NCBI RefSeq assembly: GCF_036365525.1
Contig: NC_090397.1
Span: 69,693,781 to 69,757,780, forward strand
Reading direction: 5' to 3'
Origin: Heterodontus francisci
Taxonomy: Eukaryota
DNA length: 64,000 nt
This document shows, piece by piece, positions 1-64,000 of this stretch. Both the position numbers and the translations under genes were made by a program. The notes below the pieces were generated by a model. That model saw nothing but the letters and a program-made list of their open reading frames with translations, did no database searches and was not told the origin of the DNA. The stretch's first letter is position 1, and the number at the start of each line of letters is the position of its first letter.

Positions 1-190
1 ACCAAAAGCTTGGCCAAAGAGGGAGGTTTTAAGGGAGGAAAGTGAGGTTGAGAGGCTTAGAGGATTAAGGAAGGAATTCCAGAGATTAGGGCCCAGGCAG
101 CTGAAGACATGGTCGCCAATGGTGGAGCGATTAAAATCGGGGATGAACAAGAGGCCAGAATTAGAGGAGCTCAGATATCTTGGAGGACTA
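1..190 (-). mobile_element. L2 LINE 3' fragment
   Basis: Reverse complement of the L2-like tail seen at 16415-16890, 35585-36202 and 42085-42620. Confidence 0.7.
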
Positions 191-1754
191 ACATAGGGAG
201 AGTGGAGACAGGGTGTGGCAGTGGATTAAATAAAATGCTATATCTTCAGCAAATCCACCTTGGCTTGAATGCAGCTGAGGTTGAAGAACTGAAAGCCTTC
301 TCTCTCTATGGCTGTGATAGGTCGATGTGAGCAGTCTTAATCCAGGATGTGGGTCCACTGCACAAAACTGTCTACTAGACTGGCAATCGCACCCAAAATG
401 TGACGAATAGGGGAAGTAGAACAGTTTGAATTGATGCACTCCCCTGAGGTGTAGAATTGAGATATAGTAACGGGGTCAGAATAGAGGGAACTTATGCCAA
501 TAGTATATCTGACTCACAGGTACTTGACACGATTGGAAGCTACTCAAAATGGAAAACATTGATCCGTTTCGCCAACAATGCATCTGTTTTCTTGATAAAC
601 AAAAAAAAATTACTTCAAAGTTAAATAAGTTTGGAATAATAAAAATGAAGTGAAAGGTTAACACCAAAATAAAGTAGTTTTTACCCTGCATAATATAAAG
701 GTTAAACATGAACAGATAAAAACCATATTTACTTCTATATTATAATGAAAGAAGGTGTCACTTTGTGTTTCCATTTGAAAGATATTAGCAAACTGCAGTA
801 ATCTAGAGTTAAGTGGGCAGTGCAATTGACTGGTATATTAATATTTCTGTCACACAGTATCTCCTGGCTGTTCTAAATGGAATTAAACGGAATCAGTTCT
901 GGCACTTTATAAGCATTCCATGTCGACTGGAGACTGACCATGGCAGATAATCACTATCTCTCTCTCAACTGGGAAAGACAACAGAGTTCCCCCATAAGGA
1001 AGACAATGCAGAAGACACAGAAACCCGTGTCACTCTGCTGTCCCTTCTATTGTGTGTACAAGTCAATTCAATTTGTAAATAACACTTTTAGATATGCAGA
1101 GGATAATCTCAGCCCAGGTCCCTATTCTTTGTGCAGTGAATATTTTGAGGCACATGAACAATTTCAAATGAAGGAGAAGCCAGACCAAGAGGGTAGAAAC
1201 TGGATTAATACGGGTTTAAACAGGCACTATGAGGCCCAATGTCAGGGACCAATGTCCTCTATCCCAAAGACACCAGCAAGACATCCTTTACAGAATTGCA
1301 GGGGGGACGACTCTTAAGGGATCCCTGAGGCAATCTAAAACATGCGTTAAACACCGTACGTATGTAAACGAGGGGCATGATGCCTATTTTAGGACCCCTC
1401 AGGAAATTGGTGCCCTGAAGAGTATAGCAGATCCTGGGCCTGTTCAGCTCCTCTTCATTTCACCTGGCATGGACACAAGGCAGGATGTAGTTGCACTGCC
1501 CAGTTAGCCCTAGATTACTACCGTTTGCAAATATCTTTCAAATGGAAGCACACAGAGTGAAACCTTCTTTCATGATAGTATAGAAGTAAGCATGCATCTT
1601 TTTTAGGTGACTTTGAATACATTTTTAAAAAACTGATGGGGAGCTAGGAGGAGCAGAAGTGCTTGCCTTTGCCCCATAGCGCTCCCAGGGATCGTTAACA
1701 TCCCCCACCCCCTCACCACGACAGTCCACAGCTCCCCCTCTCCAGCACTAATGA

Positions 1755-2200
1755 GGAAATGTTGGACAGGTTGGGCCTGTATCCATTGGAGTTTAGAAGA
1801 ATGAGAGGTGATTTTTTTGAAATATATAAGATCCTGAGGGGACTTGACAGGGTGGATGCTGAAAGGCTGTTTCCCCTTGTGGGAGAGACTAGAACTAGGG
1901 AACACAGTTTAAAAATAAGGAGTCGCCCTTATAAGACAGAGATGAGGAGAAATTTATTTCTCTCAGAGGATTGTGAGTCGTTGGGACTCTCTTCTCCAGA
2001 CAGCGGTGCAGTCAGGGTCATTGAATATTTTTGAGGCAGGGGTAGATGAATTCTTGACTCACAAGGGAGTCAAAGGATATTGGGGGTCGGTGGGAAAGTG
2101 GAGTTGAGGCCACAATCAGATCTGCCATGATCTTATTAAATGGCAGAGCAGGCTCAAGGGGCCGAATGGCCTACTCCTGCTCCTAATTCATATGTTTGTG
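1755..2200 (+). mobile_element. CR1 LINE 3' fragment
   Basis: LDRLGLYPLEFRRMRGD..YKILRGLDRV motif and the CR1 3'UTR (GGGCCGAATGGCCTACTCCTGCTCCT). Confidence 0.9.
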
Positions 2201-2708
2201 TGTTTTTGCTCATTTCATTCAGACAGCAGGGTGAGCTGCAAAGGTGCGAAATTTGGCCAATGGATTTCTACTGCTGTATCAAGTCTCTTTGATCCGTGCT
2301 TAATAAACTTTGAATTTCAGATTGCTGACTTACTGAAATGACTTAATTTATCATGCACGTCTTATGATTGTTGGCCATCTGTCTGCAAATTGAAATATGT
2401 AGATGTCATTAAGAGTTTATTAATATGCAAGAAATCTTTTAAATTACGGTGCAAGTTAATTTCAAGAAAATAAAGAAAAAAACAGAGCATGATTGCACTT
2501 GTAATAATAAGGGCAGCCTCCTGGCTGGAATAAACTCTATGTTCAATGCATGGTATATTTTTCTGAAGTCTTAAAACGCACCCCAGTTTCCTGTCAACAG
2601 ATGAATACTTGGATATGCTTTGCAGAAACTGCATTGTGTTAGTAATGCAGTCTTGATCTGGAAGCATAGCCAGCCAATATACTTCTGGTAATAACAGAAC
2701 TTCCCCAC

Positions 2709-2867
2709 CTGATAAACACCTCGGGAGACACACCATGGTCTCAAGAGCAGCTGTACTGCACGGAGATTACCAAAGCGCCAGTTTCTGAGAGCTCGGGCAG
2801 TAAGATTCCAAACCAGACTATCCCAGTTATAAAGCAAATCTTCAAAGCTGAATAACACAGCAGCCAT
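2709..2867 (-). CDS. FRMD4B: Alternative first coding exon (53 codons) of an FRMD4-family gene, best match FRMD4B
   Basis: Reads MAAVLFSFEDLLYNWDSLVWNLTARALRNWRFGNLRAVQLLLRPWCVSRGVYQ, then a phase-0 donor CAG|GTGGGG at 2709/2708. It aligns with the human FRMD4B N-terminus as I recall it (MASVFMCGVEDLLFSGSRFVWNLTVSTLRRWYTERLRACHQVLRTWCGLQDVYQ|MTEGR). Start context is GCAATGG. Paralog (4B vs 4A) is not fully certain. Confidence 0.88.
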
Positions 2868-4003
2868 TGCACCAGTAACTGAAACCTCGATCAATTCATG
2901 TTGATTCTCTTGAGTGTTGATCCTCTGTCAATACTGTAAATTGCAAGTGATAGCCAAATCTTTTTTTACTCAGTGTATAATTTCTGGAGCCAAAGGAAAA
3001 GAGTCGAAGCCAACATCAACTTTTCCTCTTTCCCTAAGAAGTGTTCTTCCGAGACCTCATCAGCTACCCAGAGCAGGATCGAAACCAGATCAATTTCAGA
3101 GGCTAGGTTCAACAATGCATCTTCAAGTTATTCAGAATATAAAGTGCCTTCATGCACGGCTCTCATGACAAATAAAAGGCTACTCCCAGTATTCACTTTG
3201 TTTTTCCAATAGGAACGCGACATACATAAAAGGAACACACAAAACTTCAGCTGGATTGTTCGGCTGCCAGAATTCTGTCCCGGGAAAAATTAACTCCCTA
3301 TGTTGTTTTACTGCCAACATTCCCCTGACATTCCATTTCACTATTTAGGGTCAATGGCGCCAAGTACTGTATGTACACACAGCACCAATAAAACAGAGCA
3401 AAGCAGCGATTGCAGACTTTAAACTGGCTGTCAATTTGCATCTGAGAATAATCACTTTACAACATAACCATAAAATGGCATATTGTTCCACTGTTATTAC
3501 ATTATAGCTCTGTTGCTGGAGCTAATTCCTTCTTAATTGCATTCTATAATCATTCTCTTCCTGTTGAGAATGGAAACTGTTGGCCAATCACCTCAGCCTT
3601 TGACATTCCCTGAAATATGGGCCATGAGATTTTACAGAGTCCATATCTTAACATGGCCATTGAGCGCATAAATTAAGATAACCGAAAGTTTGATTTAGAT
3701 CACTCTGTTTCAACCATCTTCACTTGTTACAGTGCAGACGTACGTAAAGAGGAAGAAGTAATTTATATTTTCACATCAAAATAAAGTGTATCTGTCCATA
3801 AAATAGCTTGTATTCTCTGATGTTAAAGTCACAGAAAATTGTTAATCTGTTGTATCACAGAAAACATACACTTTTCCCATGGCACACCTTAAGTGCAGTG
3901 CTTACTAAAGAGTTTTATAATTTTGTTTTAAATTATTTATCATTTAATTTTCTTTCATGTATTTATTTGTCTCTGGTTGCAGCATTTTCAGAAGAGCTAA
4001 TTT

Positions 4004-4352
4004 GGGCGGCACAGTGGCGCAGTGGTCAGCACGGCAGCATCACAGCTCCAGGGACCCCGGTTCGGTTCTGGGTCCTGCCTGTGCAGAGTTTGCAAGTTCT
4101 CCCGGTGACTGCGTGGGTTTCCGTCGGGTGCTCCGGTTTCCTCCCACAGCCAAAGACTTGCAGGTTGATAGGTAAATTGGCCATTGTAAATTGCCCCTAG
4201 TGCAGGTAGGTGGTAGGAGAATGGTGGGGATGTGGTAGGTAATATGGGATTAATGTAGGATTAGTATAAATGGGTGGTTGTTGGTCAGCAAAGACTCAGT
4301 GGGCCGAAGGGCCTGTTTCAGTGCTGTATCTCTAAAATAAACTAAACTAAAT
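4004..4352 (+). mobile_element. V-SINE/HE1-like SINE
   Basis: Same family as 29976, 34475, 44113 and 60091. Confidence 0.9.
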
Positions 4353-4377
4353 TCTATTGAAGATAATCAGAAAATTA

Positions 4378-4807
4378 AAAGACTTGCATTTATATAGCAC
4401 CTTTCATGACCAGAGGTTTCCCAATGTGCTTTACATGAATGAAGTGTAGTCACTCTTGTAATGTAGGAAACGCAACAGCCAATTTGAGCACAGCAAGCTC
4501 CCATAAACATCATCGTGATAATGACCAGATGAACTGCTTTAGTTATGTTGATTGAGAGATAAATATTGGCCAGGAGACTGGGGAACATCTCTCCTGCTCT
4601 TCCTCAAAATAGTGCCATGGGACCTTCTGCATCCCCCTGACAGGCTGACGCAGCTTTGGTTTAATGCCTCATCCAAAAGACGTGCCTCTGACAATGCAGC
4701 CTCCCTCAGTACTGTAGCCTTGATTTTTATACTCAATTCTCCGCAGCAGGGACTCAAACCCACAACATTCTAACTCCGAGGTGGGAGTGCTACCCACTGA
4801 GTCACAG
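4378..4807 (-). mobile_element. DeuSINE/SacSINE1-like SINE
   Basis: tRNA-like head at the right end, Deu-like core (TGTCCTGGCCAATATTTATC-like on the minus strand) and an L2-like tail. Homologous to 17750-18190. Confidence 0.75.
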
Positions 4808-5799
4808 TTTCATTTGTTTTGTGGTGTGCTGCATTTGATTGACTCTTTGCACCAAAATGAAGGGAATATGTCAATCATCCAATCCTTGCTCAGGTGACAG
4901 GTAAGTACATTACAGGAGGTGTTAATTGCTCAGGTGATATCACTGTGACTGAAAGAGGCTATTGTTGGTTGCATATAGCGAACACACTCGCAGAACTAAT
5001 TCAGTATTTGTAAATGTATAACAGTACAAGAAAAATAAATTTTTTTAAAAAAATTAAATTTTTGACATTTCTTCCTCCCTATCAAATAAAAACAGGACAT
5101 TCTGTTAAACAGTGACATTTCCATTTGAGTAGTGTAGTTCACCTTAGTGTGTCAAATGGGCAAAATGATCGCCTGGTTTTACTGAACATTTACTGGCCTT
5201 CTTTTCAAAGCGATGTAAAGAAAAATCCAGAAGACTAATGGTTTTTAATCAAGTATTTTTTTCCCCCAAAAATTGATTAAGCAAGCAATAAGATTCATGC
5301 ATAACTTGTTCACACGAAAGAAGTTTTCGAGTTTATTCCTTGCTTCAGAAGATGCTGATTGGCACCTAGACTCACTTCTGCCGATGCCACCATCCAAGCC
5401 AGAGAGGCTAGTTTTTCATGTGCGAGTCTAATCGATGAGTGTCAGCAGTCTATTCGACTGCAATAGGCATCGCACCTGAACCTGATTTGATGCTGGCCCA
5501 GGGACCACAAACAGGTACATTTCCAGGAGGGAAGAGTGAGCCTTGGCTTTTATTTCTCCTCTTTAGCCCAGGGGTATTCACAGTAGTCATAGCATGCTGC
5601 CAATTCTCGCGCTAAAAGGAAATTTTTTGTTCTGATGATGAATATATTCACTAAGCCAACTTTGAAAAAAATGGCAAATATTCTGAAAGGTTCACCGATT
5701 TATTTTAAAGCCCACACAGAGAACTGTGCTGAAAGACAGAATTGTGCATACTGAGGGCGCACAATCTGACTTAGAATTATTTTATGAAGGAATATCTGA

Positions 5800-6990
5800 G
5801 GGCAAATGGTCACAGGGGATGTGAAAAAACAATTAAATGCAGCAAAGAAAGAGTATGAGAAGATACTGGCAACCAAGATAAAAAGGAATCCAAAAATCTT
5901 CTATAGGCATATAAATAGTAAAAGGGTGATAAAAGGAGGGGTGGGGGCTATTAGGGACCTAAATGGGGATTTACTCATGGAGGCAGAGGGCATAGCTGAG
6001 GTACTAAATGATTACTTCGCATCTGTCTTTACCAAGGAAGATGCTGCCAAAGTTATAGTGAAAGAGGAGGTAGTTGAGACACTGAATGGGCTAAAAATTG
6101 ATAACGAGGAAGTATTAAAAAGGCCGACTGTACTTAAATGTTGATGACACCAGGACCAGATCAGATGCATCTGAGGACACTGAGGGAAGTAAGGGTGGAA
6201 ATTGCGGAGGCACCGGCCATAATCTTCCAATCCTCCTCAGATACAGGGGTGGTCCCAAAGGATTGGAGAATTATAAATGTTACACCCTTGTTAAAAAGGA
6301 CAAGCCCAGCAGCTACAGGGCAGTCTGTTTAGCCTCGGTGGGGGAAAGGCTTTTAGAAACAATAATCCGGGAAAAATTAAGTCACTTGGACAAAAGTGGA
6401 TTAATTAAGAAAAGTCAGGCAAATCATGTTCAAATAACTTGAGTTTTTGATGAGAATAATGAGGTTGATGTGCTGTACATGCACTTTCAAAAGGCGTTTG
6501 ATAAAGTGCTACATTACAAGCTTGTCAGAAAGGTTGAAGCCTATGGAATAAAAGGGACATTGGCAGCATGGTCACAAAGTTGTCTGAGTGACAGGAAACA
6601 GAGAGTAGTTGCGAACAGGTGTTTTTTTGGACTGGTGGAGGGTATACAGTGGGGTTCCCCAGGGGTCAGTATTAGGACCACTACTTTTCATGATCGATAT
6701 TAATGATCTAGATGTGGGTGTGTAGGGCGTCATTACAAAATTTGCAGATGACACAAAACTTGGAAGTATTGTGAACTGTGAGGAGGATTTTGATAGACTT
6801 CAAGAGGACATAGAAAGGCTGGTGGAATGGGTGGACACATGACAATTGAAATTTAATTCATAAAGTGAACATTGGCAGAAGGGATAGGAAGGGGCAATAC
6901 AGACTTAATGGCACAGTTCTAATGAGTGTGCATGGACAAAGGGACCTGGGGATGTATGTGCATATATCTTTGAAGTTGGGAGGACAGATT
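5800..6990 (+). mobile_element. CR1 LINE ORF2, degraded (left part of a split element)
   Basis: [41 protein letters not shown] and KFADD remnants. Confidence 0.9.
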
Positions 6991-9900
6991 AGAGTCATAG
7001 AGTTATACAGCACAGAAACAGGCCCTTCAGCCCATCATGTCTGTGCTGGCCATCCAGCACCTAACTATTCTAATCCCATATTCCAGCACTTGGCCCATAG
7101 CCTTGTATGTTATGGCGTTTCAAGTGCTCATCTAAATACTTCTTAAATGTTGTGAGGGTTCCTGCCTCTACAACCTCTTCAGGCAGCGCGTTCTAGATTC
7201 CAACCACCCGCTGGGCGATAAAATCTTTCCTCAAATCCCCCCTAAACCTCCTGCCCCTTATCCTAAATCTATGCTCCCTGGTTATTGACCCCTCCGCTAA
7301 GGGAAAAAGTTTCTTCCTATCTAACCTATCAATGCCCCTCATAATCTTGTACTCTCAATCATGTCCCCCCTCAGCCTTCTCTGCTCCAAGGAAAACAACC
7401 CTAGCCTTTTCAGTCCCTCTTCATAGCTGAAATGCTCCAGCCCAGGCAACATCCTGGTGAATCTCATCTGCACCCTCTCCAGTGCAATCACATCCTTCCT
7501 ATAGTGTGGTGACCAGAACTGTACACAGTATTCCAGCTGTGGCCTAACTAGCATTTTATACAGCTCCATCATAACCTCCCTGCTCTTATATTCTATGCCT
7601 CGGCTAAAAAAGGCAAGTATCCCATATGCCTTCCTAACCACCTTATCTACCTGTGCTGCTGCCTTCAGTGATCTGTGGACAAGTACACCAAGGTCCCTCT
7701 GACCTTCTGTTCTTCCCAGGGCCCCATCATCCATTGTATATTCCCTTGCCTTGTTAGTCCTCCCAAAATGCATCACCTCACACTTCTCAGGATTAAATTC
7801 CATTTGCCACTGCTCCGCCCATCTTCCCAGCCCATCTATATCTCCCTGTAATCTAAGGATTTCCTCCTCACTATTTACAACACCACCAATTTTCATGTCA
7901 TCTGCAAACTTACTGATCATACCTCCTATATTCATGTCTAAATCATTCAAGTACACTACAAACAGCAAGGGTCCCAGCACCGATCCCTGTGGGACACCAC
8001 TGGTCATAGGCTTCCAATCGCAAAAACAGCCCTCGACCATTACCCTCTACCTCCTGCCACTAAGCCAATGTTGGATCCAATTTGCCAAATTGCCCTTGAT
8101 CCCATGGGCTCTTGGTTCTTAACCAATCAGCCATGTGAAACCTTATCAAAAGCCTTACTGAAATCCATGTATACTACATCTACTGCTTTACCCTCATCTA
8201 CACATCTAGTCACCTCCTCAAAAAATTCAATCAAGTTAGTTAGACACAGTCTCCCCTGACAAAGCCATGCTGACTATCCCTGATTAATCCCTGCCTCTCC
8301 AAGTGGAGATTAATCCTGTCCCTCAGAAGTTTTTCCAATATTTTCCCAACCACTGATGTTAGACTCACCGGCCTGTAATTACCTGGTTTATCCCTGCTAC
8401 CCTTCTTGAATAATGGTACCACATTTGCTGTCCTTCAGTCCTCTGGTGCCTCGCCTGTGGCCAGAGAGGATTTGAAAATTTGTGTCACAGCCCCTGCTAT
8501 CTCCTCCCTTGCCTCACATAACAGCCTGGGATATATCTCATCTGGGCTTGTGGATTTATCCACTTTTAAGCCTGCTAAAACAGCTAATACTTCCTCCCTT
8601 TCAATGCTAATATGTTCAAGTATATCACAATCCCCCTCCCTGATCTCTACACCTACATCATCCTTCTCCATAGTGAACACAGATGAAAAGTAATTATTTA
8701 AAACCTCACCTATGTCCTCTGGCTCCACACACAGATTGCCACTTTGGTCCCTAATGGGCCCGATTCTTTCCCTGGTTATCCTCTTACCTTTAATATACTT
8801 ATAAAACACCTTAGGATTTTCCTTTATCTTGCCCGCCAGTGTTTTTTCATGTCCCTTCTTCACTCTCTTAATTACTTTTTTAAGTGCCACCCTACACTTT
8901 CTACACTCCTCTCGGGCCTCCGCTGTTTTCAGCGCTCGGGATCTGCCATAAGCCTCCTTTTTTTTCCTGATCCAATCCTCTATATCCCTTGACATCCAGG
9001 GTTCCCTGGGCCTGTTAGTCCTTCCCTTCACCTTAACAGGTACATGTTGGCTCGGAACTCTCACTATTTCCTCTTTGAATGACTCCCACTGATGTGATGT
9101 AGACTTTCCTACAGGTAGCTGCTCCCCGTCCACTTTGGCCAGATTCTGTTTTATCATATTCAAATCGCCTTCCCCTAATTCAGTACCTTTATTTCTGGTC
9201 TATCTTTGTTCTTTTCCAGAACTACCTTAAATCTTAGAGTTATGGTCACCATCCACGAAATGCTTCCCCACTGACACTTCTACCACTTGACCGGCTTCAT
9301 TCCCTAGGATTAGGTCCAGTACTGCCCCTTCTCTTGTAGGGCTTTCTGCATACTGACTCAAAAAGCTTTCCTGTATGCATTTTTAGAATTCCGCCCCCTT
9401 TAAACCTTTTGCACTAAGACTATCCCAGTTGATATTGGGGAAGTTGAAATCCCCTACTATTATTACCCTATTATTTTTACACCTCTCTGAGATTTGCCTA
9501 CATATCTGCTCCTCTATCTCTTCCTGACTGTTTGGAGGCCTGCAGTACACACCCAGCCAAGTGATTGCCCCCTTTTTGTTTGTTTTTAAGTTCTACCCAT
9601 ATGGCCTCATTTGAGGAACCTTCTCAGATATCATCCCTCCTTACTGCAGTAATTGACTCCTTGATCAACAGTGCAATGCCACCTCCTCTTTTACCCCCCC
9701 ACCCCCCTGCCATGCCTGAAGATTCTATACCCTGGAATATTGAGCTGCCAGTCCTGTCCCTCCCTCAACCATGTCTCTGTGATCGCAATAATATCATAAT
9801 CCCATGTGCTAATCAACGCCCTCAATTCATCTGCCTTACTGGAAGAAAGACTCCTTGCATTGAAACAGACGCAATCCAACCTTGCATTTTTCACTTGTGC

Positions 9901-10404
9901 CTTACCAGGTCTATATTTGCTCTGCCTTCCAGACAGACTCACTTTCTGTTCTATATTACCCGCTACTGTACCTCCACTCTGTATCCCATCTCCCTGCCAA
10001 ATTAGTTTAACCCCGCCCCCCTCGCCCCCCCCCCTCCAACAGCACGAGCAAACCTCCCAGCAAGGATGCTCGTCCCATTCCGGTTCAGGTGCAACCCGTC
10101 CAACTTGTACAGGTCCCACCTTTGCCAGAAACAGACCCAGTGATCCAGGAAACTAAAGCCCTCCCTCCTGCACCATCTCCTCAGCCGCGCATTCATCTGC
10201 TCTATCCTCCTATTCCTATACTCACTAGCACGTGGCACCGGGAGTAATCCAGAGATTACAATCTTAGAGGTCCTGCTTTTTATTCTGCTACATAGCTCCC
10301 TAAATTCTTGTTGCAGGACCTCATCCCTTTTTCTACCTATGTCATTGGTACCAATGCGTGCCACGACCTCTGGCTGCTCACCCTCCCTCTTCAGAATGTC
10401 CCGC
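6991..10404 (-). mobile_element. Long CR1 LINE (ORF1 esterase C-terminal part, ORF2 endonuclease and RT, 3'UTR) nested in the older CR1
   Basis: ORF1 has SGNH-like GTNDIG and DGLHL motifs (10002..10406). EN has NARS and AITETWL; RT has [19 protein letters not shown] and KFADD. Frameshifted. Confidence 0.93.
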
Positions 10405-11057
10405 ATATTGAGAGAGTAGTTAACAAAGCATATGGGATCTTGGGCTTCATAAATAGAGGTATTGAGTACAAAAGTAGGGGCATTAGGCTGAACTTTTATA
10501 AAGCTCTGGTTTGGCTATAACTAGAGTTTTGTGTCCAGTCACCTCATTTTAGGAAGGATGTGAGGGTCCTTGAGAGGGCGCAGAGGAGATTTACCAGAAT
10601 GGTTCCAGGGATAAGGGAATTTAGTGCAATGCTAGGTTGGAAAAGCTGGGGTTGTTCTAATTGGAACAAAGGTGGTTGACGGGAGATTTGATAGAGGTGT
10701 ACAAGATTATGGAAGGTTTAGATAAGGTAGATAAAGATAAGCTGTTCCCATTAGTTGATGGTAGAAGAACTAGGGGACACAGATTTAAGATTTTGGGCAA
10801 GAGATGCAGGGGGGTATGTGAGGAAGAACTATTTTACACGGCAAGTGGTAATGACCTGGAACTCGCTGCCTCTGAGGGTGGTGGAAGCGGAGACAATCAA
10901 AGACTTCAAAAGGAAATTGGATGGGCAGTTGAGGGAAATAAACTTGCAGGGCTATGGGAATCGAGCGGCGTGTGGGACTGACTGGATTGCTCTACAGAGT
11001 GGCAGCATGGATTTGATAGGCTACGCGGCCTCCTTCTGTGCCGTAATCATGACTCTG
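10405..11057 (+). mobile_element. CR1 LINE (right part of the element split at 6990)
   Basis: Resumes the RT C-terminus (IERVVNKAYGILGFINRGIEYK) where the 5800-6990 copy stops. Confidence 0.88.
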
Positions 11058-11845
11058 AGAAGTGATACATTTTGATTGGAAAAATGAGGAAAGGCAATAT
11101 AAAGCAAAGCGTACAATTCTAAAGGGGGTGCAGGAGCAGAGGGACCTGGGGCTCTATGTGTACAAATCTTTGAAGGTGGCAGGGCAGAGTGAGAAAGCAC
11201 TTAATAAGATATACAGGATCCTGGGCTTTATAAATAGAAGCATAGAGCATAAAAGCAAGGAAGTTATGATGAACCTTTATAAAACACTGGTTGTGCTTCA
11301 ACTGGAGTATTGTGTCCAGTTCTGGGCACCACACTTTAGGAAGGACGTGAAGGCATTGGAGAGGGTGCAGAAAAGATTTATGAGAATAGTTCTGGGGATG
11401 AGGGACTTCAGTTACCATGATAGATTGCAGAAGCTGGGGCTGTTCTCCTGAAAGAGAAGGTTGAGAATGATTTGATAGAGATGTTCAAAATCATGAGGGG
11501 TCTAGACGGGGTAGATAGAGAGAAAGTGTTCTCACTAGCAGAAGGGTTGAGAATTAGAGGACATCGATATAAGATGATTGACAAAAGGACCAGAGGCGAC
11601 TTGAGGAAAATCTTTTTTATGCAGTGAATGGTTAGGATCTGGAATGCACTGCCTGAGAATGTGGTGGAGGCAGAGTCAACCATGACTTTCAAAAGGGAAT
11701 TGGATAATTATCTTGAGAAAAAAAATTGCAGGGCTATGGGGAAAAGGCGAGAAGTGGGACTAGCTGAGTTGCTTTTAGAGAGAGGTGACACAGATATGAT
11801 GGGCTGAATGGCCTCTTTCTGTGCTGTAACCATTCTCTAATTCTA
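11058..11845 (+). mobile_element. CR1 LINE 3' fragment
   Basis: MIHF..QRDLG..LEYCVQFWAPH and 3'UTR. Confidence 0.9.
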
Positions 11846-12044
11846 TCTAATTTGAATATTATAAATTTTATTTGTTCCTAAAATGCAATGGTGTCTGTCA
11901 GGAGCTCTAAACATTCCTGGGTCCCGTGAAGGCTCACTGGGGATACGCACAGCACAGTGTGCCACATAGATCAGCAGCAATCTTTGGCTCCACTCCGTTC
12001 TGTTCTGAGTTTGTTAATCTCAGCTGTTGACAGAGATACTACAT

Positions 12045-13320
12045 AGAATATGCAGCATCGAAACAGGCCATTCAGTCCAGGCCAGTGTTCATGATCCACT
12101 CAAGTCTCCTCCCATCTTTCCACATCTATCTTGATCCCTCTATTCCCTTCTCCCTCATATGTTTATCTAGTTTCCCCTTAAATACATCAGTACCATTCAA
12201 TCCAACCACTCCCTGTGGGAGTGAGTTCCACATTCTCACTCCCTGTGGGAGTGAGTTCCACATTCTCACTCTCTGTGGGAGTGAGTTCCACATTCTCACT
12301 CCCTGTGGGAGTGAGTTCCACATTCTCACTCTCTGTGGGAGTGAGTTCCACATTCTCACTCTCTGTGGGAGTGAGTTCCACATTCTCACTCTCTGTGGGA
12401 GTGAGTTCCACATTCTCACTCCCTGTGGGAGTGAGTTCCACATTCTCACTCCCTGTGGGAGTGAGTTCCACATTCTCACTCCCTGTGGGAGTGAGTTCCA
12501 CATTCTCACTCTCTGTGGGAGTGAGTTCCACATTCTCACTCTCTGTGGGAGTGAGTTCCACATTCTCACTCCCTGTGGGAGTGAGTTCCACATTCTCACT
12601 CTCTGTGGGAGTGAGTTCCACATTCTCACTCCCTGTGGGAGTGAGTTCCACATTCTCACTCTCTGTGGGAGTGAGTTCCACATTCTCACTCCCTGTGGGA
12701 GTGAGTTCCACATTCTCACTCTCTGTGGGAGTGAGTTCCACATTCTCACTCCCTGTGGGAGTGAGTTCCACATTCTCACTCCCTGTGGGAGTGAGTTCCA
12801 CATTCTCACTCTCTGTGGGAGTGAGTTCCACATTCTCACTCCCTGTGGGAGTGAGTTCCACATTCTCACTCCCTGTGGGAGTGAGTTCCACATTCTCACG
12901 CCCTGTGGGAGTGAGTTCCACATTCTCACTCTCTGTGGGAGTGAGTTCCACATTCTCACTCCCTGTGGGAGTGAGTTCCACATTCTCACTCTCTGTGGGA
13001 GTGAGTTCCACATTCTCACTCTCTGTGTAAAGACCTTTCTTCCGAATTCTCAATGTGATTTCTTGGTGACTATTTTATATTGATGACCTCGAGTTTTGCT
13101 CTTCCCCACAGGTGGAAAATCCTCTCCTTATCTACTCTATCAAAACCTTTCATAATTTTAAAGACCTCCATTAGGTCACCCCTCTGCCTTCTCTTTTCAA
13201 GAGAAAACAGACCCAACCTGCTCATCCTTCCCTGATAGGTATAACCTCGCAGTTCTGGTATCAAGGTTGTAGATCTTTTTTGCACCCTCTCCAGTACCTC
13301 TATATCCTTTTTATAAAATG
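12045..13320 (-). mobile_element. CR1 LINE 3' fragment hosting a tandem array
   Basis: ORF 13070..13285 reads RLGLFSLEKRRQRGDLMEVFKIMKG. The array is a repeated CR1 motif (QRVRMWNSLP) followed by FKGKLDKHM. Confidence 0.88.
12211..13027. repeat. 30-bp minisatellite, 27 copies, two interspersed variants
   Basis: Unit C[C/T]CTGTGGGAGTGAGTTCCACATTCTCACT: 15 C-type and 12 T-type copies, plus one further substitution at 12900. Confidence 0.98.
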
Positions 13321-13679
13321 TTGGCTAGAAGTTGATAAAACAAGCCTCAGTGTCCCTGGGCTAGGATGGGGAGACAATCAGCCAGGACTCTTTCTCACCA
13401 TTGTTTTCCTGCTGGAAACTGCACCAATGCTGCTTTCTGATGATGACATGATTGGGGATTTCTGGGATGCTCTTCAATGGGGAAATAGGCCTACCCATGA
13501 AGAACAGCAGCTGAGATTCCGGACGGCCGCTGGAAAACCAGAGGAACTGAACCCCACTTTGATCAGAACAAAGAGCAGAAAAGTAGAGGGTAACATATTT
13601 AAATTAAGCAGCTCTATCATCATTCTTAGTCTTTGGAATGGGCATAGAACAGAGCACTGCTATTTCAGCTAAAATGGTT

Positions 13680-13978
13680 GGGCAGTATGAAATGAGGGGG
13701 CGTTGTCTAACAATTAGAGCCAGCCCTTTCAGGGGTGAAATTAGGAAACATGTTGACAAGCAAAGGATGGTAGAAGTTTGGAATTCTCTTCCACAAATGG
13801 CAATTGATGCTGGAACAATGATTACATTTTAAATCTGAGATTGATACATTTTTGTACCCAAAGGTATTAAGGGATATGGGGCAAAGGCGGGAATATGAAG
13901 TTCGGTCACAGATCAACGATGATCTTATTGAATAGGGGAACAGGGGCTGAATGGCCTCCTTCTGTTCCCATGTTCCTT
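13680..13978 (+). mobile_element. CR1 3' fragment
   Basis: QRMVEVWNSLPQ and 3'UTR GGGGCTGAATGGCCTCCTTCTGTTCC. Confidence 0.8.
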
Positions 13979-15295
13979 TGTCAGCTTTATTAACCATCAT
14001 TTGGTAAGAAGTTCATGTAGGGGATAATTTTGACACAAGGCAGGCAATATGGATTCATCATCCATTTTAGATCTCTCCCAATATTGAAGTCAATGGAAAT
14101 AAATTGATCTCCCTGACAATATCGCCCAACATCCAAATTAACTCCATAGAGTCAACTACATCAGAGTAACTAAAGTATGTTTTACAACAGTTAATTACCA
14201 GTACACCCTTTAATAATACCTCAGACACAACCAAACAATCATTTTACTAAATGGAAGCACTCATCTTCCGACTTGTACTTACAACTTTGACAGAATTCCT
14301 GTGATTTGCATTTACATACTGCTGTCATTTCGACACATGGGAAACTAGAGCGAACTGACCTCAAAGATTAACTACTCAAGCTGAATAGCCTCAACAGCTA
14401 GATCTGTGTCTGTGCTTTTCTTTCTACAAAAAAGCCTCACATTTTTCTAGTAATTCTAAAGCCATAAGGTCCTGTGATATAAACAAAGAAACTGACCTCC
14501 TGCCCCCAAAGTCTTTTAAACTGCTTAGATTATACTGTTCCAGGCTTTCTCCCAAACCGTCAGTGACTTCAAGTTGGAAAGCTATTTCCAGACGTTCTTC
14601 CCAGTTACAGATGTCAGCTCACAAATATTTTCCATTTATTTGCAAGGAAGTAACTGTCAAGGGTTAGCTGCTATTTGCAAACAGAATTATTTTTAGATAG
14701 ATTAAAACCTCAACAAGAGGGCCAATACAGAAAGCAACAGATGTACAACTGAAATCTTGAATGAACTTCTGAGCAAAGAACTTTTATTTCTTTTCACCCC
14801 TGAAAGGTGAAATATCTACTATTTACTAAGGGGTTTGTTATTCTTCACCTATTTTATTCCGGTTGGAGGAGTGACCTGTGTGTGTCACTCTCCTCATTTC
14901 GAGTTGCTGACAGGAGCCAATCTACACAAGCCTCCTGGGTTCCAGTGTTTGATATGGAAACCCAACTGTAGAGATGAATAGATGGTTGCTGCCTAGAGTT
15001 TTACAACTAGAGGCATGTTCACAGGTTCAGCTGTGATGACTCGTGTGGGATAAATGGACATCACTCATCACCTGGCTTCACACATAAAACAATCTGGGTG
15101 AGGTGCCAAAGGGATTCCAGCAGCCACAGAACCGCAACCATCCTGAGAAAGGGGTAAATGGTTGAACCCTGGGGCGAATGAAAACATTTTTTAAATGGTT
15201 CTTCAATGATGCTCAACAACTAGATTGTTAAATAAAGGATTGGCTTAAATGCAAAATAAAATTATATCATGGCATTCATATAGATTCTTTGGAAG

Positions 15296-16020
15296 AACTT
15301 TAACCTCCAAAAACAGGTAGGTTTGGGTTGGGTGGGAAGCTAAAATTTAATAAAAATCTCAAACCCAAACCCAACTCGTCTCAAACATAGGAACAGGAGT
15401 AGGCCATTCAGCCCGTCGAGCCTGCTCCACCATTCAATTAAATCATGGCCGATCATCTATCTCAACGCTACTTTCCCACACTATCGCCATATCCCCTAAT
15501 GTCCTTCTGATTGGCTGATTCTTTCTGCGTGACCTCTGATCCTCTGAGCTGGGAAGGAGGTGACCAACCAATCCTTTCCCAGGAGGTGGCTCGCTCATTT
15601 AAATATTTTAATGAACCTGCATGGAAGGCTTCAGTCCCTTTCCAGCACTGCTGTGGGCCAGGAGGAGGCGGAGGAGGAGGAGCGCTTCCCCCCAACATCC
15701 CCTACCCTGATATCACTGACCCTCCTTCAACAGTTGTTCCATCTCTGCCTCCCCGATCTCTCTCCCAACCCCCACAATCAGTCCCCTGCCTCAAACCACA
15801 CTGTACCGCCTCTCCTCCCCCAGCAATCTTTACCCCCAGTGGTAGGTAACCTACCTGCCTCTGCTCCGTCTGCTGCAGCGTTCCCACCTGACAGTGATAC
15901 AAGCCTGTCAATCAGGTTGGCCACCGAGTGGGGAACCTGCTAAAATAAAATCACATTCAACTCCACAGACCAGAACTCCTGCCCCGCTTGGAAATCCCAG
16001 CACAGTAAATATCGGGGCCT
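15296..16020 (-). mobile_element. GC-rich non-autonomous (MITE-like) element containing a CR1 3' end (15385-15510)
   Basis: The terminus GTAAATATCGGGGCC (~16005-16019) is nearly the reverse complement of GGCCCCGATATTGAC at 19882. The other end resembles 20530-20580 reversed. Confidence 0.55.
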
Positions 16021-16099
16021 TTATATCCATTTCACTTCCCTTTTCTTCTCTCTCCTGACTCGCACCAAATAGAACTCCATAGGCGCCATTCGTCCTAAA

Positions 16100-16365
16100 A
16101 ACTGCAACAACTTGCATTTCTATAGCACCTTTTAACCTAGTAAACCATCCCAAGGCCCTTCACAGGACCATTATTGAACAGCATTTGAAGCCAAGACACA
16201 TACAACGATATTAGAACAGGGAAGAGATATGTTTTAAGGAGCATCTTAAAGGAGAAGAGAAAGGTAGAGAGGCGGAGAGGATTAGAGAGGGAATTCCAGA
16301 GCTTAGGGACTAGGCAGTTAAAGGCACAGCCATCCATGGTGAAACGATTAAAATCGGGGATGTAC
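16100..16365 (-). mobile_element. L2 3' fragment
   Basis: CAACAACTTGCATTT.TATAGCACC tail; minus-strand AFNCLVPKLWNSL. Confidence 0.75.
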
Positions 16366-16414
16366 CTCATATAAGTGGTTGACAGTAGGCATGCTATTCA
16401 ACCATGAAGCACAT

Positions 16415-16890
16415 GGTCACACCAAGTCCCGTTCCTCTATCACCCCTGTGCTCACTGACCTACATTGCCTCCCGGTCAAGCAATGTCTTGATTTTAAAAT
16501 GATCATCCTTGTTTTCAAATCTCTCCATGGCATCACTCCTCCCTATCTCTATAATCTCCACCAGCCCCACACTCTCTGAGATATCTGCGCTCGTCCAATT
16601 CTGGATTCTTGTGCATCCCTGATTTCAATCGCTCCACTATTGGTGGCGTGCCTTCAGTTGCCTTGGCCTCAAGCTCTGGAATACATTCCCTAAACCTCTC
16701 TGCCTCTCCACCTCACTTTCCTCTCTTAAGCTACTCCTTAAAACCCAGCTCTTTGAACAATCTATTGGTCATCTGACCTAATATCTCTTTATGCAGCTCA
16801 GTGTCATATATTGTTTGATAACGCTCCTGTGAAGCACCTTGGGAAGTTTTATTATGTTAAAGGCACTATATAAATGTAATTTGTTGTTGT
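16415..16890 (+). mobile_element. L2 3' fragment
   Basis: ITPVLTDLHCLPVKQCLDFK..LVFKSLHG is the L2 RT C-terminus; ends (TTG)n. Confidence 0.85.
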
Positions 16891-17749
16891 TTAGGGAGTC
16901 TTGTTCTGTCCTTCCTAATAGCTACGTAAATCTTCCCCCAGGAGTTACTGGATGTTGATCAGGAATGGAAACCAGTGACTGGTTTATTCCCTCGCCCCTA
17001 ATTGCAGTGACCCCGGCTATCGGCTGAATAGCTTACACAGCACAGAAAATGGACTGAACTTGGATCCTTTCTGACGCCTTTGGCTTTCCGTCAGATGGGC
17101 TTATCCATTTGCCCACTGAATCACTTGGGAACCTGATTTTGTTTCAAACCATTTAAATCTAAAGTGTAAAATACAGACAAACAGAAAGGGAAAGGGAGAG
17201 AACATCAATAATATAGACAGTGCAATATAAATTGCCGCAACGTTTAAATGACAGCATCCGTTAACAACTATACTTCCCGCAGATGACAGGCTGATCAGAG
17301 ATGCACCTATTTACAGTCACACTACCAGAAGCCAGACCAGACCAGAAGCTGCATCGACAACATGGTCAGAATGTCCAGTTTTCCCAGGAAAGTAGGATCA
17401 TCTCAGCCTGGGAAACAGAGCCTGCCAGTGGGAGAGGGGGATCATCCAAGGAGTGGGGGGATTTATTTTTAATCCTGTGGCATCAAAATATAAAGGCAGT
17501 GGGAAAGGATATTTAAGACCCAAGTCACCATATAACTTGACCACTTTATTCTGGTAGAAGATGCTAATACAGAAATTACAAATGATCTCTCTTGAGATGC
17601 CAAAGTAGCATGTTTTAATCAGCAACAGCAGTATCAACTGAAGTCACACAGAGATGGTTTGGTAAAAAGGATGCGGCCACACCATCAAGCTGCTCTGTCC
17701 CAGTCACATGCTTACACCATGATGGACAATGTCACAAATCCTCAGAGTA

Positions 17750-18190
17750 TCAGCTGTGGCTCAGTGGGTAACTGTGGGTTCGACTCCTACTTGAGAGACC
17801 TGAGCACAATCTCATAGGTTGACAATCCAGTGCAGTACTGAGGAGGTGCTGCACTGTTAGAGGCACTGTCTTTCAGATGTGATGTTAAACTGAGGCCCTG
17901 TCTGCCTTCTCAGGTAGATGTAAATAACCCCATAGTACTATCTTGAAGAAGAGCAGGGAAGCTATCCCTGATGTCCTGGCCAATATTTATCCTTCACTCA
18001 ACATCACTTTAAAACAGATTATCTGGTTATTATTACATTGCTGTTTGTGGGATCTTGCTCTGTGTGAATTACTGCTGTGTTTCCTTAATAATAACAGTGA
18101 CTACACTTCAAAGTTACTTCATTGGTTGTAAAGCACTTTGGGATGTCCTGAGGTTGTGAAAGGTGCCATGAAAAGGCAAGTTTTCCTTTT
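17750..18190 (+). mobile_element. DeuSINE/SacSINE1-like SINE
   Basis: TGTGGCTCAGTGG head, TGTCCTGGCCAATATTTATCC core, L2-like tail. Confidence 0.75.
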
Positions 18191-18544
18191 CTTTTCACAA
18201 CTCTTCCATTTTGCATGCCTTCCACAGCATCACTGGTGCACACACCTACCCAAGCTGCTCTGTACAACACAAGTACATCAAACAACTGATAAAACTAACA
18301 ATGCCAACCATGTACTAAATGGGGAAATAAAGAAATCATTACAGAAACAAGCATTTCAACTCATTTGTTGATGTTCATATGGAGATATTACACAAGTCCT
18401 TCCTTCAATCACTAATTAATAAAAGAACATAGACTAAGAAAAGGCCATTTGACCCATTCAGCCAACTCTACCCTCATCCCATTAATCTCGTAAGGTAAAG
18501 GTCTATATGATTATACTTTGTTATCATGGCATAACTGAACAGCC

Positions 18545-18830
18545 ATTTTCAGAGTCAGCCACTTTGCTCTAGGTCTGGAGTCACACATGGACCAGAATTT
18601 CCCTTCCCTCAAGCACATCAGTGAAGCAGATGGTTTTTTTTTAAAAACAACAATCTAGCAGTTTTATAATCACCACAACTGGCATCAGCTTCTCAATCCC
18701 AAATTTATTTAACCAGTCGCATTGAAATTCCCCCAAGTGCCATGGTGGGATTTGAACACATATCTGTAAATCATCAACCCATACTTCTGGATTACTAGCA
18801 AGGCGATAGAACCACTACATTATCATCCCT
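18545..18830 (-). mobile_element. tRNA-derived SINE (same family as 36320-36665)
   Basis: Shares GGTCTGGAGTCACA, CCATGGTGGGATTTGAAC and TGGATTAC blocks with the 36320 copy. Confidence 0.65.
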
Positions 18831-18979
18831 ACATATAACTACCACCTTTATAATTATCCCCGAATCCCAAAAGGTAATCAAGAATATCTAACCATCTTCA
18901 CACCCCCAGTATTAAACTCTGCCTGTTTACTTTCCTCTGATGGCAACTCTTCGGCATAAACACAAATATTACTTTATTT

Positions 18980-19262
18980 TTATTCATTCATGGGATGTGG
19001 GTGTTGCGGCAGGACCAGCATTTGTTGCCCATTCCTAATTGCCCTGAGATGGTGTTGGTGAGATGCCTTCTTGAACCGGACAGTGCTGTCAGGGAGGGTT
19101 TTCCAGGATTCTGACCCAGTGACAGTGATGGAACAGCGATATAGTTCCAAGTCAGGACGCTATGTGATTTGGCAGGGACCTTGCAGGTGGTGGTGTTCCC
19201 ATGCGTCTGGTGCCCTTGTACCTCTAGATGGTAGAGGTCACGGGTTTGGAAGGTGCTTTCGA
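18980..19262 (-). mobile_element. 3' fragment of a second CR1-group LINE family (called family B here)
   Basis: Matches the 3' end of 22107-23192. Confidence 0.8.
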
Positions 19263-19881
19263 AGAGATTATTCCAAGAGAATATTTGATTGTCTGTCTAT
19301 ACTTATCCCTATAACATTATATCTCTATAATCTTTAATCAAATTCTTAACCAGATAAATTTAGCTTTCTGTCTAACGGGTTAATCACCAATTAATGTATA
19401 AGAAGTATGTCCCTTAAATCTATTATTCTTTGGAGGCGGGTGGGGGGGGGGGGAAACAGTTATTGTTTATTGTCTATGCGCTCAGTAATATGCTCACTGA
19501 CGCCAATCTAATCATTGCCTTGAATTTACATTATCAATCCATCACAGGACCACATGCTGATCCTCAATCATGCTATTGCATCACCCCAGCCAATGTATTC
19601 CTGCCCACTGACACCTCTGACCATGCGCTCTTCTGCTTGATAGGTTTCCACAGGATTCTGACTCATAAAAATGCACTTTTATGAGGACATAAACTAAAAT
19701 ACTGAAATGTATCAATCTTCAAATTGGTCTTTTGTCATTCTGAGGCTTAATTTGCAATCTCACAAATTAATGATAGAATTTTGGATATAGTGCATTGCCA
19801 CAGTATCTAACAAGAAGCAGTTCTACACTCTCACTTCTTTATAATGCCTTTGCACGGCCAAACCACTTTGTGTTGCAGCTT

Positions 19882-20580
19882 TGGCCCCGATATTGACTGG
19901 GGCGGATTACGTAGCTGGGGGTGAGGGGCGAGAGGAGATTTTACTCCATAACCTGCATTCTTTTTGCCCAAAAGGTTGCCCACTGGGAATCTGACTCCCA
20001 GTTCGGGCAGGGAGCACTCTGGAGGAGGCTGCAGCTACTGGAGTAGGTAGGCAACTTGCTGCTGTGGTAGTGGGAGAGTGCGGGGCAGGGATCAGGTGGT
20101 GATGCGACCCCTGAGGGGTTTAGATCCCAGGGGGCAGTTTCCAATCCCAGGGTGTTTGGGTGGGGGAATTCAGATGGACTGGGGGGGCGTCCAATGGCAG
20201 ATACGAAGGTAGTGAGGTCCACAGGGAGGAACCTCTCCTGCTCCTGTTGGCCCCAACCAGTGCTGTCAGGACACTTACCTCCCTCCCAAAGCTGCCTGTG
20301 CATCTCCCTTGAGCCGTCAGCTTTTCAGTTTCCTGAAGCCTGGGAAACCCAGCAAGCCAGGGCTCAAGCTGTCAGACTGGTTAAATGTGAGGCTGTCAGC
20401 CTGACTATAATAGTTAAATCCCCTGCCAGTGGATTGGGTGCCTGCTCCACATCCTGCCTCCGTTAAACCAAGAAGTGGACGGGATGGGGTCAGGCTGGTG
20501 ATCCTGAAAAATGTTTACATCTCATCTGACCTTAACACACCCATTTTTCTGGTTGGGGGGGGGGGGTTAAAATGACTCCC
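19882..20580 (+). mobile_element. GC-rich MITE-like element
   Basis: Starts GGCCCCGATATT and ends GGTTAAAATGACTCCC; related to 15296-16020 and 53500-54207. Confidence 0.55.
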
Positions 20581-21759
20581 CTTTTGTCTATTGATAGATT
20601 TATTTATTTTTATTATTTTTATTTAAAATAAAGAGTTCGATGAGGAAGGATGAGAGGAGGCTCGAGTGGCGTATAAACGCTGGCATGGACTGGTGGGGCC
20701 GAATGGCCTGTTTCTGTGCGCATTTTCTATGTCATGCTTTTTAAATTGTGTAAACATCACAGCCCTATTACCTCACTACAGGATAATAATTCTGAAGATG
20801 ATAAGGTACCAATAATATGTTTCTCAGACTACTGCCCACATCTGTGGAAAAATGTGCCGACACTATTATTCTTAGTGTAGGAGACAGGAGGTGCCCATTT
20901 GCATCAGTAAGCATCCCAAATTAATATTCATCATCATGGTACATAAACTTGGCCAAGGTGATTTCTTTTAGCTTTTATGTAATTTTCATGCTTCTGAAAA
21001 TCTTCCTGGCTCACGTCCATTTTCAAATTGCAAGATTAAAAACTTGACGTGCAAATGTGTGATAAGCGTAATAATTCCAGTAGCAAACGTTTTGCAAGAT
21101 TGTCACCACACAATTTTATTCAGTCTATTTTGACCAACTCCTGTAAAACATGAAAGGGAAAGCAGCCACAACACATGGCAACAGCAAATTTGGATCAAAA
21201 TTTTAAGGAGCAGTTCAGCAGTTTTAATTTATAAGAGCTATCACGCAACCCTTGTGGACTGATTTCGACGCAAGATTAAAGCAGGCAGTCAACAGTGAAG
21301 CCTTTCTGATCCCAGTTTAGCAACATATGATTCATCACAGACTTTTATCAAAAGTGCTGCAGGTCCAAACCCAGTGCACAGCACATAAAAAACACCATTC
21401 AGTATTCTTCATGGCGCACTCAACTGTTCAAACAAAGAACTCAAATGTTAAGTGACAATATGAAGTTATGCGTTTTCCTGTCAATAGGAAGTCGACTAAT
21501 GGACTGATGTTGAACAACGGAATCTGAGCTTAATGGCTGTTTATGTCAGGGAATGATGATGTACATGAGGTCAGAACTCTGGGAAGAAAAGGAGAAGTGG
21601 AAAATATAGGGAAAAAAGTTCACACATCAACTCGCTGTGACTAGAATGTAGTTTCATACGTTGCACTGCACAACTGAAACCTTTACTGAAAGGTTGCTGT
21701 ACTTGACCTAAGAAGTAATATCAATCCAGTTTGTCCCAAGCAGCCCCCTACCCCCACCA

Positions 21760-22106
21760 TCTTCCTCATATCACTGACATTTTTTCTCCTTCAAGTATTT
21801 ATCCAATTCCATTTTGAAGGCCACTGTTGAATCTGTATCCACCACCCTATCAAGCAGGACATTCCAAATCCAAAACACTCGTTGTGTAGAAAGTTTTTCC
21901 TCATGTCACCTAGGGCTCTTCTGTCAATCAAATTAAATCTATGCCCTCTGCTTATGGAACCTTCAGCCATTGGAAACAGTTTCTCTTTATTTACTCTAAA
22001 CCCTTCACGATTTTGAAGACCTCTATCCTCTTAATGTTCTCTGCTCTAAGGAGAATACAAACAGCTTCTCCAGTCACTCCACGTAACTGCAAACTCTCAA
22101 CTCTGG
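21760..22106 (-). mobile_element. Old CR1 3' fragment
   Basis: Degenerate CR1 tail; appears to resume after 23192 (ATTCCAGTAAATCTC). Confidence 0.65.
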
Positions 22107-23192
22107 AACCGACTGGTTGGAGTCATACCTAACGCAAAGGAAGATGGTTGTGGTTGTTGGAGGTCAATCATCTGAGCTCCAGGACATCACTGCAGGAGTT
22201 CCTCAGGGTAGTGTCCTAGGCCCAACCATCTTCAGCAGCTTCATCAATGACCTTTCTTCAATCATAAGGTCAGAAGTGGGGATGTTTGCTGATGATTGCA
22301 CAATGTTCAGCACCATTCGTGACTCCTCAGCTACTGAAGCAGTCCGTGTCGAAATGCAGCAAGACCTGGACAATATCCAGGCTTGGGCTGATAAGTGACA
22401 AGTCACACTCATGCCACAAAAGTGCCAGGCAATGACCATTGCCAACAACAGAGAATCTAACCATCTCCCCTTGACATTCAATGGCATTACGATAGCTGAA
22501 TCCCCCACTATCAACATCCTAGGGGCTACCATTGACCAGAAACTGAACTGGAATAGCCATATAAATATCGTGGCTACAAGAGCAGGTCAGAGGCTAGGAA
22601 TCCTGCAGCAAGTAACTCACCTCCTGACTCCCCAAAGCCTGTCCACCATCTAAAGGCACAAGTCAGGAGTGTGATGGAATACTCTCCACGTGACTGGATG
22701 GGTGCAGCTCCAACAACACTGAAAAAGCTCGACACCATCCAGGACAAAGCAGCCCGCTTGATTGGCACCCCATCCACCACCTTCAACATTCACTCCCTCC
22801 ATCACCGACGTACAGTGGCAGCAGTGTACACCATCTACACGATGCACTGCAGCAACGCACCAAGGCTCCTTAGACAGCACCTTCCAAACCCGCGACCTCT
22901 ACCAACTAGAAGGACAAGGGCAGCAAATGCATGGGAACACCACCATCTGCAGGTTCCCCTCCAAGTCACACACCATCCTGACTTGGAACTATATCGCCGT
23001 TCCTTCACTGTCACTGGGTCAAAATCCTGGAACTCCCTTCCTAACAGCACTGTGGGTCTACCTACCCCAAATGGACTGCAGCGGTTCAAGAAGGCAGCTC
23101 ACCACCACCTTTGCATGGGCAATTAGGGATGGGCAATAAATGCTGGCCTGGCCAGTGATGCCCACATCCCCAGGAATGAATATAAAAAAAAA
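22107..23192 (+). mobile_element. Family-B CR1-group LINE, 5'-truncated, with A-tail
   Basis: [42 protein letters not shown] and HSLHHRR motifs; ends GAATGAATATAAAAAAA. Confidence 0.9.
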
Positions 23193-23224
23193 TTCCAGTA
23201 AATCTCTGTGTAAGGTAATGTATC

Positions 23225-25690
23225 CTGGAAGGTTTCCCTCCTGCCCTTTATTTGGAGGCTGGAGTTTGGAAAATAAAGTTAATGTGGTTGGGGAGGGTTT
23301 AAACTAAATTGGCAGGAGGATGGGCACCAGAATAAAGAGGTAGAAAAGAGGAATAAGGTGCATAATGTGAGAGTGTTAGACAATACTAGAGAAGGGAGCA
23401 GTACCGTGTGAGATGGGAGCAGACTGAGAAGGACTACAAAGAATACAAAGACAGGTTTACAATGCATGTGTGTAAACTCACAAAGTGTGATGAATAAGGT
23501 TGGTGAGCTACAAGCACAAATAGCAGTATGGGAATATGATGTATTGGCAATAACAGAAACATGGTTTAAAAATGGTGAGGACTGGGCGCTTATTATACAA
23601 GGAGATAAAGTGTTCAGAAAAGATAGAGAAGGAGAAAAGGGAGGTGGGGTGGCAGAACTGATTAAGGAATACATTGTAGTGTTGCAAAGAGGGGATGTCA
23701 TTGTGAGGGCAAGGGTAGAATCTATCTGGTTAGAGTTGAGAAGCAAAAAAGGGTATAATCACACTACTAAGGGTATCCAAAAGGCCTCCAAGTAGTGAGA
23801 GATAGAGGAGTAAATCTGCAGGGCAGTCACAGAACTGTTCTGATGAAAGGTCACAAACCTGAAATGTTAACTCTGCTGCTCTCTCCACAGATGCTGCCTG
23901 ACCTGCTAAGTATTTCCAGCACTTTCTGTTTTTATTTCAGATTTCCAGCATCTGCAGTATTTTGCTTTTATACTACTTAATGAGTACTTTGTATCGGTGT
24001 TTACTAAGAGGATGCTGATAAAGTATCAGTAGAAGCAGAGTAGAGGCAATGGATTGGGTAAAAATTGAGACAGGGAGGGTGTATTGGAAAGGCTGGCTAT
24101 GCTTAGAGTGGTTAAGTCACCTAGTCCGGATGGCTTGCATCCCAGGTTGCTCAAGGAAGTGGAGTTGAGATAGCAGAAGGCTTACCATAATCTTCCAATC
24201 TTCCCTAGATATGGGGGAGGTGCTAGAAGACTGGAGAGTGGCAAATATGACACCCATTTTCGAGAAAGGGTGTAAGGACAGTCTTAGCAACTACAGGCCA
24301 TTTAGTTTAACATCAGTGGTGGGTAAAGTTTTAGAAATAATAATCTGGGGAAAAAAATCAACAGGCACTTGGAGCGGTTTGAGTTAACTAAGGATACCCA
24401 GCATGGATTTGTAAAAGGTGGATCATGCTTGACTAATGTAAATGAATTTTTAGATGAATTAACAAAGAAGGTTGATGAAGAGAATGCGGTGGATGTTGTC
24501 TATATAGATTTTAAGCAAGTTTTTAATAAAGTACCGCATAAACGGCTGGTTAACAAAATTGAGACTCATGGAATAGGATGGTCAGTGTCCAATTAGATTT
24601 TTTAAAATTGGTTCAAGGACAGAAAACAGCGAGTTGTGGGTAAATGGTTGTTTTTCAGACTGGAGGATGGTAGACAGTGGTATTCCCCAAGGGTCAGTGC
24701 TGGGACCACTGCTTTTTTTTGCTATATATAAATGACTTGGCTCTTGGAATACAGAGTAGAATTTCAGAATTTGCCGATGATATCAAACATGGAGGAGTGG
24801 CAAACAATGAGGATGATAGAAAACACCTGCAACAGAGCAGTGATAAGCTGGAAGAATGGGCAGGCAAGTAGCTGATGGAATTTAATAAAACAAGTGCGAG
24901 GTGATGCATTTTGGCATAAGGGATAGGGTGAGGAAATATATACTTAATGGCACAGTTTTAAAGAGTGTGCAGGAACAGAGGGGCCTGGGGGTGCATGTGC
25001 ATCGATCTTTGAAGGTGGCAGGAAATATTGAGAGAGTGGTGAGTTAATCATCTGGGATCTTGTACTTCATAAATAGAGGCATTGAGTACAAAAGCAGGAA
25101 AGTTATACTGAAACTTTATAAAGCTCTGTTTAGGCCCCAACTAGAGTATTGTGTCCAGTTCTGGTCACCACACTTTAGGATGGATGTAAAGGTCCTTGAC
25201 AGGGTGCAGAGATTTACCAGAATGGTTCCAGGGATGGGGGATTTTAATTACAAGGTTAGGTTGGAGAAGCTTGGGTTGTTCTCCCTGGAGCAAAGGAGGT
25301 TGAAGGGAGATATGATAGATGTAGAAGATTATGACAGGTAAGTTAGACAAGGAAAGACTGTTCCCATTAGCTGATGCTACAAGGACTAGGGGACACAGAT
25401 TGAAGGTTTTTGGCAAGAGATGCAGGGGGAATGTGAGGAAGAAATTTTTTATGCAGCGGATGGTAATGACCTCCCTGGAACTCGCTGCCCACAAGGGTGG
25501 TGGAAGCGGAGACAATCGATGATTTCAAAGGGAAATTGGATGGGCACAAGAAGGAAATAAACTTGCAGGGCTACAGGGATCAAGCGGGTGAGTGGGACTG
25601 ACTGGATTGCTCTGCAGAGAGCTGGCATAGATGGCAGACTCGATTGACTCGATGGGCCAAATGGCCTCCTTCCAGGTTGTAAATGACTCT
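23225..25690 (+). mobile_element. CR1 LINE (EN start, internal gap, RT, 3'UTR)
   Basis: YDVLAITETW, QHGFVKGGSCLTN, FADD and LEYCVQFWSPH motifs; interrupted at 23836-23972. Confidence 0.88.
23836..23972 (+). mobile_element. Penelope-like terminal fragment with a degenerate hammerhead motif
   Basis: CTGATGA(23840)-A-AGGT-cacaa-ACCT-GAAA-TGTTAAC followed by CCACAGATGCTGCCTGACCTGCT; homologous to 41893-42026. Confidence 0.7.
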
Positions 25691-25947
25691 TTGACAAACT
25701 TCAGGAAGAATGTTTGGAATTCTTGCCCTGCTCCCAAAAAGAAAGCCAAGTCTTATTCAAAGGGAAGGAAGCGATAACACAATAAAGGAGATGGGCAATA
25801 ACTGTTGGGCTTGTCAGTGAGGCTCACTGTAGATAATGAATTATTGGTGATGCATGGTTGATTGGCTTTGGGTCAAAACCGAGGTTAAAATGTTGCTACA
25901 TTCAACAACCCATTGCTAGTGTAAATCTTAGAACTATAATACAACAG

Positions 25948-26012
25948 CGAAGCTTTTTGTCTTGCACTCATCAGGACAATACGCAAGAATAACCAACGAA
26001 AGGGAAAACAAC
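25948..26012 (-). mobile_element. Penelope-like terminus with a hammerhead remnant; appears to continue at 28128-28410 beyond the LINE insertion
   Basis: Minus strand reads TTGTC-CTGATGA-GT-gcaag-AC-AAAA-AGCT-TC. An AACTT-like duplication flanks the intervening LINE. Confidence 0.55.
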
Positions 26013-28127
26013 AACTTTTTTTTTAATCATTCAGGGATGTGGGCGTCGCTGGCTAGGCCAGGATTTATTGCCCATCCCTAATTGCCCTTAAGAAGGTGGT
26101 GGTGAGCTGCCTTCTTGAACCGCTGCAGTCCATGTGGGGTAGGTACACCCACAGTGCTGTTAGGAAGGGAGTTCCAGAATTTTGATCCAGCGACAGTGAA
26201 GGAACGGCGATATAGTTCCAAGTCAGGATGGTGTGTGACTTGGAGGGGAATCTGCAGGTGGTGGTGTTCCCATGCATTTGCTGCCCTTGTCCTTCTAGTT
26301 GGTAGAGGTCACGGGTTTGGAAGGTGCTGTCTAAGGAGCATTGGTGCATTGCTGCAGTGCATCTTGTAGATGGTACACACTGCTGCCACTGTGCGTCGGT
26401 GGTGGAGGGAGTGAATGTTTGTAGATGGGGTGCCAATCAAGCGAGCTGCTTTGTCCTGGATGGTGTTCAGCTTCTTGAGTTTTGTTGGAGTTGCACCCAT
26501 CCAGGCAAGTGGAGAGTATTCCATCACACTCCTGACTTGTGCCTTGTAGATAGTGGACAGGCTTTGGGGAGTCAGGAGGTGAGTTACTCGTTACAGAATT
26601 CCTAGCCTCTGACCGGCAAGTTCTGGAGCACAGGTCTTCAGTACTATTGCCGGAATATTGTCAGGGCCCATAGCTTCTGCAGTATCCAGTGCCTTCAGTC
26701 GTTTCTTGATATCACGCGGAGTGAATCGAATTGGCTGAAGTCTAGCATCTGTGATGCTGGGGACTTCAGGAGGAGGCCGAGATGGATCATCAACTCGGCA
26801 CTTCTGGCTGAAGATTGTTGCAAATGCTTCAGCCTTATCTTTTGCACTGATGTGCTGGGCTCCCCCATCATTGAGGATGGGGATATTTGTGGAGCCACCT
26901 CCTCCAGTTAGTTGTCTAATTGTCCACCACCATTCACGGCTGGATGTGGCAGGACTGCAGAGCTTAGATCTGATCCGTTGGTTATGGGATTGCTTAGCTC
27001 TGTCTATCGCATGCTGCTTACGCAGTTTGGCATGCAGATAGTCCTGTGTTGTAGCTTCACCAGGTTGACACCTCATTTTGAGGTATGCCTGGTGCTGCTC
27101 CTGGCATGCCCTCCTGCACTTTTCATTGAACCAGGGTTGGTCTCCTGGCTGGATGGTAATGGTAGAGTGGGGGATATGCCGGGCCATGAGGTTACAGATT
27201 GTGGTTGAGTACAATTCTGCTGCTGCTGATGGCCCACAGCACCTCATGGATGCCCAGTTTTGCATTGCTAGATCTGTTCGAAATCTATCCCATTTAGCAC
27301 GGTGGTAGTGCCACACAACACGATGGAGGGTATCCTCAATGTGAAGGCGGGACTTCGTCTCCACAAGGACTGTGCGGTGGTAACCCCTACCAATACTGTC
27401 ATGGACAGAAGCATCTGCGGCAGGCATATTGGTGAGGACGAGGTCAAGTATGTTTTTCCCTCGTATTGGTTCCCTCACCACCTGCCGCAGAACCAGTCTA
27501 GCAGCTATGTCCTTTCGAACTTGGCCAGCTCTGTCAGTAGTGGTGCTACCGAGTCACTCTTGGTGATGGACATTGAAGTTCCCCACCCAGAGTACATTTT
27601 GTGCCCTTGCCACCCTCAGTGCTTCCTCCAAGTGGTGTTCAACATGGAGGAGTACTGAATCATCAGCTGAGGGAGGGCGGTAGGTGGTAATCAGTAGGAT
27701 TAAGTTGCCCAAGTTTGACCTGATGCCATGAGACTTCATGGGGTCCGGAGTCGATGTTGAGGACTCCCAGGGCAACTCCCTCCCTACTGTATACCACTGT
27801 GCCACCACCTCTGGTGGGTCTGTCCTGCCGGTGGGACAGGACATACCCGGGGATGGTGATGACAGTGTCTGGGACATTGTCTGTAAGGTATGATTCCGTG
27901 AGCATGACTGTGTCAGGCTGTTGCTTGACTAGTCTGTGGGACAGCTCTCCCCACTTTGGCACAAGCCCCCAGATGTTAGTAAGGAGGGCTTTGCAGGGTC
28001 GACAGGGCTGGGTTTGCCGTTGTCGTTTCTGGTGCCTAGTTCGATGCCGGGTGGTCCGTCCGGTTTCATTCCTTTTTATTGACTTCGTAGCAGTTAGGTA
28101 CAACTGAGTGGCTTGCTCAGCCAACTT
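26013..28127 (-). mobile_element. Family-B LINE with endonuclease domain and an internal deletion of the RT core
   Basis: EN motifs NIWGL, LTESYL, DRPTRGGG, YRPPS, GNFNVH and LDLVLTN. The junction LKTCAPELA|GQRLGIL at ~26613 skips the RT. The 3'UTR is present. Confidence 0.9.
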
Positions 28128-29975
28128 AACTTATCCTGCCTGAGAAGAGAGTGCTGACTGATTAGCAAGTGAACTCTGATTGGTGGAGGCATTGCCATGG
28201 AGAATGCACCAGTGTCCGGTGACTGACAGTTCACTGCCAAGCTTTGTTTGAAATTTAAACCAGGCAGCTTGACTCTGATTGGTCAAGGCGTTGTCCTGAG
28301 AAATGAACCAGCGAATGGTGGTCACTTATTTTGTTCAGCTGAAACAGGTGCAATGTGTGTACATGTTCTTTCTGTCTGCCAAGAACAGGGCCCTGTGTAT
28401 TAATATATCTAGCTCGCAGTGTGGCACATTTGCTGGTGGTACTGCTGAGCTGCCGGCCTTCCGATTGGTCAGCAGCTCAGGAGGTGGGAGCTTGGCCCTT
28501 AAAGGGACAGTGTTGCTGAGGGCGGGCAGTTAATTGCCTACCCACCGTTAAATAGCTAAGGGGGTCCGATGGAGGGCCAAGGCGGGTCTCCCCACATCGT
28601 CAGGACCCCCGATACCTGAATAAAATATAGCCCAATATCTCACTGGCCTCTGTTCTGCTTCAGCAGGAGGTCTTGTGGTAATGGACCCGTCCGTAGTTGC
28701 TCTTTGATTTCCCCTTTTTCTCCCTCTGTCAGAAGTGCCGATAGCTTCAGGGTCTGATTTATTAGCAGAGTCTTGTCAGGCAGCTGTGGAGAAAGCATCT
28801 CACAAAGATATGTCGCAAACAGTTACAGATAAGATCAATCTGGATCTCCACTTCAGCAATTAACTGAAAGTACGATAAGAGGCCTATCTTCTTACAAAGA
28901 ATGAAGAACACAAAGTTTGAGTTACAGGTAGGGTAACTGAGGCAGATTCATTAACCGACTTTTTGAAATATCGAGATTTGTATTACTTGTCATTTACACA
29001 AAACACTGGTTGCTGGGCAATTCATTTCACACAGGTTAACAGAGCTGAGAGCGATCAGTGAATTAATTAACAGCAACCTGTGGAGGTGATACTTTGAGGG
29101 AATTAAAAGCCATACTCCAATTAGGACTTTTGATTGATAGTTTTCTTCCTCTTAAGTACTAGTTATTCTCCACTTTCTCCCCTTTGGTAGTTTTCTGCCC
29201 TCCTTTGTGAAGATGCCAATTTGTGATGTGATGTGAGTGTTATGCCACCAGTCCACTGTGCCCTCAGCTAGGCAGCCATGCTTCCTGTGAGAGCGGACAG
29301 ACTGAGCAGACCAGCACGTTCTATGTACTGAGAGGACGCACTGAAGCTCGGAGCAGCCGCCACAAAGGCTCAATGGGAAAAGATCAGTTTCGAGCCCTCG
29401 TGCCCTAGGTCACTGAGGGGCTACAGCACGTGTAAAACACCTTGGGCTGTATGTTTACTGTAATGTAAATGTCGGTGCAATCTGCATTGTAAGTGGAATG
29501 AGGTGCACTAAGTCCCATGTACCATATTTAACTAAACTGACCTTTATTGCACTGTATGCACGGCCACACCTGAATTGTACTGTAATGTAACTTTGCAAAT
29601 ATGATAATAAAAGTATATTTTTGGAAAAAAAAATCAAGTTGGTTGTCTGATCATGGGTGATCTCATAATGGAGCAGGATCCTGCCTCTCCCAATATCTGC
29701 ACTTTCCATCTGGAGTCACTGGGCAGCAAACAAGAGGCAAGCCCACTCTCAACATCTCCCGTCCCTAGACAATGGTTCTCAGGTCAGCTCTAATGGCTGC
29801 TTTTTCAAATCTATAGCCCCCTCCGTTTATCCGCTGAGCGAGCAGGAGAGTCCTTTTCATCTTGTACAGAGCTTATTCTTCCATCGGCCCTATATTTTGG
29901 AAGTTTAATCATGTTTTCCTGCTTTTCCTGCCAGTGCCACTGACCTGTGACATGAGGGTATTTAAGGCGCAGTGC

Positions 29976-30317
29976 GCGGCACAGTGGTGCAGTGGTTAGC
30001 ACCGCAACCTCACAGCTCCAGCGACCCGGGTTCAATTCTGGGTACTGCCTGTGCGGAGTTTGCAAGTTCTCCCTGTGTCTGCGTGGGTTTCCGCTGAGTG
30101 CTTCGGTTTCATCCCACAGCCAAAGACTTGCAGGTTGATAGGTAAATTGGCCATTGTAAATTGCCCCTAGTATAGGTAGGTGGTTGGAGAATGGTGGGGA
30201 TGTGGTAGGGAATATGGGGTTAATGTAGGATTAATATAAATGGGTGGTTGTTGGTCGGCACAGACTCGGTGGGCCAAAGGGCCTGTTTCAGTGCTGTATC
30301 TCTAAATAAATAAATAA
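29976..30317 (+). mobile_element. V-SINE/HE1-like SINE
   Basis: Family match to 4004-4352; ends (TAAA)n. Confidence 0.9.
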
Positions 30318-30789
30318 GATGTTTCGTCCTTGTGCAGACTAATGGAGCAAGGAACAGTGCCTGCAGGGAGCACATCTTGGCAAATGGCAATGCCCAACTT
30401 GTGAATGCCCAAGAAGCACTCCCTGGGAATGCTGGTCCCTGCTGGGCATTCTGGATCGCAGAATCAGCCTTTAAAAGTTGCTAAATGTTTTAAAACTCCT
30501 AACATTAGTGTTTTGATGACAAGTCATGGCTCATAAAGGAAAAATTCACTACTGGTTTCACATCACTCGATCCATTTCTAAGCAAGGTATTCTTGCCACT
30601 TTTACACAATTTGATCTGAATGCAACTGGGAAGAGAATCTAAGCTGTTTCCATTTACTCTGCAGCCACGATGAGCATCTCAGAAAACGATGAAATTACTC
30701 AATGGTCAATCCAGATGTGTCTCACTGTATAGCCCAGTCACAACACTGGTCACAGTCAGTTCATTCTACAAGCAACTGCACGTTATATC

Positions 30790-31086
30790 TTCCAGTTTTA
30801 TCTTGGGTAAACGTGAGCTCATTCAAAAGCCTGTTGCCCGTGTCCTAATTCGCACCAATTCCCATTCAGCTTCGAATGCCTTCCCTAAACTTTTCCCTAA
30901 ACAGCTTCTCTACCTCCCTCCCCAATTTTCAGACACTCCTGAAAACCTACCAAGCTTCTGGTCATCTAACTTAATATCTTCTTATGTGGCTCAGTGTCAA
31001 AATTTTGTTTGATAATGTTCCTGTGAGGCACCTTGGGCTGTTTTATTGTGTGAAAGGCGCTATATAAATGAAAGTTGTTGTTGTTG
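30790..31086 (+). mobile_element. L2 3' fragment
   Basis: Tail GGCGCTATATAAATGAAAGTTGTTGTTG. Confidence 0.7.
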
Positions 31087-31739
31087 AATAGCGCACTTCC
31101 CAACGGAGCCATCAGGGAGCCTAATATCTGCATGGTAACATTTCTACAGATTTATTTAGTCAATCTATTATTGCAGTAAATTACATAATGCACAATGGTT
31201 ACACAGCTACAACAGCTTTCTATGAAGCGTTGATAAACAGCAAGTTTGATTCTCAGCCAGTGTGCTGCCAGGATTTTAAAAATTCATTAGTATTCGCCCT
31301 GTACCATCAGCTCCCAATATCCTTGGGTCAATCTTTTCCACTACTACACACTTGGAACCATGATAATTATTCATTTCCCTGCTCAGTTCTAATAGGATGA
31401 TGACTGGCTGGAAAGTCATCACAATGATTCCCATAATCACCTAAATCTTCACCAAGATCTGCCTTTTAAAATTGGCATTTTACTATATGAAATGAAGCTG
31501 TCAAGCTTCATCAAATCTCTCATGCCCATAAGCTATCTTTTTTTGTTATAGCAATTAAAATGATTATTTCAAAATGCTCACTCAGTTAAACAAGATCTGC
31601 ATGACAGTGCATTACTGCACAATATTTTATAGGTCCTGAGTAACAAAGTATTATAGGACATTGAGAATTAAATTGGAAAAATGTCATTAATTCCCAAAAT
31701 GTTATATATTTCTTAATAGATTTGACTCGAATTACTAAA

Positions 31740-32155
31740 GAAAGAATAAAATGCATTTGTCTTGTGCTTTATCACAAAGTACTTTGCACAAGTGCATTAC
31801 TTTTGAAGTGTAGGCACTGTGGTTATTTAGTTAAATGTGGTAACCTGTGCACAACAAAACCTCACGATAGTAAATCAGATGGCTGGTCAGCTAATCTGAT
31901 TTGTTTCCGTGCAGGAATTTTATCCAGGGCACAGAGAGAACTCCCTGCCTCTCTCTGAATAATGCTATGCCATCGTTTTACATCCAGATGAACAGTCAGA
32001 CTGGCCCTTTGTTTTTATATCGCTTCTGAAAGACGGCACCTGAGACACTGCAGCACTCCCTCCGTATTACAACGGAGTGTCCACTGAGATTATGTGTTTA
32101 AGTCCTTGGCGTGGGGCCTGAAGCCTCAATCTTCTGACTCAGAGGTAGGAGTGAA
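31740..32155 (-). mobile_element. Degraded DeuSINE/SacSINE1-like SINE
   Basis: Shares blocks with 4378-4807 (CTGCAGCACTCCCTC.GTA, TTCTGACTCAGAGG). Confidence 0.6.
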
Positions 32156-32259
32156 CCAAAATTATCAGCAAACTATAAATATACATTAAAGATTGGCTAC
32201 TGTGGGAAAATATCCAAAGCTGCAGTTTCCAGTTGATCAACAAAGAACTTTTAATGTCT

Positions 32260-32765
32260 CATACGAACATAGGAATTAGAAGCAGGAGCAGGCCACTCGG
32301 CCCTTCGAGCCTGCTCCACCATTCAATAAGTTCATGGCTAAACTGATTACTCCACATTTCCACCTACCCCCGATAACCTTTCACCCCCTTGCTTATCAAG
32401 AATCTATCTACCTCTGCCTTAAAAATATTCAAAGACTCTGCTTCCACCTCCTTTTGAGGAAGAAAATTCCAAAGACTCACAACCCTCAGAGAAAAAATTT
32501 CTCCTCATCTCTGCCTTAAATGGGCGACCCCTTATTTTTAAACAGCGACCCCTAATTCTAGATTCTCCCACAAGAGGAAACATCCTTTCCACATCCACCA
32601 TGTCAAGACCCCTCAGGATCTTATATGTTTCAATCAAGTCGCCTCTCACTCTTCTAAATTCCAGTGGATACAAGCCTAGCCTGTCCAATCTTTCCTCGTA
32701 AGACAGCCCACCCATTCCAGGTATTAGTCTCGTAAACCTTCTCTGTACTGCCTCCAACGCATTTA
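32260..32765 (-). mobile_element. CR1 3' fragment
   Basis: ALEAVQRRFTRLIPGMGGLSYEERLDRLGL. Confidence 0.9.
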
Positions 32766-33320
32766 CAATTAATTGCCACTTAAGGGCCTCCGCCCACCGC
32801 TGCTGGTATTTTACCAGCGGTGGATGGGCATCAGCACCTGAGGAGGCTGCCCAGTAATATCCCATGGAGGGTCCCCCTAGCAGCACCGGCCACCTCTGCC
32901 AAAACTAACCCCCCCTACAATCTGATCCCCCCCCTTGAAAGGCCCAGCCGATTGTCCCTAGTGAGGCTCAATCCCCACTTACCTTCCTGAAGGGTGACGT
33001 TCATCGGCCTCTTCTGGCTCTGTGCAGTCCCAGAAGTGGCCACCTCTCCCGGTGGCGCTCCTGGAACTGAGGAGCTGCTGGTCCTCTGATTGGCCAGCAG
33101 CTTTTGGAGGTGGGACTTCCTGCCTCAGAGGGACAGAAGTCCCGACCGAGGGCCAATTAAGTGCCTGGGTCATCCAAAATAGCAGGGTGGCTCCCAGGCC
33201 TGTTGTGGGGGTGGGGGCGGGGGTTGTGAGGGGGGGGGGGTGATGGGGTGGGGGGTGGCAGCTCTCCCCCAACTTTTCAACGGGTGAGCAGGGTCACCAT
33301 CTGAACATTAAATTCCGGTC
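32766..33320. mobile_element. GC-rich MITE-like fragment
   Basis: Shares CTGATTGGCCAGCAGC..GGTGGGA motifs with 28430-28633 and 55789-56514. Confidence 0.45.
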
Positions 33321-34474
33321 TATGACTCTATGAAATCCAAGCCTCAATAATTGGATGCAGGTCTCATCTCTTTCATGTCATTGTGTGAAATATGGGTTAG
33401 TCTCCATCTAATTCTTAGTGACTATGGGCCTAGAGAATAAATTAGCTTATTATTAATTGACAATGTCATTCGGAGGGGCCACAGGAAAGTTGCTGTGGGC
33501 AATGGAGAGATATTGCATTGCTGGAGTAGGACCAGCCCTTCGAAGATCGAGCTGACTCACAAGGATTAGGCACACCATCGAGCACATTACTCTGTATCCT
33601 AGAGTACCCAGCGGACCTGGGCTCTGGCAATGTTTGATGCTAATATTGGATGTCAACCTGGCTCAGTCAGAGCAATCCTGCCTTCGGGTCAGAAGGCTCT
33701 CCATTCCAGAGACTTCAGCACATAATCCAGGCTGGCACTTCAGTGCAGTACTGAGGGAATTCTTCTTTACTAAAATAAGTGGAGGGGATTACTCCCATCA
33801 CCATCAGGGAGGGCAATATTAGACACCAATTCATAGAAATAATTACTTACCAACTTGCAAAATGTTTTCAACCACCAAACAATCCAAGGAAGTAATAAAA
33901 GATCTGCAAACTGCATGGAAGGAGACAGAACAAAATATAACAAACAGGAGAAGTGGGAGAGCCTTGGGTGTATGATGCAAATTACTGTTGAGATATTTAA
34001 AGCCGGGCGCAGTGTGGGAGGGAGGAGCTGAAGAAGCTCCATAGTGTTATCCAATGAGGCTCACATTTGGAAGCTGATAATTTCATTATGCAGGAAGGAA
34101 GATGAGATGTGTAAGAATTCCAGAGGCACCTGTTTGTTCAGCATGCCAGCAGTGTTTGCTGGAGTGCTCTTGAATAGGATAGAGGGCTGCACAACAGTCC
34201 CTGCAGCTTCAATAGAGGATACAGTATGCTGACTGGATCTTCACACTGCAACAGCAGATTAACAAGTGCAATGTGTCTGGAAAAGACCCTGATACGATAG
34301 CTCAATGCTTGTGAATTACCCCTTAGTTCAGGCACTGTTCCCCTCCATTTCAAAGCAGCCATCTTCACCATCCTGCCTCACAAACAAGCTCCCTATCAGC
34401 CAAAAGATTGAATTTAGGATCCTTGTCCTCACCTGCAAATCTTCTATGGCCTTATCAACCTATTTCTGAAACCT

Positions 34475-34812
34475 ACAGTGGCACAGTGGTTAGCACCGCA
34501 GCCTCACAGCTCCAGCGACCCAGGTTCAGTTCTGGGTACTGCCTGTGTGGAGTTTGCAAGTTCTCCCTGTGACCGTGTGGGTTTCCGCCAGGTACTCTGG
34601 TTTCCTCCCACAGCCAAAGACTTGCAGGTTGATAGGTAAATTGGCCATTATAAATTGCCCCTAGTGTAGGTAGGTGGTAGGAGAATGGTGGGGATGTGGT
34701 AGAGAATATGGGGTTAATGTAGGATTAGTATAAATGGGTGGTTGTTGGTCGGCACAGACTTGGTGGGCCGAAGGGCCTGTTTCAGTGCTGTATCTCTAAA
34801 TAAATAAAATAA
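34475..34812 (+). mobile_element. V-SINE/HE1-like SINE within an old L2 tail (34400-35082)
   Basis: Family match; the flanks are degenerate L2. Confidence 0.88.
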
Positions 34813-35584
34813 AATGCCTTCTGGTTCTCTGACTTTAGCCTTCCGTGCACTGCCACTTCCTCCACTCCAACTCTGGAAGACTCTTCAAATATCTTAATGC
34901 TGCTCTCTGGAACGTCATCTCTTCCCTCCTCTAGCTCCCTGTCTTCAAATGTTTCCTGAAAAACAATTTCTTCAACTAGGCTTTTGGTCATTTCACCTCA
35001 CACTTCTTTAAAGGCTAGCTGCCTGTTGCTAAGTGCCTCAAGGCATTTTTTCATGTGTATAATATAAAAGCAAGTTGTTGTTAAGGAACTGTGTGACTCA
35101 ATCTGGAGCAACAGTATGGTGGAATGGCTGGATCCCTGAGGGTATTGGTGGTGTTAAAGGGTGGGGCTATGGGGTGGTGGGTACACAAGGAACTAAATGC
35201 TTATGGAAGGACTGAAGGAAAAATATCGGCACGGTTGAAGGTGAAACTGGAAGTCCATCATGACTGTACCTCATCACACACCTTGTTCATTGCCATTGAT
35301 AACTTGACTAAGATAATAAGTGGCAACACGAATGTAGTATGAAAGAATGGGTAGATGATGTCCCCATTCTTGCTGGATCTTTGAGTCCTGCCAAAGAAGT
35401 TGAGCAATGAAGAAAACAAGCAGAAACTCAACATCATAAAGTGGATATTGATGATGAGAAGATGAAAATGATGGGCAAGGAAAGTTATACAATTGGCGAA
35501 CGAAGATGCAAATAATTTCCACAGATCATGACTGTGTGTCATATGCGACCCAAGATACGCTTCCTACCACACATTCACACCATC

Positions 35585-36202
35585 ACTAAGACCGCCTATT
35601 TCCACTTCTGTAACATCACCCAAATTCAACATTGTCTCAGCTCATCCATGCCTTTGTTAAATCTAGATTTGAATATTCCATAGCACTCATAGTTGGTCTC
35701 CCACATTCTACCCTCTACAAACCTGAGGTCATTCAAAACTCTGCTGTCCAGTTCCGAACTTGCACCAAGTCCTGTTTGCCATATCACCCCTGTGCTCGCT
35801 GACCTACAGTGACTCCTGATCAAGCAATGCCTCAATTTTCCTTGTTTTCAAGTTGCTTCATAGTCTCACCCTTGGCAATCTCCTCCAGCCCCATAACCCA
35901 CTGAGATCTCTGCACTCTGCAAATTCTGGCCTTCTGAGCATCCCCAATTTTAATCGCTCTACCATTTGTGGCCATGCCTTCAGTTGCTGAAGGCCTAAGC
36001 TCTGTATTACCCTCCCTAAACCTCTCCGCCTCTCTTTCCTCCTTTATGTCGCTCTTTAATACTTTGACCAAGTTTTTATTCATGTGTACCTAATATGTCC
36101 TTTTGTGGATCAGTGTCAAATTTCTTTCCTTAATTCTCCTGTGATGCATCTTGAGATGTTTTATCATGTTAAAAGCGCTATATAAATGCAAGGTGTTGTT
36201 GT
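35585..36202 (+). mobile_element. L2 3' fragment
   Basis: ATCACCCCTGTGCTCGCTGACCTACA and GCGCTATATAAATGCAAG tail. Confidence 0.82.
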
Positions 36203-36319
36203 GGAAGGTTTCAAGTCAAACACAAGCCGGTTTCCAATAATTCTGCTTTACACAAGTTCACGATGATTACACTATATGTTGGAATTTGAATATTTACAGT
36301 TTGATCTCATGGCCAGTGT

Positions 36320-36665
36320 TTTTTTTAATGATTTGTTTGTGGGATGTGGGCATCGCTAGGCTATCTGAGATGGCATTTTAAGAGTCAACCACATTACTGT
36401 GGGTCTGGAATCACATGTAGGCCAGACCAGGTAAAAATGGCAGATTTCCTTCCTTAAAGGGTGTTCGTGACCATTGGGTGATGGGTTTTTAAAGCAATCG
36501 ACGATGGCTTTATGGTCACCATTAGACTAGCTTTTAATTCCAGAATTATTAATTGAATTCAAATTTCACCATCTGCCATGGTGGGATTCAAACCCAAGTC
36601 TGCTGAGCATTAACCTGGGCTCTGGATTACAGGTCTAGTGTCATTACCAGTACGTCACTGCCTCC
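36320..36665 (-). mobile_element. tRNA-derived SINE with a 3' tail shared with the family-B LINE
   Basis: The tail GGGATGTGGGCATCGCT matches the family-B 3' end; tRNA-like head at the right end. Confidence 0.7.
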
Positions 36666-38686
36666 CACTACAAGAAGTGTCTTTGCAGAGACTGTTTGTC
36701 AACTGCTTGGAAAGTGGCAAAGTGTGTGTTGATCAAACTGCTGGAAACCCCAGCAACAACTGTTTAACTAGTAATCAATCGATCCAGCTACTTAAACTAG
36801 ATGTTCTTGGCTGTGATCCATTAAGATAAGCTTATTCTGCATGTAAGTTGTGACTTGTAACTTTAACGAGCTTTAAAGATTATTGAAATTGCTAAGCCAT
36901 ACAATTAATATATTATGAATTATCCTGTGCATAAAAAAATCACTAATACACTGAGTGAAACCGTGATTACAGTGTTTGTATTTTTTGAAAGCATTACAGT
37001 GCTTGTATGTAGCAATGTCCAAAAGTGGGAGAGAACCATCACTCCATATGGTCTAAAACAAAGTTCAAATGCTGACATGTAATTCTCTCCCACATCTGTC
37101 AATTGCTTTCTCTTCCAAATATATATCCTGTTCCCTCCTGAATGTACCAACATTATCAGCCTCCATGGACAGTCTGTTCCAGATCTTCACCACTCTCCAT
37201 ATAGAACTGGTAAATGTGAGGGGAAGGAAAGTTTAGATAGAACATCACTTTGCTCAGAGTACTGCCCTATTCTTTAGTCAAAAAGATATATTGAAAAAAT
37301 GTAATCTTAACTTGTCAGAAAAGCTGTTAATTATTTTTTTCTCTCAATGGAGGCCCTCTGTGCTGAGTCCCCTTGCCTTTTGACTGCCCTACTGATGTCA
37401 TTAACAGTGAAACGCTACAGATAATAATCCACAACTTCAGACAAGCACTGGGAGATGGTTCCAGATTAACATGCTACATACAATCGGTACAGCTGCTCTG
37501 GGAAACAAGGCACTCCTTGCTGCCACTGATGTTACATGAGCATTCCATAACAAGGAACCCCACCAACATGGCCTGTCTTCCCAGTATAACACAAAAGTTG
37601 CTGTTTGAAAGAGAGGTTGAGCCTTGTTTTTCCCAACATATGTTTTGTTTTTGAACAGATAATGGAAGGTTCTTGAACAATGAAATACTCCTGCCCAGAC
37701 TTTCCATCATCTTTAAAGATCTGCTTAATTCCTTTGCTTTCTGAATCCTGTTATATAATGAGACAATGTCCAGTGTCGATAAGAAACATGGGATGTATTA
37801 TGTCACATGGTGAACGTCTTTTATTACCCAATAATCTCTCAGGAAATTAGCTGCGGCATTATGCAATGCAGGCGATAAGAATTCACAGACACGTTTTAAG
37901 CAGCTGTGTAGGCACAGCAATTACAATAATAAACAGTGCATTATGCATGCTATTTATATAATGCTACAATATTTAGGAATGGTTTATGCAGTTGAAGCTG
38001 TCATAAATTCCATCGTCACATTATTTAAACAGGGGCAAAAAAATCACTGCACAAATTGGTGTTTTCTGTCTGGGAACAACTGGCACCGTATATACAAAGT
38101 CTTGTCAGTTACAATGAAAGAAATGGCCCTACCAATTTACAATCAAGACATACATATGATAGAGTTTTACTGAAGCTCCACAATTAAAACATCTTTTCAG
38201 ATGATATTAATTGGACAGACCTGATACCATCGCTTTAATGATTAATCTGTACATTAATTATTTTTGCAATATAATTTTTCAAGATGGGCAGTTGCTTCAG
38301 GCATAATGTGATACAGGAAACAGGATACTCGCTGGAAGCTGATCTCTCACATCCATTCAATGCTCAAATGCTCATTTTCACCGTCAGTTTCAATGCCCGA
38401 CACCACACAGTTCAATTTACACTCTGCAAAGCAAAAAATAACCACGAGATCTTTCGCTTTATTTGAGCTCAACAAAAAACGGCATGTGAATGCCTGAAGT
38501 TTCCATTCATTTCCAAAATGAAGTGAATCGAACAGTAAATTCTCGCCCAATCCTGCAATAATCTGCAGAAGCCAGTGATATTTGGTATGGTAACTGGAAA
38601 CAGATGTAATATACACTGAGAGCCTTAATACTGAAGCAGGGATATGTTTAATATTGACTCGAGACTCAGAGAATGAATCCTCTTAC

Positions 38687-38779
38687 CTTTTCACCGCTGC
38701 TCCTTTTCAATGTTCCGTATGGAATTTTGAACAAGAGTCTCCTGGTCCTTCCAGGCGTGACAGCTGCTTGTACAACCAT
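38687..38779 (-). CDS. FRMD4B: Upstream alternative first coding exon (31 codons) of the same FRMD4-family gene
   Basis: ATG at 38779 in context ACTATGG; reads MVVQAAVTPGRTRRLLFKIPYGTLKRSSGEK, then a strong phase-0 donor AAG|GTAAGA at 38687/38686. It resembles an FRMD4A alternative N-terminus as I recall it (MVVQAAVAPNRSQRLLLKIPYGSLRRRSVER|MTEGR). Too short for the ORF track. Confidence 0.85.
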
Positions 38780-39260
38780 AGTGCAGGCTCAATAGGAAAA
38801 GGAAAAACACAAAAAGAAATTCAACAACTTCCAAAGCCTGGGTCTACTCCAGATTCCTCAAATTCCACGGCTGAGTACGTGGGGCTTTCAGTTCATTTGC
38901 AGGATGATTTTGCTGGGGCTTTTTTCTCCCCGGATTTAAAAGAGAAAATTTGAAAACACCTCCAGTGTCGTTTGCTCTGTGCTGTAAACACTGAGCTTTC
39001 TTCTTCAATTCAACCTGGTCTCAGTGGAGCAGCGCACTCTCGGAAAATGAGAGCTTTTGGGAGAGGAACGTTCTCAAAACGTCAAGTTTAGTTTTTGTAA
39101 CAGTGGATGCTGACAGGGTCAGCTGTCTAATCTGCCTCTATCAGTGCTAAGTGTGCCACGTGACACAGGACTCCCCCTGGTTTGTTGCAAGACAGGTCAC
39201 ATGTCCATTTCAGGAAGAGTATCTGATGTATCACCATCTGGTGCAGAGATTACTGCTAAA
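38780..39260 (-). promoter_or_regulatory. Probable 5'UTR and promoter of the upstream FRMD4 first exon
   Basis: Repeat-free sequence directly 5' of the ATG, with E-boxes CACGTG (~39156) and GGTCACATG (~39195) and a forkhead-type TGTAAACA (~38983). The TSS cannot be determined. Confidence 0.45.
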
Positions 39261-40129
39261 TCATCACAGCCACTGATCTTTACAAGACCACAGCACAGCA
39301 AAGAGGTTTTTGATGCAAGAAAACTTCAGAGACACAGAAGCAAAGCCTTCAGCTTCAATATTTCATGCAGTGGTACAAGGGGCTGCTAATCCAAATACAA
39401 GACACAATCAAATGCAATGACTTCAACTGTGTGCCAACATCTTAGCATAACTCAACCAAGACTCAGTACCACTGCAAAACTACTCATCACATTCAACTCC
39501 TGGCCTCTTTTGTGCAGCTGTGCAACTGGAAGTACCAAACCTAGACAACTCACATTCTATTTACACGCAAAGGAACATCTACATATGTGAAATTATTTCA
39601 TTACCTTCACTATTAGTAGTAAAACATCCTGCCATTAATTAATGTTAACATGAATGTACTGTAGTCTAGTTCATGCAAGCAGTGGGTGAAACACGAAGCT
39701 GTGCACACGTATTAAAGAACAACATTACTGTGAACATACCATCTTAATCTAATGCTTTTTATGAAAAAGCTCCCCCACCCATTTTTATGAATAGAATAAT
39801 TTGCTTTCTCTTATTCAATGCGAGAAGATAAATAATGATAGAGGATGAAGATTCTAATGAAAAGGCAAGATGCACATATCCATCCTGTCATAGCTCAAGG
39901 GCTGCAAATGCCCTGTCTGTACAATAATATCCGCTTCATACTGTCAGCATGGATTACCAAACCAACCTTCAATGTAATTTAAAAAAAATTACTCTACTAA
40001 ACTTTATAGCAAAATTTACAGAAGCAACTACAGACCTTTAGTTAGCATTGTGCACTTTTACATTTAGTGTTTCGTGTAAGTGGAGCCTTGACTTTGTTTC
40101 TGCTTCATGATAAATCATAAAGGATACAG

Positions 40130-41700
40130 TTTTTAAAAAATTCATTCACAGGATGTGGGCGTCACTGGCTAGCCCAGCATTTATTGCCCATCCCTAATTG
40201 CCCTTGAGAAGGTGGTGGTGAGCTGCCTTCTTGAACCACTGCAGTCCATTTGGGGTAGGTATACCCACAGTGCTGTTAGGAAGGGAGTTCCAGGATTTTG
40301 ATCCAGCGACAGTGAATGAACAGTGATATAGTTCCAAGTCAGGATGGCGTGTGACTTGGAGGGGAACTTGCAGTTGGTGGTGTTCCCATGTATTTGCTGC
40401 CCTTGTCCTTCTAGTTGGTAGAGGTCGCGAGTTTGGAAGGTGCTGTCGAAGGAGCCTTGGTGCATTGTTGCAGTGCATCTTGTAAATGGTACACACTGCT
40501 GCCACTGTGCGTCGATAATGGAGGGAGTGAATGTTTAAGGGGCTGGATCGGGTGCCAATCAAGTGGCTGCTTTGTCCTGGGTGGAGCTTCTTACTGGAAT
40601 TGCACTCATCCAGGCAAGTGGAGAGTATTCCATCACACTCCTGACTTGTGCCTCGTGGACAGGCACTGGGGAGTCAGGAGGTGAGTTACTTGCCGCAGAA
40701 TTCCCATCCTCTGACCTGCTCTTGTAGCCACAGTAGTTATATGGCTACTCCAGTTCAGTTTCTGATCAATGGTAACCCCAACAACTCTGGTACATATCTT
40801 TGAGGATTCAGACTGGTCCAGTTAAGTTTCTGGTCAATGGTGACCCCCTCACCCCACCCCAGGATGTTGTTGGTGGGAGGAATTCAATGATGGTAATGCT
40901 GTTGAATGTCAAGGGGAAATGGTTAGATTCTCTTCTGTTGGAGATGGTCACTGTCTGGCATTCGTATGGTGCGAATGTTACTTGCCTCTTATCAGCCTAA
41001 GCCTGGATGTTGTCCAAGTCTTTTTTTTTTTAGAATTAGAACATTACAGCGCAGTACAGGCCCTTCGGCCCTCGATGTTGCGCCGACCTGTGAAACCATC
41101 TGACCTACACTATTCCATTTTCATCCATATGTCTATCCAATGACCACTTAAATGCCCTTAAAGTTGGCGAGTCTACTACTGTTGCAGGCAGGGCATTCCA
41201 CGCCACTACTACTCTCTGTGTAAAGAAACTACCTCTAACATCTGTCCTATATCTATCACCCCTCAACTTAAAGCTATGTCCCCTCGTGTTTGCCATCACC
41301 ATCCGAGGAAAAAGACTCTCACTATCCACCCTATCCAACCCTCTGATTATCTTATATGTCTCTATTAAGTCACCTCTCCTCCTCCTTCTCTCCAACGAAA
41401 ACAACCTCAAGTCCCTCAGCCTTTCCTCGTATTGCTGCATGCAGGCATGAACTGCTTCACTATCTGAGGAACAATCGGTGAATATCCCCACTTCTGACCT
41501 TATGATGGAGGGAAGGTCATTGATCACACAGCTGAAGATGGTTGGGCCTAGAACACTGCCCTGAGAAACTCCTGCAGCAATGTCCTGGGGCTGAGACAAT
41601 TGACCTCCCAACAACCATCTTCCTTTATCCCAGGTATGACACCAACCAGTGGAGAGTTTTCCTCTGGTTCCCACTGACTTCAATTTTACCAGAGCCAGAC
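40130..41700 (-). mobile_element. Family-B LINE 3' portion, interrupted by a CR1
   Basis: GVSQGSVLGPTIFSCVINDL, HSLHYRRTVAAV and 3'UTR. Confidence 0.88.
41030..41430 (-). mobile_element. Young CR1 3' fragment nested in the family-B LINE
   Basis: YEERLRDLRLFSLERRRRRGDLIETYKII..WNALP is uninterrupted. Confidence 0.9.
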
Positions 41701-41892
41701 GATCTAATTCACCTTTATAAGATGCATAATATAAAGTCTGCTGGCATTCACAACCTGGAACACAATATTTCACATTTTTATATACTGATGTAGGACATTT
41801 TAATGAAAATATTGCAAGATATCTACCAAATAAGAAGTATTTTTGTGCCTGTGATTGTTCTGATGGCACTATCAATTATGTCATGTCAATTA

Positions 41893-42026
41893 GTTCTGAT
41901 GAAGGGTCACTGACCTGAAAGGTTAACTCTGTTTCTCTCTCCACAGATGCTGCCAGACCTGCTGAGTATTTCTAGCATTTCTTGCTTGCATTTCAGATTT
42001 CCAGCATCTGCAGTATTTTGCTTTTA
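41893..42026 (+). mobile_element. Short Penelope-derived insertion with hammerhead motif and flanking duplication
   Basis: AGTT-CTGATGA-A-GGGTCACTGACCT-GAAA-GGTT-AACT; TATCAATTATGTC occurs at 41870-41882 and 42025-42037. Confidence 0.72.
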
Positions 42027-42084
42027 TCAATTATGTCCTTCCTCATTGGTTGCTTGTTGGGAAATTAAGACTGGTTAGTCTCTG

Positions 42085-42620
42085 GATAGCCTTGATTTTA
42101 AAATTCTCATCCCCGTTTTCAAATCCTTCCATGGCCTCACCCCCTCCCTATCCCACTAATTTCCTCCAGCCCTACAACCCTCCACGATGTCTGCGCTCCT
42201 CAAATTCTGGTCTCTTGCGCACCCTTGATATTAATCACTTTGCCATCGGCAGCCGTGCCTTCAGTTGCCAAGGCTCTAAACTCTGGGATTCCCTCCCTAA
42301 CCCTCTGTGCCTCTTTCCTCCTTTAAGACCCTCCTTATAACCTACCTCTTAGTCCAAGCTTTTGGTCATCTGTCCTGATATCTCTGTATGTGGCTCAGTG
42401 TTGAATTTTGTTTGATAATGCTCCCATTTTGGGAAAGAGATGAAGGGGAATATGAAGCAGATCTTTTTTATGCAGTGAGTGGTAATGACCTGGAACTCGC
42501 TGCCCACGAGTGTGGTGGAAGCGGAGACAATGAATGATTCCGAAAGGAAATTGGGGATGAAGTGCTTTGTGACATTTTACTACATTAAAGGTGCCATAAT
42601 AAATGCAAGTTGTTGTTGCG
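42085..42620 (+). mobile_element. L2 3' fragment with a small CR1 piece (42428-42555)
   Basis: GSRAFSCQGSKLWDSLP and an L2 tail. Confidence 0.78.
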
Positions 42621-43276
42621 GTTTTCCATTTCCAAATTCATTTGCTTTCTATTTTCATTTGCTTACCAATCAGATTCTGTAAATTCTTTCTTGTATCACA
42701 GGATCACAGAGGGGCTGAATGGCCTCCTTCTGTACTGCAACAATTCGGTGTACTGCAACACTTTCAACAATCACCAAAAAATCAAACTGCAGCAAATCAA
42801 CATACTGACACTTTGATAGTTCTTCACACGCCTGCTATATCTTCAGAAATATAACATAACAAACACAGAAAATAATTTCAGAAAAGATTGCAAATCTAAC
42901 CATAAATTTAATAATCGCATCTTCCAACTGCTCCAACCAGTTTCTCACTTGAACCTCACTGGCCTCATAAACATTTTCAACCATTGGTTAACTCTTTTCC
43001 AATACGTCACTGCCTTTCTCTCCCAGTGAGGCTTCAAGGTAAAGAATGCAGGCACACATGCAGCAGAGTGCGATCCCACTTTGGCTTTGCCATCCGGTTC
43101 CCAATTCCAGATTCCACCCCAGACCCTCAATGTTACCATTTGTTCCCTGCCCACCCCATGCGTGAAATGACTTTGCTTCTTTCTTCCTTCCCTCCTGTCA
43201 TAAACAGGTTCTGGAATTAACCAGTCACTGCTTTTCCATTCTGGCACCCCAAGTACAACACGAACCTCGCCAACTT

Positions 43277-43420
43277 TAAGGGCATTTAAGTGGTCATTGG
43301 ATAGACATATGGATGAAAATGGAATAGTGTAGGTCAGATGGTTTCACAGGTCGGCGCAACATCGAGGGCTGAAGGGCCTGTACTGCGCTGTAATGTTCTA
43401 ATTCTAATTCTAATCCTAAT
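43277..43420 (+). mobile_element. Very short CR1 3' end with (TTCTAA)n tail
   Basis: Near-identical inverted copy of 41031-41165. Confidence 0.85.
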
Positions 43421-43796
43421 AATTCTAATTCCCTGCACATTCCGTGGCAACCCGGAATATGATATTTGCTCCATTCCCTCTCTCCCTTCACTGCACAAAT
43501 GGATGACTTCAATGAAAAGCCAAGAGCAATTTAATCGCAACTCATAATGTTAAGTGGTAAGTAGATAACTTTAAAAAAACATAATAACAGCCACAGCTAG
43601 TTAAACACAAAGATAAATGTAATTTTTCCACATACAAACATATTTTAACACAATAGTGGCAATCAGAAAAGACGGATTATGAGAGTCAGCACATAAACTA
43701 AATCGAGATTTACAAGAAAAATGTTAAAATAGGTGTGGGGGGCAAAATATAAATGATTAAGAGTAATGCAGAAGATTATGTTGAGATGGTTTGCTT

Positions 43797-44112
43797 CATA
43801 GGAACATAGGAGCAGGAGTAGGCCATTCAGCCCATCGAGCCTGCCCATCATTCATGGCTGATCATCCACTTCAATGCCTTTTTCCCACACTATCCCCATA
43901 TCCCCCTATGTCATTTGTATTTAGAAATCTGTCAATCTCTGCTTTAAACATACTCAATGACTGAGCTTCCACAGCCCTCTGGGGTAGAGAATTCCAAAGA
44001 TTCACAACCCTCTGAGTAAATAAATTTCTCCTCATCTCTGTCCTAAGTGGCTTCCCCCTTATTTTGAAATTATGCCCCCTGGCTCTAGACTCCGCAACCA
44101 GGGAAAACATCT
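43797..44112 (-). mobile_element. CR1 3' fragment
   Basis: MRRNLFTQRVVNLWNSLPQ. Confidence 0.88.
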
Positions 44113-44400
44113 TTATTTAGAGATACAGCACTGAAACAGGCCCTTCAGCCCAACAACAGCTACCCATTTATACTAATCCTACATTAGTCCCATATTCCCT
44201 ACCACATCCACTCCATTCTCCTACCTACACTAGGGGAAATTTACAATGGCCAATTTACCTATCAACCTGCAAGTCTTTGGCTGTGGGAGGAAACCCACGC
44301 AGTCACAGGGAGAACTTACAAACTCCACACTGGCAGTACCCAGAACTGAACCTGGGTTGCTGGAGCTGTGAGGCTGCGGTGCTAACCACTGCGCCACCCT
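44113..44400 (-). mobile_element. V-SINE/HE1-like SINE
   Basis: Reverse complement of the 4004 family, with small deletions. Confidence 0.88.
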
Positions 44401-45202
44401 CATCTTATTTCATGTTTCTGTCTATGAGCAATACTGAGGGCGATCTAACAGTATTGATTTGAAACCCTCTACCCAGAAGCTTCCTACAATAACAATTGGA
44501 CTGATTGTACATGACATTCACAAGGTCTCAGTATACTGCTGTGTCCTACACTCATGAAAATACAGTTAAAACCAATGCTTGCAGGACGTGTGAAGCACAG
44601 TTATGTCCTGAATATTGCTGTATCTCTAATCAATGAAAGCTCCAACATCATGAGTCATGACTGGAAAAAATGTGTCACAGTTTGGGGAATTACAAAGAGC
44701 TGTCCGTAATGAGCTCGGCCAATAACTGGATTACGAAATGTCTTATTTCTGTAACAAGAGTCTCCTCTCAAGTATGTCTTGAAGAACAAGCCTACAGTTA
44801 CATTTCTCTCTAATCTGCTAAAGTGAAAAGTTATGAAACAGACTGTGGCTGTTTTGTGGGGAATGAAATTTGTCAGAAAACATTGCAAATCATGTCCGTG
44901 ACGCAATCCTGGAGGAAACCAATCTTTTTCCTAGTGTTTTTTTTTTAACCATTGCAACAATATGTTTCACAATATGGAAATAGCCCAGAATGTTGAGGTC
45001 TCAGACAATCTAGATGTTTCTGGAACAACCCACACTGTGCCAGAAAGAAGGTGTTAAAGTGTTAAAAAATGGGTTAATTCCTCATTACAATATCAGAAAA
45101 AGAAAGTTCATTCAAATGTGTTAAGTCTTCGTATGTTAATATCTGGTAACAATTCTCTAAAATATTTTTCTCTACACTAACAGCACCACAGAAGTAAAAT
45201 AC

Positions 45203-46118
45203 TATCATGCAGACCCCCCACCTGCCAAGAATGAGGCACATTAATTTTGTCATACAAACATTGATTTGAAAACTGTTGCTGAAGTGAAGAAATTACTTGT
45301 TTAAAAAAGAAATCACCAGGCCCTTGGCTGGCAAGACATTTGCACATTAACAGACTGTTCTTGTGGAGACAAAGGCGTTACTTCCCTTATCCAATTTAAC
45401 CCACAATGGACTTTGAGCACCAGACATTGAAGGTGAGAGAGTTCAAATTTCAGGATGACTGCTGGGATAACCGAAACCACAAACAGACGTGGTCCGATCA
45501 GCTGGTCATGTGACTAGCCTGCTTGGCAACCTGTTTTTTCTGAATTGTACAAACAGTTTGAACTCACAGACTACAGTATGCTCCTGGACTGAAGAAGAGC
45601 TCTCCTGTCTGTCTGCTCCCATCTCTTTCTCACGGAACTCCAAATCCACTGAAGACAAATGAATCCCAAGAGAGAAAAGTCTCCTACAGTGAACAAGGTT
45701 TAAGAAGACCAATGGGCCCCAACGAAGAGCAAGATCTACCTACAATCAAGGACTCTACAGTGAGCTCAAAGAACCATAACAAAAACCCTCTTCAGAGACT
45801 GCCTCAAACTTTTCCACTTTATTTCTTCTGCTCTTTTCTGTCTCTATCTGCACGTGTATCGCTTATGCACGCTAGCGTGGGTGCATTGTGTATCCGTAGG
45901 CATTAACCAAATTCGAGTTTAAGTTTAATAAAATATCAACCTTTCTTCTTTAAGCCTAAGAAAACCTGGTTTCTTTGCCTTATAATTGGAAAGTGGTGAG
46001 CAAGGATTCACCAATGGGGAGCTAAAAACACAGTATGTTTAAAATTAAACCCTGTTACAGTAAGACCAGGTAAAGGCTGAGAGGGAACCCTAGACCCCTT
46101 TCTCACCTGGTCGTAACA
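45203..46118 (+). mobile_element. Solo LTR (Gypsy- or ERV-type), ~916 bp
   Basis: Ends TCGTAACA; starts TATCATGC (a degenerate TGT..ACG terminus); AATAAA at ~45927; flanks ATAC and CTAC look like a 4-bp TSD with one mismatch; no internal ORF. Confidence 0.65.
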
Positions 46119-47999
46119 CTACAATGATTCACAACACTGAGGTCTTTCAGCAGGTTGGTGAGGGGCAGTCTTATATACTGCACACTGCTGTTCAGTCAAC
46201 TGAAAATCAATACAGCTTCATCTGCTCAAGGAATTTATTTTCTCTGCAGAAGGCTAGATATGATGAGGGAAAGCTTCACTGATTACAGGAAAAACTGTGG
46301 CTTCAATCAGTAAGTGACAGAATGTCCAATCTGTATATCATACGTTGACAGGTTACTCCACTATGACTGTATGGAAGTTAACTCCTTTCTTGACCATCTG
46401 AATTGTGATTTATAACTGAAGTATGTGAAAGCAGTGATGGACAAGTCCTGGCAGTTTGTCCCTTCATCATTGCAGGCTTCATCATTGTGCTTTGTCTCTG
46501 ATTGCCCAGTCTTGGCTATAGTTTGGGGATATGGTAGGTGGAGCTTATACCATATCTATTTAAGATGATGTGCCAGTGCACCATGATGGTAGCTGTATGG
46601 AATATTCTTATAAGAAATCTTACATTTCTAGATGAAGTATGAGACCTTTAAAAGTTTTGTCTGGAAGATGAAATGGCTGAAATCATCAGCCACTTGACTG
46701 CACATAAACAATCTTCCTACCCTGGGTAAGATGCAGATACCCCGACTAGTGACAATGCACTAATAGAATCTCCTGACCTTTATTAACCGAGAAACGAACA
46801 CCCATAGCACAAGATACAACAGAGAGCAAGACAGATGACAAGGTAGATGAGAAAGTAGTGATTCAGGGATCCGAAGCTTGAGTTTTAATATCCTGAAGAC
46901 TATAAAACAGTGAAAATGAGGGAAGCAAGAAATCTGACCATTCTGAGATTCGGAAAAAGTGTGTGTTAGAGTAGGAAACTGTACAATGAGCCTCTGTTTC
47001 AACATCGTGGCAAGATTGGAAGGGAGGAGCAAAAGCATATGGGATGCTACATCTGCAGCTTGAAGGAACCAAGAAAACAAAGCGCAAAGGAATACCAGTC
47101 ATATCGGATTTAATGGAATAGAGAAAACCAAGAAAGTTTGCTATAGAAAAGCTAATGGGAGACTAGAGGTGAGAAATGGAATTGACAATCATATCGCCCT
47201 GTAGTTTCTTTTATCCTGCCAGAGAGTATGAAAGAAGTGTTAGGCAAGATACTCCACTTTTGTTTAGACTTAGGCCTTTTAGCGAGTCAGTGCTGTGGAG
47301 GGGAAAGGAAGTGTGTTACATGCAGCAGAAGACCAAGAGGCAGTGTTAGCAATGAAGGAGGTTAAAAATAGCAAGATCAAGAGCATCGATAGGTGATGGA
47401 TGAAAAGCGGAGCCATCAAAGGTAAGTGTTGGTTAGACTAATTAGAAAAATGAAGACTAACAAGGCAAATCACGTACATTACATGAAATAGTCTGAAATG
47501 AGTTCAGAAAAAACAGGTTACGATTTTGAGACACACAGTGCAGGGAGGAAATTCTTTCACTGATTAATTAAAAGAGACCAGCTTTACAATGCTCCATAAA
47601 AGAGAATGCAAATCACCATGTGGTAGCTCAGCCACTGAAATGGGAGCGGATTGGAGATGTGAACACTGAAATCATGTGATCCAAACGAAATAGGCAAACA
47701 GTCTCAAACAAAATCATCAGCAAAAGAATCAACAGACTTGGATGCCGGTGAAAAGGAAACAAAGTGGGAGGTTATCTTGATTGCTTGAATAAACTTTAAC
47801 AGAATCTCCTAATATCTCATTAATATAATGTAAGGATTACACAACCTCATCAATGAGCTGATCTTCCCCAAACCTGCGAGAGATGTTTTTAATATTCTGA
47901 TTCAGAGCGGGTGAGACACAGACTTGGGCAAAGACGCCACAGTCCATTTTCACCCCAGCATCTGCAGGACTGACTGAATTAATTTAGTAAAATGATTCA

Positions 48000-48228
48000 A
48001 ACTCTGAAATTAGGAAACACTTCTTCACTCAAAGGGTGGGAGAAGTTTGGACCTCTCTTCCATAAACAGCAGTTGACGCTAGATCAATTGTTACTTTTAA
48101 ATCTGAGATCGATCAATTTTTGTTACCAAAGGTATTACGGCATATGGAGTTAGCTCACAGATCAGCCATGAACTCACTGAATGGCAGAACAGACTCGAGG
48201 GGCTGAATGGCTTCTCCTGTTCCTATGC
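48000..48228 (+). mobile_element. CR1 3' fragment
   Basis: Homologous to 13680-13978. Confidence 0.75.
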
Positions 48229-50203
48229 TTGGGAGGGACAAAGGTGTGTTATTTAATGAAGTACATCATTTACACTGTTTCTAACAATGGAAATTGTATT
48301 AAAAATATCAGTGTACTTCTGGGTAAAAGAACAGATCTCGAAGCAAGATAGGATATGTCAGCTAACTGCAAAATGTCAAATATGATACTAGTCGACATCC
48401 GCTCCCCACTAGCAATACACTAGATTTTAAAGACTCCAACAATATTTGCCTTTATCCTTCATTATCTAGCGAGTGCACGGCAACCATTGGTAAGCTTGTA
48501 ACTCAGCAATAGAAACAATTGAGATATGTGTTGGGAAAACATTTGAACAAATATAAATAAACTATGACCAATCTTGCAAAACATGAACTGATTACAAAGC
48601 ATATCATTTCCTGTTGAGGAAATAACAATTTGCTTGGTGTAGAACAATCACGCAACTCAACTTTTCAAAACCTTTGTCACGATGTCAAAACTTATTAATT
48701 TTCATTGTTAGCTGAGTTATTAAAGAATATTTCTATGAAATTAAATCATAATACACTATATACAGAGTTAGTGCAGCCACAGTGGGAGGAAACACAAACC
48801 CTCAGCCTTACAAAAGTGTGTGCACATAAAAATAGAATAAAGTCGATGGGTGGAACTGTTAGCTTTGTTGGCCGGCTATGTGGGCAGTAGCGGATCGACT
48901 GTCCATTCTACACACAATGCCTGATGTTCCTTTCCATGCAAAGAGACTGGACGAAATATCGGGCTGAATGCATAAGGGGCGGGTGATTTCTTACCAGCTG
49001 CTTCACTCCCCTTCTGAAGTTGAAAGTTACGGTGCACCAACATCTACTACCAATAAAACCTGAGCTTTTTTCATGCTGGGCTGAAACCAAGCAGCAGTTT
49101 TCTATCAACAAGCTTTAATCACTATTTTTTTGTAAAAACATGCCACCACTTTCCACACGATTGGTGACTGAAATAATTGAAGAATCCAATCAGTCTCAAT
49201 TGGGCTAAATGCCATATTCTGCCATTCATAAAATTCGCCACTAAAACAAGACAACTAGCCAACACTGTGCAACTTCATGGAAAGGTCAGTAAGATAAGTC
49301 TTGGGAATCATCGCGTAAACTGCTGCACTCAAAAAGATAGATCAGGGAACATATGTAACAGAGAAGGACCATTCACTCTCTCCGACTCACACCACGAAGC
49401 TGATTCTTTTTAGAACTCAAGACAGTTGTTTTTCTTTTAACCTTCTTCTTGCCCAAAACTCATACCCCTGTACTTTCGAGTGAATCAGGAACTGATCCAA
49501 TGCTCTTTTGTGTTCTTCAATAAAGTCAGTAATTTGACATTGCTGACAATTTCAACGTGCATGTGAGTTCCATGATTTGAGATAAAGTTCTAGCTTCATT
49601 GCAGTAATTCTAAATATGTAGAAAGCCATGCTTAAATTTCCTGTATGACCCACGAGCTGTTAAAAAATCATGGGGGCTAAATTGGATAGCCCCCAAAAAC
49701 GGGAGTGGGGATCAGGGTGTGTGATTACCCCACGACCGTTCAGTGTGATGCATCATTGTGCTGCCTGTTCACTGTCATATGATTTCTGCGCACAGCCAAT
49801 GTTAACCGTACTATTCACTGGCTGCACCCATCAGCAAGAGACCCAATGTTCTACTTGCTAAAACTACTTAAAGCTAGCCTCTACCTATTGGAGGGCAGGT
49901 GCACTGTGACTGTTGGGAGGTGCTGACCTCATTGGGAATTGTGCTGGCTAGCAAAGAACAATGGCCGACCATGGGGAGAACACGGGCGTCAGGGTTTTCA
50001 AACACCGCAGTAGAGATCTTGGCAGGGCCAAGTCTAAATGTTTGACCCTCTTGTCCTCTGTCGTAATTTAATATTTCGGATTCACCTTATGCATGTGGTT
50101 CACAGCTTTGTGCATCTCTGTAAGATCATCTCTCAGCTGTCACTTTTCAAGGCTGTACAGACTACGTTTCTCCAGTCTTTCCTCTTAATTGCAACCCGCA
50201 AGG

Positions 50204-50657
50204 CAGTGGCTCTCAAACTTTTGGTTAAAGGACCCCTTTTCAAATAGATTAGTAATTATGACACCCCTCCCCCCCCCATCTGAACTATAATATATAAAAC
50301 TCATAAGATGAAAGTGCTGCATATAAAGAATGTTTTCATAATTCTTTTAAGAAAACAGCTATTTAATCTCTGCCACTCTCATGCTCCTCCTTGTGTGCTT
50401 TCCTCCAAGGTGAGACAGGCAGCCCAACAACAACTTATATTTATGTAGCACCTTTAACGCAATAAAACGACTCAAGGTGCATCACAGAGGCATTATAAGC
50501 AAAATAATAAAACAAAAAATGAAACAGAGCCCAATCTGTGCTGCACATGTGACGGCCGCACTCCATTCCATCTTGCACTTTGACATTATTTAGTGGACTG
50601 CCTGCAAGGTCTCTCCAGAACCCGGGGGATCCGCAGAGTCCATTCTGAAAACCACTG
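50204..50657. mobile_element. hAT/Charlie-like non-autonomous DNA transposon inside an old minus-strand CR1 (~50040-51420)
   Basis: Terminal inverted repeats CAGTGGCTCTCAAA and TCTGAAAACCACTG; the right flank CTCTATGG resembles a Charlie target site; the TSD is eroded. Confidence 0.6.
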
Positions 50658-51711
50658 CTCTATGGCCAGGGATCAGTGTGTGTTTCTTCTTCTCACCATC
50701 TCTGAGGCTTCAACGTCTCTCTTATGTTTTGATGTCCATTACTTAAGGTGCAGACTGAGCAGAGCTCTGCACACTTTGATCATGACTTCCCACTGTGCTG
50801 TAATCTACTAATTGGACTACATAGTTCAATAGCCTGATGACTTCCTTAATTTCTACTGGTTGGACATTTTGATCAGAGTCTAATTAGGGCCCAATTTTAA
50901 CTCACTCAAAACCCATTCACTCATACAGAGTTAAAATTGGACCCAAAGACTCCAAAGTCTTTTTCAACTTCAGCAATAGTTATTTCAGTGTCTTTAATGG
51001 AGTGTGCCGGTCATTCATTTTTTTCTTCCTCTACAGTATTTGGCTGTGTTACATTTCATTGCTATTGCTTTGCCCACTTTTTTTTATTTCTTTCTGTAAT
51101 TTCTGAACTACCTTCTCTGATTCCACTGCCCCTCTCTGGTTTGCTATCACCTGCAAATTTGACCAATTTGCATTGGGTTTCTCAACTGTTATAAATTAGG
51201 GACAGCAGTGGTCCAACACTGACCTTTGATACACCCCACTCAGTACTTCTCCTACCCTGATGTAACTGCTCGAACAATTTCTATTATGTTCTACCCTTCA
51301 ACCAATTTTCTATCCACTTCCTGCAGCCCTACAACTTTGTGTTTAAGGAATAACCTTTTGTGTGGAAGTTTGTCAAATGCTATCTGGCAGCCTCAGTGTA
51401 ACATGTTGTATCTTCGGCCACACTAACAATCAATTTGTCTTTGCAACTGCTACAGTGCAAAGCATTTGATATTTTGCTTCACCGTCATCTTATCTTTGGT
51501 TGACCTTGCTGAATGAAACAATTTTCATTTTGTCACTGTATCTGCTGTCTCTAAGGTTAACTTGCATTTGCCAAAATATTTTCTTTGAATTTTACCCACG
51601 GAAGTGTAAGATAGTGTACAGCAAACTTTGTTTAAAATATGATGCAAATGTAGCGTATGTCACCACTGGCAACACTGGTAAACAATGCTAGATGGGTGAT
51701 CTCTAATCAGT

Positions 51712-52812
51712 CTCTTTTGGGCCTCCTTATCTCGAGAGACAATGGGTAAGCGCCTGGAGGTGGTCAGTGGTTTGTGAAGCAGCGCCTGGAGTGGCTATCA
51801 AGGCCAATTCTAGAGTGACAGGCTCTTCCACAGGTGCTGCAGAGAAATTTGTTTGTCGGGGCTGTTACACAGTTGGCTCTCCCCTTGCGCCTCTGTCTTT
51901 TTTCCTGCCAACTGCTAAGTCTCTTCGACTCGCCACTCTTTAGCCCCGTCTTTATGGCTGCCCGCCAGCTCTGGCGAACGCTGGCAACTGACTCCCACGA
52001 CTTGTGATCAATGTCACAGGATTTCATGTCACGTTTGCAGACGTCTTTAAAGCGGAGACATGGACGGCCGGTGGGTCTGATACCAGTGGCGAGCTCGCTG
52101 TACAATGTGTCTTTGGGGATCCTGCCATCTTCCATGCGGCTCACATGGCCAAGCCATCTCAAGCGCCGCTGACTCAGTAGTGTGTACAAGCTGGGGATGT
52201 TGGCCGCCTCGAGGACTTCTGTGTTGGAGATACGGTCCTGCCACCTGATGCCAAGTATTCTCCGGAGGCAGCGAAGATGGAATGAATTGAGACGTCGCTC
52301 TTGGCTGACATATGTTGTCCAGGCCTCACTGCCATAGAGCAAGGTACTGAGGACACAGGCCTGATACACTCGGACTTTTGTGTTCCGTGTCAGTGCGCCA
52401 TTTTCCCACACTCTCTTGGCCAGTCTGGACATAGCAGTGGAAGCCTTACCCATGCGCTTGTTGATTTCTGCATCTAGAGACAGGTCACTGGTGAGAGTTG
52501 AGCCTAGGTAGGTGAACTCTTGAACCACTTCCAGAGCGTGGTCGCCAATATTGATGGATGGAGCATTTCTGACGTCCTGCCCCATGATGTTCGTTTTCTT
52601 GAGGCTGATGGTTAGGCCAAATTCATTGCAGGCAGCCGCAAACCTGTCGATGAGACTCTGCAGGCACTCTTCAGTGTGAGATGTTAAAGCAGCATCGTCA
52701 GCAAAGAGGAGTTCCCTGATGAGGACTTTCCGTACTTTGGACTTTGCTCTTAGACGGGCAAGGTTGAACAACCTGCCCCCTGATCTTGTGTGGAGGAAAA
52801 TTCCTTCTTCAT
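51712..52812 (-). mobile_element. RTE-clade (BovB-like) LINE, 5'-truncated, with an open reading frame
   Basis: 351-aa ORF with GRLFNLARL, LLFADDAAL, FTYLGS, LLYGSEAWT, RLRWLGHV and a C-terminal CSTC..H..H finger. Confidence 0.93.
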
Positions 52813-53499
52813 ATAACAAACAAATGTAATATCTGGGGACCTGTGTAGAAACACTGAACTAGTGTGGCATCAAAACGGGTTCTTAATATTGCTAAAAGTA
52901 AACATTACCGGGAAAAAAATACTAACTAATAACTTGCGTGCTATCGTAGCCATAGAGTTAAATGGGGTATAGTTCAGGAGGGGAAAAGTCAAACACATTT
53001 GCATCAGACCTAACCTTTTACTACAATTCTTCTCATGAAACTAAGACAGCCTTGAAGGATAGAGTGAAAAAATCACATAATGGCATTAATTCTTTTTATA
53101 AAATACAAATAACTGCAGGTGACACAATTCAGATCAAAAAGACAGCGTGGAAATTGGTTGAAAGCAAACTAAAGCTCTTATGTGTTCACAGTTGCTGATG
53201 GCCTCACTCACTCACTCAACACTAGATCTCCCACCACGTCTAATTTTTGACCAGCTTGCTGGACCATCACTAGGCACACCAACTAGGAAATCTAACTTGC
53301 TACTGGGGTTCTACTACTGGTCTGTATTTAAAAAGGGATCTAAAGAGGTGATTCAGAGAAATATTTTCACCCAGAGAGTTGTCAGGATCTGGAATGCTCT
53401 AACCGAAAAGGTGGTGGAAGCTGATTCCATAAATAATTTAAAGAAGGGAGTTTGGACAGGTAATGGAGGATGAGGAATTTACAGAGCTGAGTTTCAGGT

Positions 53500-54207
53500 G
53501 GGGAACCTGTGAAGCCCAAAAGATGAAAGCGCGGAGTTTAAAAACTCCACAGCACATGAGGAAATCTGACTACCAGGTAACCCACCCTTGTTGATACGCA
53601 AGTGTATGAATCTAACTTTTGTGACTTCCTTGAGAGAAATACTATTTCCAGCATTAAGCTGTATTATTGGACAGCCCTCCAGCAGGCAACTACTGGGCTG
53701 GTAATACCACCTACTAAACGATAGAAAGGCTGGGCTCTCTGTCGGGCGGGGAACCCTGCAGCAGAGACTGCAGCCTAGGAGCAGGTAGGTTTCCTGCTGC
53801 TGGGGTCAACTTTGTGATGGGGGGGGGGGGGGGGTGTTGGATGGGTCATTTGGAGGGTTGGGGGTGATTGTGGGGGCTCGGAGACATTTCGGGGCTGGAG
53901 AATGGGAGGAGGGTGTTGGTGATTGTGGGGAGCAGGTCAGTGATATCGAGGGGTGGTCCGATCGTGAGGAGGGGAGCAAGTTAGCTTGGTGCCCAGGGTT
54001 AAATTTAAAATGGAGCTAACATTTGGGGCATGCAACCTCCTTATAAGAGTAGACTGGTTGCCCACGCCATACCCCGCCTCCATTCAAACCAACACTGGGT
54101 AGATTCAAGACACCTTGGGTTCGGGTTTAAGGCTTTAAAAGTTTTTACACTCCACCTGACTCAAACTCACCTGTTTTTTGGGGGTGGGAGGGGATTAAAA
54201 TTCCCTC
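53500..54207 (+). mobile_element. GC-rich MITE-like element
   Basis: The 3' end CACCTGTTTTTTGGGGG..TTAAAATTCCC resembles 20530-20580; the left boundary is approximate. Confidence 0.45.
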
Positions 54208-55134
54208 AACATCTATCTTGATATTAAGAACTTGGCATCATCTCAGAAGACAGTCACTGCGATCAACTCCAAACTGCATGATTTTCACCAGGCGTACCAA
54301 CACCAGGGAAACAGAGTGACATGAGTTTTTATTAGTGAGTCTAACTCCACTGTCTATCTTCTTGAGAAAGCTGGAGGTATCTTGAGAAAAACAGAGATTA
54401 ACACCAAAATTCAACATCGTTTGAAATCCAAAGATTCCATCAAAACACAATAATACAATCAAAATAGCTTCAAAATGCATTCATTTCTTTCATGAACTTG
54501 ATTCCAGAAATATTGCTGGTCCCAATGACACAGAGTTGTGTGTCTGTCAAAGCCCAATTTGAAAAAGTCGCCACTCTGCTGGATCATCGATCTGAATTGT
54601 TCCCACAACTGATGTTGACACATCAAATCCAAAGCATCAAACATTGTGTTATTCACAAGATAGCAATCATGGGCACCAGAAACTACAGACTGTTATTGTG
54701 ATGGACAGTGAATCCTCATTAAAACCTGGTCACCAAGTTTCAAAGCAAAGCTGTCAGCTTATGATAATACCTTATGAACCAGAAATGAAGCTGTTTGTGC
54801 AAAATTGTTTTTGCAGCTTATCCCTCAATGGTTCTACAGCGTTCAAGGAAGATGTGCTATTCTGGGCTCAATGAGAAGTTAGCTCTTGTGGTACATCTGG
54901 TAGCTCCTGAACTGGATATGGAAATCCCTCAAATGAAGCAACCATTAACATCCAACATTATAACTTTTACCCAGCTGTCCTTCAGGGTTGCTGCCTCAAG
55001 CCTCTTAACTCATTATTATACCATCTAGTTTCCCACACATACTCACATACCAAAAACTGACACTGAATGACACTGTTTAATGCACAACTCCAAATGACAG
55101 ACTCCTCATACGTGTATACAAATGGATCAGTTCT

Positions 55135-55372
55135 GGCGGGGTTAAAGTGTGGCGAGTCGAAGAGACTTACCTGTTGGCAGGAAAAAAGTCAGAAGCGCAA
55201 GGGCAGAGCCAACTGTGTAACAGCCCCGACAACCAATTTTATCTGCAGCACCTGTGGAAGAGTCTGTCACTCTAGAATTGGCCTTTATAGCCACTCCAGG
55301 CGCTGCTCCACAAACCACTGACCACCTCCAGGCGCGTATCCATTGTCTCCCGAGACAAGGAGGCCAAAGAAG
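55135..55372 (+). mobile_element. RTE LINE 3' end
   Basis: GLKCGESKRL..CSTCGRVCHSRIGLYSHSRRC; same family as 51712-52812. Confidence 0.9.
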
Positions 55373-55788
55373 TAGTTCTGGTCGAGTCAAACAGGTTCAG
55401 GATTTGAACACAGAGCTTGTAGATCAACCGTAATTATTGAATGGTGGAGCAGACTTGAGGAGTTGCGTGGGCTAATCCTGCTCCTATTTCTTATGTTCTT
55501 ATGCAGCACAACATTGTAAGCAATTACAAAATGCTAATTTTTTTATAATCATATATGGCGTGCCAAGTTTACTTGGTAAAACTAAAAGGCTTCAATCTGA
55601 TCCATGGTTTTAGATACTGTCAGCAAACACACCAACGAAACAGGAACAATTTACAAGTTATCTAAACTTCAAGATTAGATTACAGGCTTGTGCTCACTCC
55701 CTTATATTCATTTTGAATAATATGTATGATGCACATGTTTATTTAAAAAAAAATCAAACTGTCCCTTGTCATTACTGAAAGAGTTTTC

Positions 55789-56514
55789 GGGCAGGATTTT
55801 CCCACGGGCTTTCGGACCCTGATCCTGACCCTGACCCTGACCCTAACCCTAACCGTAAGGATCTGAAGCCTGCACTTGCTGGGAGCAAGACAGGCACAGC
55901 AATCTTCCCGGAGGCAGCCTCCTAATTGGCCGCCTCCGCGCTCGCCGTCCTTGGGAGGGCTCCCGATGCTGCTGGCCCAATCAGAGGCGAGGCAGGTCGG
56001 AGACCGGGAAGGCACCTCCACATGGAGCTGCCTCAGAGGTGAAAATTTATACCAAGATTTCAGAGGGGCCAAGCTGATAGACCCCTCGGAGAGGAGGGGA
56101 ACCCCTCTGGTGGAAGCGTTAGGGCTGCAGGTGTGGCCTTTCCTCCTGTGGTCCTGTCGCTGGGGCCTTGAGCCTCCGTCTCCGATGATCCCCTCCCCCA
56201 TCCTCTCTCGGGGAGGACACCTCCATTAAGCTGGCGGCCTCCCCATGCAGCAGAGGGCAAGGTCCACCACCAGCAAAATACCGGTGAGGTTCAAAATCGC
56301 ACTTAATTGGAGCCTTAAATACGCAAATTGTCTGCCGCCTCCGTTCAGCGAGCAACTGATCCGTTTCGCAGCCTGCCCCGGGAAATTCCGCCAGTGGCGG
56401 GAATGCGTCAGGGAGCTGTCCCGAGGCAGCTCCCCTCCCTACGTTCCTGGCAATTCCCTCCCCATCCAACCCGGCCTCCAAGTCAGCCACCACGGGACCG
56501 GGAGAATTCAGCCC
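55789..56514. mobile_element. MITE with 15-bp imperfect terminal inverted repeats
   Basis: GGGCAGGATTTTCCC at the left and GGGAGAATTCAGCCC at the right; GC- and CpG-rich interior with no credible ORF. Confidence 0.65.
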
Positions 56515-57411
56515 TTAGTGTCTCAGTGCTGGGATATTTTACTCTGCAATCACTGGTGAATAATTTATAATTGAATTTCTACACAGAGTATATATTACAC
56601 AATTCTTTTCATATGAATACAGTTGAATGTTTCTGTTGGTGGTACTACTGCCACTGATGGTTAATAAATATTGTATGCTCACAGCGAAAAAACATTCAGC
56701 ACAAAAGGCATGTTTCTGAGCCATCAAAGGTCCTCATTCGTAGGTGGTGAAGTCAAGTGGCTAAAAAACCACTGAACTAACAGGGTTGTCACTAAAACAG
56801 CCCCTGCCTTGTACCATCAAACTAAAAGGGGATTACTGAACCAAGAGATTTATTATAAAGGGTAAACACAAATCACACAGTGCTTATAGCAATAAATACA
56901 ATAGAAAATCTATTACTCGAAAATTGTGAACAATGTTTTATTCATTCAACCCATTGAAAAGACAGCTACTATTTATACTCTCGGTAATGAATGACTCCAT
57001 ACTTCCACTAACCTCCATGATCGAATGTCAGGACTGCACAAATCAAGGATCAACTACTAATTTAAGCAGATTAATTGTCAGTGTATTTTTTGGAAAAAAT
57101 ATATTGACCCTACAACTGAACTGCATAATGTATGTGCTCTGTTACACACGCACGCACGAGTTTGATCTCCTATTAAGTTATGTACCACTTAATATATTTC
57201 CATAAACCACTGGTGCCCAATGTGCATTTACCCCTGATGCAATTATATATTAAATTGCATCATTAGTAATGCATTACAGAATCACGTAACTGTTAAAACG
57301 CAGAAGGAGGTCATTCGGCCCATCATGTTCGTACCTACTCTCTGAATGAGCAACTCACTGAGTGCCAATCCCCCGCCTTCTCGACGTAACCCTGTACATT
57401 CTTGCTTTTCA

Positions 57412-58385
57412 TATTTTTTTATTTGTTCGGGGAATGTGGGTGTCGCTGGCTAGGCCAGCATTTATTTCCCACCCCTAACTACTCTTGAGAAGGTGGTGGT
57501 GAGCTACCTTCTTGAACCGCTGCAGTCATTGGAGTGTAGGTACACCCACAGTGCTGTTAGGAAGGGAGTTCCAGGATTTTGACCCAGCGACAGTGAAGGA
57601 ACGGCGATATAGTTCCAAGTCAGGATGATGTGTGGCTTGGAAGGAAACTTGCAGGTGGTGGTGTTCCCATGCGTCTGCTGCCCTGGTCCTTCTTGGTGGT
57701 AGAGGTCGTGGGTTTGGAAGGTGCTGTCTAAGGAGCCTTGGTGAGTTGCAGTGCATCTTGTTGATGGTACACACTGCTGCCACTGTGCGTCAGAGTGGAG
57801 GGAGTGAATGTTGAAAGTGGTGGATGGGGTGCTGATCAAGTGAGCTGCTTTGTCCTGGAGGGTGTCGAGCTTCATGAATGTTGATGTAGTTGCACTCATT
57901 CAGGCAACTCCTGACTTGTGCCTTATAGATGGTGGACAGACTTTGGGGAGACAGGAGGTAAGTTACTCGCCACAGAATTCCCAGCCTCTGACCTGCTCTT
58001 GTAGCCACAGCAGTTATGTGGCTGGTCCAGTCCAGTTTCTAGTCAATGGTGACCCCCAGGATGTTGCTAGTGCGGGATTCAGCGATGGTAACGCCATTGA
58101 ACGTTGAGGGGAGATGGTTAGATTCTCTCTTGTTTGAGAGAGTCATTGCCTGGTACTTGTGTGGTGCAAATGTTACTTGCCACTTATCCGCCCAAGCCTG
58201 GATGTTAATGAGGTCTTGCTGCATATGGACATGGGCTGCTTCAGTGTCCGAGGAGTCGCGAATGGTGCTGAACATTGTGCAAGCATCAGCAAACATCCCC
58301 ACTTCTGACCTTATAATGGACGGAAGGTCATTGATGAAGCAGCTGAAGGTGGTTGGGCCTAGGACACTACCCTGAGGAACTCCTA
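57412..58385 (-). mobile_element. Family-B LINE 3' portion (preceded by a CR1 3' end at 57277-57410)
   Basis: [17 protein letters not shown] and IYKAQVRS motifs. Confidence 0.88.
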
Positions 58386-58390
58386 ACAGT

Positions 58391-58980
58391 CTAAATCGTT
58401 CTTGAATGCTTCAACTGAACCTGCCTCCACCATACTCTCAGTACCGCATTCCAGACCTTAACCACTCTCTGCATGAAAAAGTTTTTCCTCATGTCACTTT
58501 TGCTTCTTTTACCAATTACTTTAAATCTGTGCCCTCTCATTCTCGATCCTTTCACGAGTGGGAACAGTTTCTCTCTATCTACTCTGTCCAGACCCCTCAT
58601 GATTTTGAATATCTCTATCAAATCACCTCTCAGCCTTCTCTTCTCCAAGGAAAACAGTCCCAACTCCTCCAATCTATCTTCATAACTGAAGTTCCTAATC
58701 CCTGGAAACATTCTCGTGAATCTGTTTGCGCCTTCTCTAACACCTTCACAGCCTTCCTCAAGTGCGGCGCCCAGAACTGGATGCAATACTCCAGCTGAGG
58801 CTGAACTAGTGTCTTATACAAGTTCAACATGACCTCCTTGCTCTTGTACTCTATGACCCTATTAATAAAGCCCAGGATACTGTATGCTTTATTAACTGCT
58901 CTCTTAACCTGTCTTGCCAACTTCAATGACTTATGCACATACACACCCAGGTCCCTCTGTTCCTGCACCCCCTTTAGAAT
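58391..58980 (-). mobile_element. CR1 RT C-terminal fragment
   Basis: QEQRDLGVYVHKSLK..LEYCIQFWAPH and LGLFSLEKRRLRGDL. Confidence 0.9.
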
Positions 58981-60787
58981 TGTATTGGGTTTATTTTATA
59001 AGGGACAATATTCCACAGTTCACTAACACTGGGGAAATATTAATTGATTCTGTGGACAAAGTTCTTTCTTAAATCTGAATATTAATAGTTGGAACAAAAT
59101 AAATGTTTTTTTTCTGCTTAGACATGAAGCAATGTTGGCTTGATGTACTTCCCACTGTTTTAGGTTCTCCCACCTTCAATGAAGTCCTAAAGTTTGCAGG
59201 GGAGGAAGTGGAAACATCAAATTATAGTCTGTAAAATAGTGCCCTCTTCTACTGTTGGGTGACACGATGAAGGTGAAGGCTTGGATTGATTGAGCCGAAT
59301 GTAGTGTGATGGAATATAGGTATAATAGGCTTGATTAAGTAGAGTTTGGAAATAGTTAGCGTGTAATGCCTTTAGAGTTAAAGATTGGACAAATGGTTAG
59401 TTTTCAGAGTTCACTGAAGTTCCCCTTTAAGAAGTTAGAAAATATCAAGGTCCCTGTTATGAACAAGTTGGGAAATCCATTTGTGTCTCTGTTGCCTGGG
59501 GCTTGGAAGATAAAAAAAGAACATTGAAATATCCTGTCAGTAAGAGGTAGCAACAAACTTAATTGGTTTGTTCAGACAGGCCAGTTCTGGAGGTTGATTT
59601 GGAGTGCCATAGAAAGGGCAATTAACAATAAACGGAATGTACTCACAGGAACAAGAGAGGTCAAGTAAACACAATTACAAACATTTTGACCAGGTAAAAG
59701 CTCACAACTTCAAATTCCAGTAAAATATTAAATTAAAGATATGGATTTTAAAAGGAACACAGGAAGGTCACATCCAATGCAAAAGTCATACGACACCTTA
59801 GAAATAATATAAATAGAAGGTTTTGAAGCACTTAGGATTGTTGAATCCTCAACAACACTTCTCATCCTATGCCTTATTTAGTGATTTAAGGTACAAGTTT
59901 ACTTTAAATTTTGATGGATATTCTGGATATTCTAAGATAACTTTGCTGTAACATTAGCAAGGTTAAACTTTTGGATTTTATGTTAGAAATACGAATATGT
60001 GTTTTATCTCTCAGTAATATTTGATATCGTGATATATGTATCCAATTAAGAAGTTTATTACATGTTAAATTCCTTAATAAATATATAAAAGGGCGGCACA
60101 GTGGCGCAGTGGTTAGCACCGCAGCCTCACAGCTCCAGCGGCCCGGGTTCAATTCTGGGTACTGCCTGTGTGGAGTTTGCAAGTTCTCCCTGTGTCTGCG
60201 TGGGTTTTCTCCAGGTGCTCCAGTTTCCTCCCACAAGCCAAAAGACTTGCAGGTTGGTAGGTAAATTGACCATTGTAAAATTGCCCCTAGTATAGGTAGG
60301 TGGTGGGGAAATATAGGGACAGGCGGGGATGTGTTAGGAATAGGGGATTAGTGTAGGATTAGTGTAAATGGGTGGTTGATGGTCGGCACAGACTCGGTGG
60401 GCCGAAGGGCCTGTTTCAGTGCTGTATCTCTAAACTAAACTAAACTAACTAAACTAAATCGTTTCATGTAGTATTCTGCATACAACTACAAGAACCCCCT
60501 CTCTGTGTCTCTTTAAGTGGAGAGATACGTATTGAAGAGAGTTTCCCAGACCCTTATAATATCTGGGATATTTATGACTTAGCCGTAAAATATTAGAAAT
60601 AGGCTATCCAAAAGATGGTAAAATTCTCTGTATGTTTTCTTTCTTTGAGGGAAAGCTAGTGCAGTTCTTTGGACCCAAATAAGTGTCTGAGAATCTGTTT
60701 GGTTTGAATTTGATTAAAGGAGATTCGTAGGGATGTGCTCCTGATTTGGTTTAGTCCTACAAGGGGTTAAAGTCATAAATCACTTCA
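58981..60787 (+). mobile_element. Putative 5' LTR of a foamy-like endogenous retrovirus (~1.44 kb without the inserted SINE)
   Basis: Ends CA (60786-60787), then a 2-nt spacer and a PBS. TATATAA at 60082-60088, donor-like ATG|GTAAAT at 60615-60623, ATTAAA at 60713-60718, several hairpins downstream of the TATA. The left boundary (TG at 58981) abuts a CR1 and is uncertain. Confidence 0.6.
60091..60458 (+). mobile_element. tRNA-derived V-SINE/HE1-like SINE inserted in the ERV LTR
   Basis: GGGCGGCACAGTGGCGCAGTGGTTAGC head, V-domain-like GTGGGTTT..CCAGGTGCTCCAGTTTCCTCCCAC, CR1-like tail and (TAAAC)n end. Confidence 0.9.
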
Positions 60788-60789
60788 GT

Positions 60790-60809
60790 TGGCACCCAAA
60801 AACATGGTC
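60790..60809 (+). promoter_or_regulatory. Primer-binding site, tRNA-Lys-like (degenerate)
   Basis: CA-GT-TGGCACCCAAAAACATGGTC compared with tRNA-Lys PBS TGGCGCCCGAACAGGGAC or TGGCGCCCAAC. Differences include CpG decay and an A-run expansion. It lies ~290 nt before the gag ATG. Confidence 0.7.
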
Positions 60810-61083
60810 TTGTTGTTAACAGAATCCTGTACTTATATGTTCGTCTTTAAGGTATATTTTAGATTTGTAAGTACGGAAGGAATGTTTTCTGTCAGTGGTA
60901 TTAAGGCCCTGATTTAAAAATCTAGAGACGGCAAACTCTTGATCATGGTTTGTGGATCTTAAATCAGAACTCCCTCATTCTACTTTTGAGGTTTGGAAAT
61001 TTCCTTTACAGTTCACTTTAAATCCTAGTTGAAATTAGGTCCTGACGTATCTTAATTCCTAGTTTATGTTCCGTTCCGATATA

Positions 61084-62646
61084 ATGGCTAATGAAGAAGG
61101 GATTGGCTTAATTTTTCCGTTGGGTGATCCATCAACTTGTTTTAGTAGATTACAGAATCCCATTTCGCTGCCTCAGGCGGATCAGATGGTAGTCTTTGAG
61201 ATTGATAATTTTGATGCTGATGGTTCAGTTAGAGCTCATGGTACAATTGTGTACTGACCCCCAGGAGGATGGGATAGCATGTATTCAGTGGGATAATCAG
61301 ACTGATACCCCAGACCCACAATATTCCGTAATGATAATGTGCACGCCTGCACAATTGGGTGGCCTAATGACTGGTCACGACAGGGTGGGGGTATCCATGG
61401 TAGAACTGTAAGTCCTGGGTCTCCCTATGTGTGTGGTGGCAGTGGGTCTCGGATTAGATGGCTTCCTCACAATGAGGTTCATGATCAGAATTTGCGGGAG
61501 GATTGTAGACAGCTACTGGTACATCACCTTCAAATGAAACAGGCACCTCTCCAGGCTTTTGCTACTGCTGGTGCTGCAGGCTTTCCTCTGTCTGTGGGAC
61601 AGTCAGTGCAGTCTCAAATTACACCCTTAGGCAATGTGAATCTTAACTCTATATATGCCACGTGTGGCAAGCCCAGTCCCAGTAATCAAGATAAAACAAG
61701 GTGGATTTTACATAACCTTGATAGACTTGACACTTGTTGTCACAGCTGGAGTGCTGCACATTTACGGCAGCTCCTCTCCATGATGTTAAACTCTGATCAC
61801 GTCTCCCCAATTAATAAGTGCAACAGCTGGATACAAATATATTCCCACCTCCAGACCACAACTCAGGGAGGGCATGTAATGGGCTCAATCAAAGAAATCC
61901 TTCAATATACTGTTAGGTCGAATGGTTTGGTAGCCGCCTATCGACTAGGTAAGGACTTTACACATGGCAACTGGGAAATTGCTCACGGCTGTCTGGCTAA
62001 CCAGTATCAATGGCTAACCGCTTAGACTAGCCTGCGAAGGAGCTTTGTCTGCTTATCCTGATGACCAGCAGAGGTGGGATCATGTTGAACACATTATCCA
62101 CTTGAACCATGCCTTGCTGGATCTACCCCATACTAAGCCTGCGGTCCAACCGGATCCTAAGGTTAAAAATAATACAAACAATGTCTCTGTTTCATACAGA
62201 CAGGGACAGATTAGGACAAGGACTCCTTCTCATTCCAGTTACCCACAATTGGTTCCTTTGGGCCCCCAGACGGGCGCTCTGGTCGGTCTACACCGCCATC
62301 TCGCCGGGAGCGCAAGCGGCATATTTCCCCAGAACGGTGGGAACGGTCTAGCATCACACATCGCAGAGATAGCAGGGTTAACTGGGATCCCTATGGGGAT
62401 GAACTTTACACTGGCCATTCCTATCACAGAGTAATGGGAGCTTCCAGGGCTGACAGAGGCAGGGATCAGAAAGACTCCCAACAGGATCGGCATCCAGCCC
62501 AAGGGGGTGACTGTAAGCCTTCTGATAGAACACCTAAGAGATCGGGAAAGCATGAGACTCCTAAGAGGAAGGGGCAGACTTCAGTTAAAGTCATCAGAAA
62601 TCAAGGCAGGGCTGACAGTCAGGACTCAGAAGCATCTCCACAGTGA
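61084..62646 (+). pseudogene. gag: Foamy-virus-type gag pseudogene (several frameshifts and stops)
   Basis: ATG in context ATAATGG. Capsid-like segments SIYATCGKP..W.LHN, CNSW, QGGHVMGSIKEILQYTVRSNGLVAAYRLG..NWEIAHG and DDQQRW resemble prototype foamy Gag as recalled (HIRSVTGEP..W.GRN, CLTW, HGTFPMHQLGNVIKGIVDQEGVATAYTLG..NYQLVSG, DDQTRA). The tail is Arg/Gly/Ser-rich with no CCHC knuckle. Confidence 0.85.
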
Positions 62647-63220
62647 AGGGCTGGCACCCAACCAGGATCTCTTGAATTCCCCTATGCCCTGGCAACACTG
62701 CACACTGCTGATCAGGTACAGGCACTCTTTGATACAGGAGCTGATTACTCAGTCATGGATCCTGTAATTATAAAATCTCAGTGGTCAGATTTGGGAAGCC
62801 CACTTTATCAGTTATCATTAGGGGGATTTACACAGTGTAAGGTACAGCGGATTGCCTTTTATACAATTCCTGTTACTATTTATTGTATTACAGCCACCCT
62901 GGAGGTGGGTCTAGTACCTGATTTGATTTTCCCTCTTATTATAGGACAGCCTGATATTAAATACTTCCTTAAGATCATGTCCAGGCCTGTGCAGGCATCC
63001 ACAGACCAGGATGACCGACAGAGATATATTCAGGAACAACTAGACTACACCTGCCGAGAGGGGGGTGATAAGGGTTTTTTGGAACAGCTCCTAAACAAGT
63101 ACTACCCTTATCTACAGCGTCATCCGAATCAATGTGGCAAGGTAGATATGGAATCTCACTCTCTTGATGCAGGCTGGAACAAGCCCAGGAAACAATGGCC
63201 TATTCAGGATCATAAAGCAA
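62647..63220 (+). pseudogene. pol: Foamy-like pol 5' part: aspartic protease and RT N-terminus, cut by a CR1 insertion
   Basis: VQALFDTGADYSV (D-T-G at 62731-62739) and LIIGQP. LEQLLNKYYPYLQRHPNQCGKVDMESHSLDAGWNKPRKQWPIQDHKA resembles foamy Pol as recalled (LKTLFVKYDNLWQHWENQVGHRKIRPHNIATGDYPPRPQKQYPINPKA). Confidence 0.88.
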
Positions 63221-64000
63221 ACATAAGAACTAGGAGCAGGAGTAGGCAATTCAGCCCCTCGGGCCTGCTCCGCCATTCAATACGATCATGGCTGATCTCA
63301 TCTTGGCCTCAACTCCACTTTCCTGCCCGTTCTCCATAACCCTTCAACCCATTTCTAATTAAAAATTTGTCTCTCTCCTCCTTAAATTTACTCAATGTCC
63401 TGGCATCCACTGCGCTCTGGGGTAGTGAATTCCACAGAGTCACGACCCTTTGAGAGAAGTAATTTCTCCTCATCTCTGTTTTAAATCTGCTACCTCTTAT
63501 CCTAAAACTATGACCTCTCGTTCTAGATTGTCCCACCAGAGGAAACATCCTCTCTACGCCTACTTTGTTAATCCCCTTAATCATCTTATATACCTCAATT
63601 ATCTCCTTTCATTCTTCTAAACTCTAGAGAGTAAAGGCCTAAACTGCTCAATCTCTCTTCATAAGACAAACCCCTCATCTCTGGAATCAATCGAGTGAAC
63701 TTCCTCTGAACTGCCTCCAATGTAACTACATCCCTCCTCAAGTAAGGGGACCAAAACCGTACGCAATACTCTAGGTGCGCTCTCACTAATGCCTTATTCA
63801 GTTGCAGCAACACCTCCCTACTTTTATACTCTATTCCTTTAGCAATAAATGCCAAAATTCCATTTGCCTTCCTTATTACCTGCTGCACCTGCATACTAGT
63901 TTTCTGCGATTCATGCATGAGGACACCCAGATCCCTCTGCACCGAAGCACTCTGAAGTTTCTCTCCATTTAGATAATAATTTGCCTTTCTATTCTTCCGA
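63221..64000 (-). mobile_element. CR1 LINE 3' portion inserted into the ERV pol
   Basis: ORFs 63595..63942 and 63309..63584 encode the CR1 RT C-terminus (LEYCVRFWSP, RRNYFSQRVV..WNSLP). The 3' tail lies at ~63221. Confidence 0.92.

Follow-up and report, generated by a model that had tools for sequence, protein, structure and literature searches.

The window analysed here, a 64,000-nucleotide stretch of the Heterodontus francisci genome, contains the 5' part of a provirus that runs, LTR to LTR, from position 59305 to about 5.9 kb beyond the window end. With all parts of the explanation taken together, it is probably a provirus, now dead, left by a retrovirus of the foamy lineage that branches outside the mammalian foamy viruses, from a family that spread in an env-less form, gave rise to an RT-less master copied in trans, and would have expressed Pol by UGA readthrough.

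Extent and ends of the provirus

The 5' LTR (TG...CA) occupies positions 59305-60787 of the plus strand, on which all parts lie unless stated otherwise, and carries a TATA-like box near 60082-60089. It follows the first copy of a 4-bp target-site duplication (59301-59304), the four bases of which recur identically after the 3' LTR. The first-pass annotation, made from the sequence alone, had begun its LTR-like region at 58981; an LTR is present, with its start at 59305, where the bases are TGTG and homology with other copies begins. A host SINE of 364 nt (60091-60454; repeat families D4/D5 of the window) lies within it. This SINE, present four times in the window, is found neither in the 3' LTR nor in other copies, and entered the 5' LTR after integration. 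The LTR measures about 1,120 nt without it, and the reading of a long LTR as a foamy feature falls away, since 364 nt of the apparent length of a 1.1-kb LTR is SINE. A GT dinucleotide and then the primer binding site (PBS) occupy 60788-60807, and the PBS, starting at 60790, is complementary to host tRNA-Lys(CTT), in agreement with the Lys-type PBS after CA-GT read in the first pass. The match consists of 10 bases, a three-A bulge and 5 further bases (as read across 19 copies, with CpG decay). Host tRNA 3' ends were located and typed as Lys-CTT in six of six loci, and no variant host tRNA fitting the bulged PBS was found among 65 matches.

The gag gene (61084-62646; 1,563 nt, about 521 codons) starts with the ATG proposed at first, ends with TGA, and is interrupted by stops and frameshifts into at least four frame pieces. 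Its stop (62644-62646) is in frame with what follows, no in-frame ATG intervening before the protease DTG at 62731; protease and RT leader (62647-63217) continue the frame of the gag end, as far as a CR1 LINE fragment of about 2.2 kb on the minus strand (63218-64000 and on past the window end; L021:499-2701), which sits at the junction of a shared RT-core deletion. The first-pass reading of a DTG protease and RT start running into CR1 was accurate, except that the RT core is not just cut by the CR1; it is absent from this copy and its subfamily. Extension past the CR1, as proposed in that annotation, recovered the rest of the provirus outside the window: the remainder of pol in broken form (RT thumb, RNase H, integrase; L021:2702-5030, matching PFV Pol residues 384-1091 by tblastn), an env remnant with two shared deletions, a 300-nt tail and the polypurine tract (PPT; L021:5031-6114), the 1,092-nt 3' LTR (L021:6115-7206) and the second copy of the target-site duplication (L021:7207-7210). 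Dating by LTR-LTR divergence, also proposed there, gave K2P distances of 0.046 (U3) and 0.036 (R-U5). Besides this remainder, the first pass had missed how many copies exist, that the RT and env deletions are shared, and that gag and pol adjoin in one frame across a stop. No further pieces of the family were found in window positions 1-59000, and the window had no Rfam match.

The ends of the element are of the asymmetric foamy type, with the PPT adjoining U3 and 2 nt between U5 and PBS. The U5 end is trimmed by 2 nt and the U3 end untrimmed, together with a 4-bp duplication, as the foamy integration rule predicts; among other copies with both ends, 4-bp duplications were seen in six (three exact, three with one mismatch). 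Passages of PMC9728412 and PMC3185757 describe FV integration likewise, with a 4-bp duplication, the PPT at U3 and 2 nt between U5 and PBS.

Foamy-lineage proteins and phylogenetic placement

The assignment to a foamy-lineage ERV, already made in the first pass, is supported by Gag, RT and IN, by Env in sister copies, and by two trees. The proposed foamy capsid segment was borne out: Gag of the window copy matched Pfam Gag_FV_central (PF20672) with 33.2 bits (cut-off 30; E 4.8e-8), a profile also above cut-off in three other copies. The sole PDB sequence match of the capsid piece was foamy Gag 5m1h (E 0.42), and the top three matches of a fold search with a low-confidence model were PFV capsid (E 1.6e-3 to 1.8e-2). 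An Arg/Gly-rich tail without a zinc knuckle was likewise recovered, the last 143 residues holding 21 Arg, 13 Gly and 1 Cys, and no Cys-His box or CCHC pattern. The Gag N-terminus, which had been likened to the foamy N-domain, had no Pfam, atlas, profile-search or homologue match, so that this likeness was not demonstrated. Models of it (pLDDT about 40) show strands and then a long helix (best Z 3.6); the foamy N-domain was absent among the structural matches listed for two folds in a wide search, which excludes nothing. The protease was below cut-off for both Pfam RVP (E 0.043) and Spuma_A9PTase (E 0.0026). For the RT, bit scores were 212 with PFV, 78 with Ty3 and 59 with MLV; the integrase reached 141 bits with PFV integrase, versus 26 (rve E 1.6e-6). 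Foamy_virus_ENV (PF03408) was above cut-off at all 47 scored loci of the family; at several loci foamy Env lay 3' of the family's IN, and a hydrophobic leader segment was present in the three copies read, the window copy retaining remnants only. As a candidate central polypurine tract, an 11-nt purine run near the integrase end was found in four of five copies scanned; it differs from the 3' PPT, and such runs are common. In 9 of 31 copies the interval between env and LTR, about 300 nt, contained frames that open with ATG and encode 40-70 residues (five with the same start), and it gave no informative Pfam match; it is too small for tas/bet-sized genes and may hold a short accessory gene.

In the RNase H-IN tree (three references dropped) the family grouped with the foamy viruses (100/98) and lay outside the mammalian ones (100/99), as the first-pass view of a deep-branching lineage would have it. 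The RT tree proposed in the first pass grouped the family with the foamy viruses (80/80; 98/88 with a salamander protein) and left its branching order relative to the mammalian foamy viruses not resolved. Neither RT nor IN grouped with Ty3/Gypsy, by scores or in either tree. Coelacanth, tuatara and lokiretrovirus sequences were absent from both trees, as were the published foamy elements of sharks. An initial search for homologues of the RT piece had returned four proteins only, three of them named teleost; Callorhinchus and teleost proteins sampled fell outside the family's RT clade, the best being 36-38% identical in RT. One S. torazame protein (partial) lay in the foamy clade, its position there not settled by the tree, and another beside teleost elements. 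By its title, the study of Wang, Chen and Cui (2023, J Virol 97:e01816-22) concerns a cartilaginous-fish foamy ERV that roots the vertebrate ones; it reportedly deals with both sharks and rays and finds more than one lineage in Scyliorhinus torazame. The two S. torazame proteins in the RT tree fit such a set of lineages, and the family may belong to that element (CFEFV).

With the mammalian foamy viruses (PFV, FFV, BFV, EFV; Spumaretrovirinae) the family shares the capsid domain, the lack of a Cys-His box, IN, the Env family, the Lys primer, the 4-bp duplication and asymmetric ends, and its RT is 44% identical to that of FFV. Unlike them, it has pol in the gag frame without an ATG of its own, a DTG protease, an env-LTR interval of only about 300 nt without tas/bet-sized frames, and thousands of germ-line LTRs with env-less and RT-less subfamilies. 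Lokiretroviruses form an RT clade sister to all other retroviruses, and the placement with foamy viruses at 100/98 appears to argue against such an identity, in trees that held no identified lokiretrovirus reference. Any non-foamy identity, whether Ty3/Gypsy, an ERV-S/L-type class III ERV, a teleost-type foamy-like ERV or a lokiretrovirus, is extremely unlikely and is largely refuted by the RT and IN scores, both trees, and the foamy Gag and Env profiles above cut-off, in spite of the DTG protease and the absence of long accessory genes. The in-frame gag-TGA-pol would also favour a non-foamy identity, being shared, with the lack of a zinc finger, by the Xenopus class III element XtERV-S; in the account excerpted from PMC8278194, however, the env of XtERV-S is gamma-type and the element is characterised as not especially foamy-like, and Xenopus Pol lay outside the foamy clade in both trees. 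Against a teleost-type element, part of PMC5210030 states that no homology to known gag and env could be detected for those of teleost foamy-like elements. CmiFLERV (elephant shark), ERV-Spuma.0-Sca (catshark) and teleost FLERVs are also foamy-like fish ERVs, but unlike the family they group with frog or teleost elements, according to sections of PMC5512871 and PMC10699275.

Copy number and loss of env and RT

In the genome, where all family counts are lower bounds, at least 2,589 LTR ends and more than 110 proviruses were found, with at least 93 RT-bearing versus at least 19 RT-deleted junctions, and at least 35 env-complete versus at least 55 env-deleted junctions. A form with env, about 11 kb long, came into the germ line and is outnumbered by a derivative with env knocked out; all assessable forms without the RT core, the window copy among them, are on the env-deleted background. 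An env-less origin of the family was abandoned once env-complete sister copies were found. The burst dates to roughly 40-80 My ago, depending on the rate (the LTR dating left out 11 loci whose stretch contained at most one LTR, as well as a pair without output). Env-complete and env-deleted copies split at 98/84 in an IN tree that is otherwise star-like with weak inner support (6 of 42 copies dropped). Net divergence of pol between the two groups was mainly synonymous (pN 0.001-0.008, pS 0.023-0.044) and, to judge from these substitutions, shows purifying selection on pol along the branch separating them. The env remnant also differs between the groups at synonymous sites (net pS about 0.10 versus 0.03 in pol; 4 of 31 copies dropped), an excess that may reflect recombination instead of simple decay.

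In the window copy the RT catalytic core is missing, as is most of env. The RT deletion, common to its subfamily, arises at an 18-nt imperfect repeat and preserves the pol frame in four of four copies read, one of which has a stop at this junction. Deletions bounded by splice sites were considered and rejected, the junctions showing direct microhomology instead. The deletions would be template jumps during reverse transcription, the RT jump having probably occurred more than once. RT-less copies did not form one clade in the best IN tree, which requires six changes, and many of them may therefore stem from deletions that happened only once; their monophyly was nevertheless not rejected (p-AU 0.35). 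Nine copies carry the env junction of the window copy, and RT was absent in all seven assessable ones (background 19 of 112), which argues for a non-autonomous master copied in trans. Foamy vectors need in cis the 5' leader and gag start, 3' pol, the PPT and the LTRs. At least one master lacking both RT and env would have kept these same parts and been copied in trans with Gag and Pol supplied by helpers, and the env-less form would have multiplied within cells by retrotransposition, its own Gag and Pol still in use.

It is quite unlikely that the RT-less copies, the window copy included, are independent accidents that were never recopied, produced by hot-spot jumps or by loss upon CR1 insertion. 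Such accidents are favoured by the 19 RT-deleted junctions falling into three or more variants, by the scatter of RT-less rows in the IN tree, and by a CR1 lying exactly at the RT junction of the window copy, and from the window locus alone the CR1 may have caused the deletion; they are opposed by the missing RT in the seven copies sharing the env junction, by full-length U3 matches nearest to the window copy being RT-less, by its place in a six-member RT-less clade (87/75), and by both of its deletion edges lying within 8 nt of the shared deletion. Repeated infection by an exogenous swarm, with defective genomes packaged by env-bearing helpers and no intracellular retrotransposition, is rather unlikely. 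The excess of env-deleted over env-complete junctions (55 versus 35, both lower bounds) and the purifying selection on pol count against a swarm, whereas the one dated env-complete LTR pair (0.069) falls inside the env-deleted range, U3 identity between copies varies widely (65-87%), and part of PMC3185757 indicates that intracellular retrotransposition is not a trait of all FVs. Other high-copy endogenous foamy viruses, compared by description only, are known from other hosts: ERV-Spuma-Spu of the tuatara, for which sections of PMC6669660 propose re-integration and report that an accessory gene was not found, and CoeEFV of the coelacanth, with two putative accessory frames in the portion of PMC3386198 consulted; neither a gag-pol junction nor an RT-less subfamily is described for them there.

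The gag-pol junction and expression of Pol

The junction was read in 36 copies. In 29 of them a single stop (28 TGA, 1 TAA) divides gag from a pro-pol in the same frame, with no pol ATG before the DTG; the remaining seven junctions had local indels (six) or had lost the stop (one). An in-frame stop without a pol ATG fits readthrough and not a separately started Pol. It is likely that, unlike in mammalian foamy viruses, Pol would have been produced through readthrough of the UGA, as part of a Gag-Pol fusion, and then cut free by the protease. Parts of the literature describe the same gag-TGA-pol arrangement in XtERV-S (PMC8278194) and tolerance of a Gag-Pol fusion by PFV (PMC3196705).

Canonical foamy expression, with Pol from a spliced RNA and a non-AUG or splice-supplied start, is unlikely, even with the spliced pol mRNA of mammalian FVs described in part of PMC3185757. 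It could draw on a branch-point and pyrimidine-like stretch ending in AG just before the stop, on an in-frame CTG 14 codons before the catalytic Asp (purine at -3, G at +4), and on the absence of a stable RNA fold beyond shuffles after the stop in 28 copies (z -1.0 to +2.0; pseudoknot-free). That AG, however, is AA in 6 of the 29 copies, a synonymous change that speaks against a required splice acceptor; pol lying in the gag frame directly past the stop would be a coincidence; the near relative P0008 has an unbroken single Gag-Pol frame; and Phe-Pro, which we take to resemble a cleavage site, precedes the protease in both the family and P0008.

The element is filed as foamy-lineage and not as a canonical spumavirus because its pol lacks an AUG of its own and lies in the gag frame. 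Separately expressed Pol is a textbook mark of foamy viruses. Shark foamy ERVs are already published, and the novelty is in the architecture and the gag-pol arrangement. We tentatively suggest, with slightly more doubt than confidence, that the earliest-branching foamy viruses made Gag-Pol by UGA readthrough, separate Pol arising later toward the land-vertebrate foamy viruses, and that the family includes a natural RT-less, env-less element copied in trans; neither was found in the literature searched. Foamy entry into the germ line is described as rare in part of PMC3386198, and in this one genome the family displays the steps by which an enveloped virus became an env-less retrotransposon and then an RT-less parasite. 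If true, foamy Gag, Env and integration ends combined with an in-frame gag-stop-pol would date separate Pol as derived, and the order of foamy innovations would be testable from one junction across fish, amphibian and reptile endogenous foamy viruses.

Foamy lineage of the provirus

The provirus at the 3' end of the window, placed on contig C27 of the 6.0-Gb host assembly (G000), is, as judged from its sequence, a real element of the foamy lineage. The first-pass annotation had proposed this lineage, and the Gag profile, RT and IN scores, Env in sister copies (other genomic copies of the family) and both trees agreed with it. The gag piece at 61306-62022 scored above the Pfam Gag_FV_central cut-off (33.2 bits versus 30), as expected of the proposed foamy capsid, and its sole PDB sequence match was foamy Gag 5m1h. 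The Gag tail was Arg/Gly-rich and lacked a Cys-His box, so the annotated absence of a zinc knuckle held, while Pfam, profile and structural searches yielded no placement for the Gag N-domain. RT, read in the natural frame of a sister copy, scored 212 bits against PR-RT of prototype foamy virus (PFV), relative to 78 against Ty3 and 59 against MLV, and the integrase of the window provirus scored 141 against PFV and 26 against Ty3. The best single-stretch match among 1.84 billion representatives was Pol of feline foamy virus (FFV; 44% identity), which a 2,671-aa protein outscored only as the sum of three stretches (28% identity). Sister copies carried Foamy_virus_ENV.

The RT tree (41 rows) grouped the family with mammalian foamy viruses, the database protein P0008 and a catshark fragment at 80/80, and the foamy clade widened by a salamander protein reached 98/88; elements of teleosts, another catshark protein and Callorhinchus fell outside the family's clade. 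The RNase H-IN tree (26 rows; 3 references excluded) recovered a foamy clade with the family at 100/98, both trees resting on a reference set without coelacanth, tuatara, lokiretrovirus or published shark sequences. The mammalian viruses formed their own group in the latter tree (100/99) with the family outside, in line with the proposed deep branching, whereas the RT tree only grouped the family with them. Two other database proteins were encountered. P0195 (1,156 aa), a whole foamy Pol with 60% identity to FFV over the scored region, sat on a separate branch inside the mammalian group of the RNase H-IN tree and is possibly an undescribed foamy virus. P0049 (Scyliorhinus torazame, annotated PRDM11) is a gene model fusing a foamy RT fragment with a PR/SET-domain protein; the fusion most likely reflects misannotation across a provirus that lies in an intron.

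Architecture of the provirus and its surroundings

The annotated order of LTR, PBS, gag, protease and RT leader was present, with the DTG protease and RT start at 62647-63216 (sequence reading and profile search). The LTR start was corrected from 58981 to 59305, where homology with other copies begins and the 4-bp target duplication ends, and the supposedly long LTR (U3 at 59305-60090) was reduced to about 1.1 kb, 364 nt of its apparent length being a host SINE. Extension past the CR1, which stops about 2.2 kb on, beyond the window, recovered the remainder of pol with RNase H and integrase, then 1.08 kb of env-derived sequence, a polypurine tract (PPT) and a 1,092-nt 3' LTR; the RT fingers and palm were missing. 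The provirus measures about 8.05 kb once both host insertions (SINE and CR1) are subtracted. Two bases separate U5 from the PBS and none lie between PPT and U3; the 4-bp target duplication was seen for this provirus and six other copies (one mismatch in three of those six). Asymmetric ends of that kind and a 4-bp duplication have been described for foamy viruses (PMC9728412, PMC3185757), and the ends are foamy-like.

The annotated Lys-type PBS did match host tRNA-Lys(CTT), around a three-A bulge. This bulge (60790-60807) was present in most of 19 copies read, and a search of host tRNA 3' ends found no tRNA gene carrying it. Primer sites are normally recopied from the tRNA, with which persistence of the bulge is at odds. 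At G000:C34:12635519-12772686, more than 50 tRNA-Lys(CTT)-type 3' ends form a tandem array in which the usual spacing is about 2.15 kb. Elsewhere in the window, a 30-nt tandem array (12207-13027; 27 copies, 97% identity) apparently expanded within the 3' region of a CR1. The open frames at 7339-9199, 26591-27553, 41105-41875 and 51764-52858, which are 235-364 residues long, are presumably LINE fragments (CR1-like, RTE-like), and none of the frames of at least 200 residues was evidently a host gene.

Deletions, mobilisation and age of the family

Compared with env-complete sisters, the window provirus has lost about 0.6 kb of RT (fingers, palm) and two parts of env (about 0.96 kb and 1.6 kb). 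Judged from this locus alone, the RT loss may have been caused by the CR1, which sits exactly on the RT-deletion junction, but the CR1 tail resembles the target sequence there, and this likeness may explain the coincidence. Two 18-nt imperfect repeats flank the RT deletion, which leaves the reading frame intact; 8-nt repeats flank the first env deletion, and the env frame meets a stop directly after it. Template jumping in the course of reverse transcription would be a likely origin of the deletions. Since RT deletions showed at least three junction variants and RT-deleted copies were scattered in the IN tree (monophyly p-AU 0.35, neither shown nor rejected), the deletion probably recurred. 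Nine copies had the second env junction of the window provirus, and the RT core was absent in all seven assessable ones, relative to 19 of 112 overall; one line seems to have multiplied in an RT-less state. The window provirus retains the cis regions listed for foamy vectors in PMC3185757. Env-complete and env-deleted copies split at 98/84 (IN tree), and because their net pol difference was mostly synonymous, the env-less line presumably went on using its pol. PFV deficient in Env has been reported to retrotranspose within cells in an artificial setting, an ability that is not reported for every foamy virus (PMC3185757).

Pattern counts, lower bounds throughout, gave at least 2,589 LTR ends, at least 93 RT-bearing and 19 RT-deleted junctions, and at least 35 env-complete and 55 env-deleted junctions; as LTR ends far exceed junctions, most LTRs would be solo. 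No whole frame was found for pol (longest 517 residues among the 150 IN matches listed) or env (499 among 47 env matches). The IN tree (36 copies; 6 dropped) was star-like, with end branches near 0.05. The LTR pair needed for the suggested dating was found, diverging by 0.036-0.046, which gives about 36-46 My at 0.5e-9 per year, a rate used for a catshark (PMC10699275). Divergence was 0.039-0.083 in nine of ten other pairs (0.129 in the remaining one), placing the family burst at about 40-80 My at the same rate. These ages are rate-dependent; the 7e-10 per generation measured in the epaulette shark (PMC10587355) would make the window provirus older. U3 identity between copies was 65-87%, relative to about 80-92% for R-U5 and pol, and U3 aligned to env-complete copies by its ends only, a pattern that points to fast promoter turnover during the burst.

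The gag-pol junction and Pol expression

In 29 of 36 distinct copies pro-pol began directly after a single gag stop (28 TGA, 1 TAA) and continued the gag frame, and no ATG lay ahead of the catalytic Asp; six further copies had local indels and one had lost the stop. In mammalian foamy viruses, Pol has a start of its own on spliced RNA (PMC3185757, PMC3196705), in a frame different from that of gag (PMC8278194); the family shares its layout with XtERV-S, a class III element outside the foamy group (PMC8278194). Pol was probably made by stop readthrough, against which count the absence of a stable RNA fold 3' of the stop, an in-frame CTG downstream and a splice-acceptor-like stretch upstream, although the acceptor-like AG reads AA in 6 of the 29 copies. 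The relative P0008 (1,687 aa, on a 10,956-nt contig) has Gag-Pol as one single unbroken frame; its Pol grouped with foamy viruses near the family in both trees, and its Gag had no match in Pfam. P0008 may stem from a foamy-lineage element of young age in which Gag and Pol are naturally fused; PFV is able to replicate when such a fusion is engineered into it (PMC3196705).

Foamy-like ERVs of cartilaginous fishes are already in print (PMC5512871, PMC10699275). In the titles and abstract openings of the literature listed, no description was found of an in-frame gag-stop-pol junction or of an RT-less subfamily in such ERVs. The closest known match is probably the cartilaginous-fish endogenous foamy virus of a 2023 paper, likened by its title and by what it reportedly contains. 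The family would work like a foamy virus as far as its capsid, enzymes, envelope, primer and integration are concerned; separately started Pol, a spumavirus-defining feature, is lacking at the sequence level, and the family is therefore filed as a foamy-lineage ERV rather than a canonical spumavirus.

Follow-up and report, generated by a model that had tools for sequence, protein, structure and literature searches.

Anatomy of the provirus and its foamy-type identity

The window, that is, the whole stretch of 64,000 nucleotides analysed here (Heterodontus francisci, NC_090397.1, positions 69,693,781 to 69,757,780 of the forward strand), contains the 5′ part of an endogenous retrovirus, from the target-site duplication to the beginning of the reverse transcriptase (RT). 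Its features, in window coordinates unless stated otherwise, are the following.

59301..59304, + strand: 4-bp target-site duplication (GTAG), repeated past the 3′ LTR, beyond the window
59305..60787, + strand: 5′ LTR (TG...CA), with a SINE inserted at about 60091-60459
60555..60561, + strand: candidate TATA box, proposed from its position and its conservation among LTR matches
60615..60623, + strand: ATG-GT within R, a candidate for the main donor of splicing and/or for the start of a short leader ORF
60790..60807, + strand: primer-binding site (PBS), compared with the mammalian foamy PBS
61084..62646, + strand: gag; 30 of 36 copies have the ATG at this position, and in the window copy the gene is disrupted by stops and private frame breaks
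61645..61995, + strand: central (capsid) domain of foamy Gag (Pfam PF20672, E 4.8e-8, above the cut-off)
62215..62643, + strand: Arg-rich Gag tail without zinc knuckle, including a V-x-x-I site (62584-62595) followed by a short Ser/Asp-rich peptide like foamy p3
62644..62646, + strand: in-frame TGA at the gag-pol junction, context UGA-A
62647..62694, + strand: 48 nt whose third codon positions are constrained, a candidate stimulator of readthrough
62661..62693, + strand: predicted stem of 8 bp (62661-62668 with 62686-62693), separated from the stop by 14 nt and partly decayed in the window copy
62674..62829, + strand: predicted 11-bp long-range helix, pairing the stem loop (62674-62684) with 62819-62829
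62647..63220, + strand: 5′ part of pol, with the aspartic protease (Asp at 62731-62733, DTGAD), a linker and the start of RT
63221..64000, − strand: LINE insertion interrupting pol, extending past the window end
G000:C27:69762614-69763705: 3′ LTR, outside the window, about 5 kb past its end

The 5′ and 3′ LTRs align in two blocks of 92 and 96% identity (45 mismatches over about 1,100 columns). A 4-bp target duplication was seen in two of the three LTR pairs inspected. The PBS corresponds to tRNA-Lys over its first 10 nt and continues with an extra run of As (within 60790-60807), the length of which varies among copies. Just after the gag stop, 62652-62662 is similar to the beginning of the PBS; in a second family, B, two copies (L102 and L108) match the tRNA-Lys PBS over 11 nt. 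This likeness is probably due to chance. Among copies of family A, to which the window copy belongs, U3 (59305-60090 versus L037 and L036) is about 70% alike and R-U5 and the interior about 88% alike, which suggests either LTR subfamilies or recombination.

After the LINE, pol resumes about 1.4 kb past the window end with the RT thumb, RNase H and integrase. The window copy is dead: gag is broken, with private single-base frame breaks of opposite sign upstream of the junction, about 590 nt of RT are missing, and little room is left for env. The same RT segment is missing, between two short direct repeats, in at least 18 family A copies, namely the window copy (at about 63220) and L003, L006, L012, L015, L019, L022, L028, L030, L084, L085, L086, L088, L092, L095, L133, L138 and L141. 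Lacking part of RT, these copies are not autonomous, and the shared deletion may mark a non-autonomous group or a recurrent template switch. That it could be a splice product was rejected, as the deletion ends in short direct repeats. Six loci on a single contig (L126-L131, G000:C29) carry a family A gag and no junction in the stretch examined, and are possibly one truncated copy spread by segmental duplication.

Assignment of the element relies on Gag, RT and Env. The foamy Gag central domain (PF20672) gave 77 matches in the genome, and no CCHC motif (Cys-His box) was found in the gag pieces of the window. When the natural RT ORF of a sister copy was searched against PDB, foamy Pol was the best match (E 3e-59), followed by Ty3 (4e-20). 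Foamy Env (PF03408) gave 47 genome matches (best E 4e-39), several of them downstream of A and B junctions. Also present are the YVDD motif, the SH3_11 integrase end and an env in the +1 frame overlapping the end of pol; Env has its own ATG, shared among copies. In an RT tree of 48 rows, A and B copies form a clade (100/100) that groups with the mammalian foamy viruses (FVs), a catshark sequence and P0013 (a stop-free Gag-Pol ORF of 1,687 aa, known from a single record on one Logan contig) at 85/85, or 96/86 when one row is added. The foamy-like ERVs of teleosts and the ortho-like ERVs fall outside; this is one tree search on one alignment, in which the sister group of A and B is not settled. 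The host exons are 82-93% identical to a catshark protein, as would be expected of a cartilaginous fish. By its RT placement, in a tree that includes no named lokiretrovirus, and by its foamy Gag and Env, the element lies outside the gamma- and epsilonretroviruses, ERV-L/S and the lokiretroviruses. The Spumaretrovirinae are recognized by a pol in a separate frame with its own AUG; here pol is in the frame of gag, and no shared ATG precedes the catalytic Asp.

The core of the protease matches PF00077 with E 0.039, and the A9-type profile (PF03539) matches the linker only, below the cut-off (E 0.002). Scores against five mammalian FV proteases were low. Acquisition of the protease from an orthoretrovirus found no support, z being at most 2 against four ortho-like ERV proteases of the same genome; the closest protease among those compared is that of P0013 (shuffle z about 8). 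By Gag, RT and Env, and as judged from sequence, the element is an endogenous foamy-type retrovirus. No third foamy family of this genome appeared among the scored candidates of the family and protein searches, whose numbers are lower bounds, and searches of IMG/VR and metagenomes found no relatives of the RT or of P0013.

The stop codon and the single gag-pol frame

In the window, one frame is open from 62215 to 62643, meets the TGA at 62644-62646 and resumes without shift as RAGTQPGSLEFPYA...LFDTGAD. The catalytic Asp (62731-62733) lies 29 codons past the TGA, the first in-frame ATG (62755) comes after it, and an ATG at 62684 is in the +1 frame. An earlier note on this DNA had described gag and pol as sharing one frame split by a TGA, with no pol ATG before the Asp, and had pointed to paralogous copies as the place to check the stop and the frame. 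This description is borne out both in the window and in the copies.

A DNA search for paralogs yielded 206 candidates, of which 40 were scored and the best 30 compared. Within these best 30, the stop column reads TGA in 26, TAA in two, TTA in one and AGA in one, and the spacing from stop to Asp is 87 nt in 28. Family B was found by a search with the Gag domain, its nucleotide identity to family A being 64-70%. Among 110 loci, 15 had no mappable junction; upon removal of repeats and of one segmental duplicate, 85 distinct copies were obtained, with TGA kept in 50 of the 57 that belong to family A and in 24 of the 28 that belong to family B. This retention is about that expected from an original TGA given terminal branches of 0.07 and 0.13, and the copies lacking TGA form no supported clade. 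From codon −130 to codon +199, the TGA is the only column of frame 0 with at least 40% stops in both families; many shared stops occur in the other two frames. Across the junction (window 62435-62767), the run of the +1 frame that lacks shared stops spans 116 codons in family A and no fewer than 160 in family B, and no protein-like constraint was seen there.

Counting the copies with 87-nt spacing, an in-frame ATG between TGA and Asp occurs in none of 48 from family A; five of 18 from family B have one before the Asp, all private and none shared. The +1-frame ATG at 62684 keeps its position in 39 of the 48 and 13 of the 18 copies, respectively, which excludes the earlier suggestion that an indel had disconnected this ATG from pol. 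With the commonest interval lengths of the other 29 copies, the gag ATG, central domain, tail, TGA and protease all fall in one frame. Only interval modes were used for this purpose, since whole-locus MAFFT alignments were poor in the flanks and long-range distances scattered; the pairwise count from the ATG to the central domain is very noisy, with a commonest value (616 nt) found in just five copies and a window value of 618.

Between families A and B, pol codons differ by 0.17, 0.08 and 0.46 at positions 1, 2 and 3, which is the pattern of divergence under purifying selection. Taking into account that pol was so constrained while the two families diverged, the stop must have been carried by working viruses. 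The copies sharing the stop include env-bearing ones of both A and B. On the evidence of these alignments, the TGA is a real conserved feature, present when the virus replicated and not damage to the window copy, and dozens of copies of a foamy-type fossil in this genome keep a one-frame gag-stop-pol layout.

Two other junctions of the same genome were recorded. Three near-identical loci (L191, L193 and L194, G000:C38) hold an orthoretrovirus-like ERV with a zinc knuckle, a TGA and the Asp 29 codons later, and at L186 a TAG is followed by the Asp at 38 codons.

Constraint after the stop and the route to Pol

Third codon positions differ between A and B by 0.86, at saturation, over codons −9 to −1, by 0.17 over codons +1 to +16 and by 0.50 over the rest of pol. 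A third-position difference above 0.5 is found in one of the 16 codons after the stop versus 83 of 181 elsewhere in pol. Codons +1 to +16 are the lowest of 181 windows (p < 1e-5, resampling), and the constraint persists when only codons with identical first two bases are used (p 0.0015). It runs from the stop to codon +16, its end coinciding with that of the 3′ arm of the predicted stem. As measured by this comparison of the two families, the 48 nt after the stop are under constraint. An overlapping +1 ORF was considered as its source and rejected, since the +1 frame stays open well past the 48 nt, into a region of saturated third positions.

Two RNA structures are possible on the basis of prediction. 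The 8-bp stem is paired at 0.90 in A and 0.84 in B, with one one-sided change; when the first 12 nt are removed, its predicted probability is 0.71 in A and 0.26 in B, and the junction of the window copy folds no better than shuffles. The 11-bp long-range helix is paired at 0.91 in A and 0.86 in B, the longest shared helix of eight control windows being of 8 bp. Its median duplex energy is −14.1 (A) and −9.7 (B) kcal/mol, and the best controls reach −10.3 and −8.7. This match is partly forced by the protein, as the 3′ arm lies within Leu-Gly-Gly-Phe codons. No compensatory changes, but only one-sided ones, were found between A and B in either the stem or the helix, a short hairpin competes, and there is a second candidate of 9 bp. 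A different stem (AGGGC with GCCCT), put forward in the earlier note, is disfavoured: it loses a pair in family B (0.11 paired), and its 5′ arm would lie in the mRNA channel of the ribosome.

We consider it likely, though well short of certain, that Pol is made as Gag-Pol by readthrough of the UGA. This would be the simplest route to the protease, because the UGA lies in frame for any ribosome that arrives from gag or by way of a splice into the tail of gag. Most ribosomes would stop there and release Gag, and a few per cent would insert an amino acid and go on into protease, RT, RNase H and integrase. An RNA element just past the stop probably helps: termination would be slowed by a stem beginning 14 nt after the stop, which the long-range helix, some 135 nt further downstream, possibly locks. 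In alphaviruses, the accessible passages of PMC13517186 place the start of the readthrough stimulators at +12 to +16 and give a distance of 101-154 nt between the arms. Cleavage by the protease at the V-x-x-I site, some 20 residues ahead of the stop, would free Pol from Gag; we infer a cleavage site there from the V-x-x-V that precedes the end of Gag in six mammalian foamy viruses. According to the available part of PMC5035957, foamy viruses with engineered Gag-Pol fusions replicate provided that Gag and Pol get cleaved apart. The proposal of the earlier note that this virus used readthrough or a fused Gag-Pol is supported.

Several points were weighed on both sides. The stop-free Gag-Pol ORF of P0013, which has the closest protease, was counted in favour of a readthrough or fusion layout, with its weight reduced as it rests on one contig. 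The orthoretrovirus-like ERV of this genome with TGA and the same 29-codon spacing was likewise counted for readthrough. We counted against it the UGA-A context, which is outside the strong UGA-C contexts; UGA-A readthrough contexts are given for fish and frog retroviruses in the accessible passages of PMC13517186. Also counted against it were the lack of compensatory changes in the helices together with the weak stem in family B and the shuffle-like folding of the window copy, the non-autonomous family A copies with the RT deletion (at least 18), and the case of Tca2, in which a comparable junction may not suffice for readthrough.

The most serious rival explanation, absent from the list of the earlier note, arises from a conserved ATG of the LTR R region that is immediately followed by GT. 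An exon spliced from this donor would end in AUG and join the in-phase CAG at codon +5, giving a separate Pol with the Asp as residue 25. The ATG-GT is common to both families (ATGGTAA.A is present in 24 of 41 LTR matches, A and B alike) and sits about 60 nt past the TATA box; the major donor of mammalian foamy viruses lies in R, as stated in the available portion of PMC2761275; the CAG (62659-62661) is in phase with pol in most copies; and foamy pol acceptors are described as suboptimal in the passages accessible. We nevertheless find such splicing unlikely. The pyrimidine tract of the acceptor is poor (in A 0.37, rank 55 among the 72 shared AGs; in B 0.45, rank 12 among 33). Just upstream lie two AGs that are better and would lead to an immediate stop or to the wrong frame. 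Exon 1 is not needed as a source of a start codon for Env, which has an ATG of its own shared among copies, and leader short ORFs are normal in foamy viruses, as far as the published passages available describe them. Splicing would also leave the in-frame gag stop and the constraint 33 nt beyond the AG unexplained, and an exact 19-letter junction probe for a retro-copied spliced form gave 0 matches, which is a weak negative.

Still less probable than splicing is a fresh start of Pol, by reinitiation, non-AUG initiation or a local promoter as in Tca2, with the 48 nt serving that or RNA packaging. Tca2 provides a precedent: in the accessible text of PMC2194720, its gag-UGA-pol junction, for which a pseudoknot is predicted, does not necessarily produce readthrough by itself. 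In a cichlid foamy-like ERV, pol begins at the final base of the gag stop, consistent with a stop-restart (PMC5512871, available passages), and foamy viruses are described, in the parts of the literature accessible, as having cis-acting RNA elements within coding regions. At the shark junction, however, there is no AUG, and start at the in-frame CUG of codon +15 would, by alignment, remove the first protease strand. Restart, moreover, needs no stop in the pol frame, yet the stop stands in the pol frame in both families.

That the TGA is a defect (the post-insertion nonsense mutation considered in the earlier note, parallel CpG decay of CGA, or a dead master copied in trans) draws on the decay of all copies and on the existence of the non-autonomous group with the RT deletion, but is hardly credible and, on sequence comparison, already refuted by family B, since the stop is common to two families whose divergence took place under purifying selection, env-bearing copies of each among them, and neither CGA nor CAA occurs at the stop column in any copy, where true CpG columns do show a CG/TG/CA mix.

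Probable readthrough in a foamy-type virus and comparison with known systems

An in-frame gag-stop-pol arrangement is known in gamma, epsilon and class III ERVs from the passages accessible. No report of readthrough in a foamy or foamy-like virus was present in the literature searched, the scope of which leaves aside a 2021 paper in Virol Sin on cartilaginous-fish foamy viruses. None is mentioned in the available portions of PMC5210030, PMC5512871, PMC6955096, PMC10699275, PMC8227577, PMC3386198, PMC7947760, PMC9040795 and PMC7828637, nor in the accessible text of bioRxiv 2020.12.18.423569; the supplement of the latter, the figures of these papers or the 2021 paper may show an in-frame junction. 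The published passages available on CmiFLERV, ERV-Spuma-Sca and their kin contain no description of the junction of shark foamy-like elements, and in the accessible part of a 2026 review of animal-virus readthrough signals (PMC13517186) neither 'foamy' nor 'spuma' occurs.

A separate spliced Pol is presented in the accessible passages of PMC7828637 as the most obvious unique foamy trait, one that forces RNA-dependent packaging of Pol. The combination of foamy Gag, RT and Env with a junction of orthoretrovirus style would uncouple the separate Pol from the rest of foamy anatomy, and the shark lineage would be a natural counterpart to the engineered foamy Gag-Pol fusions. If readthrough is true, a foamy member and a new candidate RNA element are added to the readthrough signals of animal viruses. 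The order of events in Pol expression becomes testable as well through the shark junction. The earlier note had wondered about an ancestral state; this remains unproven, as a separate pol ORF is found in the foamy-like ERVs of teleosts, which are more basal. These teleost elements branch deeper, and the geometry of their separate pol is unlike the tetrapod one. It is possible, but we hold it doubtful, that the in-frame Gag-Pol is the older condition, with UGA readthrough (stem plus long-range helix) in the shark and a stop-free fusion in P0013, and that a separate Pol arose later and twice, in +1 in tetrapods and as a stop-start in teleosts.

P0013 shares with the shark element a foamy-clade RT, the closest protease, a V-x-x-I shortly before the protease and Gag and Pol in one frame. 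It differs in having no stop at the junction and a Gag without detectable similarity to the shark Gag. Its sequence includes a YNLRPR motif that resembles the foamy chromatin-binding signal. Its N-terminus gave no match at 0.9 in the ESM Atlas.

The element has in common with the mammalian foamy viruses (PFV, SFV, FFV, BFV and EFV) the PF20672 domain, the Arg-rich tail without zinc knuckle, foamy RT as best PDB match, YVDD, the SH3_11 integrase end, Env PF03408, an env in the +1 frame overlapping the end of pol, and the CAGT-TGGC junction at the PBS. The separate pol that the earlier note ascribed to known foamy viruses is seen in all six mammalian genomes compared, where pol is in +1 with its own ATG 21-24 residues before the Asp, overlaps gag by 50-53 nt, and the gag stop is TAA, none of which applies to the shark element. 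Mammalian foamy Pol is made from a spliced mRNA (PMC7828637, in the passages accessible), and mammalian foamy proteases have little similarity to that of the shark element, which has DTGAD. With NviFLERV, AciFLERV, CoeEFV, CmiFLERV and ERV-Spuma-Sca the element shares, as far as their available descriptions go, a foamy-like Pol, 4-bp target duplications and aquatic hosts. From the coordinates in the accessible part of PMC5512871 we computed that in newt NviFLERV-2 pol lies in the +1 frame and shares 125 nt with gag, and that pol of cichlid AciFLERV starts on the last base of gag, in a one-base stop-start overlap.

According to the accessible descriptions, MLV, WDSV, SnRV, SSSV, ZFERV and XtERV-S have, like the shark element, gag and pro-pol in one frame with a single stop a few codons before the protease core. 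XtERV-S, a class III, ERV-L-like element with a class I Env, has a TGA junction, and SSSV and a frog ERV have the same UGA-A context, as reported in the passages available. The predicted structure of the shark element is unlike the compact pseudoknot of MLV. The shark element differs from these readthrough retroviruses in that its RT groups with the foamy viruses, its Gag lacks a zinc knuckle and its Env is of foamy type. Taken by its sequence, it would work like a gamma- or epsilonretrovirus with readthrough, but its Gag, RT and Env place it in the foamy lineage.
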